Below the pieces are notes generated by a model. The model ran no database searches. It was not told where the DNA came from and was given only the letters and a program-made list of their open reading frames with translations. From the NCBI RefSeq assembly GCF_004010195.1, contig NC_057719.1, positions 40,587,073-40,651,072 of the forward strand: a stretch of 64,000 bases of DNA, given 5' to 3'. This document shows positions 1 through 64,000 of the stretch, piece by piece (positions within the stretch are counted from its first letter, which is position 1; each line of letters begins with the position of its first letter). The position numbers were made by a program, and so were the translations under genes. This DNA comes from Chiloscyllium plagiosum (Eukaryota).

Positions 1-3000
1 TTTTTTTTAATTCCATATCATCCTGTAAAATAGGTAATATATCAATTTCTGACCACGCTGCTGTATATATGGAAACTAAGGCGAGGAACAGTGGGACATC
101 CCCTCGGCATTGGCGTATGGGCCCCTTCTTAATGAAAGATAGTAAATTTGTAAAGTACTTCTCTCAAGAATTTAAAACTTTTTTAGAAATTAATTCAGGT
201 ACAGCTAGCAACCCGTCAATGATGTGGGAGACCATCAAAGCTTACACGCGAGGCTTGATCATCTCCTACTCTGCGACCCAGAAGAAATTAAAAGGAGAAC
301 AACAGCGTTTGCTTGAAGCCCGCTTAAAAGCGGCTGAAACAGCATACACTGATAGACCTTCTATTATTAAATTGCAAAGGATTACAGCTCTTAGGACAGC
401 TCTAAATACTACACTTACTCAGACGGCTAAGAGGGAAATATTATTTGCAAAGCAAAGGTTATATGAATATGGCGACAAATCGGGTAGATACTTAGCATTT
501 CTTGCAAAGAAAAAAAAGGCCCCTCAGACTATTATGTCTATCAAAGATAGTACGGGTATTTTGACTCATGATCATAAAAAGATTAGTGCGACCTTTAGAA
601 AATTCTATTCTGAGTTATATAAATCACAGGATTGTGAAGATAGGGCGAAGAGGATGCAGTCATTTTTTAAAAATTTGACTTTTCCTGACCTAATTCCGGA
701 ACAAGTATCGGTCCTAAATGCTCCTCTTACACCCCAAGAAATAGTTGATGCAATTAGGCACCTTCAAAATGGTAAGACGCCGGGCCCAGATGGCTTTCAA
801 GCTGAATTCTATAAAGAATTTACAGAAATACTGGTTGGTCCACTTATGGACATGTATAACTATGCATATAGTCAGGGCTGTCTCCCGCCTTCGTTGAAAG
901 AGGCAAATATCTCTCTTATCCTTAAAAAAGGAAAGGACCCAGAAGTTTGTACATCATACAGACCAATATCCTTGCTAAATGTAGATTTTAAAATCCTCTC
1001 TAAAACGTTAGCACTGAGATTAGAAAGGATACTGCCACATATTATAAAGGAGGATCAGACGGGGTTTATTCAGGGCCGTAGATCATCCAATAATGTTAGA
1101 AGGGCTCTGAATATGATTCAAGCTTGTCATCAGGGAAAGATACCAGGAGTAGTGGTTTCATTAGACGCGGGAAAGGCATTTGATAGGGTCGAATGGTCAT
1201 ATTTGTTTTACACATTGAGAGGTTTGGTGTTGGACAGGTGTTTACCAAATGGGTCTCAACATTGTATAGTGATCCCAAAGCAGTTGTGGTTACCAATGGA
1301 TTAGGCTCGGATAGCTTCAGTGTGGGTAGGGGCTGCCGTCAGGGATGTCCCCTCTCGCCATTGTTATTTATGCTAATAATTGAACCACTAGCAGAAGCTA
1401 TACGAGCTGATCCTAATATAGTGGCCCCAAGGATTGGTACAGGTAAACATAAAATTACCCTTTATGCAGATGATGTTCTTCTATTCCTCAGTAACCCTTT
1501 GATGTCCATACCTCGCTTAATCCAAGTTATTAATACATTTAGTGCATTCTCAGGCTATAGAATTAATTTTTCAAAATCGGAGGCTATGCCAATGGGTGGC
1601 CTTGCTGTGATACCCCGCTTAGCGGATGGTTCCCTTTTTCCCTTTCGCTGGTCCCTGGAGGGGTTCTTATATTTTGGCATTTTTATTACTCCAGTATTTG
1701 GTCAGTTGTATAAGGCTAATTTTGTGTATTTATTGGAAAGGATAAGGCAGGGCCTCCAGCGATGGGGAGACCTGCCAATTTCCTGGTTGGGTAGAATAGC
1801 ATTAATCAAAATGAATGTCCTGCCCCGTCTCCTATATCCTATGAGAGTGCTTCCGGTGATGCTGCCGAGGACAGCTTTATGTAAATTATACGGCTGGCTG
1901 AGTTCCTTTATCTGGAACCATAGGCGGCCCCTCATTAAGCTGAAGAAGCTACAGCTTCCACAGGCAAGGGGTGGATTGGACTTCCCAGATTTTAGGAAAT
2001 ATCAATTAAGTTCCCTATTAAGTTATATAGCTGATTGGGTCTTGTCTGATCCACAATCAATCTGGTTGGACATCGAGGCTTCTCAAGTAAAATACCCACT
2101 TATTAACCTTTTATTCTCAGACAAGAGGAAGATCATTACAGATCACTGTAAAAACCCTATAATACTGAATACAATCAAGGCTTGGAATATAATGCGGCAA
2201 AATGAGGGTAATTCACATAAAACATCCCCCTATGCACCGATAGTGGGAGCATGGGGATTCCAACCGGGGTTAACAGATGCCACTTTTAAACTCTGGAGAT
2301 CCAGGGGTATCTCATGTCTCGGGGATTTATTTAAAGATGGGGTCCTGATGTCTTTCGGACAGTTGCGTCAGAAATTCGGATTACCCAATGGAGACCTCTT
2401 TCGATACTTCCAAATTCGAGATTTTATACAGAAGAAGACTACGTTATTAGATAGTCTTTATAAATCCGATAGAGAATGTAGTGTCCTACGACCAGTGGGG
2501 GTATCTTCCGTCAGTAATATTTATCATTTACTACATGATGAAGTATCGGGAGATATGGATAATCTGCTTAAAACATGGGATCAGGATCTGGGACTAGAAA
2601 TCTCCACAGAAACGTGGAATGATATCTGGGAAAATGCTAGAAGAATTACTATTTTTAACAGAACCCAGGCTATCCAGCTGAAGATACTTCATAGGGCCCA
2701 TATAGCACCGGTTTGATTGGCAAAATTTAAGGCAGGATCATCTCCAATGTGTCCTAAATGCAAAATAGAGGTGGGCACTCTTGTATATTGCTTATGGACC
2801 TGTCATAAGATCCGTAGATATTGGACTAAAGTAGCAAGTACCCTGACAGAAATTTTAGGAACGGAAATTAAAGTGGACCCCGTATCTCTCCTCTTGGGCT
2901 TTTCGAACTTTCCCTCCCTGGACACGTACGGGAAGAGACTATTTTCTATTCTTTCTTTCTGTGCAAGGAAAAATATTTTGGTGAACTGGGCGGCTGAGGG

Positions 3001-3169
3001 TCCCCCTGGACTTTCAAATTGGCACAGACTAATTATGGAATGTATTCCCCTTGACTTCCTTACAAATATGGTGCACCGGAAGACCGAATTATTTTATAAA
3101 ATATGGTAGCCCTTTTTGAATTACATAAATACAGATATTTCGGCTATCCTAACAAGGGCTTTTATTTAA
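1..3169 (+). pseudogene. L1 ORF2 (endonuclease-reverse transcriptase) with about three lesions
   Basis: ORFs 69-1304, 1193-2716 and 2717-3109 join into one ORF2. Frameshift near 1215, stops at 2714-2716 and 3107-3109; the frame continues to TAA 3167-3169. Confidence 0.9.
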
Positions 3170-3499
3170 TTGAGATTACAAACTTGGCTGGCCCGGGGCC
3201 CCTCGGGGGAGGAATCCCGCACGAATACGGGTTTTATTATATCTGATGCTAACACATCCCGAGCATGTAAGAGACTTAAATATACACTCTGGTTAGTTGT
3301 AGGTTAGATTAGTAGATAGTTGAGTTTTGTTTTTTTTAATTTTTTTTCGGTTTTATTTTGTTGTGTTTTATTTTGTTAAATTTTGGCTATTGTATATTTG
3401 AGCTAATTGTATATCAATGTTTATATCTGAGAGTTTTGTTTATTTTTGTAAACTTGTAAAAATGTTAAATTTCTAATAAAGATATCTGTAAAAAAAAAA
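1..3499 (+). mobile_element. L1-clade LINE, 3' part (ORF2, 3'UTR, polyA), running off the left edge
   Basis: ORF2 motifs: SDH end of the endonuclease, KTPGPDGF, YRPISLLN, QGCPLSP, LYADD, C-terminal CPKC. AATAAA at 3475-3480 and A-tail at 3490-3499. Inserted next to a CR1 RT fragment. Confidence 0.95.
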
Positions 3500-3519
3500 G
3501 AAATTGTTCCATTGGGCAG

Positions 3520-4382
3520 ATGCAGCATTGGTTCATGAATGTCAGGTCATGCTTAACTAATCTAGTGCAATTCTATGAAGACATTATGAACATGGTGGAC
3601 AATGGGAACCCAGTAGATGTGGTGTATCTAGATTTCCAAAAGACATTTGACCAGATGCCGCACAAATAGCTGCCGAGTAAGGTGTTACGGGCAATGCATT
3701 AGCATGGATAGAGAATTGGTTAACCAACAGGAAGCAAAGAGTAGGAATAAGTGAGTGCTTTTCTTGTTGGCAATCAGTGACTAGTGGTTGCCTCAGGGAT
3801 CAGTGTTGGACCACAATTATTCACAATTTACATAGATGATCTGGAATCGGGGACCACAAATCTTATAGGGGGTGCAGAGGAGGTACACTAGATTGATTCT
3901 GGAGTTGAGAGGGTTGGCTTATGAGCAGAGACTGCGTAGACTGGGATTATTTTCACTGGGTTTTGGAAGAATGGCAGGGGAGGGAATCTTATAGAAACAT
4001 ATAAAATTATGAAGGGAATAGACAAGAAAGAAATAGAGAGGATGTTTCCAATGGTGGGAGAAACTAGAACAAGAGGGCATAGCTTCAAAATTAGGGGAAA
4101 CAGATTTAGGACCAAATTGAGGAGGAACTTCTTCACCCAGAGAATTGTGAGTCTATGGAATAGCTTGCCCAGTGAAGTAATTGAAGCTTCCTCCATAAAT
4201 ACTTTTAAAGCTAAGATAAGTAATTTTTTGAACAGTAAAGGAATTATGGTGAGAGAGTGGGTATGTGGAGCTGAGGCCATGCAAAGATCTGCCACGATCT
4301 TATTGAATGTTGGAGCAGGCTTCAAGGGCTGGACAGAGTACTCCTGCTCCTAGTTCCCATGTTCTATGTTCTTATTATGTTC
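3520..4382 (+). mobile_element. CR1 LINE fragments (RT part and 3' end)
   Basis: VDVVYLDFQK-like coding, ORF with TRGHSFK..RNFFTQR..WNSLP, tgttct-type tail. Confidence 0.85.
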
Positions 4383-4384
4383 TC

Positions 4385-5030
4385 ACGTAACTGAACAGCT
4401 AGGAACTATGAACAAGATCCAAGAAAAACCTTCAGATCACCAACCATTTAGAATCTCTGTGTTCTCTTCAGTAAACGCAACTTTAAACGTGAAGAAAACC
4501 TCTTCATCTTTTCCTCCTTAAAATTGATTTAAGCTATGACTATTGATTAATGTCAGAGACTTTTTATAAATGAACCAACCAACATGTGCCTCTTGCAAAC
4601 AGTGAAGGTACCTGGAGAAGGATGACTGCGAAGCAGAATTCTGACCTGTACAAAAATCATAAGCATCATCTCAGCAACCCTTGTAAGCAGGAACCACTGA
4701 ACTATTTTCCCTGTCTTTCCCTCCATCCATAATATTTATGTCCTGCCTGTCTTTATCTGTGTGTGTGTCTGTAAGGGAGACCTTTAGGCTAGATTTAATT
4801 ATTACTTGTATTGCCACTGATTCATTACTGTCATTCACTTGTATTTATTTCTGAAATAAATAGTCATTTTTATTAGGTACTGAAACTTGGTCCGTGCTTT
4901 CTGTCTATCTGGGTATAAAGGATAGGTAATTTGGAGAATTTTGCGTACCTTTAAAATCTATATTTAACTTTTGTGACAACTGTGGAAATAGTCTTGATTT
5001 CTAGCCTGCTACCTCAGTGAGGTGTAATGC
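4385..5030 (+). mobile_element. Possible degenerate solo LTR
   Basis: Non-coding, internal AATAAA, ends resemble LTR-type repeats by eye only; no TSD confirmed. Confidence 0.3.
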
Positions 5031-6450
5031 ATTGACAATTAGGATATATGAATTGCTACCATAACTCAACAATTTGAATGCTATCCTTAAATTCCACACT
5101 CTTCTCCTCTTCAAAAATGCACAGATAGACAAGAGATGGAGAGTAGGAGTGCATAAGGGCAGAAGATCAGGAAACTACATCATTCAATGACATCATTATG
5201 AAAACAGCCCAGTAAGAGAAGGCTTTTGGATTTAATAGTAGGGAATGAACCACAGTGAGAAAGAAAACTAAAGGTAAGGGAAAATCTGGGCGGTAGTGAT
5301 CATAATATAGAGCTTTTTTTTAAGGTGATGAAAGAGGACATAAATATTATGAGAAACAAAGTAATAGATTGGAGAGCATCTGAGGGGCTGAGAATAGAAC
5401 TTGGGAAAATAAAATGGGTGGCTATATTGGTGAACGATGATGTAGAGTGATAGAGGTAGATATTAAAAATCACCATATGATCTAAGTGACCACTGGGGAA
5501 GCAGGCACAGCAGTGAACCTTTCCTTGCTTCTCAGTGTCAGTTTGAGGATTCCTGACACATGATGTCAGCCAGGATTTGAGGGAATAGCCCTGTGGCTGA
5601 CCTATCATCTTTGAAATGTAGCTTTCTGTGGTTCCATCTTGATTTTCACACTATACCTGTTACTACTTCTGGCTTCAATAATTATTTTTACTATTGGAAG
5701 AGAGTGTTGGCTGAGACATGACATTTATCTCTTGACTGGACTACTTTCCATGCCTCAATAGGAATATTTCTCCACTCAAGGATCACCTTGCTACAAGTCT
5801 GTCTTCAATTTGCTCTCAATTTCTTTATGATGCATTTGGTTATTTTTCTGTCACTTCAGTCTTCCCATTTGACCAAGGATATTGTGGAGAGGATGTATGG
5901 CATTGAATTACACAATCCTTTATGAAGTTGTTGAATTTTTCACTCGTATTGAGGACCATTGCCACTCGTCACTGCATCTGGAATTCTGTAACAATTGAAG
6001 TATGATTTTGGACACTTTATCATGTCGGCAGGTCTAACTCCTAAAAGTCAGAATAGGAGCTCATACTGATAAGATAATCAGTTGTTGCAAGAGCGCAGAG
6101 GTCTATGGTCTGGGATGTCATATGTCATCAGCAGCTCTTTAAAGCAGAGCTTGGCATTCAGTACCAGCATGGCATAATGTGGTCCTTAATCTCACTTCTA
6201 ATGTTCAACCAATAGAACATTTATCATCTTCAGATTGGACTCAATTCCTTGAAGGCTTATTTGGATGCACTTAATCTCACCCTTTAAGGAACATTTCATT
6301 TATATAATATGCCACTGTATGTAATTACGTCATTGTTGTAACACACTATTTCATAGCAACAGATTCTTTCAGATGATCCTTCCATCTTTGTTTCCTGCAA
6401 CAGTTGGAGAGGCGCAGTTTACGTGGTTTGCTTGGTTTGAGTATCATTAT

Positions 6451-6727
6451 CATAGAATCCCCGTTTGGTCCATCAAGTCCACACCGATCCTCTGAAGAAC
6501 ATCACACACAGACCCTCCCCCTACCCTATCCCTGTAAACCTGCATTTCCCATGGCTAATCCACCTACCAAGTGCCTCTTTAGACTGTGGGACAAAACGAG
6601 CGCCCAGAGGAAGTCCACGTAAACATGGGGAGAATATACAAACTCGACACAGACAGTCACCTGATGCTGGATGCAAACCCGGGTCCCTGACGCTGTGAGG
6701 CAGCAGCACTAGCTACTGAGCTGCCTC
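6451..6727 (-). mobile_element. HE1-like V-SINE
   Basis: Reverse complement of the tRNA-like head, V-domain and CR1-type tail seen at 32005-32320. Confidence 0.85.
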
Positions 6728-7363
6728 CAAGAGTAAGACACTTGTCTTTCAAATCAATGTCTCCGCTGGGTTAATACATCCAGAATCTGTTGAACTGTTG
6801 CTTCTTGTTGTTTCTGGAAGATTTCATCACCTCTGCAACTGTATCTGTCTCCTTTCCTTGTGTGTCACATCCAGATGGTCTCCTTGGAACAAATGTTACT
6901 CATAGATACATTGGAGCAGATAAAAGTGGTTTCAAGATGATGCTCTGAAGTAGTTCATGGTGAGACTTCATGGTCACTTTGTCTCTCCCATTAGGTATTA
7001 ATTCAAAGGTTCACAAGCAAAACACAGGTCAGCTCTGTTTCTCTATCTGAGCATTATGTTTTTTAATTTGCTTTCACTACCAGCATGTTCATAGAACTGG
7101 TTGTTGTGGCTACATAAAGGTAAATCTATGCCTTGTCTCATTGACATCACAGAGCAGGGTGACTTTGTCATTGACACTGTCATGTCTCAGCACTGTCAGA
7201 AACATCGTGAGTTGTTGATTCTAGTGGGAGCTTGTTCTTTTTCTGTTCCTGTACCCCGTGCTACTACATATTGTTAACTGTGAGCTTGCTTGCATATTCT
7301 CTGATGACAAATTGGGCAAGAAACTTTGCTCAAGAGTTCACAAATCCAATGAATCATTACACC

Positions 7364-7434
7364 ACCCAGCTAGCTCAATCAGTAGAGCATGAGACTTAAT
7401 CTCAGGGTGGAGAGTTCAAGCCCCATGTTGGGTA
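7364..7434 (+). pseudogene. tRNA-Lys(CTT)-derived pseudogene
   Basis: acccagctagctcaatcagtagagcatgagact--taatctcagggtggagagttcaagccccatgttgggta matches vertebrate tRNA-Lys-CTT, with a 2-nt anticodon-loop deletion and CpG decay. Confidence 0.85.
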
Positions 7435-7444
7435 AAAATGTTTA

Positions 7445-7795
7445 GGGGAGGAAATGGCCTAGTGGTATTATTGCTGGACTATTCATCCAGAAACTCAGGA
7501 ACTGTTCTCGGGTCTCCGGTTCAAATCCTGTCTTGGTAGATCAAGGAATTTGAAATCAATAAAAATAAAATCTGGAATTAAGAGTCTAATGATGACTATG
7601 AAACTGTTGATAATTGTTGGAAAAACCCATCTGGTTCACTAGTGCCCTTTAGGGAAGGAAACTGCCATCCTTACCTGGTCTGTCCTACATATGACTCTAG
7701 ACCCGCAGCAATGTGGTTGACTTTTGAACTGCTTTCTGGGCAATTAGGGATGGGAAATAAATGCTGTCCTCATCGTGTGAATGAATTAAAAAGAA
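7445..7795 (+). mobile_element. tRNA-derived SINE with a LINE-type 3' tail
   Basis: A-box tggcctagtgg, B-box ggttcaaatcc; tail agggatgggaaataaatgctg resembles the 3' end of the LINE at 52918-54200. Confidence 0.8.
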
Positions 7796-7815
7796 CACTG
7801 CTTTCATATATGTTT

Positions 7816-8090
7816 AAAAATGACACAACACCAGATTATAGTCCAACAGATTTACTTGGAAGTACTAGCTTTCAGAGCGCTGCTCCTTCATCAAGTAGCT
7901 GTGGGGCAGGATCACAAGACACAGAATTTATAGCAAAGGGTCTCAGTGTCTTATGATCCTGCTCCACAGCTACCTGATGAAGGAGCAACACTCTGAAAGC
8001 TAGTGCTTCCAAATAAACCTGTTGGACTATAACCTTGTGTTGTGTGGTTTTTAATTTGTCTACCCCAGTACAACACCGGCACCTCCAAAT
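7816..8090 (+). mobile_element. PLE-derived fold-back element, family B, with hammerhead cores
   Basis: Inverted arms ~7816-7925 and ~7943-8052 plus a 3' tail. CTGATGA..GAAAGCTA at 7974-8002 (+); mutated core at ~7866-7894 (-). Confidence 0.8.
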
Positions 8091-8365
8091 TTGCTGGTTG
8101 TCATATTTCTGTTATAGCTCACATCTTGTTAGGATCTGGACAAAATCAATTCACTGTCAGTACATGACCCATGTGCTTAATTCCAGTCACCTGCAATTGA
8201 AGGCTTTTTTTAATTCATCCTTTCTGTTTATTTAGTGAGCTTTCTCTTGCAATCCTATTAGATTCTGATTGTTGCCTGTGATGACTTCTTCCACTGTATC
8301 TCCACACTCACAAAATAACAAAATCGAAAATAGCTTCCCTTCTGAGAAGGTTACTAACTATTCTC

Positions 8366-8496
8366 TCTTTCCTGATGAAGGGCTTTTGCCCAAAGTGTAT
8401 ATTCTCCTGTTCCTTGGATGCTGCCTGACCTGCTGTGCTTTTCCAGTACCACACTCTTGACTCTGATCTCCAACATCTGCAGTCTTCACTTTCTCC
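8366..8496 (+). mobile_element. PLE terminal fragment, family A, single arm
   Basis: ctgatgaagggcttttgccc..ctgcctgacctgctgtgcttttccag..cactttctcc; GAAA core degenerate. Confidence 0.8.
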
Positions 8497-9839
8497 TATC
8501 TCTCATGTCTGGAGGAAAGGAAATAACAGGACACATATGCGATGACCTGTATCTCCTGAATGGTACTTAGAATGTAACTAGAAAACTATTAGTTTCATCC
8601 AGCCTCATTGCCAGGATCCATCTTTCACTTGGAGGATGTAAAAACTTTTGCCTTGGCAAGTTGTGGCAAAATTTCATACAAGGGCAGCAAAATCTCTTTA
8701 AAGCTTTACTGAGATTCTTTGGATCAATGCTTACTCTGTTTGCTGGATTGTTTCACTGCTACCATGGCATTAACCCAGTCTGTGGGACAATCTTGATGAG
8801 TTCTTTATTTCCCAGCTCTTTAATTTGCCTTTCACATTGGACTTGAAGACAGGGGACCATTCCTAGGCAGATTCTGAGTTGGTCTCAGATTCTCATCTAC
8901 TTCAAGATGATATTTAAAGGGAAGACATCCAAGACTTGTAAAAACATCTTTGTAGTTTTCCAGGACAAGTTCAGGAATCAATGGTTTGGTAGCCTGTGAA
9001 ATACTGTAAACCCTTCCAGGCACAGTTAAACTTACTCGTCCAAGCTTTAGAATTCCTTCCGTTGAGATGAGTAGAGTTTGCTTACTGATTACTATCTGAA
9101 ACTCCAGATTTTCATTCTTCCCATTGCTTCAAACTCTTAGTGTTTTTTTTCTCCTCTCGGGATGAGTATCATTCCATCACATAGCCTTGACTTTACCTTC
9201 GAGGAGCCATTTTTGGACCACCAATTTTGAGAGACTTTGCACAGATCTGTATAGCGTTGCTATTTGTCTGTCACCTGACATTCACAATCATTATCTTGCA
9301 AATGTGACACAACAATGTTTTAAAGTTGGTTTTGTATGATTATTTTAAACTTTATATATTTTGCCATATCTTGCAATGCTACATTGCTACCTAAATATGT
9401 GGTAAGATATGAATTTAGCTAGTGTGATTTTTTTTTTCTTTTGGATAACAAAAGAGCAAGTCTGATCTTTTGAAAGTAAATTCAGTCAACTTGCTTCAGA
9501 CTTTGATAATTATTGTGGAGTCACTCATGGTTCTTTAATGAAAAGAAATTGATGGGCTTTGGAATTTTCCAGAATACTAAAAAGACCAAAGATAAATAGA
9601 GAACATAAGACATGTATCCATTCTGTCAGAAACAGTGTGACGGTTCCATTGTGAATTGACTGAACCATCTTCTCTTAATGAATGGCGATTTTTTTTTTGT
9701 ACTTGTTGTGATGACCTTAGTGAATTCTGTCAAACTTGTCAAAATGTACTTGTATCTACAATGGGTCTTGTAACTTATCAGTACTAATACACCTTTGAAA
9801 TTAGTTCTCAGATCAGTCAATAATTGTATGTTAGGAATT

Positions 9840-9937
9840 CTAGTGGCACACTGGTAGTGTCCCTATGTTTCAGCCAGGGGACGATCCTACCTACTCCAGA
9901 AGTAGGTAGTAATACCTTGAATGCATTGATTAAATAT
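9840..9937 (+). mobile_element. Short tRNA-like SINE remnant
   Basis: ggtagtgtcccta...tgatta; related copy at 61100-61212. Confidence 0.5.
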
Positions 9938-11689
9938 AACTGACCTAGGTCTTCCAGTTAAAGTGAACTCCAAAATCTTACGTTTATCTGAATAGGACTC
10001 AGTTTCCTATTTCACCCAAAAGAAGGTGCTAAAGTCCTGTAGCAACTTAAACCACTGCCCTCTTGTGAATAAAGTGTGTCACCACAACATTATAATATAG
10101 GTTAAAAATATTCTGTAGAGGATTGAGAGTGATGAGATGGTGCAAGTCTGATGAATGATCGTGTATTATCAGCAACAATATTCTATTTCACTGCGAGATA
10201 AATGAAGCAATACTTGAAGCAAAGACGCTAAAAATTACATAAATTGAGTCTGCTTGCAATACTTGAAGATAGAATATAAAATGTACATTGCGAATTTGAT
10301 GGCACAAGTTTAATTTGTTATAATTAACAACAAACTGAGTACTCAGCCACCCATATGGTCTGGTCAAGATATGATTCATATTCATTGATTCATACTAAAG
10401 TTCCAAAGGTACTTTCTATTCTGTAAGGAAGTGTTATCAGCTTTAAATTATTCAAACAATAAGTAGAACAGACAGAATGAACCAAATAGCTTCATACAGT
10501 GCTGTAGACAGCTGTGGTTCCTTCCAGGCCTCAAACCAATACAAGTTATTCCCTTAATGTCACATCGAATAAATAATTTTAAAAATGTGTTTCAGTTCAA
10601 CCATAGGTATCTTATTTACCAATTCAGCTTTCCTAAACTATCAGAGGCGTAGAAATCAGAATTAATTTGAGAAACATTTTATCATGTAGAAGTCACATCA
10701 GAACTCACAATTTTTTAAAAATCTTACTTCCTACTGAAACCTGATCATCTTTTTGTCACATTCAGATTTGACTTTTCCAACATCTTACGAGTCTTGACAT
10801 GAGCTCAAACTTACAGTATCACAGTGCACATTTTTGCCCCCTTATCTTTCTTGTTGATTTCCCTTAGCTTTCCATTCCTCAGTAGTGGAATTTCAAAATA
10901 ATCATCTAAATGCCTATTCTATTCCTGTCATCATCAGTAGAAGGCCGTCAAATCATCTTACTTCTGTTCAATCCATTTTGATTATGAAAAATTTCCCTAA
11001 AATTTGACTTTTTAAATTATTACCGACTTTTTTGAACTGTATTAAACCAGTTTTCTATTTCTGTTTAGATCTCCTCCCCAACTTTGTATTGGACTTTTCC
11101 TAAACACTATCATTGTCCACTTAAATGGGATACACTGCTTGACAAATGTGAGATGGCAAATGCATTTGAAACATTCAAGAGCTTATTGGGTTATTATTGG
11201 AAAAAGATAAATGGGCATGGTTAGGGAAGAGGGTGTAGGGATAGCACTAGGTGAATTAGTCTTTCACAGACTTGATGGGCCAAATGGCCTCCTTCTGAGA
11301 TGTAATAACCCAATTTTGAGATATTGTGACCTTCTTAGATTTAAAAAAAACTAATTTTACTTGATAGTAATCTGGGAATTTACTAGGAGTGATTTTCCAA
11401 ACATTAATATCAATTCAGATCATTAACGTGTCTACCAGCTGGCTACATTTCACTTCAAGATTGAACTTTCAGACATCAGTAAAAATAAATGGAGATAATT
11501 GAAGGAACATTGCCAACTTAATTATAGTTTTGAATTTAATTGCAAGAAGAAATTCTCCAGTACAAGAACATGGGAAAGCAGGATGTCTCTATAACAAGTT
11601 CTTCATCAGCCATCAAAGGGTTTTTTACCTAAACTTAAATACAGTTTGGTAGTTATGGGTAATGCAGGCACATAACTGGCACTGGTTCA

Positions 11690-12505
11690 CCTATCAACAG
11701 ATCAAGAGTCAGCAAGTCCCACTCACTAAAGCATCACACTGTGATATAATTTATAAATATTTATATATATATTATTTGAGTTTGGATTTGACCTAATGGC
11801 TCATCATCTGTGTTTTTGAACAGGTTTAACTATTAACCTTGAGCTATTTTGTAGTGGTGATTTCTTATCATAGTCTGGGAGAGAGAATTCTTCAAAGAGT
11901 TGTCCATTAAACTTTCAGGTCAGAGATTGATTTATTTTCATTTTATTATAGGAAACACAAATAGCTTGGAGTAAAGCTTTCTGGTTTCTGTTTGACAGTT
12001 TTGCAAAGTCATGACCGAGGCTATATGTGCAAAACAGTTGCCCCTATGAAGGATCCTGGTTTAGAACTAGTTTTGCTCCAGATCAGAAATGTTCAGTTAA
12101 AATCCTGATGCTGAGAAAGTCTATGCTCAGTTATCCAAAGAATCAAAGAAGAGGCCATCAGTTTCTTAAGCTTGAGAATTGAAGCCACAATTAAGTCAAA
12201 CCCTATAGATATGAAAGAGATGGGAATTTTTTTTGGTATGATTATTTTGCATTATTGGGAATATATTTTACCAGGTGCTTCCAAATCTTTCAACTTGTGT
12301 TAAATGCAAACAGATTGATTTATTCTATTCTACCCTCCTTTCTTTTGCATAATGATTTTCTATTTAATTGTTAAAATCAAATCTACAGTATTGTGTGTTT
12401 CAGTGAGAGACCATCCCATGAAACCAAAAGAAATACAAAATATGATCTATCAAGCCAGATTTCAGTTTGGGATCTGACTGGTGGTAATAATATCAGCTGG
12501 GATTT
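11690..12505 (+). mobile_element. Possible degenerate solo LTR
   Basis: Ends in tgatctatcaagccagatttcagtttgggatctgact..cagctgggat, reminiscent of shark LTR-type repeats; not verified. Confidence 0.3.
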
Positions 12506-13239
12506 TATTTGTGACATTGGGGTTGAGGCTAGTTTGAATCACCAATTTGAATCACTAACCTACATGTAGATTGTAGTCCACAATGAGTATTGCAGTACAT
12601 TTCTTACATGGCTCATTTATTGTTCCTATTTATTCTGTTTTACAGTATAACTGCTGATAGAATTCCTGTAAACTATTCCCACAAGTAATCTTTTAGTTTT
12701 ATTATTTCTTATTTCTACCCAAACTGATTTTGCATCTTGATCTTTCAAATTAATTTCTTTCAATTGAACTAACCCCATCATGAATTAACAAGGCTATCAC
12801 ACTGCTTTAGCTCAGCTTTCTATCATTCTGATCTGTCAAATTCCCTTCAATTGTCACATCCCAGCCTTGGCCACCTTTCAACTCTAACTCTGTATTGCCT
12901 ACTCAGTGATACATGTTTATCTCATCTAACATTCATTGAACATACATCATTATTGTTACAAATGCTGCAATCACTCAGATATTGGGACCTAAACTCTGTT
13001 CTTTGAAAACATTTTTACCGCCTCAAGCCTTGTTTGCTGTGGCAATCTTGTATTTGTATGCTCTATCCTTTCCTGTCATGTTTTGATAATCATTATCAAA
13101 TTGCTTCCCTACTGTATTATTTAGTTGTTTCCTTTAATTTACCGTGTCTCCACTCACTTGATCTCTTTCCCCTCCTACTCAGATTAACGCCTTCTCAATT
13201 GCCCAATAGTTATATGATCTCCAGGGATGTGACTGTTGA

Positions 13240-14300
13240 AGGCAATTTGACAATATGATCCCCAGACCACTAGCCCCAGCATAAATTGGGTGTAGGCCGC
13301 TCCTACAGCTGAATACAGCTCACACTTTTATCTCTTGTTTCCCTGTACTGGTGCCAAAGTCCCATGGATTGAAATCCTTTTCTTGCAACCTTTGAATCTG
13401 CATTCACTTCTCTAATTTTAGTTACCCTGTGCCCATACCCTATGGCTCAGATAGCAACCCAGGGATGATTACTTTTGGAGTTCAGCTTTTTAATTTAGCC
13501 CCCATCTGCTCACAGATTTGTTGCAATATCTTGAAACCTCAGTTAAATCAGCTTTTAACTAATTCCAAAGGACACATAAAAGTAAATAAAAACAGAAAGT
13601 GCTAGAAATGCTCAGTAGATCTGGTAGCACTACAGAAAGAGAAACAGTTTTAATATTACAAGATAAATATTAAGCTAATTTGTTTAATCTCTCATTGCAT
13701 CTCAACATTTGGAGGTCAGGTACTGTTCTAGTCATTCTATGCTGCACTCCCCCCACAATTCTGGTATGTTATTTTCAAGGTGTGGTGTCCTGAACTGTTT
13801 GCACAGTGATGGGTGTGGTCTAATTAGGGATTTGAGTAGTTGAAGCAGGACTTTTACTTACTTAGAGTAGTGCTTTTTTTTTGTATGAAACTTAGCCTTC
13901 AATTATCCTTTCTGACTAATTCCTGCATTAGTTCATGATTTCTTATTGATCTCTACATTTAGAAGTCCCCATACACCCCAGCTCTCTTTGGATCTTGCCT
14001 GTTTCTACCTTTTGACCATTTAGGAAATAATCCTGTTCCATCGTTTTTAGGTTCAAAAACAATGACTTACATACGTCTACATTGAAATGAATTTTCCACA
14101 GGTTTGCCTATTCACTAAGCTTTGAGCTCTTTAAAATTTAACACTTCCACTTCTGAGTCTTGGGATAAGTTGGACATGTGGCCTTCAATCTCACTATCTA
14201 AATTGCCAATGAGTACAATGAATAACTGAAACATGGACAAAAACCTTGTGCAACAGATCCAGTGACATCCTGCCAATGGTTTCCACTCTGTTGTTCTGAC
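13240..14300 (-). mobile_element. Old CR1 remnants
   Basis: Weak similarity to CR1 ORF1 and RT segments elsewhere in the window. Confidence 0.5.
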
Positions 14301-15037
14301 CCCCAAAGAAAGCAATTTTTTTGAGAGGGATATGGATAGATGGAAAAAATCACTTAATATTTACCCTATGTTTAAGAGGTACATCAACTGAACACTATGT
14401 AGCAGGCAACAAGTACACTGACCTACTAAAAAGTTGCATTCCCTATTAACACAACCAAAACTTCACACTATGTTTATACATCACACCATCCTTTCAGCAG
14501 ATATGTAGCATTACCGAGAGTTGTGAATTTCTCCCAGGTATTTAACAGCCATTCTTACTCCTCTTCCAGTATCCTTTGAAAATGCCTTCACCTCAACGAA
14601 CTGAGTTTCAATTTGGTTCCAGCAGCAAAGGTTACTAGCAATTCTATGGACTTTAAGTTTCTGCAAGTCCTATCTCTTTAATAGAAAATCTGATTCACAT
14701 CAGAATTTTGTTTAGTGGTCACCAGTTTCTCTATGTTGGGCTGAAAAGAAGTTCTCTTTCTCACTCTTTAGGTTATTCTGTCCTTATGAATTTGAGCGTC
14801 AGTTATCCATCAAGACCATTTACCCCTCTTTTGTGTCAAGGTGTGAAATTGGTATATGGGTTTCTACTGGTTTCAACATCAAGTCCCATGAAAATGAAAT
14901 TACATATCTTTGTTGTCACGAGAGTTCGGTATGCTTTCATTATTCCCCCATTCCAACACATTCTGTTGAACCTTAAACTGAAGAGGTAGTTTAAAACATA
15001 ACTGCCTTAAAGTCTTGCATCAATAACACTTCTTCTT

Positions 15038-15452
15038 TAGAGTCATAGAGATGTACAGCATGGAAACAGACCCTTCGGTCCAACCCGTTCATGCCGACCA
15101 GATATCCCAACCCAATCTAGTCTCACCTGCCAGCACCCGGCCCATATCCCTCCAAACCCTTCCTATTCATATACCCATCCAAATGCCTCTTAAATGTTGC
15201 AATTGTACCAGCCTCCACCACATCCTCTGGCAGCTCATTCCATACACATACCACCCTCTGCGTGAAAAAGTTGCCCCTTAGTTCTCTTTTATATCTTTCC
15301 CCTCTCATCCTAAACCTATGACGTCTAGTTCTGGAGTCCCTGTCCCCAGGGAAAAGACTTTGTCTATTTCTCTTATCCATGCCCCTCATAATTTTTTAAC
15401 CTCTATAAGGTCACCCCTCAGCCTCCGACCTCCAGGGAAAACAGCCCCAGCC
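15038..15452 (-). mobile_element. HER1/CR1 LINE 3' end (young)
   Basis: RGNFFTQRVV..WNELP ORF; ctctatgactct tail. Confidence 0.92.
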
Positions 15453-15599
15453 TTTAACTTGACCAATTTCCTAACTGGGTCAATAATTTGCCTTCAGTTT
15501 CACAAGCTTGAAATTTGGCTACCAGTTGGCTATCATTAATGGTAAAGCTTCTCTCAAGCCTCCAGGAAGTTCACATAAATAATGTCCCTGTCAGTATTC

Positions 15600-16870
15600 T
15601 GTTTAACTCTGTTTGTGGAGAATATGATGCTAATTAAGTGGGTGTTTTATCCAGGATGATGTCAAACAATTTGTGTTGTGTTGTAACAACACTCATCCAG
15701 GCAACAGGATTAATACAATACCATTTTAATTGATGCTTGGTAAATGGTGAAACAATTTTGAGGATTAGAAGGTGAATCATTTGCCACAGAATACTTCCCT
15801 CTGGCCAAATCTTGTAGCCAGGTTTCTTACCAATGATGGTCCTTAGTATGATGGTTCTGAATATTCAGTGATGCTAATGCTGTTAAATATCAGGTCGAGG
15901 TGTTCAGACTCCCATGTTGAAGATGGTCATTCCCTGGCAATTATGTAGTGTAAATGTAACTGGCCACATACAACCCATGCCTGAATGTCATCTAGAGGCA
16001 AATTGTTCATTAATTTATGAGTTGCAAATAAAATGAAATATTGTGCAATGATCAGTGAACATCCTCCTTTCTGACCTTAAGATGGAGGAAGGGCTAATGA
16101 AGAAGCTGCAGATAGCTGGGTGTGGAACACTGCCCTGGAGAATTTCTGAAATGATATTGTCAAGCCGAGATCCCAATAATTACAAGTCGTCATCTTTTGT
16201 TCATCTTTTGTGCTGCATGTGGCAACAATCAAATCCCCTTTTTCCCATTGACTTCAACTTTCATAGGTCTCTTTGAGGGACATCCCTGATGAAGGGCTTG
16301 TGACCGAAATGTCAACTCTCCTGCTCCTCGGATGTTGCCTGACCTGCTGTGCTTTTCCAGCCTCACTCTTTTTGACTCTGACTCTTCAGCATCTGCAGTC
16401 CTCACTTTCTCCCAATGGATATCAAAAGGCAGTCACTGAGTTAGACTGAATACTGACAGGGAAATATCTATGGATGTTATTAATGTGAACTTCCTGGAGG
16501 CTTGAGAGAAGATTTACTATTAATGACAGCCAACTTGTAACCAAATTTCACCACAGCTCTGGAACTCCTTGATTCACCTCTTTTGTCCATGTTTGAACCA
16601 AGGCTACAATAAGATCTCGATGTGAGTTGCCCTGCTAGAATCCAAACTAGGGAGCAGTGGTCTGGTTATTTATCAGAGGAGTTTGGAAACCTCATTTTCC
16701 ACATCTTCTGTCATCTTGGTGATGATTCGAGAATTAACTGATGGGAGATAATTGGCCAGATTTGATTGTCTCTCTTTTTGTGGGCAGAACTTAACTAGAT
16801 AATTTTCACATTGCTAAGTAGATATTGATGTTCTCCTTTATTGGAATAGCTGATTAGAGATACAGCTACT
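15600..16870 (-). mobile_element. Degenerate LINE of the same family as 52918-54200, interrupted by a PLE fragment
   Basis: Shared stretches (tgaatatcaagg, attgtgcaatgatcagtgaacatcc). Confidence 0.6.
16283..16412 (+). mobile_element. PLE terminal fragment, family A, single arm
   Basis: ctgatgaagggcttgtgaccgaaatgtc core (16286-16313) followed by the family A tail. Confidence 0.8.
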
Positions 16871-17339
16871 TCTGCAAAATAATCCTATCAATGTAAAAAT
16901 GACTGTACTTTCTCGTTGCCTGGTTTTACATTGGTTGTCTCCATCTAGTGACAGAAGTTGGTCAGTACAGGTAGTTGCTGAAAGAGTTCCTGCTGAGGAC
17001 AATAGACGCAGGGAACTTGAAAGATGAAATTTAAGATGAGAATGGGATCAGTGGAAGAGGGACCTCAGGACTGAGAACTGATGTACAGGGAAGAGCTGCA
17101 GTAACTTTGAGCAGTGCAATATGTGCAGGTGGGATGTACAGGCCGCAGGACAGGAAGTCTGTTACAAACAATGTTTAGTGAATATCACAATATGAACAGT
17201 TATATATTCCATTCTTTATGATTGATATAAAAACAAAAAAATTGTAACTCTGCCAACATTAAGTCAGGATGTACAGTAGCTCCCCTCTCATGTCTGCCTC
17301 AATATGGGTCTGCAGCGTCCAGCACTGGTTTCCCTGGCT

Positions 17340-17715
17340 CCCTATAAGCACTCTCGCCTGAGTCCAAAGGTTGTGTGTTCAAGTACAATTCCAGGACTTC
17401 ACACAAATCAGTGCTGCAAGTCCAATACTATACCTTCAGAGAGTTATACTGTGTAGGTGCTGTCATCCTGCATCCCTCTCAGAAAAACACACAGAAATTC
17501 CCAGCATTATTTAGACGAAGTACAGAGGTACTCTGAGTCCTAATCAATATTCATCTCTTAGATAAAATTACAATAACAGATTATTTGATCATGACCACAT
17601 TGCTGTTGTGGGAGGTTGTAGTTTGTGTATTTTCTGCCATATTTTGTATGTCCCAAGAGTGATATGCTTCAAGATATACCTGTACAATAAAATTATCATT
17701 AAGGCTTTTTGAGCC
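17340..17715 (+). mobile_element. SacSINE1-like Deu-domain SINE, degenerate
   Basis: B-box-like gttcaagt; aacagattatttgatcatgaccacattgctgttgtgggag resembles the shark DeuSINE body. Confidence 0.65.
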
Positions 17716-17735
17716 CCTGTTTGTTTATTAGAAGG

Positions 17736-18742
17736 AATTGAATTTGAATTGAATTGAATTGAATTTATTGTCATGTGTACCGAGGCACAGGGAAAAGCTT
17801 TGCCTTGCGAGCAATACAGGCAGATCACAGAGCTAAATTGCATAGATAGGTAAATAATAGGTAAACACCAGCAAAACCAAAAAACAGCACAGGTACAGGC
17901 CAATGTTAAAGAGTTTGTGAGTCCATTCAGTACTCTAACAACAGTAGGGTAGAAACTGTTACAAAACCGGCTGCTGCTTGTGTTCAGGCTTCTGTACCTT
18001 CTCCCCGATGGTAGAGGTTGTAGGAAAACATTGCCAGGGTGGGATGGATCTTTAAGAATGCTGGCGGCCTTTAAGAATGACAGCGGGCCTGGTAGATGGA
18101 TTCTATAGATGGGAGGCTGACCTTTGTGATTGTCCGGGCCGAGTACACCACTCTCTGTAACCATCTCTGATCTTGAATGGTACAGTTGCCTTACCAGCTA
18201 GTGATACATCCAGACAGAATGCTCTCAATAGTGCACTGATAAAATTTGGCAAAGGTATTCGCTGTCATGCCAAATTTCCTCAGCTGCCTGAGGAAGAAGA
18301 GACGTTGTTGGGCCTTTGTAATCAGTGCGTCCACATGAAGAGTCCAAGAAAGCTTGTTGTTGATGACCACTCCCAGGTACATGACACTCTCCACTCATTC
18401 CACCTTTGTGCTGTTAATGTGTAGGGGGGCATGAGTAACATCCTGCCAAAAGGCAATAATGAGTTCTTTGGTTTTGCCGGCATTGAGAGCTAGGCTGTTC
18501 TCAGTGCACCATTTTTCCAGATCTTCCACCTCCCATCTGTAGCCTGTTTCATCGCCGTCTGCGATTTGACTGATATGGTGGTATCATCAGCAAACTTGTA
18601 AATGGCATTAGTCTGGCTCTTTGGCGATACAGTCATGGGTACACAATGAGTACAGTAGGGGGCTGAGTACCCAACCCAGGGGGGACGCCAGTGTTGAGTG
18701 TTATTGAGGATGAAATATTGCCCCCAATCTTCACTGATTGTG
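17736..18742 (-). mobile_element. Rex/Babar-like LINE 3' part
   Basis: YKFADDTT, KAQQRLFFLRQLRKFG, IESILSGCITSW, LPSGRRYRSL; (aattc)n tail. Confidence 0.85.
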
Positions 18743-18744
18743 TA

Positions 18745-19115
18745 TATAGGTTTGCTCACTGAGCTGGAAGGTTCATTTCCAGACATTTAATCACCCTACT
18801 AGGCAACATCTTCAATGGGCCTCAGGCGAAGCAATGCTGATAAGCCCTGCTTTCTATTTATATGTTTGGGTTGCTTTGGGTTGATGATGTCATTTCCTAT
18901 GTTGAAGTCACTTCCTGTTATTTTTCTAAGGGGTGGGAGATGGGCTCTAACTTGATGTGTTTGTTGATCGAGTTCCGGTTGAAATGCCATGCTTCTAAGA
19001 ATTCTCGTGCGTGTCTTTGTTTGCCTTGTCCTAGGATGGATGTGTTGTCCCAGTTGAAGTGGATCCTTCCTCATCCATATGTAAGGATACTAATGAGAGA
19101 GGGTCATGCCTGTTT
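18745..19115 (-). mobile_element. Penelope-like element: GIY-YIG C-terminus and pLTR
   Basis: Minus strand gives HDPLSLVSLH..FNWDNTSILGQGKQRHAREFLEAWH; decayed hammerhead core at 18782-18815. Confidence 0.85.
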
Positions 19116-20065
19116 AGAGTCATAGAACCATAGAGATGTATAGCATGGAAACAGACCCTTTGGTCCAACCCGTCCATGCCAACCAGATATCCCAACCCAA
19201 TCTAGCCCCATCTGTCAGCACCCGGCCCATATCCCTCCAAACCCTTCCTATTCATATGCCCATCCAAATGCCTCTTAAATGTTGCAATTGTACCAGCCTC
19301 CACCACATCCTCTGGCAGCTCATTCAATGCACGTACCACCCTCTACATGAAAAGGTTGCCCCTTAGGTCCCTTTTATATCTTTCCCCTCTCACCATAAAC
19401 CTATGCCCTCTAGCTCTGGACTCCCCCACCCCAGGGAAAAGATTTTGTCTGTTTATTGTATCCATGACCCTCATAATTTTGTAAACCTCTATAAGGTCAC
19501 CCCTCAGCCTCCGATGCTCTAGGGAAAACAGCCCCAGCCTGTTCNNNNNNNNNNNNNNNNNNNNNNNNNNNNNNNNNNNNNNNNNNNNNNNNNNNNNNNN
19601 NNNNNNNNNNNNNNNNNNNNNNNNNNNNNNNNNNNNNNNNNNNNNNNNNNNNNNNNNNNNNNNNNNNNNNNNCCTCAGACCATTGGCTCATCTGATCAAG
19701 ATCCCATTGTAATCTGAGGTAACCTTCTTCACTGTCCACTACACCTCCAATTTTGGTGTCATCTGCAAATTTACTAATTATACCTCTTATGCTCCCATCC
19801 AAATCATTTATATAAATGATGAAAAGTAGTGGGCACAGCATCAATCCTTGTGGCACTCCACTGGTCACAGGCCTCCAGTCTGAAAAACAACCCTCCACCA
19901 ACACCTTCTGTCTTCTACCTTTGAGCCAGTTCTGTATCCAAATGGCTAGTTCTCCCTTTATTCCGTGAGATCTAATCTTGCTAACCAGTCTCCCATTAGG
20001 AACCTTGTCGAACGTCTTCCTGAAGTCCACATAGGTCACATCTACTGCTCTGCCCTTATCAATCT
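19116..20065 (-). mobile_element. HER1/CR1 LINE, 5'-truncated (gap 19545-19672)
   Basis: VTSGVPQG, SKFADDTK; tail at 19116. Confidence 0.92.
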
Positions 20066-23000
20066 GATCAGCGGCTGGAAACGGGGTTTAAAGATGAAAC
20101 TCAAAAGTGAAGGACACAGTAGCGGACTTGAGGATCGGAGGTAGCCAGCGGAGAAGGTCACGCGTAAGCAGTCCTGTTTAAGACACCTGTGAAGCATTTA
20201 GAATAGAAAGAACTTCTTAACCAGTTTCCTTTAAGACCACTGCATTTATTTCCATAAGTGCAGGAGAGAGAGAGGGAGAGAACCTGCACAGTTACTGCCT
20301 TTGCTGTTTGAATTCGTATATCGCTAGACATCGGAGTGCATCTGGGAAAATTAACAAACAATGAAATTCACAACTAATCTTGGAGGAACTGTTGGGCGAT
20401 GTTCACAGCACAGAATCAGATAAGTTAATTGTTGTTTTAAGTCTGTCCAAGAGAGAGGCTGAAGTAGTGAGTATAGTGGATTCTTTCTTGATTATATGTT
20501 TTTGGAGATAAGTCTTGATTAAACTTAAAATATAAGCCATAGTTATTAATTTAACCTGGGGCATTGCTTTGTAGAGGAATAAGACGGTGTTATTTTCTGG
20601 GTCTGTAGATTGTGAAGAAGCAAAAATGTTATTTTCTGGGTCTGTAGATTGTGAAGAAGCAAAAATGTCCTTTGCAGTGATATGTACTTCTTGTAAGATG
20701 TGGGAGTTTAAAGAGAGTTTAAGGGTTACTGCGAATTATATCTGCCATAAATGCTGTTGGATGCAAATCTTATCAGATTGAGTGGATCGGTTGGAGAGAC
20801 AGATGGAAGCGATGAGGAATTTGCAACAGCAACAGTATGTGATGGATGGCAGTTATAGGAAGGGGGGAAAGTCTCAGATACAGTGACATAGATGGTTAAC
20901 TCCAGGAAGGGTGAGAGAGGTTGGCACCAAAGGCAGGAGTTATACCCATTTCAAACAGGTATGCTGTTTTGGAAAGTGTAGGGGGTGATGGATTCTCAGG
21001 AGAATGTAGCACGAACAGCCAAGTTTCTGGTATTGAGACTGGCTCTAATGCAACAAGGGGTACATTGGCTTCCAAGAGATCAATTGTTTTAGGGGATTCT
21101 GTAGTCAGAGGTACAGACAGACATTTCTGTAGCCAGCAGAGAAAAAGCAGAATGGTGTGTTGTTTCCCTGGTGCCAGGATCAAGGATGTCTCAGAGAGGG
21201 TACAGAATGTTCTCTTGAGGGAGAGGGGCCAGCAGGAGGACATTGTCCACATTGGAACCAACAACATTGGAAGGGAAAAGGTTGAGACTCTGAAGGGAGA
21301 TTACATCTGAGACAGGTACAGCTGAGAACAGAAGTGAGTCAAACAGTCAGGGCAGGCAGGGACAAGGTAGGACTAATAAATTAAACTGCATTTATTTCAA
21401 TGCAAGGGGCCTAACAGGGAAGGCAGATGAACTCAGGGCATTGTTAGGAACATGAGACTGGGATACCATAGCAATTACGGAAACATGGCTCAGGGATGGG
21501 CAGGACTGGCAGCTTAATGTTCTAGGATGCAAATGCTACAGGAAGGATAGAAAAGGAGGCAAGAAGGGAGGGGGGAGTGGCATTTTTGATAAGGGATAGC
21601 ATTACAGCTGTGCTGAGGGAGGATATTCCCGGAAATACATCCATGGAGGTTATTTGGGTAGAACTGAGAAATAAGAAAGGGATGATCACCTTATTGGGAT
21701 TGTATTATAGACCCCCCAATAATCAGAGGGAAATGGAGAAACAAACTTGTAAGGAAATCTCAGCTATCTGTAAGAATCATAGGGTAGTTATGGTAGGAGA
21801 TTTTAACTTTCCAAACATCGATTGGGACTGCCATAGTTTTAAAGGTTTAGATGGAAAGGAATTTCTTAAGTGGGTACAAGACAATTTTCTGATTCAGTAT
21901 GTGGATGTACCTACTAGGGAAGGTGCAAAACTTGACCTACTCTTGGGAAATAAGGCAAGGCAGGTGACTGAGGTGTCAGTGGGGGAGCACTTTGGGGCCA
22001 GTGACCATAATTCTATTCGTTTTAAAATCATGATGGAAAAGGATAGACCAGAACTAAAAATTGAAGTTCCAAATTGGAGAAAGGCCAATTTTGATGGTAT
22101 TAGGCAAGAATTTTTGAAAGCTGATTGGAGGCAGATGTTTGCAGGTTAAGGGATGGCTGGAAAATAGGAAGCCTTCAGAAATGAGATCACAAGAATCCAG
22201 AGAATGTATATTCCTGTCAGGGTGAAAGGGAAGCCAAGTAGGTATAGGGAATGCTGGATGACTAAAGAAATTGAGGGTTTGGTTAAGAAAAAGAAGGAAG
22301 CATATGTCAGATATAGACAGGATAGATCGAGTGAATCCTTAGAAGAATATAAAGAAAGTAGGAGTATACTTAAGAGGGAAATCAGGAGGGCAATACAGGG
22401 ACATGAGATAGCTTTGGCAAACAGAATTAAGGAGAATCCAAAAGGTTTTTACAAATATATTCAGGATAAAAGGGTAACTAGGGAGAGACTAGACCCCCTC
22501 AAAGATCAGCAAGGCGGCCTTTGTGTGGAGCCACAGAAAATGGGGGAGATACTAAATGAATATTTTGCATCAGTATTTACTGTGAAAAAGAATATGGAAG
22601 ATATAGACTGTTGGGAAATAGATGGTGACATCTTGCAAAATGTCCAGATTACAGAGGAGGAAGTGCTGGATGTCTTGAAACAGTTAAAAGTGGATAAATC
22701 CCCAGGACCTGATCAGCTATACCTGAGAACTCTGTGGGAAGCTAGAGAAGTGATTGCTGGGCCTCTTGCTGAGATATTTGTATCACAGGTGAGGTGCCGG
22801 AAGACTGGAGGTTGGCTAACGTGGTGCCACTGTTTAAAAAGGATGATAAGGACAAGCCAGGGAATTATAGACCAGTGAACCTGACCTCGGTGGTGAGCAA
22901 GTTGTTGGAGGGAATCCTGAAGGACAGGATGTACCTGTATTTGGAAAGGCAAGGACTGATTCGGGATAGTCAACATGGCTTCGTGTGTGTGAAATCATGT

Positions 23001-24013
23001 CTCACAAACTTGATTGAGTTTTTTGAAGAAGTAACAAAGAAGATTGATGAGGGCAGAGCAGTAGATGTGATCTATATGGTCTTCAGTANNNNNNNNNNNN
23101 NNNNNNNNNNNNNNNNNNNNNNNNNNNNNNNNNNNNNNNNNNNNNNNNNNNNNNNNNNNNNNNNNNNNNNNNNNNNNNNNNNNNNNNNNNNNNNNNNNNN
23201 NNNNNNNNNNNNNNNNNNNNNNNNNNNNNNNNNNNNNNNNNNNNNNNNNNNNNNNNNNNNNNNNNNNNNNNNNNCTTATACACTTAATGGTAAGGTCCTA
23301 AGGAGTGTTGCTGAACATAGAGACCTTGGAGTGCAGGTTCATAGCTCCTTGAAAGTGGAGTCACAGGTAGATAGGATAGTGAAGAAGGCATTTGGTATGC
23401 TTTCCTTTATTGGTCAGAGTGTTGAGTACAGGAGTTGGGAGGTCATGTTGCGGCTGTCCAGGACATTGGTTAGGCCACTGTTGGAATATTGCGTGCAATT
23501 CTGCTCTCCTTCCTAGATGTTGTGAAACTTGAAAGGGTTCAGAAAAGATTTACAAGGATGTTGCCAAGGCTGGAGGATCTGAGCTACAGAGAGATGCTGA
23601 GGGCTGTTTTCCCTGGAGCATTGGAGGCTGAGGGGTGACCTTATAGAGGTTTACAAAATTATGAGGGGCATGGATAGGATAAATGGACAAAGTCTTTTCC
23701 CTGGAGTCGGGGATTTCAGAACCAGAGGGCATAGGTTTAGGGTGAGTGGGGAAAGATATAAAAGAGACCTAAGGGGCAACATTTTCACGCAGACGGTGGT
23801 ACGTGATTGGAATGAGCTGCCAGAGGATGTGGTAGAGGCTGGTACAATTGCAACATTTAAGAGGCATTTGGATGGGTATATGAATAGGAAGGGTTTGGAG
23901 GGATATGGGCCAGGTGCTGGCAGGTGAGACTAGATTGGTTTGGGATATCTGGTCGGAATTGACGGGTTGGAACGTAAGGTCTGTTTCCATGCTGTACATC
24001 TCTATGACTCTAT
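20066..24013 (+). mobile_element. Near full-length HER1/CR1 LINE, disrupted (gap 23089-23274)
   Basis: 5'UTR; ORF1 with Cys motif (CTSCKMWE..CHKC) and SGNH esterase (GDS, HIGTNN); ORF2 APE (GDFN, SDH) and RT (KSPGPD, NYRPV); ctctatgactct tail. Several stops and an internal ORF1 deletion. Confidence 0.95.
20588..20665 (+). repeat. 39-bp perfect tandem duplication
   Basis: tgttattttctgggtctgtagattgtgaagaagcaaaaa x2. Confidence 0.95.
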
Positions 24014-24145
24014 AATCCTCTTTGTGAGGCTAGTTGGTGTTCATGTATCCTGGTGGTTACTTTTCTGCCTGTTTGTCCAATTTAGTGTTTGTTACTGTCC
24101 TTGCAAGATATTTTATAAATGACATTAGTTTTGCTTGCTGGCTGT
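24014..24145 (-). mobile_element. Penelope-like GIY-YIG fragment (upstream continuation of 18745-19115)
   Basis: Minus strand SKTNVIYKISCKDSNKH*IGQTGRKVTTRIHEHQLA. Confidence 0.85.
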
Positions 24146-25089
24146 CGCTCCAATTCTAAAGCCCCAATTCAAGATGATGCAGCCAAAAGCTTGGTGTAAG
24201 CATGATAATAAGTAGCTTAATTCCACTGTTTGGCCACACCCATCCCACTTAGGCATACTGAATGATATTAATCTCAGGCCTAATATGTTTTAGCCAAAAT
24301 TGTTGATCATAATTCTACTCCTACCATGATTTTTGATTTTAACAATCTGCCAATTAATGAAAATAGTAACACTATTGACAGTTATATAGTTCTTCAACTA
24401 TTCTGTTAGAGGAATTGTTTACATTCATCCTGTTTTGCCTGTGATTTGAAGAAAGATGTAAAGGATTGAACCTGTCTGACTCCAGCTGACTACCAGACAG
24501 GGTGAAGTAGAGCACTGGTTCTAAGATTATACTAAATTCAGTAACTCTGAAGACTTTATGTGAAACTTACATTTAGTATCCAAAGTGTAAAACCAATACT
24601 GTGAATTCCTACCTATCTGGCCTGATGATCATTAAACTTAGAATTAATTCATAGTTTTATTCCTATAGGTCAATGTTTCAATTTCTTTCAAACACATTTA
24701 ATCATACATATGCTATACATACCCCTTATTTGTGCTAAATATTGTTTTCAGGTTCTGTTTTTTTTGTTTTTAGGTGCTTACACTGAGAGATATTTCTAGT
24801 TATGATGTGATAGCTGAAATTGCTTTGGCAATGTTGTGTATGTACAGGACAAGACTGAACTGAGTATACACACAAACAGGAAGGTCATGTACTTCAGTCA
24901 GAAGGAAGGGTCAGATGTGCCAGCCCAGAGGCAGGTACATTTTCCTCAGCTTGAACTCCCATAGTCTGAGGGTAGCAGGCAGGGTGGAGGTGAAAAGCCT
25001 GACCGTCTATAGGGTGTCCTGAGTCAGGGAGACTTTGGAGAGACCTGAATGAGTTTCCTCCTCTTGGTATTTTTTGAAATCTTTTGAAT

Positions 25090-25950
25090 AATGTCAATCT
25101 GGAAAAGTTAATTAAAGATAGAAGTCTAAATAAAATCATAAAACTGAGCTGCTTCAAATCAGAAATTCTTCAAGATTTATAACTGATCAAGGGGAGAGCT
25201 GAAATTGGGGTGGCAGTGCAGGAATTAGCCAAAATACAGTTAAAAAGGAAAAAAAAACTTGAGTTAGAGTAAAAAGAAAGACAGGCGGGGATAGTGTTAA
25301 AAAAATTTGAAATGGTAAGGGAGGGAAAAAGAAAAGGAAAGGGAGATGGACTTTTTAAAAAATTGAACTTTAAAGTGATAAGGAACTTAAACAACATGTT
25401 GGCTATAGAACTGTTTATAATGGAGAGTGGTGGTGATAGTTGGAGGATGGTTCTGACTCTGATGAGGGTTTAACTAAGAATCTTTGGTCAGTGCCTAAAT
25501 TTACTGAGGATGGAGTCAAAAGGTATTTCAGCTCATTCGTGAGGTAGCTGGACAGATGGTATGTCCAAATAATGTTTGGGCCTTAATAATACAAAATGTT
25601 TTCACAGGAACAGATATGATTGAATACAGCAGTTTGTCAAGAGAAAAATCCTTAAATTATAAAACTGTCAAAAAGGCAATATTCAATGCTTATGAGGTTG
25701 TCCCTGAAGCTCATCAATAAAAATGCAGGATGACAAAAATGAAACCTAATCAGTAATTTGGATGGAGGGAAGAAATGCACTGGGATCAGTGCATTAACGT
25801 TGAGAAAAAAAATTGAAAAGGTAAGGTAAATTATGATTGTGGAAGAATTCAGAAATAACATTTCCACAAAATTACAAATGTACTTACATGAGCATCAAGC
25901 ACTAAAGACTGAAGAAACAATCATTCTGGCGAATACCTATGGGATCTCAG
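25090..25950 (+). mobile_element. Degenerate Gypsy (Gmr1-like) gag with SCAN-like capsid region
   Basis: VPKFTEDGVKRYFSSF..VWALIIQNVFTG..YSSLSREKSLNYKTVKKAIFNAYEVVPEAH, preceded by a coiled-coil-like E/K-rich tract. Confidence 0.75.
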
Positions 25951-26129
25951 AGACAGTTGTAGGGGGAGAGTTGGTCTTATGGGGATTCCACAGGAAATTG
26001 GAAGAATAGAAGATCTGCAGATGAAGAATGTAGTAGTTTTATAGAATAGACAGGAGAATGTCTATGTGCTATATAGTTCCAGTAAAATACTCCTGTACTT
26101 GACACTTGGGTAATATAGTTAAATATACA

Positions 26130-26840
26130 ATAGAACTTTTTAACCAGTTTTAGATTGACAGTATTATTCATCTTTGGGTCCCAGCTTGCCATGTGAAGGC
26201 TTGTCAAAAGGCTTTTGAATGTATAAATTATATGAAGCAAGTTCCCCTCATCAACCCTTGTTATTTCTGCAAAAAGGTTCACTCAAGAGATTCATGTATA
26301 ATATCTTAAAATCTATCTTGTCTGTCCTTGATTCATCTGTGTCTTTCTAAATAACAATTCTATCGTTCTTCAGAGTTGTTTGCAATAATCTGGCAACCAC
26401 CAACATAACTGGCTTTTACTTACTTGGTCTATCATGTCCTTCCTTTTGAAGCTATGAAACAATATTTGGAAAATGATGGTCACATCCTCCATCACATTTT
26501 TCCTTGGTTCTCTTAGCAATGTAGGATGTATTTCATTTGGGCCTCATAATCTGTCCATTTTTTAAATATCGTAATCCATTTAATGTTTTCTCTGTCTCAA
26601 TGTTCATACCATCCAATATTTCTGTCTTTTCCACAATGTCTGTATTGTCATTCTCTTTCCTGAAGACAGACACTGATTATTCATTCAAGGCCATGCCCAC
26701 ATCTCATGACGCCCTACACAAGAACCTTTTAGGTGTCTAATTCCTTCTGTTCTTACTCTTTATCTATTCATAAGACATCTTTGGGTTTTCCTGGGTTTAA
26801 GTTGCCTGAACGTTTGAATTCCTGCTCTTTGCTTTCCTAA
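26130..26840 (-). mobile_element. Old CR1 RT remnant
   Basis: EITRVDEGN-like ORF; decayed. Confidence 0.55.
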
Positions 26841-28040
26841 TCTCCTTTATGACTTTACCCCGATATAGCAGGCAATTAGGAGTGCCAATAAAATGTCATC
26901 AGTTATAACAAGGGGAATTGGATATAAGACCATAAGACATAGGAGCAGAAATTAAGCCATTCAGCCCTTGGAGTCTGCTCCACCATTCAATCATGGCTGA
27001 TAAATTTCTTAGCCCCATTCTCCCCATAGCCCTTGACATTCTTGATACTCAAGAACCCATCCATCTCAGCCTTCTGTGATAATGAATACCATAGATTCAC
27101 CAGTCTCTGGCTGAAGATGCTTCTCCTTATTTCCATTCTAAAAAGTCTTCCCTTTACTCTAAGGTGACCTGGGCCCTAGTCTCTCCTACCAATGGAAACA
27201 TCTTCCCAACATCTTCTCTGTCCAGGTCAGTATTGTGTATGTTTCAATTAGATCCCTTCTCATCCTTCTTAACACCATCCAGTTTAGAAGTTAGCAAGGT
27301 TCGATCTCATGGAATACAGGGAGAACTAGCCATTTAAATACAGAACTGGCTCAAAGGTAGAAGACAGAGGGTGGTGGTGGAAGGTTGTTTTTCAGACTGG
27401 AGGCGTGTGACCAGTGGAGTGCCACAAGGATGGGTGCTGGGTCCATTACTTTTTGTCATTTACAGAAATGATTTGGATATGAACATAAGAGTTATAATTA
27501 GTAAGTTTACAGATGACACCAAAATTGGAGGTGTAGTGGACAGCGAAGAAGATTACCTCAGATTACAACTGGATCTTTATCAGATGGGCCAATGGGCTGA
27601 GAAGTGGCAGATGTAATTTAGTTTAGATAAATGTAAGGTGCTGCATTTTGGGAAAGCAAACCTTAGCAGGACTTATACACTTAATGGTAAGGTCCTGGGA
27701 GCGTTGCTGAACAGAGACCTTGGAGTGCAGGTTCATAGCTCCTTGAAAGTGGAATTGCAGGTAGATAGGATAGTGAAGAAGGCGTTTGGTATGCTTTCCT
27801 TTATTGGTCAGAGTATTGAGTACAGGAGTTGGGAGGTCATGTTGCGGCTGTACAGGACATTNNNNNNNNNNNNNNNNNNNNNNNNNNNNNNNNNNNNNNN
27901 NNNNNNNNNNNNNNNNNNNNNNNNNNNNNNNNNNNNNNNNNNNNNNNNNNNNNNNNNNNNNNNNNNNNNNNNNNNNNNNNNNNNNNNNNNNNNNNNNNNN
28001 NNNNNNNNNNNNNNNNNNNNNNNNNNNNNNNNNNNNNNNN

Positions 28041-28380
28041 GCCTAGGAACCCTCCAACCACAAGGGATGAATGCAGATTTCTCCAGCTTCCTCATTTCCC
28101 CTCTCACCACCTTTTCTCAGTCCCAACCCTCAAACTCAGAACCACCTTCTTGACCTGCAATCTTCTTCCCGACCTCTCCACGCACCCTCACCTTGGCCTC
28201 CTTCCACCTATCGCATTTCCAACGCCCCTCCCCCAAGTCCCTCCTCCCTACCTTTTATCTTAGCCTGCTGGACACACTTTCCTCATTCCTGAAGAAGGGC
28301 TTATGCCCGAAACGTCGATTCTCCTGTTCCTTGGATGCTGCCTGACCTGCTGCGCTTTTCCAGCAACACATTTTCAGCTA
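28041..28380 (+). mobile_element. PLE 3' end, family A: ORF C-terminus and pLTR with intact hammerhead core
   Basis: LGTLQPQGMNADFSSF is typical of the PLE GIY-YIG C-terminus; CTGAAGA-agggcttatgccc-GAAACGTC at 28289-28316. Confidence 0.85.
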
Positions 28381-28577
28381 ACACCAGTTTATAGTCCAAC
28401 AGGTTTAATTGGAAGCACTAGCTTTCCGAGCGTCGCTCCTTCATCAGGAGGTTGTTGAAGGTCTGATGAAGGAGCGGTGTTCCGAAAGCTAGTGCTTCTA
28501 ATTAAACCTGTTGGACTGTAACCTGGTGTTGTGTCATTTTTAACGTTGTACACTCTCCAACACCAGCATCTCCAAAT
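28381..28577 (+). mobile_element. PLE-derived fold-back element, family B
   Basis: Inverted arms; hammerhead cores at 28419-28447 (-) and 28463-28491 (+). Confidence 0.85.
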
Positions 28578-29299
28578 AGAGGGCATAGGTTTAGACTGAG
28601 AAGGGAAAGATATAAAAAAGTCTTCAGGATAACTTTTTCATGCAGAGGGTGTACGTGTATGGAATGAGCTGCCAGCAGAAGTGGTGGAGGCTAGTACGAT
28701 TGCAACATTCAAAAGGCATCTGGGTGTGTATGTGAATAGGAAGTGTTTGGAGGGATATGGGCCAGGCGCTGGCAGGTGGGCTACCTAGTCAGCATGGATG
28801 AGTTGGACCGAAGGGTCTGTTTCTGTGCTGTACATCTCTATGACTCTATGACTGTATGAATATAGACCCAGATTCCTTAAGTGTTCCTCATACGGTAAGC
28901 TTTTCATTCCTGGGACCATTCTCATGAAGCTCCTCTGAACACGCTCCAGGGCTGGTGCATCTTTCCTGAGATATGGGGACCAAACAGTGCACAACATTCC
29001 AAATGTGGTCTGACCAGCACCTTATAGAGCCTCAAAAGTATATCCCTACTTTGATATTCAAGTCCTGTCAAAATAAATGCCATCATTGCATTTGCCTGCC
29101 AAACTATTGACTCAAACTGTAAGTTTACCTTGAGAGAGTTCTGGACTGGAAGTCACAATTATCTTTGTACTTCAGAGTTCTAAATTTTCTTCCATTTTGG
29201 AAATAGTCCATGCCTCTATTCTTCCTACCAAAGTGCATGACCTCACATGTTGTACTCCATCTGCCATTTTTTTGCCCACTCTTCAAGTACAGACTGCTT

Positions 29300-30090
29300 G
29301 AGTACACAAGACATAGACTGCTGGTGAAAACTGCATCTGGAGTATTGCCGCTTCACAGGTCATCTTATTTAAGGAAGGATGTCAATGCATTGAAGGCAGT
29401 TCCAGCCCTGGAATTAATGCGTCACCTGATGAGGACAGATTGAACAGGCTAGGCTTGTATCCATGGGAGTTTAGAAGAATAAGAGACAACTTGATTGAAA
29501 CATATAAAATCTTGAGGTATCTGGACAGAGTAGATGGAGAGGCGGAGTTGGGTACTGTAGATGCTGGAGATTTGAGTCAAGATTAGAGTGGTGCTGGAAA
29601 ATTACAGCAGGTCAGGCAGCATCCGAGGAGCAGACAATCAATGTTTCGGACAAAAGGCCTTCATCAAGAATGAGCCCCTTCATTCCTGATGAAGGACTTT
29701 CGCCCGAAACTTTGATTTTCCTACTCATCAGATGCTGCCAGACCTGCTGTGCTTTTCCAGCATCACTCTAATCTTGAGAGTAGATGGAGAGGCATTTACT
29801 GTTATGGGAGAATCTCGAACTGCGGGTCTCTGCTTAAAAATCAGGATTACTTATGTAAAACAGAAATGAGATGTTTTCTTTTTCTCAGATGATAATGAGT
29901 CTTTGAAACTCTGTTCCTGAAAAGGTAGTGGAAACAAAGTCCTTGAACATTTTTAAGGCATAGGTATATAGGTTCTTGTTAAACAAGGTGATTAGGTGTG
30001 TGTGGGAATTTGGCTTTAAGGTTACATACAGATCAGCCATGATCTTGTTGAATGCTAGAACATGTTCAAGGGGCTGAATAGCCGACTCTT
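29300..30090 (+). mobile_element. Older CR1 3' part, split by a PLE palindrome
   Basis: SYLRKDVNAL..; CR1 3'UTR; 17-bp duplication at the insertion point. Confidence 0.75.
29544..29776 (-). mobile_element. PLE fold-back element, family A, 17-bp TSD
   Basis: TSD agagtagatggagaggc at 29527-29543 and 29777-29793. Confidence 0.88.
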
Positions 30091-30254
30091 TCTAACCTCA
30101 CCTTTCTGTATTATTGACCTATTATATCTAACATAAATTTGCCTTTTTTGAGCTATCTCACCTGGCTTGATTGTCAATACCTCAGGGTTTCAGGAAGAGG
30201 CAAGATTTGGGGTCCCTTTTTTTTGTGATGATGCATATATTATGTCAGCTTCAA

Positions 30255-30350
30255 AACATCAGGCGAGCCCCAGCTAGACAAAGGAAGTGCTTCAGTGATA
30301 TCCTCAAGGCCTCACTGGCAAAGTGCACCATTCCTACAGAATAAGCACAA
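30255..30350 (+). mobile_element. RTE-like LINE ORF-end remnant
   Basis: RQRKCFSDILKASLAKCTIP resembles the RTE C-terminal QRKRFKDTLKASL motif. Confidence 0.6.
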
Positions 30351-30853
30351 GAGTTTCTATTCAATGTTGTGGTATCTGTGCCCATTTCAGATGGTGGCTA
30401 TGCACGTGAAAAGGGCCATGACCAATTTAGTAATGGCCCAAACTCCCCAGAAGGTCAAATGTGAAGGATTATCAGCTTTAGTACAAAAAAATGGGCCAAT
30501 AATTTAAAATTTATAAACAAAAGTCTTCTGTGAAAGGGAAGTAAAGTACAGTTGGTTTTTAAATCCTATGATGACAGCTTTCACTGAATGTAAGCAATTT
30601 ACAGTCTTGAGTGTTCTGATACTTCATATTAAAAAAAAAGTTCTGCTGTTCAGATTTTTGGATATTTTGCTTGTCAGTCAGCAGTGACTCTTATCTTTTT
30701 CTGCAGGCACACTGAACTTATCAAAGTATTGTAGCAGGCTGGTGCCCAGTTCTCTAACAAAGAGGTTATCTTTGTGAGAACTGACATGTGTAAGTACGAT
30801 TTCCTGTTTGTTGCGTGTCATGGCTGATTCATGCACACTCTTTACTGTAAGCA

Positions 30854-30873
30854 TGCCACCTGGCGGTACTGCA
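30854..30873 (-). promoter_or_regulatory. Candidate CTCF site
   Basis: Minus strand tgcagtaCCGCCAGGTGGCA is close to the CCASYAGRKGGCR core; lies in non-repeat DNA. Confidence 0.45.
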
Positions 30874-32004
30874 AGATCAAAAGAATAATTGTGGAACAGT
30901 GTGAATAATACTGTTTAATTTATCACATTTTTTGTTTAAGTTTCTATTATTTGAGTGCTTTGAAAAAGGAGGCCATGTTATTAGATTTTTTTTCTCAATT
31001 GCTTATACCTTATCGTTGAAAAGCACAGATTTAAAAATATTTTAACAATTTATAAAGCACATATGGTTCACAAAATTGTATGATATTTAAATTTAATATA
31101 CAGTCTATTCAAGTAAAATAATTTCTTTTCCTCCCCCAACACCAGACCAGAATTTGAAAGCCAATTTATGAAGGGTCAGGTACAGGTATAATTGACATAT
31201 AATTTGGTGTTTGTGCTATATTAAGAAACCAGTTTGTATTAAAAGAATATGGACCTGCTTTTACTCCATTCAATTCCTCACAAACTCTCAACCTCAGCAT
31301 TAGATTCAGCAGCACATATAGAATAGAGTATTTCTTTACCACTGCGGAGGAGGGGATATTGGCTCATCCATTATGGCGGTTACTCTGTCATCAAGTTACT
31401 AAATCGTGTTGACAGTTGCTAAAGAGGGACTGATCTGTCTAACGTCTCTGTGAATATGCACATTGTGGGGGAAGGGAAGGAGATTGTCAACTGTCTGCTG
31501 CTCGTGTTACTGGCATGCCCCAGAGAAGAATCCTAATAGCATTCCCAGTGAGCAATATGCCTCTCAGTAAGGCATGACTGAAAATGGGAGGTCAGCATTT
31601 GAGAAATGGGTACTAGGGAACACTTTGGTTGTCTGATAGGGTCCCAAACCCCAACACATGTGGCTTAAATGAGGGCCTGTAAGGAGGAAACAGCCTGAGT
31701 TTAATGCACCTCAAATAGTCAAATCAATTTGGATTTTGGACTCATATTTGAATGTTCAAGTACAAGTACAAAAACTGTATACCAATTTGTGTCAAGTGGT
31801 GAGCAGCCTAACCAGTAGTCTTTGACAGCAAGACTTATTCCAAAAAGATCCCATGACATGCTGATTGCCTCTGTTGGACAATTCCCAGTGGCCTGGGCAC
31901 AGCTATGTGAATCAACAATGAAAGCTTTCTGTCCAATACAGTGCACATATTCATAGCTTTAACCAGCTGAGTAATTGGAGAAATTTGAGAAAGATTAAGG
32001 ATTT

Positions 32005-32320
32005 TGGGGCAGCACGGTGGCTCAGTGGTTAGCACTACTGCATCACATCGCCAGGGACCCCTGTTCGATTCCAGCCTCAGGCGACTGCCTGTATGGACTT
32101 TGCACATTCTCCCCGTGTCTGCGTGGGTTTCCTCCGGATGCTCCGGTTTCCTCCTACAAGCACAAAGATGTGCAGGTTAGGTGAATTGGCCATTCTAACT
32201 TGCCCATAGAGTTGGGTGTATTAGTTTGAGGGAAATTGGTTTGGGTGGATTACTCTTCAGATGGTGAGTGTGGACTTGTTGGGCCGAAGGGCCTGTTTCC
32301 ACACTGTAGGGAATCTAATT
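32005..32320 (+). mobile_element. HE1-like V-SINE, full length
   Basis: A-box tggctcagtgg, B-box gttcgattcc, V-domain tttgcacattctccccgtgtctgcgtgggtttcctccgg, CR1-type tail. Confidence 0.92.
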
Positions 32321-32366
32321 AGTTGAATTTAAATTATGATTGTGATTTCTATTTGGTGGGGCTTAC

Positions 32367-32520
32367 TTTATCATCAAAAGCATTTCTTTGATTACAACTA
32401 GCTTTCTGTCCATTATCGTTCACATCATTTTGATGAACTCTCCGATCTCCAAGGAATTCTACTTGGATTTTAGGTAAAACACAGCTATCACTGGCTATCA
32501 CTACTACACAATTGCTGGCA
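32367..32520 (-). other. Candidate 154-nt exon of an unidentified transcript
   Basis: Acceptor ttttgctgtgtttcag, donor AAA|gtaagc; exactly one open frame (ASNCVVVIASDSCVLPKIQVEFLGD..DDK). Confidence 0.35.
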
Positions 32521-34077
32521 CTGAAACACAGCAAAAGTAATTTATTTTAAGTTTTAATTTGGCACCACAACATTTGCAATCGGCTATGCTCCATGTAATT
32601 TCATCTCCATGAAATGTCATGGACTTTTAAGTTCCCAAAAATAAGCCCTTATAAGAACTTTGGGTGCTGGAGATTAGCAATAATCTAGTGTCACTGTTGT
32701 GCTATATGATTAAAAAAAAGCATTATTTGATCCATTTGTTTAATTTGTCCACTTTGATGATATGCCTGCCTATAATATGCTGGTATACTTTGTGTCAATT
32801 CTCTGTGAGAAATTGAGGAGGTATATAAATAGCCGCCTTGTGGCAGAGCATGTTTGTGATTGATTTCACCTATTGTTGAAAAATTGGCCGTGGGTGGCTG
32901 GGAATTCTGTCATTTTGCTCTGGGTGGAGGGGGAGGGAAGTTGAAGAGCAACTTGGCCTGTTGAACTAAGTCACAAGAAACCACATAAGCTCCAAAGGAG
33001 TGTCTCTTTGTGCTGATGCTCAGTATGCATAGTCACAAAACCCCTCCTAGACCTGTCTGCTGTCGTTCATAATTCTGGTTCAACCTGTTTTCTTCATGCC
33101 AACCGATAGTGTCAGGTGGAGCTATTGTGTAGCAAACTGGAATGAGGCTCCAGGTGCACACTTCTGAAACTTTTATTCACATTTGACTGCAGATTCCCAA
33201 AACTTTTTAAACTTTAAAAAAATCCTAGGAATGTGAACCAATTCCATATTCCAGTGGGATACTCCAAAATAATGTTTCACTTAAACTTGTGTTTGTTCTT
33301 TTTGGTGAAAATAAATCTGTAATTTAAGGCTGAGTTTCTTAAATATGGTGGCGTTTCTTACAATGCAGCAGGACATTGATTCCTCAGGGGAAGTTATAAA
33401 TGAGTCATGATAACAAAACCAAAATTGATCCATGTTTGCAATGAAAAACATGTCAGCCATGGTTCTCCACCCTGCCCAGAAAACTTCACAGAATCAGGTA
33501 AGAATCCAATATAGTGCCAATTTCAACTCCTCCATCCCTACTGAAGTAGAGAGAAAAATTGAGTTGCGATGATCTTTGACCTTGAGCAATTGGAAAGAAA
33601 CACCAATGTGGAGTAATAGGCAGACTAAAGATCCCAAAATGCATCTGTGGTAATAGGTTATTAGAGCACCACCTTCTGGATGAATACATAAATATAATTT
33701 AATAAAGAAGCAAACAAATAAATAAATCCCAGCAAAGCCAACAAATATGAAGCAGAATGAACTTAAATTCTTTAAAAAATGGAAAACTTTGCAGACACTA
33801 GAAATCTTAAATAAAGGAACCTAGTCTGTATTGCATAAAATACCTGGTCACAACAGTCAGCTGACTGACCAGTTGTGAACTGCACAACTTAAGAACTGCA
33901 TTCTTCTTAAGTTATGCAGTTCAGAAATATTTTTTGTTTACAGGTTTGGGGAAGTTTTTCTAACCTGATTCGGCTCACATCTCTGGTTGCGAAGAATTGA
34001 TATATAGTTACTGCTCGAAGGTACATGTCAACTTAGAAGTGGATAGAATCAGAGTTGCAATCTCCTAAATCTGTGTT

Positions 34078-34770
34078 GAGTCATAGAGCTATACAGCATG
34101 GAAACAGACTCTTCGGTCCAACTCGTCCATGCCGGCTAGATATCCCAACCCAATCTAGTCCCATTTGCCAGCACCCAGCCCATATCCCTCCAAACCCTTC
34201 CTATTCATATACCCATCCAAATGCCTCTTAAATGTTGCAATTGTACCAGCCTCCACCACATCCTCTGGCAGCTCATTCCATACACGTACCACCCTCTGTG
34301 TGAAAAAGTTGCCCCTTAGGTCTCTTTTATATCTTTCCCCTCTCACCCTAAACCTATGCCCTCTAGTTCTGGACGACTCCTCCCCAGGGAAAAGACCTTG
34401 TCTATTTATCCTACCCATGCCCCTTATGATTTTATAAATCTCTATAAGGTCATCCCTTAGCCTTCGATACTCAGGAAAACAGCCCTGGCCTATTCAGCCT
34501 CTCCCTATAGCTCAAATCCTCCAACCCTGGCAACATCCTTGTAAATCTTTTCTGAACCCTTTCAAGTTTCACAACATCTTTCCGATAAGAAGGAGACCAG
34601 AATTGCACGCAATATTCCAAAAGTGGCCTAATCAATGTCCTGTACAGCCGCAACATGACCTCCCAACTCCTGTACTCAATACTCTGACCAATAAAGGCAA
34701 GCATACCAAACGCCTGAGACTCTACTTTCAAGGAGCTATGAACCTGCATTCCTAGGTCCTTTTGTTCACT
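34078..34770 (-). mobile_element. HER1/CR1 3' end
   Basis: RPLLEYCVQFWSPSYRKD, RGNFFTQRVV. Confidence 0.92.
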
Positions 34771-34848
34771 TTGATAGTGATTTCAATCATGTATTTTAAT
34801 TTAGTGGGCTGCCATAAAGAATCAAAATACTGGTGATTCCATTGTAGA

Positions 34849-35040
34849 AGAAAGTGAGAACTGCAGATGCTGGAGATCAGAGCTGAAAATGTGTTGCTGG
34901 AAAAGCGCAGCAGGTCAGGCAGCATCCAAGGAACAGGAGAACCGATGTTTCGGGCATAAGCTTTCCTGAAGAAGGGCTTATGCCCGAAACGTCGATTCTC
35001 CTGTTCCTTGGATGCTGCCTGACCTGCTGCGCTTTTCCAG
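34849..35040 (-). mobile_element. PLE fold-back element, family A, ~14-bp TSD
   Basis: TSD gattccattgtaga at 34835-34848 and 35040-35053; intact plus-strand core ctgaagaagggcttatgcccgaaacgtc. Confidence 0.88.
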
Positions 35041-35475
35041 ATTCCATTGTAGACTTTTGTCTGGCCCTCAGTGTGCTGCCCTATTACTGTTCACCACTAG
35101 ATTACAGCTCCAGACATTTCAAAATGTAATGGCATCCAGTGCACCCGCATAGCCCGTTGTGCACTGTTAGGCCGGAGCTAGCCAGCATGAATCCTGATAT
35201 TTACCCCAGACTGATTTTTGCACTCCAGCTGACTGTCCAGAGAAGTCCAGACTGATTTGTTTTGACTTCCAGGACTGATAGTAACCCAGTTTCTGGACTG
35301 TAAAAGTGTCGATCCCCTAATTTACGTTAGTCCAATGACTGGCTCCCTCAACCTACCCACAGATAGGAAAAGGCCTGCAAGTGACATGCATTAGCACAGA
35401 GGGCCCTGTTCCTTCCAAGTAGAAAGAACATGTACACCAACTGTACCTGTTTTAAGTGAACAAAATGGGTGACAG

Positions 35476-35694
35476 AGTTGAGAGTGTGCTGCTGGAAAAT
35501 CACAGCAGATCAGGCATCTGAGGAGCAGGAGAATGGAAGTTTCAGGCATAATCCCTTCATCAGGAATGTCCAATGAAGGGCTTATGCCTGAAACGCCAAT
35601 TCTCCTGCTCCTCGGATGCTGCCTGGCCTGCTGTGCTTTTCCAGCACCACACTGTCGATTCTGATCTCCAGCATCTACAATCCTCACTTTCTCT
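35476..35694 (+). mobile_element. PLE fold-back element, family A, 14-bp TSD
   Basis: TSD aaaatgggtgacag at 35462-35475 and 35695-35708. Confidence 0.88.
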
Positions 35695-35929
35695 AAAATG
35701 GGTGACAGTTCATTTTCTGGGCATTGTCAAGCAGAGTCATCCTGCTGGGTTTAAAATTTAAACAAGACTTGGCAATTAACTGTCAGTCGTCATTATCAGT
35801 TGCACTTTCCTCAACAATCCCTCTCACAACTTGAGTCCATATACCAATCAATCATCGCTCTCCTCTCATAACATGAAACAACACTTTTCCCATTTATCTG
35901 TACTTGGTTCGTAGCCTACTATACCCTGA

Positions 35930-38900
35930 CATTTTAAGTACTCAACCAGATGATTCTTAAATATTGCAAGAGCCCCTCTCTCCATCATTGTTTTTACCTC
36001 TGTCTCCATCTCCCTCTCAGGCCTCACATTCCATATTTCTACCAGCAGGGAGAAAGTGAAGATTGTAGATGCTGGAAATCAGAGTTGAGAAGTGTGGTGC
36101 TGGAAAAGCACAGCTGGTCAGGCAGCATCTGAGGAGCAGGAGAGTCGACGTTTCGGGGATAAGCCCTTCATCAGGAAGAGCTTATGCTCGAAACGTCGAT
36201 TCTCCTGCTCCTTGGCTGCCACCTGACTGGCTGTGCATTTCCAGCACCACACTTTTCAACCAACATATTTCTATCAGCCCCTTGGTTAAAAATATTTTTC
36301 CTTAGATCCTCTCTAAACAACTTCCTTCTCACTTTAGAGTTATTCCCTCTAGTCTTAAAGACATCTGCCATGGGGAAAAGATTCTCACAGTCTACCCTGT
36401 CTATGCCCCTCATAAGTTTGTATACCTCAATCAGATCCCTCCTCAGCTCCAGGGAAAGCAAACAGCCTATCCAATCTCTCCTCATAACTAAGAGTTTCCA
36501 TCTCAAGCAACATCCTGATGAATCTCTTCTGTACCCTCTCCAGTGCAGTCACATTCTTCTGATAGTGTGGCAACCAGAAGTGTGCACAGTATTCCATCTG
36601 GAGCCAAACCCAATGTTTTATAAAGTTGTAACAAGACTTCTTTGCTGTTATATTCTACATGGCTAAAAAACTTCTTTGCTTCTACATTTAAAGCCCTGGC
36701 CGGTGAAGGCAAGCAGCCCATATGCCTTCTTCACCCACCTGCCTACCTTTGCTGACATCTTTTGGTATCTATGAATTGTACATCAAGGTCCCCCTGTCCC
36801 TCTATACTCCATAGGGACCTACCATTCATTGTATTTATCCTTTCTTATTAGATTGTCGAAAGTACATGACCTCACACTTATCAGAATTAACTTCTATCTA
36901 CCATTTCTCTGCCCAATTTACCAGCTGATCAATTTCAGACTGTGTAACTTGAGACCATCCTCCTTGCTATCAAAACACCACCAATCTTGATGTCATCTGC
37001 AAAATTACTAATTGTACCTTTATATTCACATCCACGTCATTCATGTAAATAACAAATGGCAAGGATCCCAGCAACGAAACCCTCTGGTACACTGCTAGTT
37101 ACAGGCTTCCAATACAAAAACAACCCTCCACCATTCCTCTTTTGTCTCCTATTTGTAAGCCAGTTTTGGCTCCACTTTGCCAACTTGTCTTGGATCCCAT
37201 GGGTTCTTAACTTATGGACCAGCCTTCCATGTGTGACCTTGTCAATGGTCTTACTGGAGTCCATATAAATGACATCAACGGCACTACCCTCATCAATATA
37301 TTTAGTCACCTTTTAAAGAAACTCAATTAATTGGTCAGCTAGGATCTCCCTCCAACAAATCCATGCTGACTATTCTTGATTAGTCATAGCCTTTCCAAGT
37401 GTTGATTAATCATGTCTCCCTTCTTGAACAAAGGAATCACATCAGCTATCCTCAAGTCATCTGGCACTTCACTGTTGCTATTGAGGTATTGAATATCTCC
37501 ACCAAGCCCTCCACAATCTCCTCCCTTGTCTCCCTGGGATACATTTTATCAGGCCCTGGGGCTTTATGTACCTTTATGGCCATTAAAACATTTAGTATTT
37601 CCTTCTTATTAATCCTAACGTGCTCTAGGACCTCACCATCCCAAATGAAATTCCAGCTATAATGTCTTCCTCCTGTGTGAATGCAAGTGAAAAATATTCA
37701 TTTAAGACCTCATGCACACTTTCTGGCTGCTTGACAGGTTGCCCCTTTGGTCTCTAATAGATCCCACTCTTTCCTCAGTAATCCTCTTGACCTTAATGCT
37801 CACAAAATTCCTTGGCGTTTTCCTTAATCCAATTGCCCAGATATTTTGTGACATCTCTTTGTCCTCCTAATTTCTTTTTAAGCAACCCCACCCCACTCCT
37901 CTACATGATCTCTGTGTTTCTGAGGAGCCTCCCCTGTTTTTAATGCTTTGTACCTAACACGTGCTTCCTTGTTTTACTTTACCAGACTCTCAATATTTTT
38001 GACATCCAGGGTTTTCTGGATTGCTGCCCTTGCCCTTCACTCTTAGAGGAACATGCTGCCCCTGAACGCTCACTATACTATTTTTAAAAGTCTCCCACTT
38101 TCCGAATTTGACTTCCCTGTAAGTAGCTGTTTGCCCAATGACAGTTCAACCACTTGAACTGCTTTATTTGCTAGGATTAGGTCTAGCACTGCTGCATCTC
38201 TGACAGGACCATCTACATCCTGGTACAAAAAGCTCTCCTCAGTGCACTTTCTATCCTGAATAATCCTTTCATACTAAGGTGATTGTAGTTAATGTTAGCA
38301 TGGTTGAAATCCCCTACTACTGTAACCCTATTTCTCTCACAAGTCCCTGTGATTTGTTTATATATCTGCTCCTCTATCTCCCTCTGACAATTGGGAGGCC
38401 AGTAGTACAAGGCCAGTGATCACCCCTCTTTTTTATTTCTGGATTTTACCCGGAAGGCCTCATTTGAATACCGTTCTAGGACTTCCTCCCTCATTGCTGC
38501 AGTGATTGTTTCTTTTATCAACAAAGCAATGCTCCCATCTCACTTATATTCCACCACTTATATCCCTACCCAATTATGCCTGAAATGTCTATACCCAGTG
38601 ATGTTTAGCTGCAAGTCTTGCCCTTCCTTCAACTCTGTTTCAGTAATAGAATGGAAAAGAAAAAAAATATTGTCATGTGTACTTTTACTTGAAAAATACA
38701 GTGAAAAGTTGCAAGGTCATCCCACCACACTACCTACATCAATGAGAGAAGTCAAACATAATGATAAATGTAAAATTAACACAAAGTTAAGATTGCAACA
38801 ATTTCATATTCCCACGTACTGGAGAATGCTCGATGTTCATCCGCCTTACCAGTCAAGCTCCTTGCATTAAATTGATACAATTTAGTTTTCCAGTCCTCTC

Positions 38901-39110
38901 ATGTGCCTTATCCTGCCCATCTCCTCTCTGCCTACTAGACTGTCCTGGTATTCCTTGTATATCTCACTGAACCTTGCTCCCGACTTTACACCTACTCTGT
39001 GCCCCTTCCCCCTGCCAAGCTAGTTTAAAACTTCCTTAACAAAACAAGCAAATCTCCCAGCAAAGACAATGGACCCATTCTGGTTCAGGAGTAACTCATT
39101 CAGCTTATAC
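35930..39110 (-). mobile_element. Long, older CR1 copy with internal deletions and inserts
   Basis: RRDLIEVYK, IDEGSAVDVIYMD, VGDFN ORFs in correct order on the minus strand. Confidence 0.85.
36047..36263 (-). mobile_element. PLE fold-back element, family A, 15-bp TSD
   Basis: TSD catatttctaYcagc at 36032-36046 and 36264-36278. Confidence 0.88.
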
Positions 39111-39621
39111 AGTCCATTTTATGGGATGCATTTCCATATTTCTGGCATCTTTAATTGCTGAATCACACCAGTTTCCATGAAATTCTTTCCTTGATTGATA
39201 CCTTGATTTTGAGCTTTGTTTGGGAGAAAGGTCTACAGACATGGCTCTGAGTGTGCAACTGGTGCTTTAATGAGACACTTTGTGCATAGAGATATGTGTT
39301 GAGGCAATGGATGGCCTCTCTCTAACACCTATGAATTCGCTGTTAGGAAGTAGATCAGAGAAGCCTATCTCGACATTTTTTTCAAAGGACAAAAACTCTC
39401 CTTAAAATTTGCTGTCCATCTGAAGTGATTTGGTAATCATCTGTTTGCTACCACTACCTGACCCAACATTTATCTATGTAAAATGCACTGTGCCAACAGA
39501 TTTTCACAATTGATTTTTTTTGTCAATACGCAAGCTTCAGAGAAGTGATTGGCATTATAATAATCAAAATGTTCACCTTATATGTAGCATGTTGTGAGAT
39601 GAAAAAATGGAAATTATTAAT

Positions 39622-39910
39622 ATTTGATTTGATTTGATTTATTGTAGTCCCATGTACTTAAGTACAGTGGAAAGTATTGTTTTTTGTGCACTACAAGCAA
39701 CTCAAAACAAGGACATACAGATCATGGGGTGTTTGAACAGATTGAGACGTTCAAAGTTACAGCTGCACAGGAAGTGTACAAAAAGCAAGATCAACATTAG
39801 ATTTCAAATTAGAGAGGTCCATTCAGCAATCTGATAACAGCAGGGAAGAAGCTGTTCTTGAACCTATTGATACGTGTATTTAAGCTTTTGTATCTTCTGC
39901 CTGGTGGAAG
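39622..39910 (-). mobile_element. Rex/Babar-like LINE 3' end
   Basis: (aaatc)n tail; aagaacagcttcttccctgctgttatcag as at 47850. Confidence 0.75.
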
Positions 39911-42360
39911 TCTTTGTGTGCAGAAATGGAAATGTTATGAAGAATACTGAGACTCATTATTGTATGCAGAATACTGCAGAGCATGGATATCTGACTATGA
40001 TTTCACATATAAAAGCAAGTAGACCAGACCACTTACCCACCCTGTTAGCAGGAAAAAGTTCAGGATAACAGGGCCTGAATGCATAGAAATGTGAAATGGA
40101 GGGTAAAAGAGAAGGGAATATTGTGAGGTAAAATGTTAAGTGTTTTTAAAAGTAGGCAAAATCCATTCTCTTTTTAAACAATAAGTTAATAACTATAAAT
40201 GATTTTGCAAATCAGATCAGCCTTTTGTCCACCCAGTTGTTGTATTAATTTTTAAATTTGGATCACTGCTGTAAAGCTGAATAGGTTACGAGTTGACTGT
40301 TAACACTGATAGTTTTACAAAATATTTGCCTTTAAAGCAAAATGATTCCAAACATCTTTCTATGTCTGCTATTTTAGCCATATAATCTGTGTGAGAGTTG
40401 TTGTTGTACACATCCTGGCTACAGGTGGTAGTGTGGAAGAACTGAAGGCTTGGCTTCTTGCAGGAAGAAAGTTGGACCAATGCAGCTAAACCAGATAAAA
40501 TCTCTGGAAGTTGTAAGCAAATATTTTGAGTTATATTTGACAGAATCTCAGGAAAGTTTAGAAAAATCCTAAAGTGACATACCTCCCAGTGATCCACAAA
40601 TGATCCTTTGACATTCTTTGCAGAATTGTTAATTAACTGGTGTTTAAAAATAGCTTTTGGCATTTTCTTGATATGAATCACATTTTTCAGTTGGGTGAAG
40701 CTAAGTTGTATAAATGCTTCTGCCTTTGCCTCTAGGCTTTGGATGCTGGGAATGAAGAGGTGGTTGCATTCCTTAAGAGAACACTCAGGCAAAACAGGCT
40801 TACAAGAGTTGCATCAGTTCAGTGGTTGTTAACTAACGACAACAATCGTATGTTGAAATGAAATTCTGAATCATTCATTTCGGTGATTTCCTTTTCTGTG
40901 CATATTTTATTCCAATAAACATATTGTTTCACACTTCACATTGTAGGGTGTAGGAATCTGTAACTGATCCAGAGGGGCAAAAGGTTACACCAATGCATCA
41001 CGCAATTGATATTTGCAAGTTACGGGTGCATATATATTTATTCCAAGACAAGAACACAATAAATAGGAGCAAATGCAAACTCTGTGACCACTGAAGCCAG
41101 GTCCACGTTTTGGTCATGCAATGGCTGATCATAGGCGTAAAACTCCACTTTCCCTCCCATTCTCCAAATCCTTTGATTTCCTTTGAGACCAAGAGTTTGA
41201 TTTTCCATTTTTCACAGTGGTATGTGGGGTGACTATGTTAGCTGATGATTAACCCATTGAGAGGTGACAACTGATTTTCTTGGCCTGTCACAGGCCTCAG
41301 CAATAGTGACTCAATTCACCAGAAACTGCTGGTCAATTAGGGGCTGCCAACCCCTGGGTCTAATGTCCAACTGGTTGAGGCTTATTTCTCAGGGGATGCA
41401 GGGATGAGAATGGTCACTGACTTCTTATCTATTTGTTGTGGGGTAGGGTGCAATGAAATGTCAGGGGGAACTGAAGAAAAGAGAAGGAAGGTGGCTTTCA
41501 GAGGACATCACCCTATTTACCCATCACATTGCTGCCAGATTGGGCCAGTAGGAGGACCTTGCCTAACCCAGTAGGTGGATTACTCTGATTTCTGAGGAAA
41601 TGAACCATCTTTCCCATCTGCCCAAGAAGGCACATAATTGTAGAGTTGGTGAGTTGAGGCCTAACACCATTAATTTACCACTTAAAGGTCTTAATTGGTG
41701 ATAGGCCAAGAAATTCCCCAATGAACCTTATCACCAAGAATTTAATTGGTGAAATGACAAGAATTGGCAAGTATCTCACCAAGGACAACCTCCCTGAACT
41801 CCCATCTCCACCATTCTACACCCCACCAATTATTTCCCCTGATCATTACATCTCTCACCACCTTTAGGGTGGAGAACATTCCACCCTAACAATCTGGCTA
41901 TGACAGAATGAGGTTCTAAATCATGGCCACACCTTTGGGAGGATCAGTGATGAGTTACAATAAGTTGTCTGTTATTGACGTTTGTTACTGAGTGGCATTT
42001 GAACACGTCATAAAGTGGAGAAAAATAACATTGAAAGGAAAACTAATCAGAGTATTGTGAAAGTTATAAGAAACTAGGTCAGTGCTTTAAAATAAAAACT
42101 AAGGTCTAAATAATGTATATTTATTATTGCCTTTTACTTTCTGTTTTTGTTCATTGGTTTGCTCACTCCTATTGAAGGCTTAGTTTTATTCACCATTGTC
42201 CCTCAGTATTTTTCCAAACATTCCTTTTTAGTGTGATCTGAAAGATATCTTTACTAAATTGCTTCTCTGTATCTTCTTTCTTTACTGTTTATAATTCAGT
42301 CCAGTGATGTGAATATTAATTTGATATATAAAATTCACTCTTGACAAGGTCTGCAAATTT

Positions 42361-42530
42361 GGAGCAAGTGAGGACTGTAGATGCTGGAGATCAGAGGTGA
42401 GAGTGTGGTAGTGGAAAAGCACAGCAGTTCAGGCAGCATCTGAGGAATGGGAGAATTGATATTTTGGGCAAGAGTCCTTCATCAGGAGCTCCGATGAAGG
42501 GCTCTTGCCCGAAATGGCGATTCACCCGCT
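42361..42530 (-). mobile_element. PLE fold-back element, family A, right arm cut by a LINE
   Basis: cttcatcaggagctccgatgaagggctcttgcccgaaa centre. Confidence 0.8.
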
Positions 42531-42900
42531 ATCAAGGAAAGGCTGCCAGCATTCTCAAAGATCCATCCCACCTTCGCAATGCTTTTCTACAACCTCTACC
42601 ATAAGGGAGAAGGTACAGAAGCTTGAACACGTGCATCAGCCGGTTTTGCAACAGTTTCTATCCTACTGTGGTTAGAATACTGAATGGACTCACAAACTCT
42701 TAATATTCACCTGTACCTGTGTTTTTGTTTTTGCCGCTGTTTACCTATTATTTGCTTATCTATGTTATTTAACTATGTGATCTGCCTGTATTGCTCGCAA
42801 GACAAAGCTTTTCACTATGCCTTGGTACACATGACAATAAATTAAATTCAAATTCAAATTCAAATTAAGTTCAAATTCAAATTCAAATTAAGTTCAAATT
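42531..42900 (+). mobile_element. Rex/Babar-like LINE 3' end with (caaatt)n tail
   Basis: Close reverse-complement match to 17736-18070. Confidence 0.88.
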
Positions 42901-42939
42901 CTAGTTAGGTGTGAGTGAACTTTCCCCGATATCTGCAGA

Positions 42940-43440
42940 CTACTTAAGGAGGTATATACTTGCATTGGAATCAATTCACAGAATATATTGATTGCTGGAC
43001 TGAAGGGTTTGTCTTATGAAGAAAGGTTGAGCAGATTTGGCCCGTCCTCATTGTGGTTTAGAAGAATTAGAGTTGACCTTGTTGAAACATGTAACATTCT
43101 GTGGAAGCTTAATAGGTTAAATGCCAAACACATTCCCTCATTTGTGAACCTCAAATCGAGGACAGACAGTTTCAGAATAAGAGGTCTCTGATTTAAGATG
43201 GAGGAGAGGAGGGTTTCTTTCTCTCAAAGGGTTGTTAATCTTTGGAATTCTATATCCCATAGGCCAATGGAGACTGGATTATTGAATATGCTCAAGGCTG
43301 AGTTAATTACATTTTTGATTTACAAGAATCTCGAGATATCAGTGGCAGGCAATTGGAGTCATAGTTAGACCAATCACGATTTGATAGATTGATGCTGTAG
43401 GCCTGATGGATCAAATGGTTTACTGCTGCCAGTATTTCTT
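42940..43440 (+). mobile_element. Old CR1 3' part
   Basis: GLKGLSYEERLSR ORF. Confidence 0.75.
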
Positions 43441-43637
43441 GCGTGTGTAGGGATGGGTAATAAATGCTAGCCGAGCCAGTGATGCCCACAAACCATGAAG
43501 GAGTATCAAAAAAAAATTGTGGTTACAGAAGCAATGTATACTGGCTGCTGGTATGCTAATAGAAACAGATGATTAATCTCAGTTTTAGTTTAACACATAC
43601 AATATTAATCTCAGCATTAATTTCAGAACAGACTGTG

Positions 43638-43774
43638 AACTAATTTGTCTCTAAGTGGTTCTACTCAAAATAGGTCCTAACTGTGTAAGTCAAAATTGCA
43701 AAAGATCAAATCAGTGTTGGGATGCAATTTATATTAATTTATCCAGGCCAAGAAAGGGTTTTTGTTTGATGGTT
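43638..43774 (+). repeat. Left arm of a diverged ~137-bp inverted repeat
   Basis: Reverse complement aligns with 45327-45464. Confidence 0.9.
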
Positions 43775-44394
43775 TTAAAATGAAAACATTAATTTACTAC
43801 ATGTCTGTAATTTGATACATCAGTTTTGAATGCTGCCTGGTTAGCATTATCTAGTTTCTAGTCAGGAGCTGCCATTTCAAATAGAGGAGGAGCACGCTTT
43901 ATATTGTCAGTATAGCTTATTGCATTTGTGAAATGAGTTGCTGATCAGGAGAAACTTGATGTACATGATGCTTTCTGAACCAAAATATGGCCCAACCCTG
44001 CTGAACAGCAGCTGCCATTACATTCTTTCTGGATTTTGGGGGTGGGGTGGAGGGTGAGAAGTCAGTCAGTGTTGAACAAACAAGTCCATCAGCTACCCTG
44101 CATACTGAAACCTTGTTCCCCCTTATAACTTTGTGTGCTTTTGGGGGGAGTATTTGCATTTAAATTAATTTACAAAACCATGATAAAATTGATATGCTCA
44201 AAATTTAAAGAGTTGACGGTATATGATGAAAATGCTTTGACTTGAAATGAATAACTTGAACGTTCTCACCTGTAATTATCTTGTGACATAATCTGTACCA
44301 AGAAGTATAGGAGAGACTATTTCTCCTCGCAGGTGGAAATCCTATGGATCACGTGAAATTACCTGAGCTGGCAGTTTTACATATTAGTGGAATA

Positions 44395-46010
44395 AACGAG
44401 TAAGGAACAAATGTAGACCACTCACCTCTTGAGCCTACCACCCCCCACCAATTCAATAAGATCATGGTTGATCTCGTTTTGACCTCAACTCTATTTACCT
44501 CTGCTTTTAAAAATTTTAAGATTCTGCATTCATTGCCTTTTGAGGAAGTGAACTCTGAAGGCTTATCATCATTGGAGAGAATTTTTTTCCACATATCTGT
44601 ATTAAATGGGTAACCCCCTATTTTTAAATTGTGACCCCGAGTTCTCGATTCATCCACAACAGGAAACATCCTTTCCACACTTTTCTTGTCAGGTTCCTTC
44701 AGGTTCTTATTTGTTTCAATTAAATCACCTCTGACTCTTCTAACCTCCAGAGTATACAGGCCTAGCCTCTCTAGCCTTTCCACATAAGCAATCCTCTCAT
44801 CCCAATCTAGTAAGCCTTCTCTGAACTGCTCCCAATACATAGTTATCCTTCTCTTCCTACTTTGTACACAATACTCGAGATATAGTTTCACCATTGCCCT
44901 CTATAACTGAAGCACAACCTTCTTATTCTTGCATTTGATTTCCCCTTGCAATAAAACATAATTTTCTAGCTTTCCTGATGAGTTGCTGTATCCTTCTATA
45001 CTTTTGTGATTTATGGACTTGGAATACCCAGCCCACTCGACACCTCGGAGCTCTGCAACCTCTCACTATTTATATAACATGTTTTTGTATTCTTTCTGCC
45101 AAAATGGATAGTTTCACACTTTCCCCCATTATACTGATTTTGTCAGATCTTTGCCCATCCACATAACACATCGATATCCCTTTGTAGACTCCTTATGTCT
45201 TTGTTATAGCCCACTTTCTTACATATCTTTGTGAAGAATTGAGGGCCCATCACTGATCCCTATAGCACACTGTGCATGACATCTTGCCTGCCCGAGAAAC
45301 ACCCATTTATTCCTACTCTTTGCTTCAACCATCAAAAAAAATCCCTTTCTTGGCCGAGATAAATTAATATAACTTGCATGCGAACACTGATTTTGATCTT
45401 TTGCAAAATTGCCTTACAATGTTTGGATCCGTTTTCAATAGAACTACTTCGAATCAAAACAGTTAGCCGAACAATCCTCTATCCATGCCAATATATTACT
45501 CCCAATGCTGTGAGTATTTATTTTCTGTGATAACCTTTGATGTGGCACCTTCTCAAATGCCTTCTGCAAATCTTAGTGTAATACATCCACTAGTTCCTCT
45601 TTATCCAAAGAACTCCAATAAATTAGTTGAACATGCTTTCCCTTGGTCAAAATGATGCTGGCTCTACCTGATTACATTGAACTACTTCAAGTGTAAGATC
45701 TTTAATAACAGCTTCCAACATTTTCCCTCTGACAGATGTTAAGCTAAATGACTTGTGATTTCTTGCTATCTGCCTCCCTCCCTTTTTAAAGGAGTCACTG
45801 TGGCTATTTTACAATCCGAAGGAACCTTCTCCAAATCTAATGTGTTTTGGAAATTTAAAATCAACACATTAACTATCTTACTAGCTATTTATTTCAAGAC
45901 CCAGGGATGAAATCTATCAGGATGTAGTACTTGTGAACTTGCAGTTCCATCAATTCATTCAGTATTACTTCCCTGGTAATTGTAACTTTCTTGAGTTTCT
46001 CCTTCCTTTT
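44395..46010 (-). mobile_element. Old CR1 RT and 3' end
   Basis: LEYCVQ..RGDLIET..RTRGHNLKI ORF. Confidence 0.85.
45327..45464 (-). repeat. Right arm of the inverted repeat, inserted into the CR1 fossil
   Basis: CR1-like sequence stops at ttgcttc (45326) and resumes at agcc (45465). Confidence 0.9.
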
Positions 46011-47679
46011 CTGATTGAAAACCTGTTTTTGGTCCCACTTTAGTTTATCTCACTGTGAAACCTTTGTAAAAATTATGCATTGAATGAAGTGTGGCCAAGT
46101 TTATTTTCAATGTACAAGTTCAGAACTACTGTTCAACAACTTCTTCAATCCCTGAAAACCTAATTTTATATTTATGAGACGTCATTTTCTTTTCAAATAT
46201 GTATTCTAAAAATTACACAATTTAAATGCTTTTTTAAAAAACTTGATTTTCTTTGGTTTCTACATTAATCCCATTGATACGTCCCCATCTTTATTTTACT
46301 CTGTAATTTGATTAAAATATGAAGATAATCAATGCATTCCTTTTACAGGTAAATTGTTGGTGAGAATTATTTAATGTGATTGGCTGCTTGGCCCGCTTGA
46401 TGACATCACCTTAGTTGTTAACCAGATCCTCCAGAGCTGGCACAAAAATTATGTTAATGTTGGCACATGTAAAATCCGTGCCACAGCAATTGTTGGATAT
46501 TTGTTGTTGTTTTTCCTTGAGGTGAGTAGTGAGTGCTGTTTGTATGCTGCTCACCAAACGATCTCGGTCTATGATTTTACCTGGTTTACAAACATGTGGA
46601 AATACATCGCAGTACGTTTTCAATTTACATTGAATTACATTAACAAGTTATAATCTGTTCCATCTATTCTTATAACTGCTATGCTTTTCATAAGCTTCTT
46701 TATGTCCTGGCGATCAATAGACTAAGATCATTTTAATTACATTAGGATCATAAAATCGAGTGTTAACATTTTGCAGGGTTTGCAGAGCTCACAGAATGGA
46801 ACATCATTTGCATGAAGTCGGCTGATACTTCTATGGGTGTACCTCAACCACTCGGTCCATCAGGAAGCAAATATCTTTAACCAGCCAGTTTGCAAATTGC
46901 TGCAGTCAGTCTTGTATGTGACAAGCCAAAAGCAACTCATTTTATTAAACTTTTAACCTCTCCTTCAATTCTATATTGCTGCCTTCAGCTAAACACCCTT
47001 GGAGTTCAGTGCACCTCCCTTTTTATTCTTTAGAGATGAGAGGAAGGAATCTTTTGAGTAAGTTCCAATTCCTTGTTTTACCCACGTTGGCATCATTGGT
47101 TTTACAAAAGTCTCCCAAAGCTGATCAGAAATTGCTGGATTAGTGGGAACATGGGGTAACAGAGTTCCTGACTATACCTGGTGGGTTGTAATGATTTTCC
47201 AATGGAGTTTGGTAGAATGCTTAGTTGACTCAAAATAATTTAATTTTAATCTAAGACCAAGTTTAAACTTGCCATAGGATCATACCTGCCTGTGCTAACT
47301 TTCTGCAGGAGAACCTTACCTAGTCTTTTTTCCCAGACCGGCAATTTCTTTCCTCTTCAGATAATTTTTCAAATCTGTTTTGAAGGCCTTGGTTGAATCT
47401 GCTACACTACACTCTTAGACAGAGTATTCCAGATTCTAACCACTCACTTTGTAAGTTAAAGGTGGAATTTTCCCAAGTCTTGAGTGGCATGGTCAAATGT
47501 GGGAAAATACAGCAAGAATGAAAAAATCTGACTCCTGATATCAGGAAAAATTCTCCAAATTTCTCCTTAAGGTTTAAGCATGAGCTCCGAACCTCACTAA
47601 TGAGTTGGGACTACTTTATTTCATTATTATCTCTTTTGCGCAGACCGCAAGAAATTATAGAAAGTCGAAAATGCAGCCC

Positions 47680-48072
47680 AATCCATTACAATAACTAGCC
47701 TTCCTTCTATTGACTCCGTCTACACTCCCTGTTGCCTCAAGGAAGCAGCCAACATAATCAAAGACCCCTCCCACCTGGTTATACTCTCTTCCACCCTCTT
47801 CCATTGGGCAGAAAACAGAAAAGTTTGAAAACAAGTACCAACAGATTCAAGAACAGCTTCTTCCCTGCTGTTATCAGCCTTATGAACATACCTCTCATAT
47901 ATTAGAATTGATCTTTCTCAGCATTTTCTTTGTAGTTGTAATACTATATTTTGCATTCTGTTCTCTTACCCTGATGTACTTTATAATGTCTGATTTGTCT
48001 GGTCAGCACATAATACAATACTTTTCACTGTATCTCAGTACATGTGGCAATAATAAATCAAATCAAAATCAA
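47680..48072 (+). mobile_element. Rex/Babar-like LINE 3' end
   Basis: KAANIIKDPSH..LPLGR coding; cttttcactgtatctcagtacatgtggcaataataaatc tail. Confidence 0.82.
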
Positions 48073-48655
48073 GAAATTGGATAGTGCCAATTCTCGACAT
48101 GAAAATCCAAGCGGTTTCCGGGGGACGCTGTTCACCATTTGTTACCCGAGGCCTTCATCCAGCTCTGACCATCCCCATCATTTCCCTTCGTGCTCCACGC
48201 ACACCATTCTTTTCCACCCTCTATCCATGCAACTGGACAGCAGCAAACCACCAGCCTCCCCACCTCATTGTGGCTGCTTTTAATACAATGTACACACCAC
48301 CTCAGCCCTTTAGGTCTTAATTTTGGGGGCTCATGCCCACTTATGCCTTCTGTATCCATATGGGGTGCATCTTCTACCTTTTTGTGTGTTTTCTTAGTTC
48401 TCACTCACTCACTTCCAAGATGGCAGCATCAGGGTGGGCTGTGTTTGCCTCCTGAGTGCAGATCTTGGCCACTCATGGCTCATGTGGCAGGTTCTTCTGC
48501 TGCATCCACACAACTTCAGCATCGTCTTTCCAGTTTGATCATGCATTTTTTTTTGTTTTGGTTGCCCTGGCATCTCCTCCTGATGTCATCCTGTGGGAAG
48601 CCGAGGCCCTGTGTAATTCCACCTTGCTCCATCTCGGGTGGCGGTATTGGAAGAT

Positions 48656-48728
48656 GAACCAGGACCCTGTTGGTCAACTCAGAACCAGGACCTTGTTGGT
48701 CAACTCAGAGCCAGGACCTGTCAGTCGA
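48656..48728 (+). repeat. 26-bp tandem repeat, ~2.7 copies
   Basis: gaaccaggaccYtgttggtcaactca. Confidence 0.9.
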
Positions 48729-48739
48729 TGTCTAGTGTT

Positions 48740-49073
48740 GGAGGAGGTGTGGGATCCGCGCAGCGTGACTGTCTCCAGCTGGGAGGAGGTGTGGGATCCG
48801 CGCAGCGTGACCGTCTCCAGCTCGGAGGAGATGTGGGATCCGCGCAGCGTGACCGTCTCCAGCTCGGAGGAGGTGTGGGACCCGTGCAGTGCGACCGTCT
48901 TGAGTTTGGAGGAGGTGTGGGACCCGTGCAGTGCGACCGTCTTCAGTTTGGAGGAGGTGTAGGACTGCGCAGCGTGACCGTCTTCAGTTTGGAGGAGGTG
49001 TAGGACTGCGCAGCGTGACTGTCTTCAGTTTGGAGGAGGTGTGGGACCCGTGTAGCACGACCATCTCGAGTTC
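48740..49073 (+). repeat. GC-rich 41/42-bp minisatellite, 8 copies
   Basis: Units start at 48740, 48782, 48824, 48866, 48908, 48950, 48991 and 49032. Confidence 0.97.
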
Positions 49074-49857
49074 GAAGGTGGCGATGCCAGTGGCAGGAAA
49101 GGAGCACATTGCCAGGACCCTAGGGATGGTGTCGGATGGTGGCAACTAGACGAGCAGAGTGGGTGAAGGACAGCGAGGGAAAGATTAACATTTGAAGCTG
49201 TTTCAGTTTTAGTAATATCAATTAAATATTAATGTATTCAGTATTTTATCATTTATACAATTCAGTCATTTGTTCTGTAGTCCAAGGTAGTGCCAGAATG
49301 TGACAACATTACACGCTTTTCACTGTACCTCGGTAAAGGACCAAATAAATAAATAAATCTTTCTACTTATTTTGAGACTCTGAGCATCTCTGCTTTATTT
49401 TAGCACAGGTAGAGAGGTAGGCAGCTTGCCATATTTAACAGAATTGAACAATAAAGGGGATGGACATGTTGCTATATGGTATTATGCTTTGATACTTCCA
49501 CATCCATAGTATGTGTCAGCATCTCATACTGCAAACACAATGCATTTGCTTTAACCCAATGGCCATGCTTGAACGTTGAAGGGGGCCAGGCTTTAAAAGA
49601 GTCAAGGGGGATTACAGTCAGTCAAGGGGTACCGGTGCAATCAACAATGGGTGTGTCCGATTCCTACTCAGGAGACTTTATCAGGGCCTGTCTGCTGCTT
49701 GTCCCACCACTATTTGTGGATCATTGTCTTTCCTATCTAGAGATTTGGTTACCCTCAGACCCTCAGGTCATGTCTGACAAGTTGAGGGATTGTAGAACTT
49801 TGATCTGGGGTTGTAAATCATGCTCAGTAAAGGCTGTCCACATAAGTCCAGTCTGGA

Positions 49858-50505
49858 CCAAGATGGCAGCAGAATCAGCCTTCTGTGTCAGAACTCATCT
49901 GCTCCAACAGCTTTTTTTCACTTTTCCTTCCCCCCCCCGCTTCTTTTTTCCATCTCTCTTTTTTGTTTACTGACTTATCCTGTCCCAAGCTTGGAGGGCC
50001 TTGGAGATGGCGAGAGACCAGCATTCAGGCAGTGAGCGGGCTAATTGTGGGGGTGAGTGAGCCCTTGTTTACTTTTCCAGAGTAAGCACAGGATCTGGAA
50101 TCAGCAGAGATGATATCAGTGAGGCAAAAGATGGTGCCCAAAGTCCGGCGACTTTGTTGTTGGTTGGGCACCATCTTTGGCTGGCAGTGGTGAAGCAGTG
50201 ATGGAAGGATATTACCACAATGTTGATGAGGTGAGCCCAAAGGCGAGGGATGGGACTTTGATGTTGGTTGGGTCCAGTGTAAACAGCGGTGAAGTGGTGG
50301 CAGAGGGATGGCAGTGCAGGCATCGTTAATGGTGAGGAGCTGGCTCCGGTCTGATGGATCCTCTTCAAGTTAAAGTTTTCTTTTTTTCACTTATTCTTAA
50401 ATGATTCAAAGTGGTACTGTTTTGTGGTGACAAATGAAAGCTTTTCACTGTATTTTATTGTATTCTTTCTGTAAAATACACGTTAATAAAAGCAAAATTA
50501 AATCA
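49858..50505 (+). mobile_element. Second non-autonomous retroelement with Rex-like tail
   Basis: Starts ccaagatggcagc; ends aagcttttcactgta..tacacgttaataaa. Confidence 0.55.
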
Positions 50506-52917
50506 AGTAAGTCAACATTTTGGGCAATGTTAGTCCTGGTGGTTTTGGGCAATAATAATCAGGGAATAATGGTTGGACAGGAAAATGGCAAGATGAAGGC
50601 TGATGGGGTTTGATAAGAACAGCAAAACAAAACAGAATATGAAGTGTTCGGTGTAATCCTTACTATCAGCTGAAGCCTGTGACTCACTCAAAGAGCATGC
50701 TTAACGTGCCATCTTCGACCAAACCTCAATTGTGCAATAAGGAAGAAAAATTGCTGCCACCACATTCACAATGGACAGAACAAGTTTCCTTTTGTTTGTT
50801 TGCAGGGGCACAACGCAAATGTTTGTGAAATGAGGCCCTGACAATTCAAATTGCATTATTCAGGTATCCATTGATCCAGGGATACCACACATTCTGCTTT
50901 CAAACTGCACTTCATGAGCAGCCCATGCACTGACTGACAACAAACGTTGCAAACCTCTGTCTCATGCATTAATGACCATTCCTTTGCTTATGATAATTGA
51001 TTCATGTGATCGCTATGGAGCTGAAGTGATCACAGGTGAACTTAGATGTGTCTCCTGTGTTTGTCATTTCACAAACATTTTCCTCAGGTCTCAGTGCTGC
51101 ACTTCACATTAGAGCTCAAACCATGGTCTGTTATCATCAAAGGTGCATTTCCTCTGAATGCTGGGGGTAGAGAGGTCAATGAGGGTATAGTCCTGCCAGA
51201 CCTATAACCACCCAATATTGTTTAACAAAATGGTTTGTGCTACAAACATCTGAGCAAGGTTAAATAGTTGAGTAATCCCAGAGACATCACATTGCCCTTC
51301 TTCTGGGAGGTCTCCATGCCAAAATGAAACCTCATTTGTGTTGGCTAGGACTGCTCAGGAATTTCATCACAGAAAAGTTATCCTGGTTTTGATATTCCCA
51401 AGAAAACCCACCCTGAATAAATATAGCAAGGGCTAATGCTATTGTTATTATTGCAGGTTTACACAAAAGAGGCAGCATGATACTGATAACATTGGTGAAG
51501 CTTGAGGATGTTAACAATGATCCTGATGGTAATGAGTGGGCAGCGCAGAACAACACAATGCAAATTATTGGGTTGCTTCAACATATATCCCAACATCAAT
51601 GATCTTGATCCTTTCTGCCACCTCCAGGGTTCTCTCACAGGGGGTGAGGGGCCAAATGTCTGCTACAATCTTCCACCTGTCTGCTCTCTCAGCATTGGTT
51701 ATGTAACAGTTTCTCCTGCAATGAGACAAAGGGAGAGCTGGCTGAGATGCAAGTAGCTGCCAAATGATAGGAAAATTCAGCCCATAGATTTTCCTCTTGT
51801 TACTGTTGCTTCTTTTGCCAATCACCTTAAATCTGTGTCCATTCGTTCTTGATTCTTTGACTGCCAACACGTTCTCCACATCTACCCATCAAGATCCTTT
51901 ATAATTTTTGAACAACTTTAGTCAATCTTGTTTTAATCATCTCTTGCGAGTCAATTCCATCATCTGGTATCCAGTAATCATCTCATTGGCTCAGAGAATA
52001 ATATCAAGTGATCCTGAATTAACCTGAAGATGCCTTTGGAGTCCTGTCAAACTGCAAACAGAGCTCAATTAAATATGGGCACAAAACAGAAACATGAACA
52101 ATTAATTCAAACCGTGAGCTAATTATTTGGTCTCAGAAGCTATCTTTACTTTGAAAGAACTTAAAAGAAAATTTGGTTTGGGATTTGATTAGTGAATGCA
52201 GTCCCATAATTTCATCCATGATTAATTTTCATTAGTAAAGTTTGCTTGTAAAGTATTTTATGCTATAAGTCATATTGTTAATGCTATATTTGGCAGATTT
52301 GTTAGGCACAATAACATTTGTCTTAACACAAATACTTCACTGTTTTATAAATGATCTTTCCTTGGAACAAATTATCACCTGTTATTTTATTTTGAATGTG
52401 ACTCAAATAAGCTGTAGTTAGAAAATTCAGGTTTTGAAAATTGGAGTCCTATGTGCCAAACACAGTATTTTTTATAACTCAGTTATTTATATTTAGTTTG
52501 AAGTTTGTTTCTCACTCCTGTCTATTCTTTATTAACAAGAGATGGGAGAGATGACTTGCTCTTACATTTCTACCACTAAGATGTGTCCGGCTCTTCGGAA
52601 GGAACTTTTTTGATGAACACGGGCTGGTTGCTGGATTAGTTGCTGTTACAGATTGTGTAAAACACTGGAGTTTTAGAGCTTTATCATCAGCAATCTTTCT
52701 GTTTGCCTATCCCCTTTTCCTCTCTCTCTTTCTGAGCTCCATCTCCGTGTACTCAATTCAATGCCCACCATATCCCCAACTCCATCATCAGCACAAATAC
52801 CATGTTTTCCCAGCTATTGCCAGATCTGACAAAGGACTACTGAGTTGACTCCATTTTTCTCTCAGAAGATTCTACCAGACATGAAGGTTTTCTCCAGCAC
52901 TCTGTTATTTGTGGGAG

Positions 52918-54200
52918 TTTTTAAAAATTCACTCTTGGGATATGGGTGTCACTGGCTGGGCAGCACTTATTGCCCATTCCAAGTCACCCTTGGAAAGTGG
53001 TAGTGAACTCCCTTCTTGTACTGCTGCAATCCACATGCTGTACGCTGACCGACAATACCGTTTGGAACGGAATCCCAGGGTTATCCTTCAGTGACACTGA
53101 ACAAACTGATAAATTTCCAAGTCATAATGGTGAGTGGCTTGGAGGGGAACTTGCAAGTGGTGGTGTTCGCATGGAGTTGCTGCCCATATCCTTTTACATG
53201 GCAGTGGTTGTGAGTTTGGAAGGTGCTGACTGAGGATCTTTGGTGAATTTCTGCAGTGCATCTTATAAATGTTATACACTGTGACTTGTGGATGTGGTGC
53301 CAATTGAGTGAATGCTTTGTCCTGGATAGTGTCAAGCTTCCTGAATGTTATTGAGGCAAGTGGGGAGTATTCCATCACACTCCTGACTCGTACCTTGTAG
53401 ATAGTGAAGTAGATTGGGGAGTCAGGAGGTGAGTTACTCACTATAGTATTCCTAGCCTCTGATCTGCTATTGTAGCCACTTTATTCATATGGCAAGTCTA
53501 TTTGGGTTTCTGGTCAATCCTAGGATGTGGATAGGGGATGATTCAGTGATGGTAACACCATTGAATATCAAGGGACAATGGATAGATTGCCCCTTATTGG
53601 AGCTGGCATTTGTGTGACGTGAATGTCACTTGCCATTTGTCAGCTCAAGCCTATAAAGATCTTGTTGCACTTGAACAAGGACTGTTTCAGTATCTGAGGA
53701 GTTGTGAATGGTGTTGAACATTGTGTAATCATCAGCGAATGTTCCTGATATCACACGAAGTCAACTAAATTCATTTAAGACTGAAATTTATGATGCTGGG
53801 GACCACTGGAAGAGGTCGAGATGGATCAACCACTCGTCACTACTGGCTGAAGATTGCTGCAAATGCTTCAGACTTATATTTTGCACTGATGTATTGGGGC
53901 TCTTCCATCATTGAAGATGAGGATATTTTGGAGCCTCCTCCTCCAGTGAGTTATTTAATTGTCACCATCATTCAGGACTGGCTGTAGCAGGACAGGAGAG
54001 CTTAGATTTGATCTATTGGTTGTGGGATCACTTAGCTCAGTCTTTCACTTACTGCTTATGCTGTTTGGTATGGAAGTATCCTGTTTTCTGTCTCACCAGA
54101 TTGACATCTCAATTATAGGTATGCCTGATGCTGCTCATGGCATACTCTCCTGCACTCTCCGTGAACCTGAGTTGATTCCCTAGCTTGACAGTGATGGTTA
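52918..54200 (-). mobile_element. LINE 3' part (CR1/L2-group family distinct from HER1)
   Basis: TIYKVRVRSVMEYSPLA..KLDTIQDKA; tail related to the SINE at 7445. Confidence 0.8.
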
Positions 54201-54670
54201 CATGGGGGATATAAAAAATTTGTTTACTACATATTAAGCGTAAGTACACTAATACATGGTACTCACAGATGTACAAGATTCTAATCTTACTGTTACAGTT
54301 TTGAAAGTCTATGTCATGAATTCTATGACCACATTCTCTGCAGATGTTTCTATTATTCACATAGCTCGACCATAGGTTTCTATCCAGCTCTCCTTTTGTT
54401 TCTATGTTTTTTTTTAACTCCATCCACTCTGTACTATTTATGATCATTGCGGAACAACTCCGTGACAACTTTGCAAGTTGGCCCCAGCAGACTAAAGCCC
54501 TTACACAACAATGAGAAGCTGGGATAAGACAGGAACTAGGAGTTTGGGAGTCCATGCACCCAATACACGAGAAGCTAAAGCACAGATAGAAAAAGTTAAA
54601 AGAAAGGTACAGAAGAATGTTGATTTTTATGTCAAAGGAGTTGGAATACAAAGGTAGGAAAATTAAGCTA

Positions 54671-54678
<8 letters not shown>

Positions 54679-54703
<25 letters not shown>
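54679..54703. repeat. (TA)12 microsatellite
   Basis: Seen directly. Confidence 0.95.
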
Positions 54704-57700
54704 CTAATTATGACCATTAGGTTGTAATTGAGAACACAAAAGTATACTTTCAACATGATAGAAAGTTCATATGTAAGGGCCAATTCAGACTACCTTCACC
54801 TGGTGTTACCCACTTGTGAATCTCTGAAAACTACAAAGGTGATCTAGGGCAGCTGTCAGCTGGAGACCTTACCTATTGTGAGCATACCTGCATTCTCTAC
54901 TCTGAGTGACCATGTTGGCAGTTGCTCTGGTTCACCTTGAGGCTTGAATCCACTTGCTTGGAACCCAGCATTCCACTTACCAAATGTGAATGAGACTGAG
55001 TTTAAAAGGACTGTGTGAGGAGAGGACAGACTTCACCAGCAGACCAGTCACCCAGAAGTCAGAACGAAGCCCATATATTTTTCACGTTTGAATTAGAGCC
55101 AATTGTATACAGCAATGACATCTAACAATACTGTAGCTGAACAGATTTTCTACAATAGTTTAATAACTACACAATAGATCAAAGAAAGAGACAAATGAAT
55201 CACGAACAAGTAAAATAAATGGGAAATACATTTGAGGAAATATGGTAAGAAAGAAATATTTATAGAATGGTTCATGTTCAGGAGATCGACAAGTCCGATA
55301 ACAATGAGTTACTTCAACATCAGCTTCTTTCTTTTTGAGTTCTATCTGTTTCTCTTTTCTCACATCCTTGAATCCCCTCAAATTAAATTCAGAGAATAGT
55401 CCTGTGGTTATTCCTATTTTGAAAATTGAGATCATGCAAAATGTTAATTTGTCCCGGGTGGTGTGATTTACTATCTGAATTGAGAGTGCAATCATATGTT
55501 TCAGATGCTGTCTGAGCAAAAGGCAAAGATAAATGGGTAGGAGAAGAATTAATTATATTTTTTATGACTTTTCAACAAAATTATATAGGCAAAGCAGCAA
55601 CATTGAGCAAACCAAACTTAAGTATGACAACAATCATATTTTGTCCTCAAAGAAATGATGAAATATATAAAAAAAACTAAATGCCAACACTCATGAATTA
55701 TAAATCTTTCTCATAAGTTTTAATTGCACCCCCAGTTTCTATAATGCAAGTGAGATTAAAGCACACTTCTTATTTGAACACTTTTAATCATGTGAATTAA
55801 TAAAAGCACAGAGCATTAGTACAGCTCATAATCCCCAACATAGAGATCAATCTGTGCTGTATAGTTGAGCTACATAAACGTAGAGCACCATAACTGGCAA
55901 GTGCAGCTCATTGTCTATATTAACATTTTTTCTGGGTTGAACAACCTGAAGATGAACAAATATGTTAGTCTCTATAAAATGGGTTGGCTATAATTTCTAA
56001 AAAATGTTATATTCACTGATAGAAACTTACACAACCTAGACACAAAGGTTGGAAAGCCACTCAGTACCAACAAATATGGTCTGGAAGAGAAGTAGAGGTT
56101 TTAGGGAAACCCTGGAAAGAGAAGTGGTGTCAGTGGCAGCATTTATGATGGGATAGCCATGGGAAGTGGTTCTAGGAAGAGGGAAGTGTCAGCAGAGAAA
56201 AGAAACTGTCAGCTTGCTCAGAGAGTGACTCAATGCAGAGTTACATGTGTAGACATTTATTTTGTCAGGCTGACTGGTTAAAAAGAAAGCCAGGGAAATG
56301 AGGACAAACCTCTTCATATTTATATCCAATTCTTTTGGAAAGTTACTACAAATCTGCTTCAACCTCCCTTTCAGTAGTGCATTCCAGATCTTAAAACATG
56401 AAAAAATATTCCCCTCAACTCCTCTCAGCTGCAGTTACTAGACTTATCATGTTCCCCGTTTTCATTCTGGTGTGAAACATTTACAACCCTCCAGTCCCTG
56501 TCATCACTCTTATATCCAGGAATGACTGAAAGAATGTAGCTGCAACCTTCTATCATTTCCATCCAACTCCTTCACTAGCCAAGCATACAGGACCAAGTAA
56601 CTTCTCTGTATTGAGCACTACCAACCATTTAACATTCCCTCTTTATCTGTTTCAATTTTGATCCAATTTCTCTAAACTTTAACTTTACAGTTATCTTCTC
56701 TTTCTTTAGAAAGACAGATATAAATTTGTTATTTAGTGCCTTAGCCATGTCTTCCATTGCATAGTTTCTTTTTTGGTCCTGCATCAGCCCAGCCCTTCCT
56801 TTAGTTGCTTACACATTTCCAAAAGGCTTCGGTGATCTCTTTTGTTTAAACAACTAATGTTTTCCTTTCACATTTTTCTCATTTCTGTTAATTTCTTGCT
56901 ACGTTCTACAATCTGCTTGACTCTTTACTGAATTATCAGTCTAGCATTCATCAGAAACCAAAGGTTAAATATTGTGGCTGCTGAATTTATGAAATGAAAA
57001 CAGAAATTGATGGAGATACTCAGCATATCAAATAGCAGGTTCAGAGAACGAAAGTTAACGAGGGAAGTTTTAATCTGTCTGATTCATTGAAGGAGATTGG
57101 AATTGAGGGCAGAGGAGGTCAGAGACCTGTTGTGAGGGTGGTGTTGTGTCAGATAAACTGAGGACAATGGAAGGCTCATCCAGGAGGTGCACTAGATTCA
57201 TCAAGTGATAAAAGTAGTTACCTCATAATCCTTTGCCAGTTTTAACTGGTGAATTTCCCAAAGCCAAAGAAACCCAGTGCTCCAGAGTTAAATTTCAAAC
57301 AGTGAATGCAAATTAATATCACAGCCTCTCATAAGAACATGTAAAGTGCCAAACCACTCCCTCAGAGCAAGTTGGTCAATTGGCCCCTGTCCTAGCTCCA
57401 TCAAAACCAGCAATAAGTAAATTGTCATTGGCTAGCAGTCAAGATTCATTCTTTTAATATTTCTACATCTTCTCCACCTGATCTCAACCCAGAGCTCAAA
57501 TCGATATGGTTTTTGCGGTTAAAATTTTCTCCATTTTTTTTCTGTTTGCTGATTGTTAATCAGAACTGGAAGAATTCTTAAGTCCCTCTTCTTTTTCAAT
57601 TTGACCTTACTTTCTTAATTAGCGGGCTCCATTTTTGAGTGTTCTTCCTTTTTCCATCATGGGAATGTGTTTAGTTTGTACCAGATCTCCCCATTTTACC

Positions 57701-58024
57701 AATCAATCCTTGCCCTTATTCATACTTTAAACTTAATAACATTGTGGTTGCTGTTTACCAGAGGGGATGCCATTAAAACATACTTCATATCTGCTCCCAC
57801 TTTATTTGCCCCAAGTAATTCCAGCTCTTCTTCATTCATTTCCTTCCTCATTGGCTGAAAACACACAGATCAAAGCAGTTCTACTGCATTTTGGCTGTTT
57901 ATCTGTCTCCTTGCCATTTATTTTGTGCTTTCTTCTAGACTACATTAGATTAATTGAGGCCTATAATTATCACTCATCTATCATTTTTAAATATTCCTGA
58001 TTTTTGCTTGCACATGTATTGAAA

Positions 58025-58330
58025 TATAGACAATAGGAGCAGAAGCGGGCCATTTGACTTCTTGAAGCTGTTCTGCCATTCAATATGATCATGGTTGTAC
58101 ATTAAGCTCAAATTCTAATCCAATCCTGTACTCATTTTGCTTATCCTGTTAGCTATATCTACCATACCTATATCCACATCTAAAGCTATTAGGATAATAT
58201 CTCCTTCTTTCTTTAAAATAAATAATGTTTTGTCCTCAACGACTTTCTATAGTAGTGCATTTCACAGGCTCATCACTTTCTGGGTGAAGAAATTTCACCT
58301 CATCTCAATGTTAAAAGGTTTATCTTATGC
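58025..58330 (-). mobile_element. Old CR1 3' end
   Basis: ttctgggtgaagaaatttcacctcatctc and CR1 tail. Confidence 0.7.
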
Positions 58331-58346
58331 GCTCCTCCATCTTAGT

Positions 58347-58557
58347 TGAAACATGTGTTGCTAGAAAAGCGCAGCAGGTCAGGCAGCATCCAATGAGCAG
58401 GAGAATCGACGTTTCGGGCATAAGTCCCTCTTCAGGAATCGGCTTATGCCCGAAACGTCAATTCTCCTGCTCCTTGGATGCTGCCTGACCTGCTGCACTT
58501 TTCCAGCAACACATTTTCAGCTCTGATCTCCAGCATCTGCAGTCCTCACTTTCTCCT
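58347..58557 (+). mobile_element. PLE fold-back element, family A, 16-bp TSD
   Basis: TSD gctcctccatcttagt at 58331-58346 and 58558-58573. Confidence 0.88.
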
Positions 58558-59489
58558 GCTCCTCCATCTTAGTCCCAATTATTGGTGATTGAAGGTATAC
58601 ACCCAGCAATATAACAGCATTTTATGCGCACCTTAAACAAACTATTTGTCAGCAATGAGTTGCTAAATAATTGCTTGTAAATTCTATGCCTCCAACGCTA
58701 ATGAAATTAAGGTTGTTTAGCTGTCAGTTGTAATAGCTGGGTTGGGTGTTCCTTATTGTAACAGCTTGGGATATTGTTTTGATTATGAGAATAGACAGCT
58801 GTATTTTAGGACCTTTGATGAATACTACTTGTTTCAAAGTCAATATATTTTAGACTCTACATATGAAGGACAGTATGTATTCCTTAGTTTATCCCCATTC
58901 TTGTTAATAAATACTGCATATCTCAAACATTGGTTTTGTTCTTTTCAAGCAGGGAGTTTATCCTCTCCCTGTCTTCTCCCTGGTAGTATATTTTGCATCA
59001 CCTCTGCCTTTACCTGAACAGAGCCCTCTTCCAATGTCTGTGCATTATCCTTTCAGAACTGTTAAAGGTAATATCAAGCCATTCTCAAATATAGCACTGG
59101 TTGTTATTTATAATTAACATCTGAATTAGAATATTATAAATGTTAGAGATGTTTAACTGATTACAGTTTCTATGGTAGTGTTTTCTCAAAGTTCTGAACA
59201 AGATAGAAATCATTGCAGAAATGAAAAGTCAGCCGCATCTGTGCATGCCTGTACATGGGTGTATTGTGCATAGGTGTTTGTTAGAGCTTGTCCTGTTAAG
59301 AATAAACAACACCCTGCTCTGTGGTCAGAAATGTTAATTTTACATTATGAAAGAGAAACAATACACTTAAATTTAAGTTTTACAAGGTTTCTGCTATACT
59401 TGAACTTCAATCCATTTTTTTCCTCAAACAACTAGCAACAATATCTCATTTGCAATTAAACTCTGGTTAGACCCCATGTACCATGAGCA

Positions 59490-59980
59490 GACCTGGCCAC
59501 CACACCTCAGGAAGGATATATTGATCTTGAATGGAGTACAATGTAAATTTACAAGATTGATACCTGGACTTCAGGGGTTATGTTATGAGGAGAGATGTTA
59601 CGAATTAGGTCTGTTCTTTCTAAAACTTAGAAGGTAAAAGGGAGATCTGATCAAAATCTTCAAGATGTTAACAGGAGAAGACAGGATATAAAGATAAACT
59701 ATTTCCAATGCTTGGGGATTTGAGAACTGGGGGTATAGTCCAAAAATTAGGGCTAGACTGTTCAGGAAAAATATTGAAGCACTCCTACAAATGAAGGGTT
59801 TGGAACTGTCTCCCCACACACAGCAGTGGATGCTAGATAAGTTTAACTCTGAAATAGATGCATTTTTGTTAAGTATACTTATGAAGGGATATGGGCCAAA
59901 GACAAGTACATAAAGTTAAGCTACATATCAGGCATTATCTCATTGAATGGTGGAACAGGCTTAAGGGGCTAAATGCTCAA
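59490..59980 (+). mobile_element. Old CR1 3' part
   Basis: HLRKDI..GL..YEER-like coding and CR1 3'UTR. Confidence 0.7.
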
Positions 59981-61829
59981 GTTTGAGATACTCTGCTGGC
60001 AATGTTCACCTTGTTAAGCATCAAAACAAGACACAAAGCTAGATGTGAAATCCACACACAGCACTAAGGAAATGGCCAGTCAAATGCATAGTCAGTACAA
60101 GACTTGATTGTGCATTGGAATTATGTAATACAGCAGGAATGATAGTCATAAAGTATGGACTTGCAGAGATTGGATTCTAAAGCTGAGACTGGCTTTGAAA
60201 AATTACAAAAATCATTATCTCAATAAACATTGAGTTGCACGTTGCTCTCTACATTGCTTTCTTTTGCTCTAGCATCTTGCAAGGGTGTCCAAAATAAATC
60301 TACAGTGATATTTCATAATGGAAAAAGAAGAAGTTGCAGGATGAAGAGAGGCTGATGATGTTGTAATAGCTGAGGGCAGTGAGGAATTAATGGAGGAAAC
60401 AACTGCACCCAAGACTGTTGATGTACATGGTAGGTTGTGATGTTCAAGCAGCTGTCTATAAATTCCAGATGTGGTTCCTCCACAAATATTTCTAATGTAT
60501 CAAACAAACAGCATCTCATAAACAGCGTGTTTTAGATTCCATTGACTGTAGTTTATTTTACATCATCCTTTACAAGTACTTCCCTGATAAAAGGAAAATA
60601 AAGTTCAAAGAATGTATTGAGTAATATCTGCTTGCAGAGATGCCGGAGTATTGTGGTTCCCATTAGTATGCTTAAATGGTGCTCCTTCCATCTAAGAAAA
60701 GGAGCAAAGGAAATAACAGGTGAGTGGTGTTGACTTTAGGCCTCAAAGAATGGAGGACGCCTTGAATGTCTGGGAACAGATGGAACTGCTAAATGCAAAA
60801 CCATGCCCAATAGAGACTGCCAGTAATAATCATTGATTCCTTTGAAGATGCAAGCTGGTTTCCATGAGAGAAAGATGTTTACCTATGCCCCTGATGCCAT
60901 ATCGCTTGTGTTGGGCATTCCAGTGGAATGATCTCTATGATAGTGGACCGCAGAGTGACACTGAACAGTAAATAGCCTGATATCATAGCAATCACAAGCC
61001 ACCAAATCAGAAACAGTATTAAATGTCTACCAGTTGGATGTTAATTATATTCAGGTGATGGTTATTATTTGAAGACTCAACTGGGCTCATAGTTGAGGGC
61101 ACACATGTGATGCAGTGGTAGTGTCCCTACTGCTAGAATAGGAGGCCCATTTTGAAGTCACACCTTCTCCACAGGTGTGTAAAGACATCCCTGAATAGTT
61201 TGATTAGAAAAATAGGCTAAATTTTAAAAAGTGCTCAAAATAGGCTGAAAGGAAGTCTTTTGTTAGATGTGCATGCGTTAACATCATTTATTTTTGTGCT
61301 CTATAGGTAAAAGCATTAAAGGCCCGAACCTAGTATTTTCATTTTCACAACTTGGTTATCCACGTTTCGACACCATGGAGGTGGAACCCTAGATCTCAAA
61401 TATTTCAGACTCAAGATAAAATATATTTTGCTTGCTGTTCTTGGAAAATCTGAAATTCTCTGGAAAATCATCATATTTTCCAAGAAAGCATTCCTGGTGT
61501 GAAAATGAATTCCCTGTTGACATAATTCATTGTGAGGCTTGGAACTTAACCAAAAATTCAGAGTTAGTTTTGTTTGTGTTGATTGATTGCCATCTTAATG
61601 AATTATTCTTTTTTGAACTACTTTATCAATGAATATTTTGACAAAACTGAGGTGTGAGGTGTGGTAAAGCGTCTGTTTTTGATACCACAATGAATGTAAT
61701 GATACTTTTACAGAATTATAAGAGAAGCAGTTCCTTTCAAGTATGCTTCCTCAATCTTAAATAGAGGTTAAGTGTTATAAAGCTTTGTTTTTACTGCCCA
61801 ATAATCAACAGAGATCCTCAGTTTTCCAA

Positions 61830-62400
61830 TTTTCTTCCCCGTGAAGAAGATGGGGAGTTATATGGACTTGATGATTCTTGGATGGCACCTCACTCCAAGG
61901 ACCACTGCAAATAGTCCTGGACTTTCTCCATGTGATGGGGTGGGATCTGATGGTAAGGAATCTTTACTGTATGGTCATCTTTAGTTATTATCCTCTGATT
62001 TGCTGAGTCTCAATACCCAATGTCGTCATTATCTTTACTGAAAGTAATCTTATACTCGGTGAGAGGACAAACAAGTTGCCTCCTCTCGGTCTCCTCCAAT
62101 TCACAAATGCCCACCATTGAAATGAGGTTAAAGATGACTCCTCCAGTCAGTCCATTGTCCACAACAGTGGCAGATTTAAGGACAGCTATGGGCATTCTTG
62201 GTTGGTGATCAATGTCTTTGTTGCTGAAATTGGCAATTTGCATAGGCACCCAACCCTTTCTTCCCATAGTGACAGGGTGGCTCCCAGAGTTACACCAAGT
62301 GAAAGCTCTGCGACATGTGACATTTTAACAGGGATTGACATTGACTGGTTGGACACTGCTGGCTTGAGCTTCAGGAACAGTGATGGTACAGGCAAGTAAG
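61830..62400 (-). mobile_element. Degenerate Gypsy pol fragment (pre-RT region and RT start)
   Basis: EYKITFSKDNDDIGY*..ITKDDHTVKIPYHQIPPHHMEKVQDYLQ..GAIQESSSPYNSP. Confidence 0.75.
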
Positions 62401-62619
62401 AGAACTGTTTAAATCCCTAATACTTGATCAATTCTAAAAGCCCTTACAGGTTGATACACCTTGAGTGCATAGAGCAAGATCAAAGACTCCTGTACATTGT
62501 CTACCAGGCTTGTGATGTGCTGCTCATGACAGTCACCATATACGTTTTCCTAAGATGCCTGGATCTCTCTTATTATGTTTGAGTCCAACATCACAGGTAT
62601 CCTCAACTTCCTTCTTTCC

Positions 62620-64000
62620 ATTGGAATTGTGGGAAGTTGGGGAAGAAATTGCAAGGTCTCTAGCAGAGATATTTATATCATCTATTACTACAGGTGAGGT
62701 GCTAGAGGACAGGAGTGTGGCTAATGTTGTACCTTTATTTAAGAAAGGCTGTAAAGAGAAGCTTGGGAACAATGGACTTGTCAGTCTGACATCAATGGTA
62801 AGTTGCTGCAGGGGATTATGAGAGATAGGACTTATAGGCATTTGGAGAGGCAAGGACTGATTAGGGATATCAGCATAGTTTTGTGTATGGGAAATAGTTT
62901 CTCACACACTTGATTGAGTTTTTTGAGGACATAACCCAAAAGATTGAAGGGGCAGAGTGGTAGATGTTGTCTACTTGGACTTTAGTATAGCCTTTGACAA
63001 GGTTCCTTGTAGTAGACTAATTAATAAAGTTCAATCACATTGGATCCAAGGAGAGCTTGGGAATTAGATACAAAATTGGCTCCATGGTAGGAGAAAGCGG
63101 GTGGTAGTGGAGGGTTGTTTTTCAAACTGTGACTATTGGTGTTCCACAGGGATCAGTGTCGGGTGCAGTTTTGTTTATCCTTTATATAAACAATCTGGAT
63201 AAGAATTTATGAAGCCTGGCTACTAAATTTGAGGATAACACAAAAATTGGTAGTATGGTCAACAGTGAAGATGGTTATCTAAGATTACAATGGGAATCTT
63301 GATCAATTGGGCCTAAGGGCTGAGGAATGGCAAATAGAGTTTAATTTGGATAAATACGAGGTATTGCGTTTTGGTAAACAAGGCAGGACTTATATACAGT
63401 TAATAGTAGGGTCCTAAATAGTTCTGTCAAACAGTGAGACCTAGGGGTTTAAGTATATAGTCCTTTGAATGTTACATCACAAGGAGACAAGATGATTAAG
63501 AAAGTGTTTAGCATGCTTGCCTTCATTGCTCAAACTATTGAGTGTAGGAGTTGGGACGTCAGATTGAGGTTGTACAGGTCATTGGCGAGGCCACGTCTGG
63601 AGTACTGTGTACAGTTCTGGACAAGGAAGGCTATTATTAAATTGAGAGAGTTCAGAAAAGATTTGCCAGATATTGCTGAGACTGGAGGGCTGGACTCATA
63701 ATGATAGGCTGGATATCCTGTCACGTTTTTCATTGGAGCATAGGAGGTTGAGGAGTGATCTTATAGAGGTTTATAAAATCATGAGTGGCATAAATAAGGT
63801 GAATAACAAAGACCTACTTCCTAGGGTAGGGGAGTTAAAAACTAGAGGGCAAAGTTTTAAGGTGAAAGGAGAAAGATTTAAAGGGACCTGAGGGGCAACT
63901 TTTTCACACAGAGGGTTGTTTGTATGTGAAATGAACTGCCACAGGATGTGGTAGATGCAGTACAATTAAACATTTAAAGACATTTGGATAGGTACATAAA
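62620..64000 (+). mobile_element. CR1 RT and 3' region, degenerate, runs off the right edge
   Basis: ANVVPLFKKG, RPRLEYCVQFW, SDLIEVYKIM. Confidence 0.9.

What the first reader, a model, noticed from the sequence alone, without database searches (positions are those of the whole stretch)
43638..45464. Diverged ~137-bp inverted copy of nearby unique DNA pasted into a CR1 fossil, with an abnormal mutation spectrum
Seen: 45327-45464 is the reverse complement of 43638-43774, ~1.55 kb away. My hand alignment of the ~123-bp core gives 19 substitutions and 1 indel (~84% identity), about 13 of them transversions. The right copy has four CpGs; the left has none. It interrupts CR1 almost cleanly, with gtt microhomology, no TSD and no tail. 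Ordinary vertebrate decay is transition-rich and loses CpG, so age alone fits poorly. Inference: error-prone templated insertion, two members of an unrecognised small element or ncRNA family, a long-range RNA stem, or an artefact.
Basis: seen in the sequence. Interest (0 to 1): 0.7.

Follow-up and report, generated by a model that had tools for sequence, protein, structure and literature searches.

The report
Old backwards DNA patch in sharks
A 137-base piece of unique DNA was long ago copied backwards into a dead retrotransposon 1.5 kb away, an ordinary kind of DNA-repair scar; its only oddity is more transversions than usual, which may be chance.

Summary
45327-45464 is an inverted copy of 43638-43774 (113 identities, 8 transitions, 16 transversions, 1 gap; E 4e-31). 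It interrupts a decayed CR1 reverse-transcriptase frame in register, with 0-2 bases lost, a 3-base microhomology at one junction, no TSD and no tail. It is not an artefact: single contigs span the insert and both flanks in 4 of 4 runs from three species about 3-4% apart. Both arms lie at single-copy depth, so a high-copy repeat is excluded. No ncRNA or selected stem was found. Best reading: an old microhomology-primed templated insertion, a known class, which then aged (K2P 0.20, about 5-7 times the species split). The transversion excess is real but modest (p 0.0008-0.02 by background; 0 of 65 control blocks as low) and was picked after the fact. The CpGs add little independent evidence: one of four is recent and one is decaying. 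Changes since the split look ordinary (7 transitions, 4 transversions). There is no Pol-zeta doublet signature. Error-prone copying at birth, or later patchy repair between the arms, is not excluded (about 0.2 together). Interest is low.

The parts
43638..43774 (+). Donor arm: unique, AT-rich (33% GC) non-coding DNA, left intact
   Evidence: Single-contig depth in 4 of 4 runs (table 2); only one self-hit in the window; no Rfam match at gathering score
45327..45464 (-). Inserted inverted copy of the donor (133-138 bp depending on how the right junction is parsed)
   Evidence: 81.9% identity, E 4e-31; absent from CR1 paralogue contigs, present in orthologous contigs of species A, B and C (tables 5c and 8)
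45462..45464 (+). 3-bp microhomology (GTT) shared by the donor end and the CR1 flank; inferred priming site
   Evidence: Junction contexts; paralogue junction letters (table 5c)
44430..45326 (-). Host CR1-type LINE fossil, 3' part (end of RT domain, C-terminal ORF2, 3' end); outer limit approximate
   Evidence: tblastn with window CR1 peptides; paralogue depth up to about 1000-fold over single copy in several bins (table 2)
45465..45990 (-). Host CR1 fossil, 5' part (RT domain, truncated, stops and frameshifts); outer limit approximate
   Evidence: tblastn hits 45474-45828; blastn hit to 45991; the query peptide is RVT_1-like (E 1.9e-5, below the Pfam cut-off)
43526..44260 (.). Slowly diverging unique stretch that holds the donor arm (possible weak constraint; untested)
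   Evidence: 10 A-vs-B differences in 735 bp against about 37 in 986 bp of the CR1 contig, Fisher p 0.0025

Best explanation
An old germline templated insertion, a repair or replication scar. A break or stalled fork inside an already dead CR1 left a 3' end finishing in AAC (minus strand). This end annealed by 3 bases to DNA about 1.7 kb away on the same chromosome, at the start of the donor. A polymerase copied about 135 bases, and the new end was joined back to the other CR1 flank almost bluntly, losing 0-2 bases. The copy became fixed before species A, B and C split, and the two arms have since drifted apart by ordinary mutation. The transversion-rich spectrum is then mostly a tail event picked out by the scan, helped by a few multi-base changes (for example one doublet that extends a palindrome). 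Shown: anatomy, direction of copying, presence in three species, single-copy state. Inferred: microhomology priming, a DNA template, insertion after CR1 integration, chance as the cause of the spectrum.
For: In-register interruption of CR1. Homology stops at the insertion borders. Donor intact and single-copy. Microhomology or microdeletion without TSD or tail are the class 2 TSI and MMB-TI junction marks (PMC5110952; PMC8421209). Age suffices for the amount of change: arms K2P 0.20, species A-B 31/1036 and 43/986, host CR1 20 of 105 sites from the majority of distant window paralogues, with no listed paralogue piece longer than about 90 bp at 86% or more (table 8). Changes in the arms since the split are 7 transitions and 4 transversions. 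Differences show no base-specific pattern, and 6 adjacent pairs is not more than chance (P 0.18). A second local inverted pair lies in the same window. Earlier unchecked notes describe several 68-143-bp local copies in this genome, one called perfect; this is a lead only.
Against: The spectrum is at the 0.1-2% tail: 0 of 65 control blocks of 24 substitutions at 70-95% identity had 8 or fewer transitions, and 1 of 24 at 60-70% did (the blocks are not independent). The second local inverted pair leans the same way (4 transitions, 6 transversions, or 5 and 3 under another alignment; pooled 12 of 34, p 0.0002-0.003). Substitutions cluster in the 58 columns next to the inferred priming end (17 against 7; permutation P 0.04). 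The post-split spectrum is not significantly different from the old one (Fisher 0.14). No orthologous empty site was seen. Only one junction has microhomology, and 3 bases can be chance.
Confidence: 0.68

Rival explanations
1. Same insertion, but copied by a very error-prone (translesion or Pol theta-like) polymerase, or over a damaged template, so that about 10-12 transversions (about 8% of bases) were present at birth.
For: Transversion excess. Clustering near the inferred priming end. Same lean in the second pair. Pol zeta makes MMB-TIs in yeast (PMC8421209, passages), and multinucleotide mutations are transversion-rich (PMC4158752, abstract).
Against: 0 of 6 adjacent pairs are the Pol zeta types GC>AA or GA>TT. 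No doublet excess and only one indel. An 8% transversion rate is far above known polymerase error rates (recalled, not checked). Earlier unchecked notes call a young local copy in this genome perfect.
Confidence: 0.12
2. After insertion the arms occasionally pair (fold-back or strand invasion), and patchy mismatch repair copies donor bases into the insert, fixing transition-type mismatches better than transversion-type ones, so that transitions are erased and transversions remain.
For: If the local tree is ((A,C),B), as 45428 and 45471 (and weakly 45272 and 44980) suggest, then 3 of 5-6 species-A changes in the insert (45341, 45415, 45448) went to the donor base (p 0.003-0.006). Half of the repeat is still 90% identical.
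Against: The tree is unresolved: under (A,(B,C)) those three sites are ordinary derived changes. One of the three is a transversion. Three or four recent changes go away from the donor. Species-C-only rows were probably among the 82 rows cut. The mismatch-repair bias is recalled; one search listed 4 papers, none read.
Confidence: 0.07
3. The piece was captured while the CR1 was integrating: its reverse transcriptase jumped from CR1 RNA to local DNA or RNA about 0.65 kb from the target site, then returned.
For: The host is a LINE, and its age is compatible with the arms' divergence, more so if the donor region evolves slowly. Earlier unchecked notes report local captures inside Penelope insertions in this genome. 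TSIs can be RNA-templated (PMC5110952).
Against: It needs a return to the same RNA register within 0-2 bases. For plus-strand cDNA the entry junction at 45326/45327 has no microhomology. There is no evidence that the donor is transcribed. It does not explain the spectrum.
Confidence: 0.08
4. Both arms are copies of a low-copy dispersed element, or the insert came from a third locus.
For: The 86% likeness cut would miss whole copies at about 82%; no genome was available.
Against: The old CR1 beside it gathers up to about 1000-fold depth at the same cut, while the arms, including a 67-nt part that is 90% alike, stay at about one contig in 4 of 4 runs. No terminal repeats beyond 3 bases and no TSD at either arm. 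No look-alike in earlier windows (that search needs about 90% identity).
Confidence: 0.03
5. A selected long-range RNA stem or a pair of small ncRNA genes.
For: If co-transcribed, the arms would still pair (113-115 bp in whole-span folds; about -140 kcal/mol). A sub-threshold SNORD34 match lies on the insert (19.6 bits, E 2.1).
Against: 98-99% of 300 neutral-spectrum simulations pair more stably than the real arms. Only 3 (+) or 5 (-) of 24 differences allow G-U. 0 of 11 listed post-split changes have a partner change in the other arm. Single arms fold no better than shuffles (z 0.96, 1.06, 1.07, -0.42).
Confidence: 0.015
6. Assembly artefact.
For: The window has N gaps. No single contig spans both arms.
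Against: One contig spans the insert and both flanks in each of 4 of 4 runs, covering three species and three studies (records 31, 7, 14, 23). In X2, overlapping pieces tile 43450-45700 with overlaps of 18-29 letters (table 8).
Confidence: 0.005

Closest known systems
Microhomology-mediated templated insertions (MMB-TI; MMBIR/FoSTeS-type switching), PMC8421209 (passages read)
   Same: Short insertion copied from a nearby template, inverted, microhomology at a junction, return to the original template, inherited in the germline
   Different: Template 1.55 kb away rather than within the 100 bp that study searched; fixed in three species and 18% diverged; only one junction has microhomology
Class 2 templated sequence insertions (TSI/TSIP), PMC5110952 (parts 1-2 of 4 read)
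   Same: No TSD, no poly(A), microdeletion and microhomology, donor intact, size within the 73-414 bp of the experimental inserts
   Different: Donor is local, not distant; present in every run laid rather than polymorphic; RNA origin not shown
Short-range template switches, four-point model, PMC7954356 (passages read)
   Same: Reverse-complement copy of local sequence that creates an inverted repeat
   Different: Those are within about 100 nt, median 12 and at most 128 nt long; this one is about 135 nt from 1.55 kb away
Pol zeta multinucleotide mutations, PMC4158752 (abstract read)
   Same: Transversion-rich, some adjacent pairs
   Different: None of the 6 adjacent pairs is GC>AA or GA>TT, and pairs are not in excess

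Membership tests
MMB-TI / local templated insertion | Insert copied from an intact template on the same chromosome | tested here: met
MMB-TI / local templated insertion | Microhomology at the switch junctions | tested here: inconclusive
   3 bp at one junction, 0 at the other; 3 bp can be chance and the junctions are old
MMB-TI / local templated insertion | Return to the original template in register | tested here: met
   0-2 bp lost (table 5c)
MMB-TI / local templated insertion | Template within about 100 bp (operational limit of the MMBSearch and four-point studies) | tested here: not met
MMB-TI / local templated insertion | Made by a translesion polymerase or Pol theta | not testable with these tools
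   No Pol zeta doublets among 6 pairs
Class 2 TSIP | No TSD or poly(A); end-joining-like junctions | tested here: met
Class 2 TSIP | Donor in a distant region | tested here: not met
   Donor 1.55 kb away
Class 2 TSIP | Polymorphic in the population | tested here: not met
   Present in 4 of 4 runs of three species; contigs show presence only, and few individuals were seen
Class 1 TSIP / LINE-made retrocopy | TSD of 5 bp or more and untemplated poly(A) tail | tested here: not met
Dispersed repeat (SINE/MITE) | Many genomic copies | tested here: not met
   Single-contig depth at 86% likeness; a few copies below 86% are not excluded
Dispersed repeat (SINE/MITE) | Terminal inverted repeats or tail, and TSD | tested here: not met
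   Only AAC...GTT (3 bp); no TSD
Known ncRNA (snoRNA or other Rfam family) | Score at the family's gathering threshold | tested here: not met
   0 of 5 weak matches reach it; best SNORD34 19.6 against 38 bits
Selected long-range RNA stem | Compensatory or G-U-preserving change between arms | tested here: not met
Selected long-range RNA stem | Both arms in one transcript | not tested
   No RNA run was laid

The most novel reading that the evidence does not exclude
Local inverted templated insertions in sharks carry a systematic transversion excess, either because they are born with several percent polymerase errors or because later arm-to-arm repair selectively erases transitions. Either would be an undescribed mutational signature, readable across hundreds of such fossils, and would bias the dating of small duplications.
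Probability: 0.17. Interest if true: 0.6.

Novelty: new member of a known kind. Interest (0 to 1): 0.2.

Why it matters
As a single neutral scar it matters little; it is a presence marker shared by three shark species. It would matter if the spectrum proved general: templated insertions appear to be frequent in this genome (two candidates in this window, several in unchecked notes), so they would give a natural, dated record of the fidelity of repair polymerases or of biased repair between inverted repeats in a slowly evolving vertebrate germline.

Tried and rejected
No whole genome is held, so genome-wide copy number rests on contig depth. No RNA holder was listed, and no RNA run was laid; this says nothing about expression. 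No orthologous empty site: joints that skip the insert have short sides (28-30 letters) and are read as CR1 paralogues. Gene context: a crude splice-site scan of non-repeat DNA printed 3 candidates, none near the arms, and 4 candidate frames gave no Pfam family; the locus may be intergenic or deep in an intron, which is unresolved. Foreign origin: 0 matches in metagenome contigs (one pattern) and plasmids. Polarising species differences with in-window CR1 paralogues failed: only 3 of 16 sites were covered. One search folded a span without the right arm and was not used. Palindrome gain in the insert (5 against 2 hexamers, P 0.04) was noticed after the fact and is not relied on. Dating in years from the epaulette-shark rate (7e-10 per generation from 5 mutations, PMC10587355, passages) was rejected, since it gives about 1.4e8 generations; only relative age is used. 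Paper searches: searches listed 0 papers; searches listed none whose title or abstract start treats transversion-rich decay of local inverted copies. These are weak searches of a partial library, so absence from print is not shown. One paper on breakpoint micro-insertions was not held. No supplements were read.

Full report
Observation. The inverted pair is real: 43638-43774 against 45464-45327, 138 columns, 81.9%, E 3.9e-31, arms 1552 nt apart. The alignment has 113 matches, 8 transitions, 16 transversions and 1 gap; CpG is 0 left and 4 right. Each arm has no other self-hit in the window.

Which copy is the insert. The right copy lies in a decayed minus-strand CR1-type LINE. A window CR1 peptide aligns to 45608-45474 (residues 9-53) and resumes at about 45331 (residue 54). 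CR1 paralogue contigs join 45326 to 45472 with 12 letters between, the same length as 45460-45471 (table 5c). So the insert is either 45327-45459 with nothing lost and one mismatch, or 45327-45461 with 2 bases lost and GTT shared with the donor. The left junction has no microhomology, there is no TSD, and the A-run near the start is templated by the donor. The donor is intact and flanked by single-copy DNA.

Read support and age. No genome was held. A run search listed 24 runs, 20 holding the stretch or part of it: 8 of organism A (0.60-0.91 of words) and 12 of organisms B and C (0.26-0.27). I laid 4 of the 24 (X2 = A; X10 and X11 = B; X18 = C) on 43450-45700 at 86% likeness. In 4 of 4, one contig spans the insert and both CR1 flanks (records 31, 7, 14, 23), and another spans the donor (records 25, 1, 9, 17). 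No contig spans both arms; in X2 four pieces tile the stretch with overlaps of 18-29 letters. X2 could be related to the assembly's source, but B and C are independent. The insert therefore predates a split of about 3-4% (31/1036 and 43/986 letters, A against B). The arms are 0.20 apart by K2P, about 5-7 times that split. The host CR1 is old enough: 20 of 105 sites differ from the majority of distant window paralogues, and the longest listed paralogue pieces at 86% or more are about 90 bp (table 8). No orthologous empty site was seen; the empty state is inferred from paralogues.

Copy number. Over the arms, depth equals or slightly exceeds the orthologous contig (bin 43678-43753: 5.4, 18.4, 31.2, 6.6; bin 45350-45425: 5.0, 27.4, 31.9, 7.6), while most CR1 bins reach hundreds to over ten thousand (table 2). 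A large family would have piled up on the 67-nt part that is 90% alike. A few copies below 86% are not excluded. No look-alike appeared in earlier windows, metagenome contigs or plasmids.

RNA readings. Rfam gives only a tRNA-like hit at 7364 in the window; 0 of 5 weak local matches reach gathering score. Single arms fold no better than shuffles. The arms could still pair if co-transcribed (113-115 pairs, about -140 kcal/mol), but 98-99% of 300 neutral-spectrum simulations pair more stably. Only 3 or 5 of 24 differences allow G-U, and none of the 11 listed post-split changes has a partner change. A transversion excess is the opposite of what a selected stem gives. No nearby exon was found, and expression was not tested.

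The spectrum. Against window repeat pairs the transition fraction is 0.68, 0.67, 0.60 and 0.53 at 86-95, 78-86, 70-78 and 60-70% identity; 8 of 24 has p 0.0004, 0.0008, 0.008 and 0.04. 0 of 65 blocks of 24 substitutions at 70-95% were as low, and 1 of 24 at 60-70% (blocks share sequences). Against orthologous differences (26 of 36 transitions) Fisher p is 0.004, non-CpG 0.014; against all places (47 of 85, 53 of 93) it is 0.06. So the skew is real at about the 0.1-2% level. The finding was selected for this skew. With 178 windows read in this genome and two such pairs in this one, a few hundred pairs may have been in view, and one at p near 0.003 is then about an even bet (inference). The CpGs add little. 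4 or more occur in 7% of all 138-bp windows and 1.9% of GC-matched ones, but in 23% of random 8+16 change sets on the donor, a null without CpG decay. The CpG at 45355-45356 exists only in A (B and C have the donor base), and that at 45430-45431 has a C>T change in X11. Listed changes in the arms since the split are 7 transitions and 4 transversions, an ordinary mix but not significantly different from 8 and 16 (Fisher 0.14). 82 rows were cut, probably including C-only changes. Against error-prone birth: no doublet excess (6 pairs, P 0.18), 0 of 6 of the Pol zeta types named in PMC4158752 (abstract), no base-specific pattern. For it: 17 of 24 substitutions lie in the 58 columns by the inferred priming end (P 0.04), and the only other local two-copy inverted pair in the window, 15509-15612/16435-16550, has 4 transitions and 6 transversions (5 and 3 under another alignment; pooled 12 of 34, p 0.0002-0.003).

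A loose end. The local tree is ambiguous. A and C share non-ancestral bases at 45428 and 45471 (weakly 45272 and 44980), while B and C share non-donor bases at 45341, 45415 and 45448. If A and C are sisters, three of A's five or six changes returned to the donor base (p 0.003-0.006), which would hint at patchy conversion between the arms. If B and C are sisters, the oddity moves to the other sites. In-window paralogues could not settle it.

Mechanism. Most likely a microhomology-primed templated insertion: a minus-strand 3' end finishing in AAC primed on the donor, about 135 bases were copied, and the end was rejoined nearly bluntly. Anatomy, direction, age order and copy number are shown. Priming, the DNA nature of the template, the enzyme and timing after CR1 integration are inferred. 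Capture during CR1 reverse transcription is possible but needs a return to the same register and an entry without microhomology.

Comparison with known classes. It works like the germline MMB-TIs of PMC8421209 (passages) and has class 2 TSI junctions (PMC5110952, parts 1-2 of 4). It fails their operational limits on distance and polymorphism, so I file it under the general kind, not those named sets. It exceeds the range of short-range switches in PMC7954356 (passages). Local copy-and-paste jumps with inverted junctions are also described in cancer genomes (PMC7025897, passages). Earlier AI notes on this genome list similar local copies of 68-143 bp at 0.7-1.4 kb; I did not check them, and they serve as leads only.

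Verdict. A real, old, single-copy repair scar; new member of a known kind; interest 0.2. The most novel reading not excluded is a general transversion-rich signature of such copies (probability about 0.17, interest 0.6 if true), testable by a genome-wide survey and an outgroup.

Noticed in passing
window 15509-15612 and 16435-16550: A second two-copy local inverted pair, about 820 bp apart (E 3e-26), with a 12-bp gap and 4 transitions/6 transversions; probably another templated insertion. Direction and copy number not tested.
   Followed up: partly
window 43526-44260: Unique DNA around the donor differs between species A and B at 10 of 735 sites, against about 37 of 986 in the CR1 contig and 10 of 165 just to its right (p 0.001-0.003); possible weak constraint or local rate variation.
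   Followed up: partly
window 45272-45471: Conflicting species-tree signal within 200 bp: sites favouring (A,C) are interleaved with sites favouring (B,C).
   Followed up: partly
window 44862, 43976, 45445: The window lacks 10 letters at 44862 and has private bases at 43976 and 45445 relative to all four runs laid: private alleles or assembly errors.
   Followed up: no
window 48738-49081: Tandem repeat (unit about 42 bp by eye) whose copies differ almost only by transitions (38 of 43), with long open frames on both strands.
   Followed up: no
window 7364-7434: tRNA-like match (37.4 bits); tRNA gene or SINE head not distinguished.
   Followed up: no
window 42449-42527, and related copies at 8365, 16281, 28282, 29554, 34839, 35473, 36044, 58339: A family of short palindromic insertions, resembling the Penelope-end fold-backs in earlier notes.
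   Followed up: no
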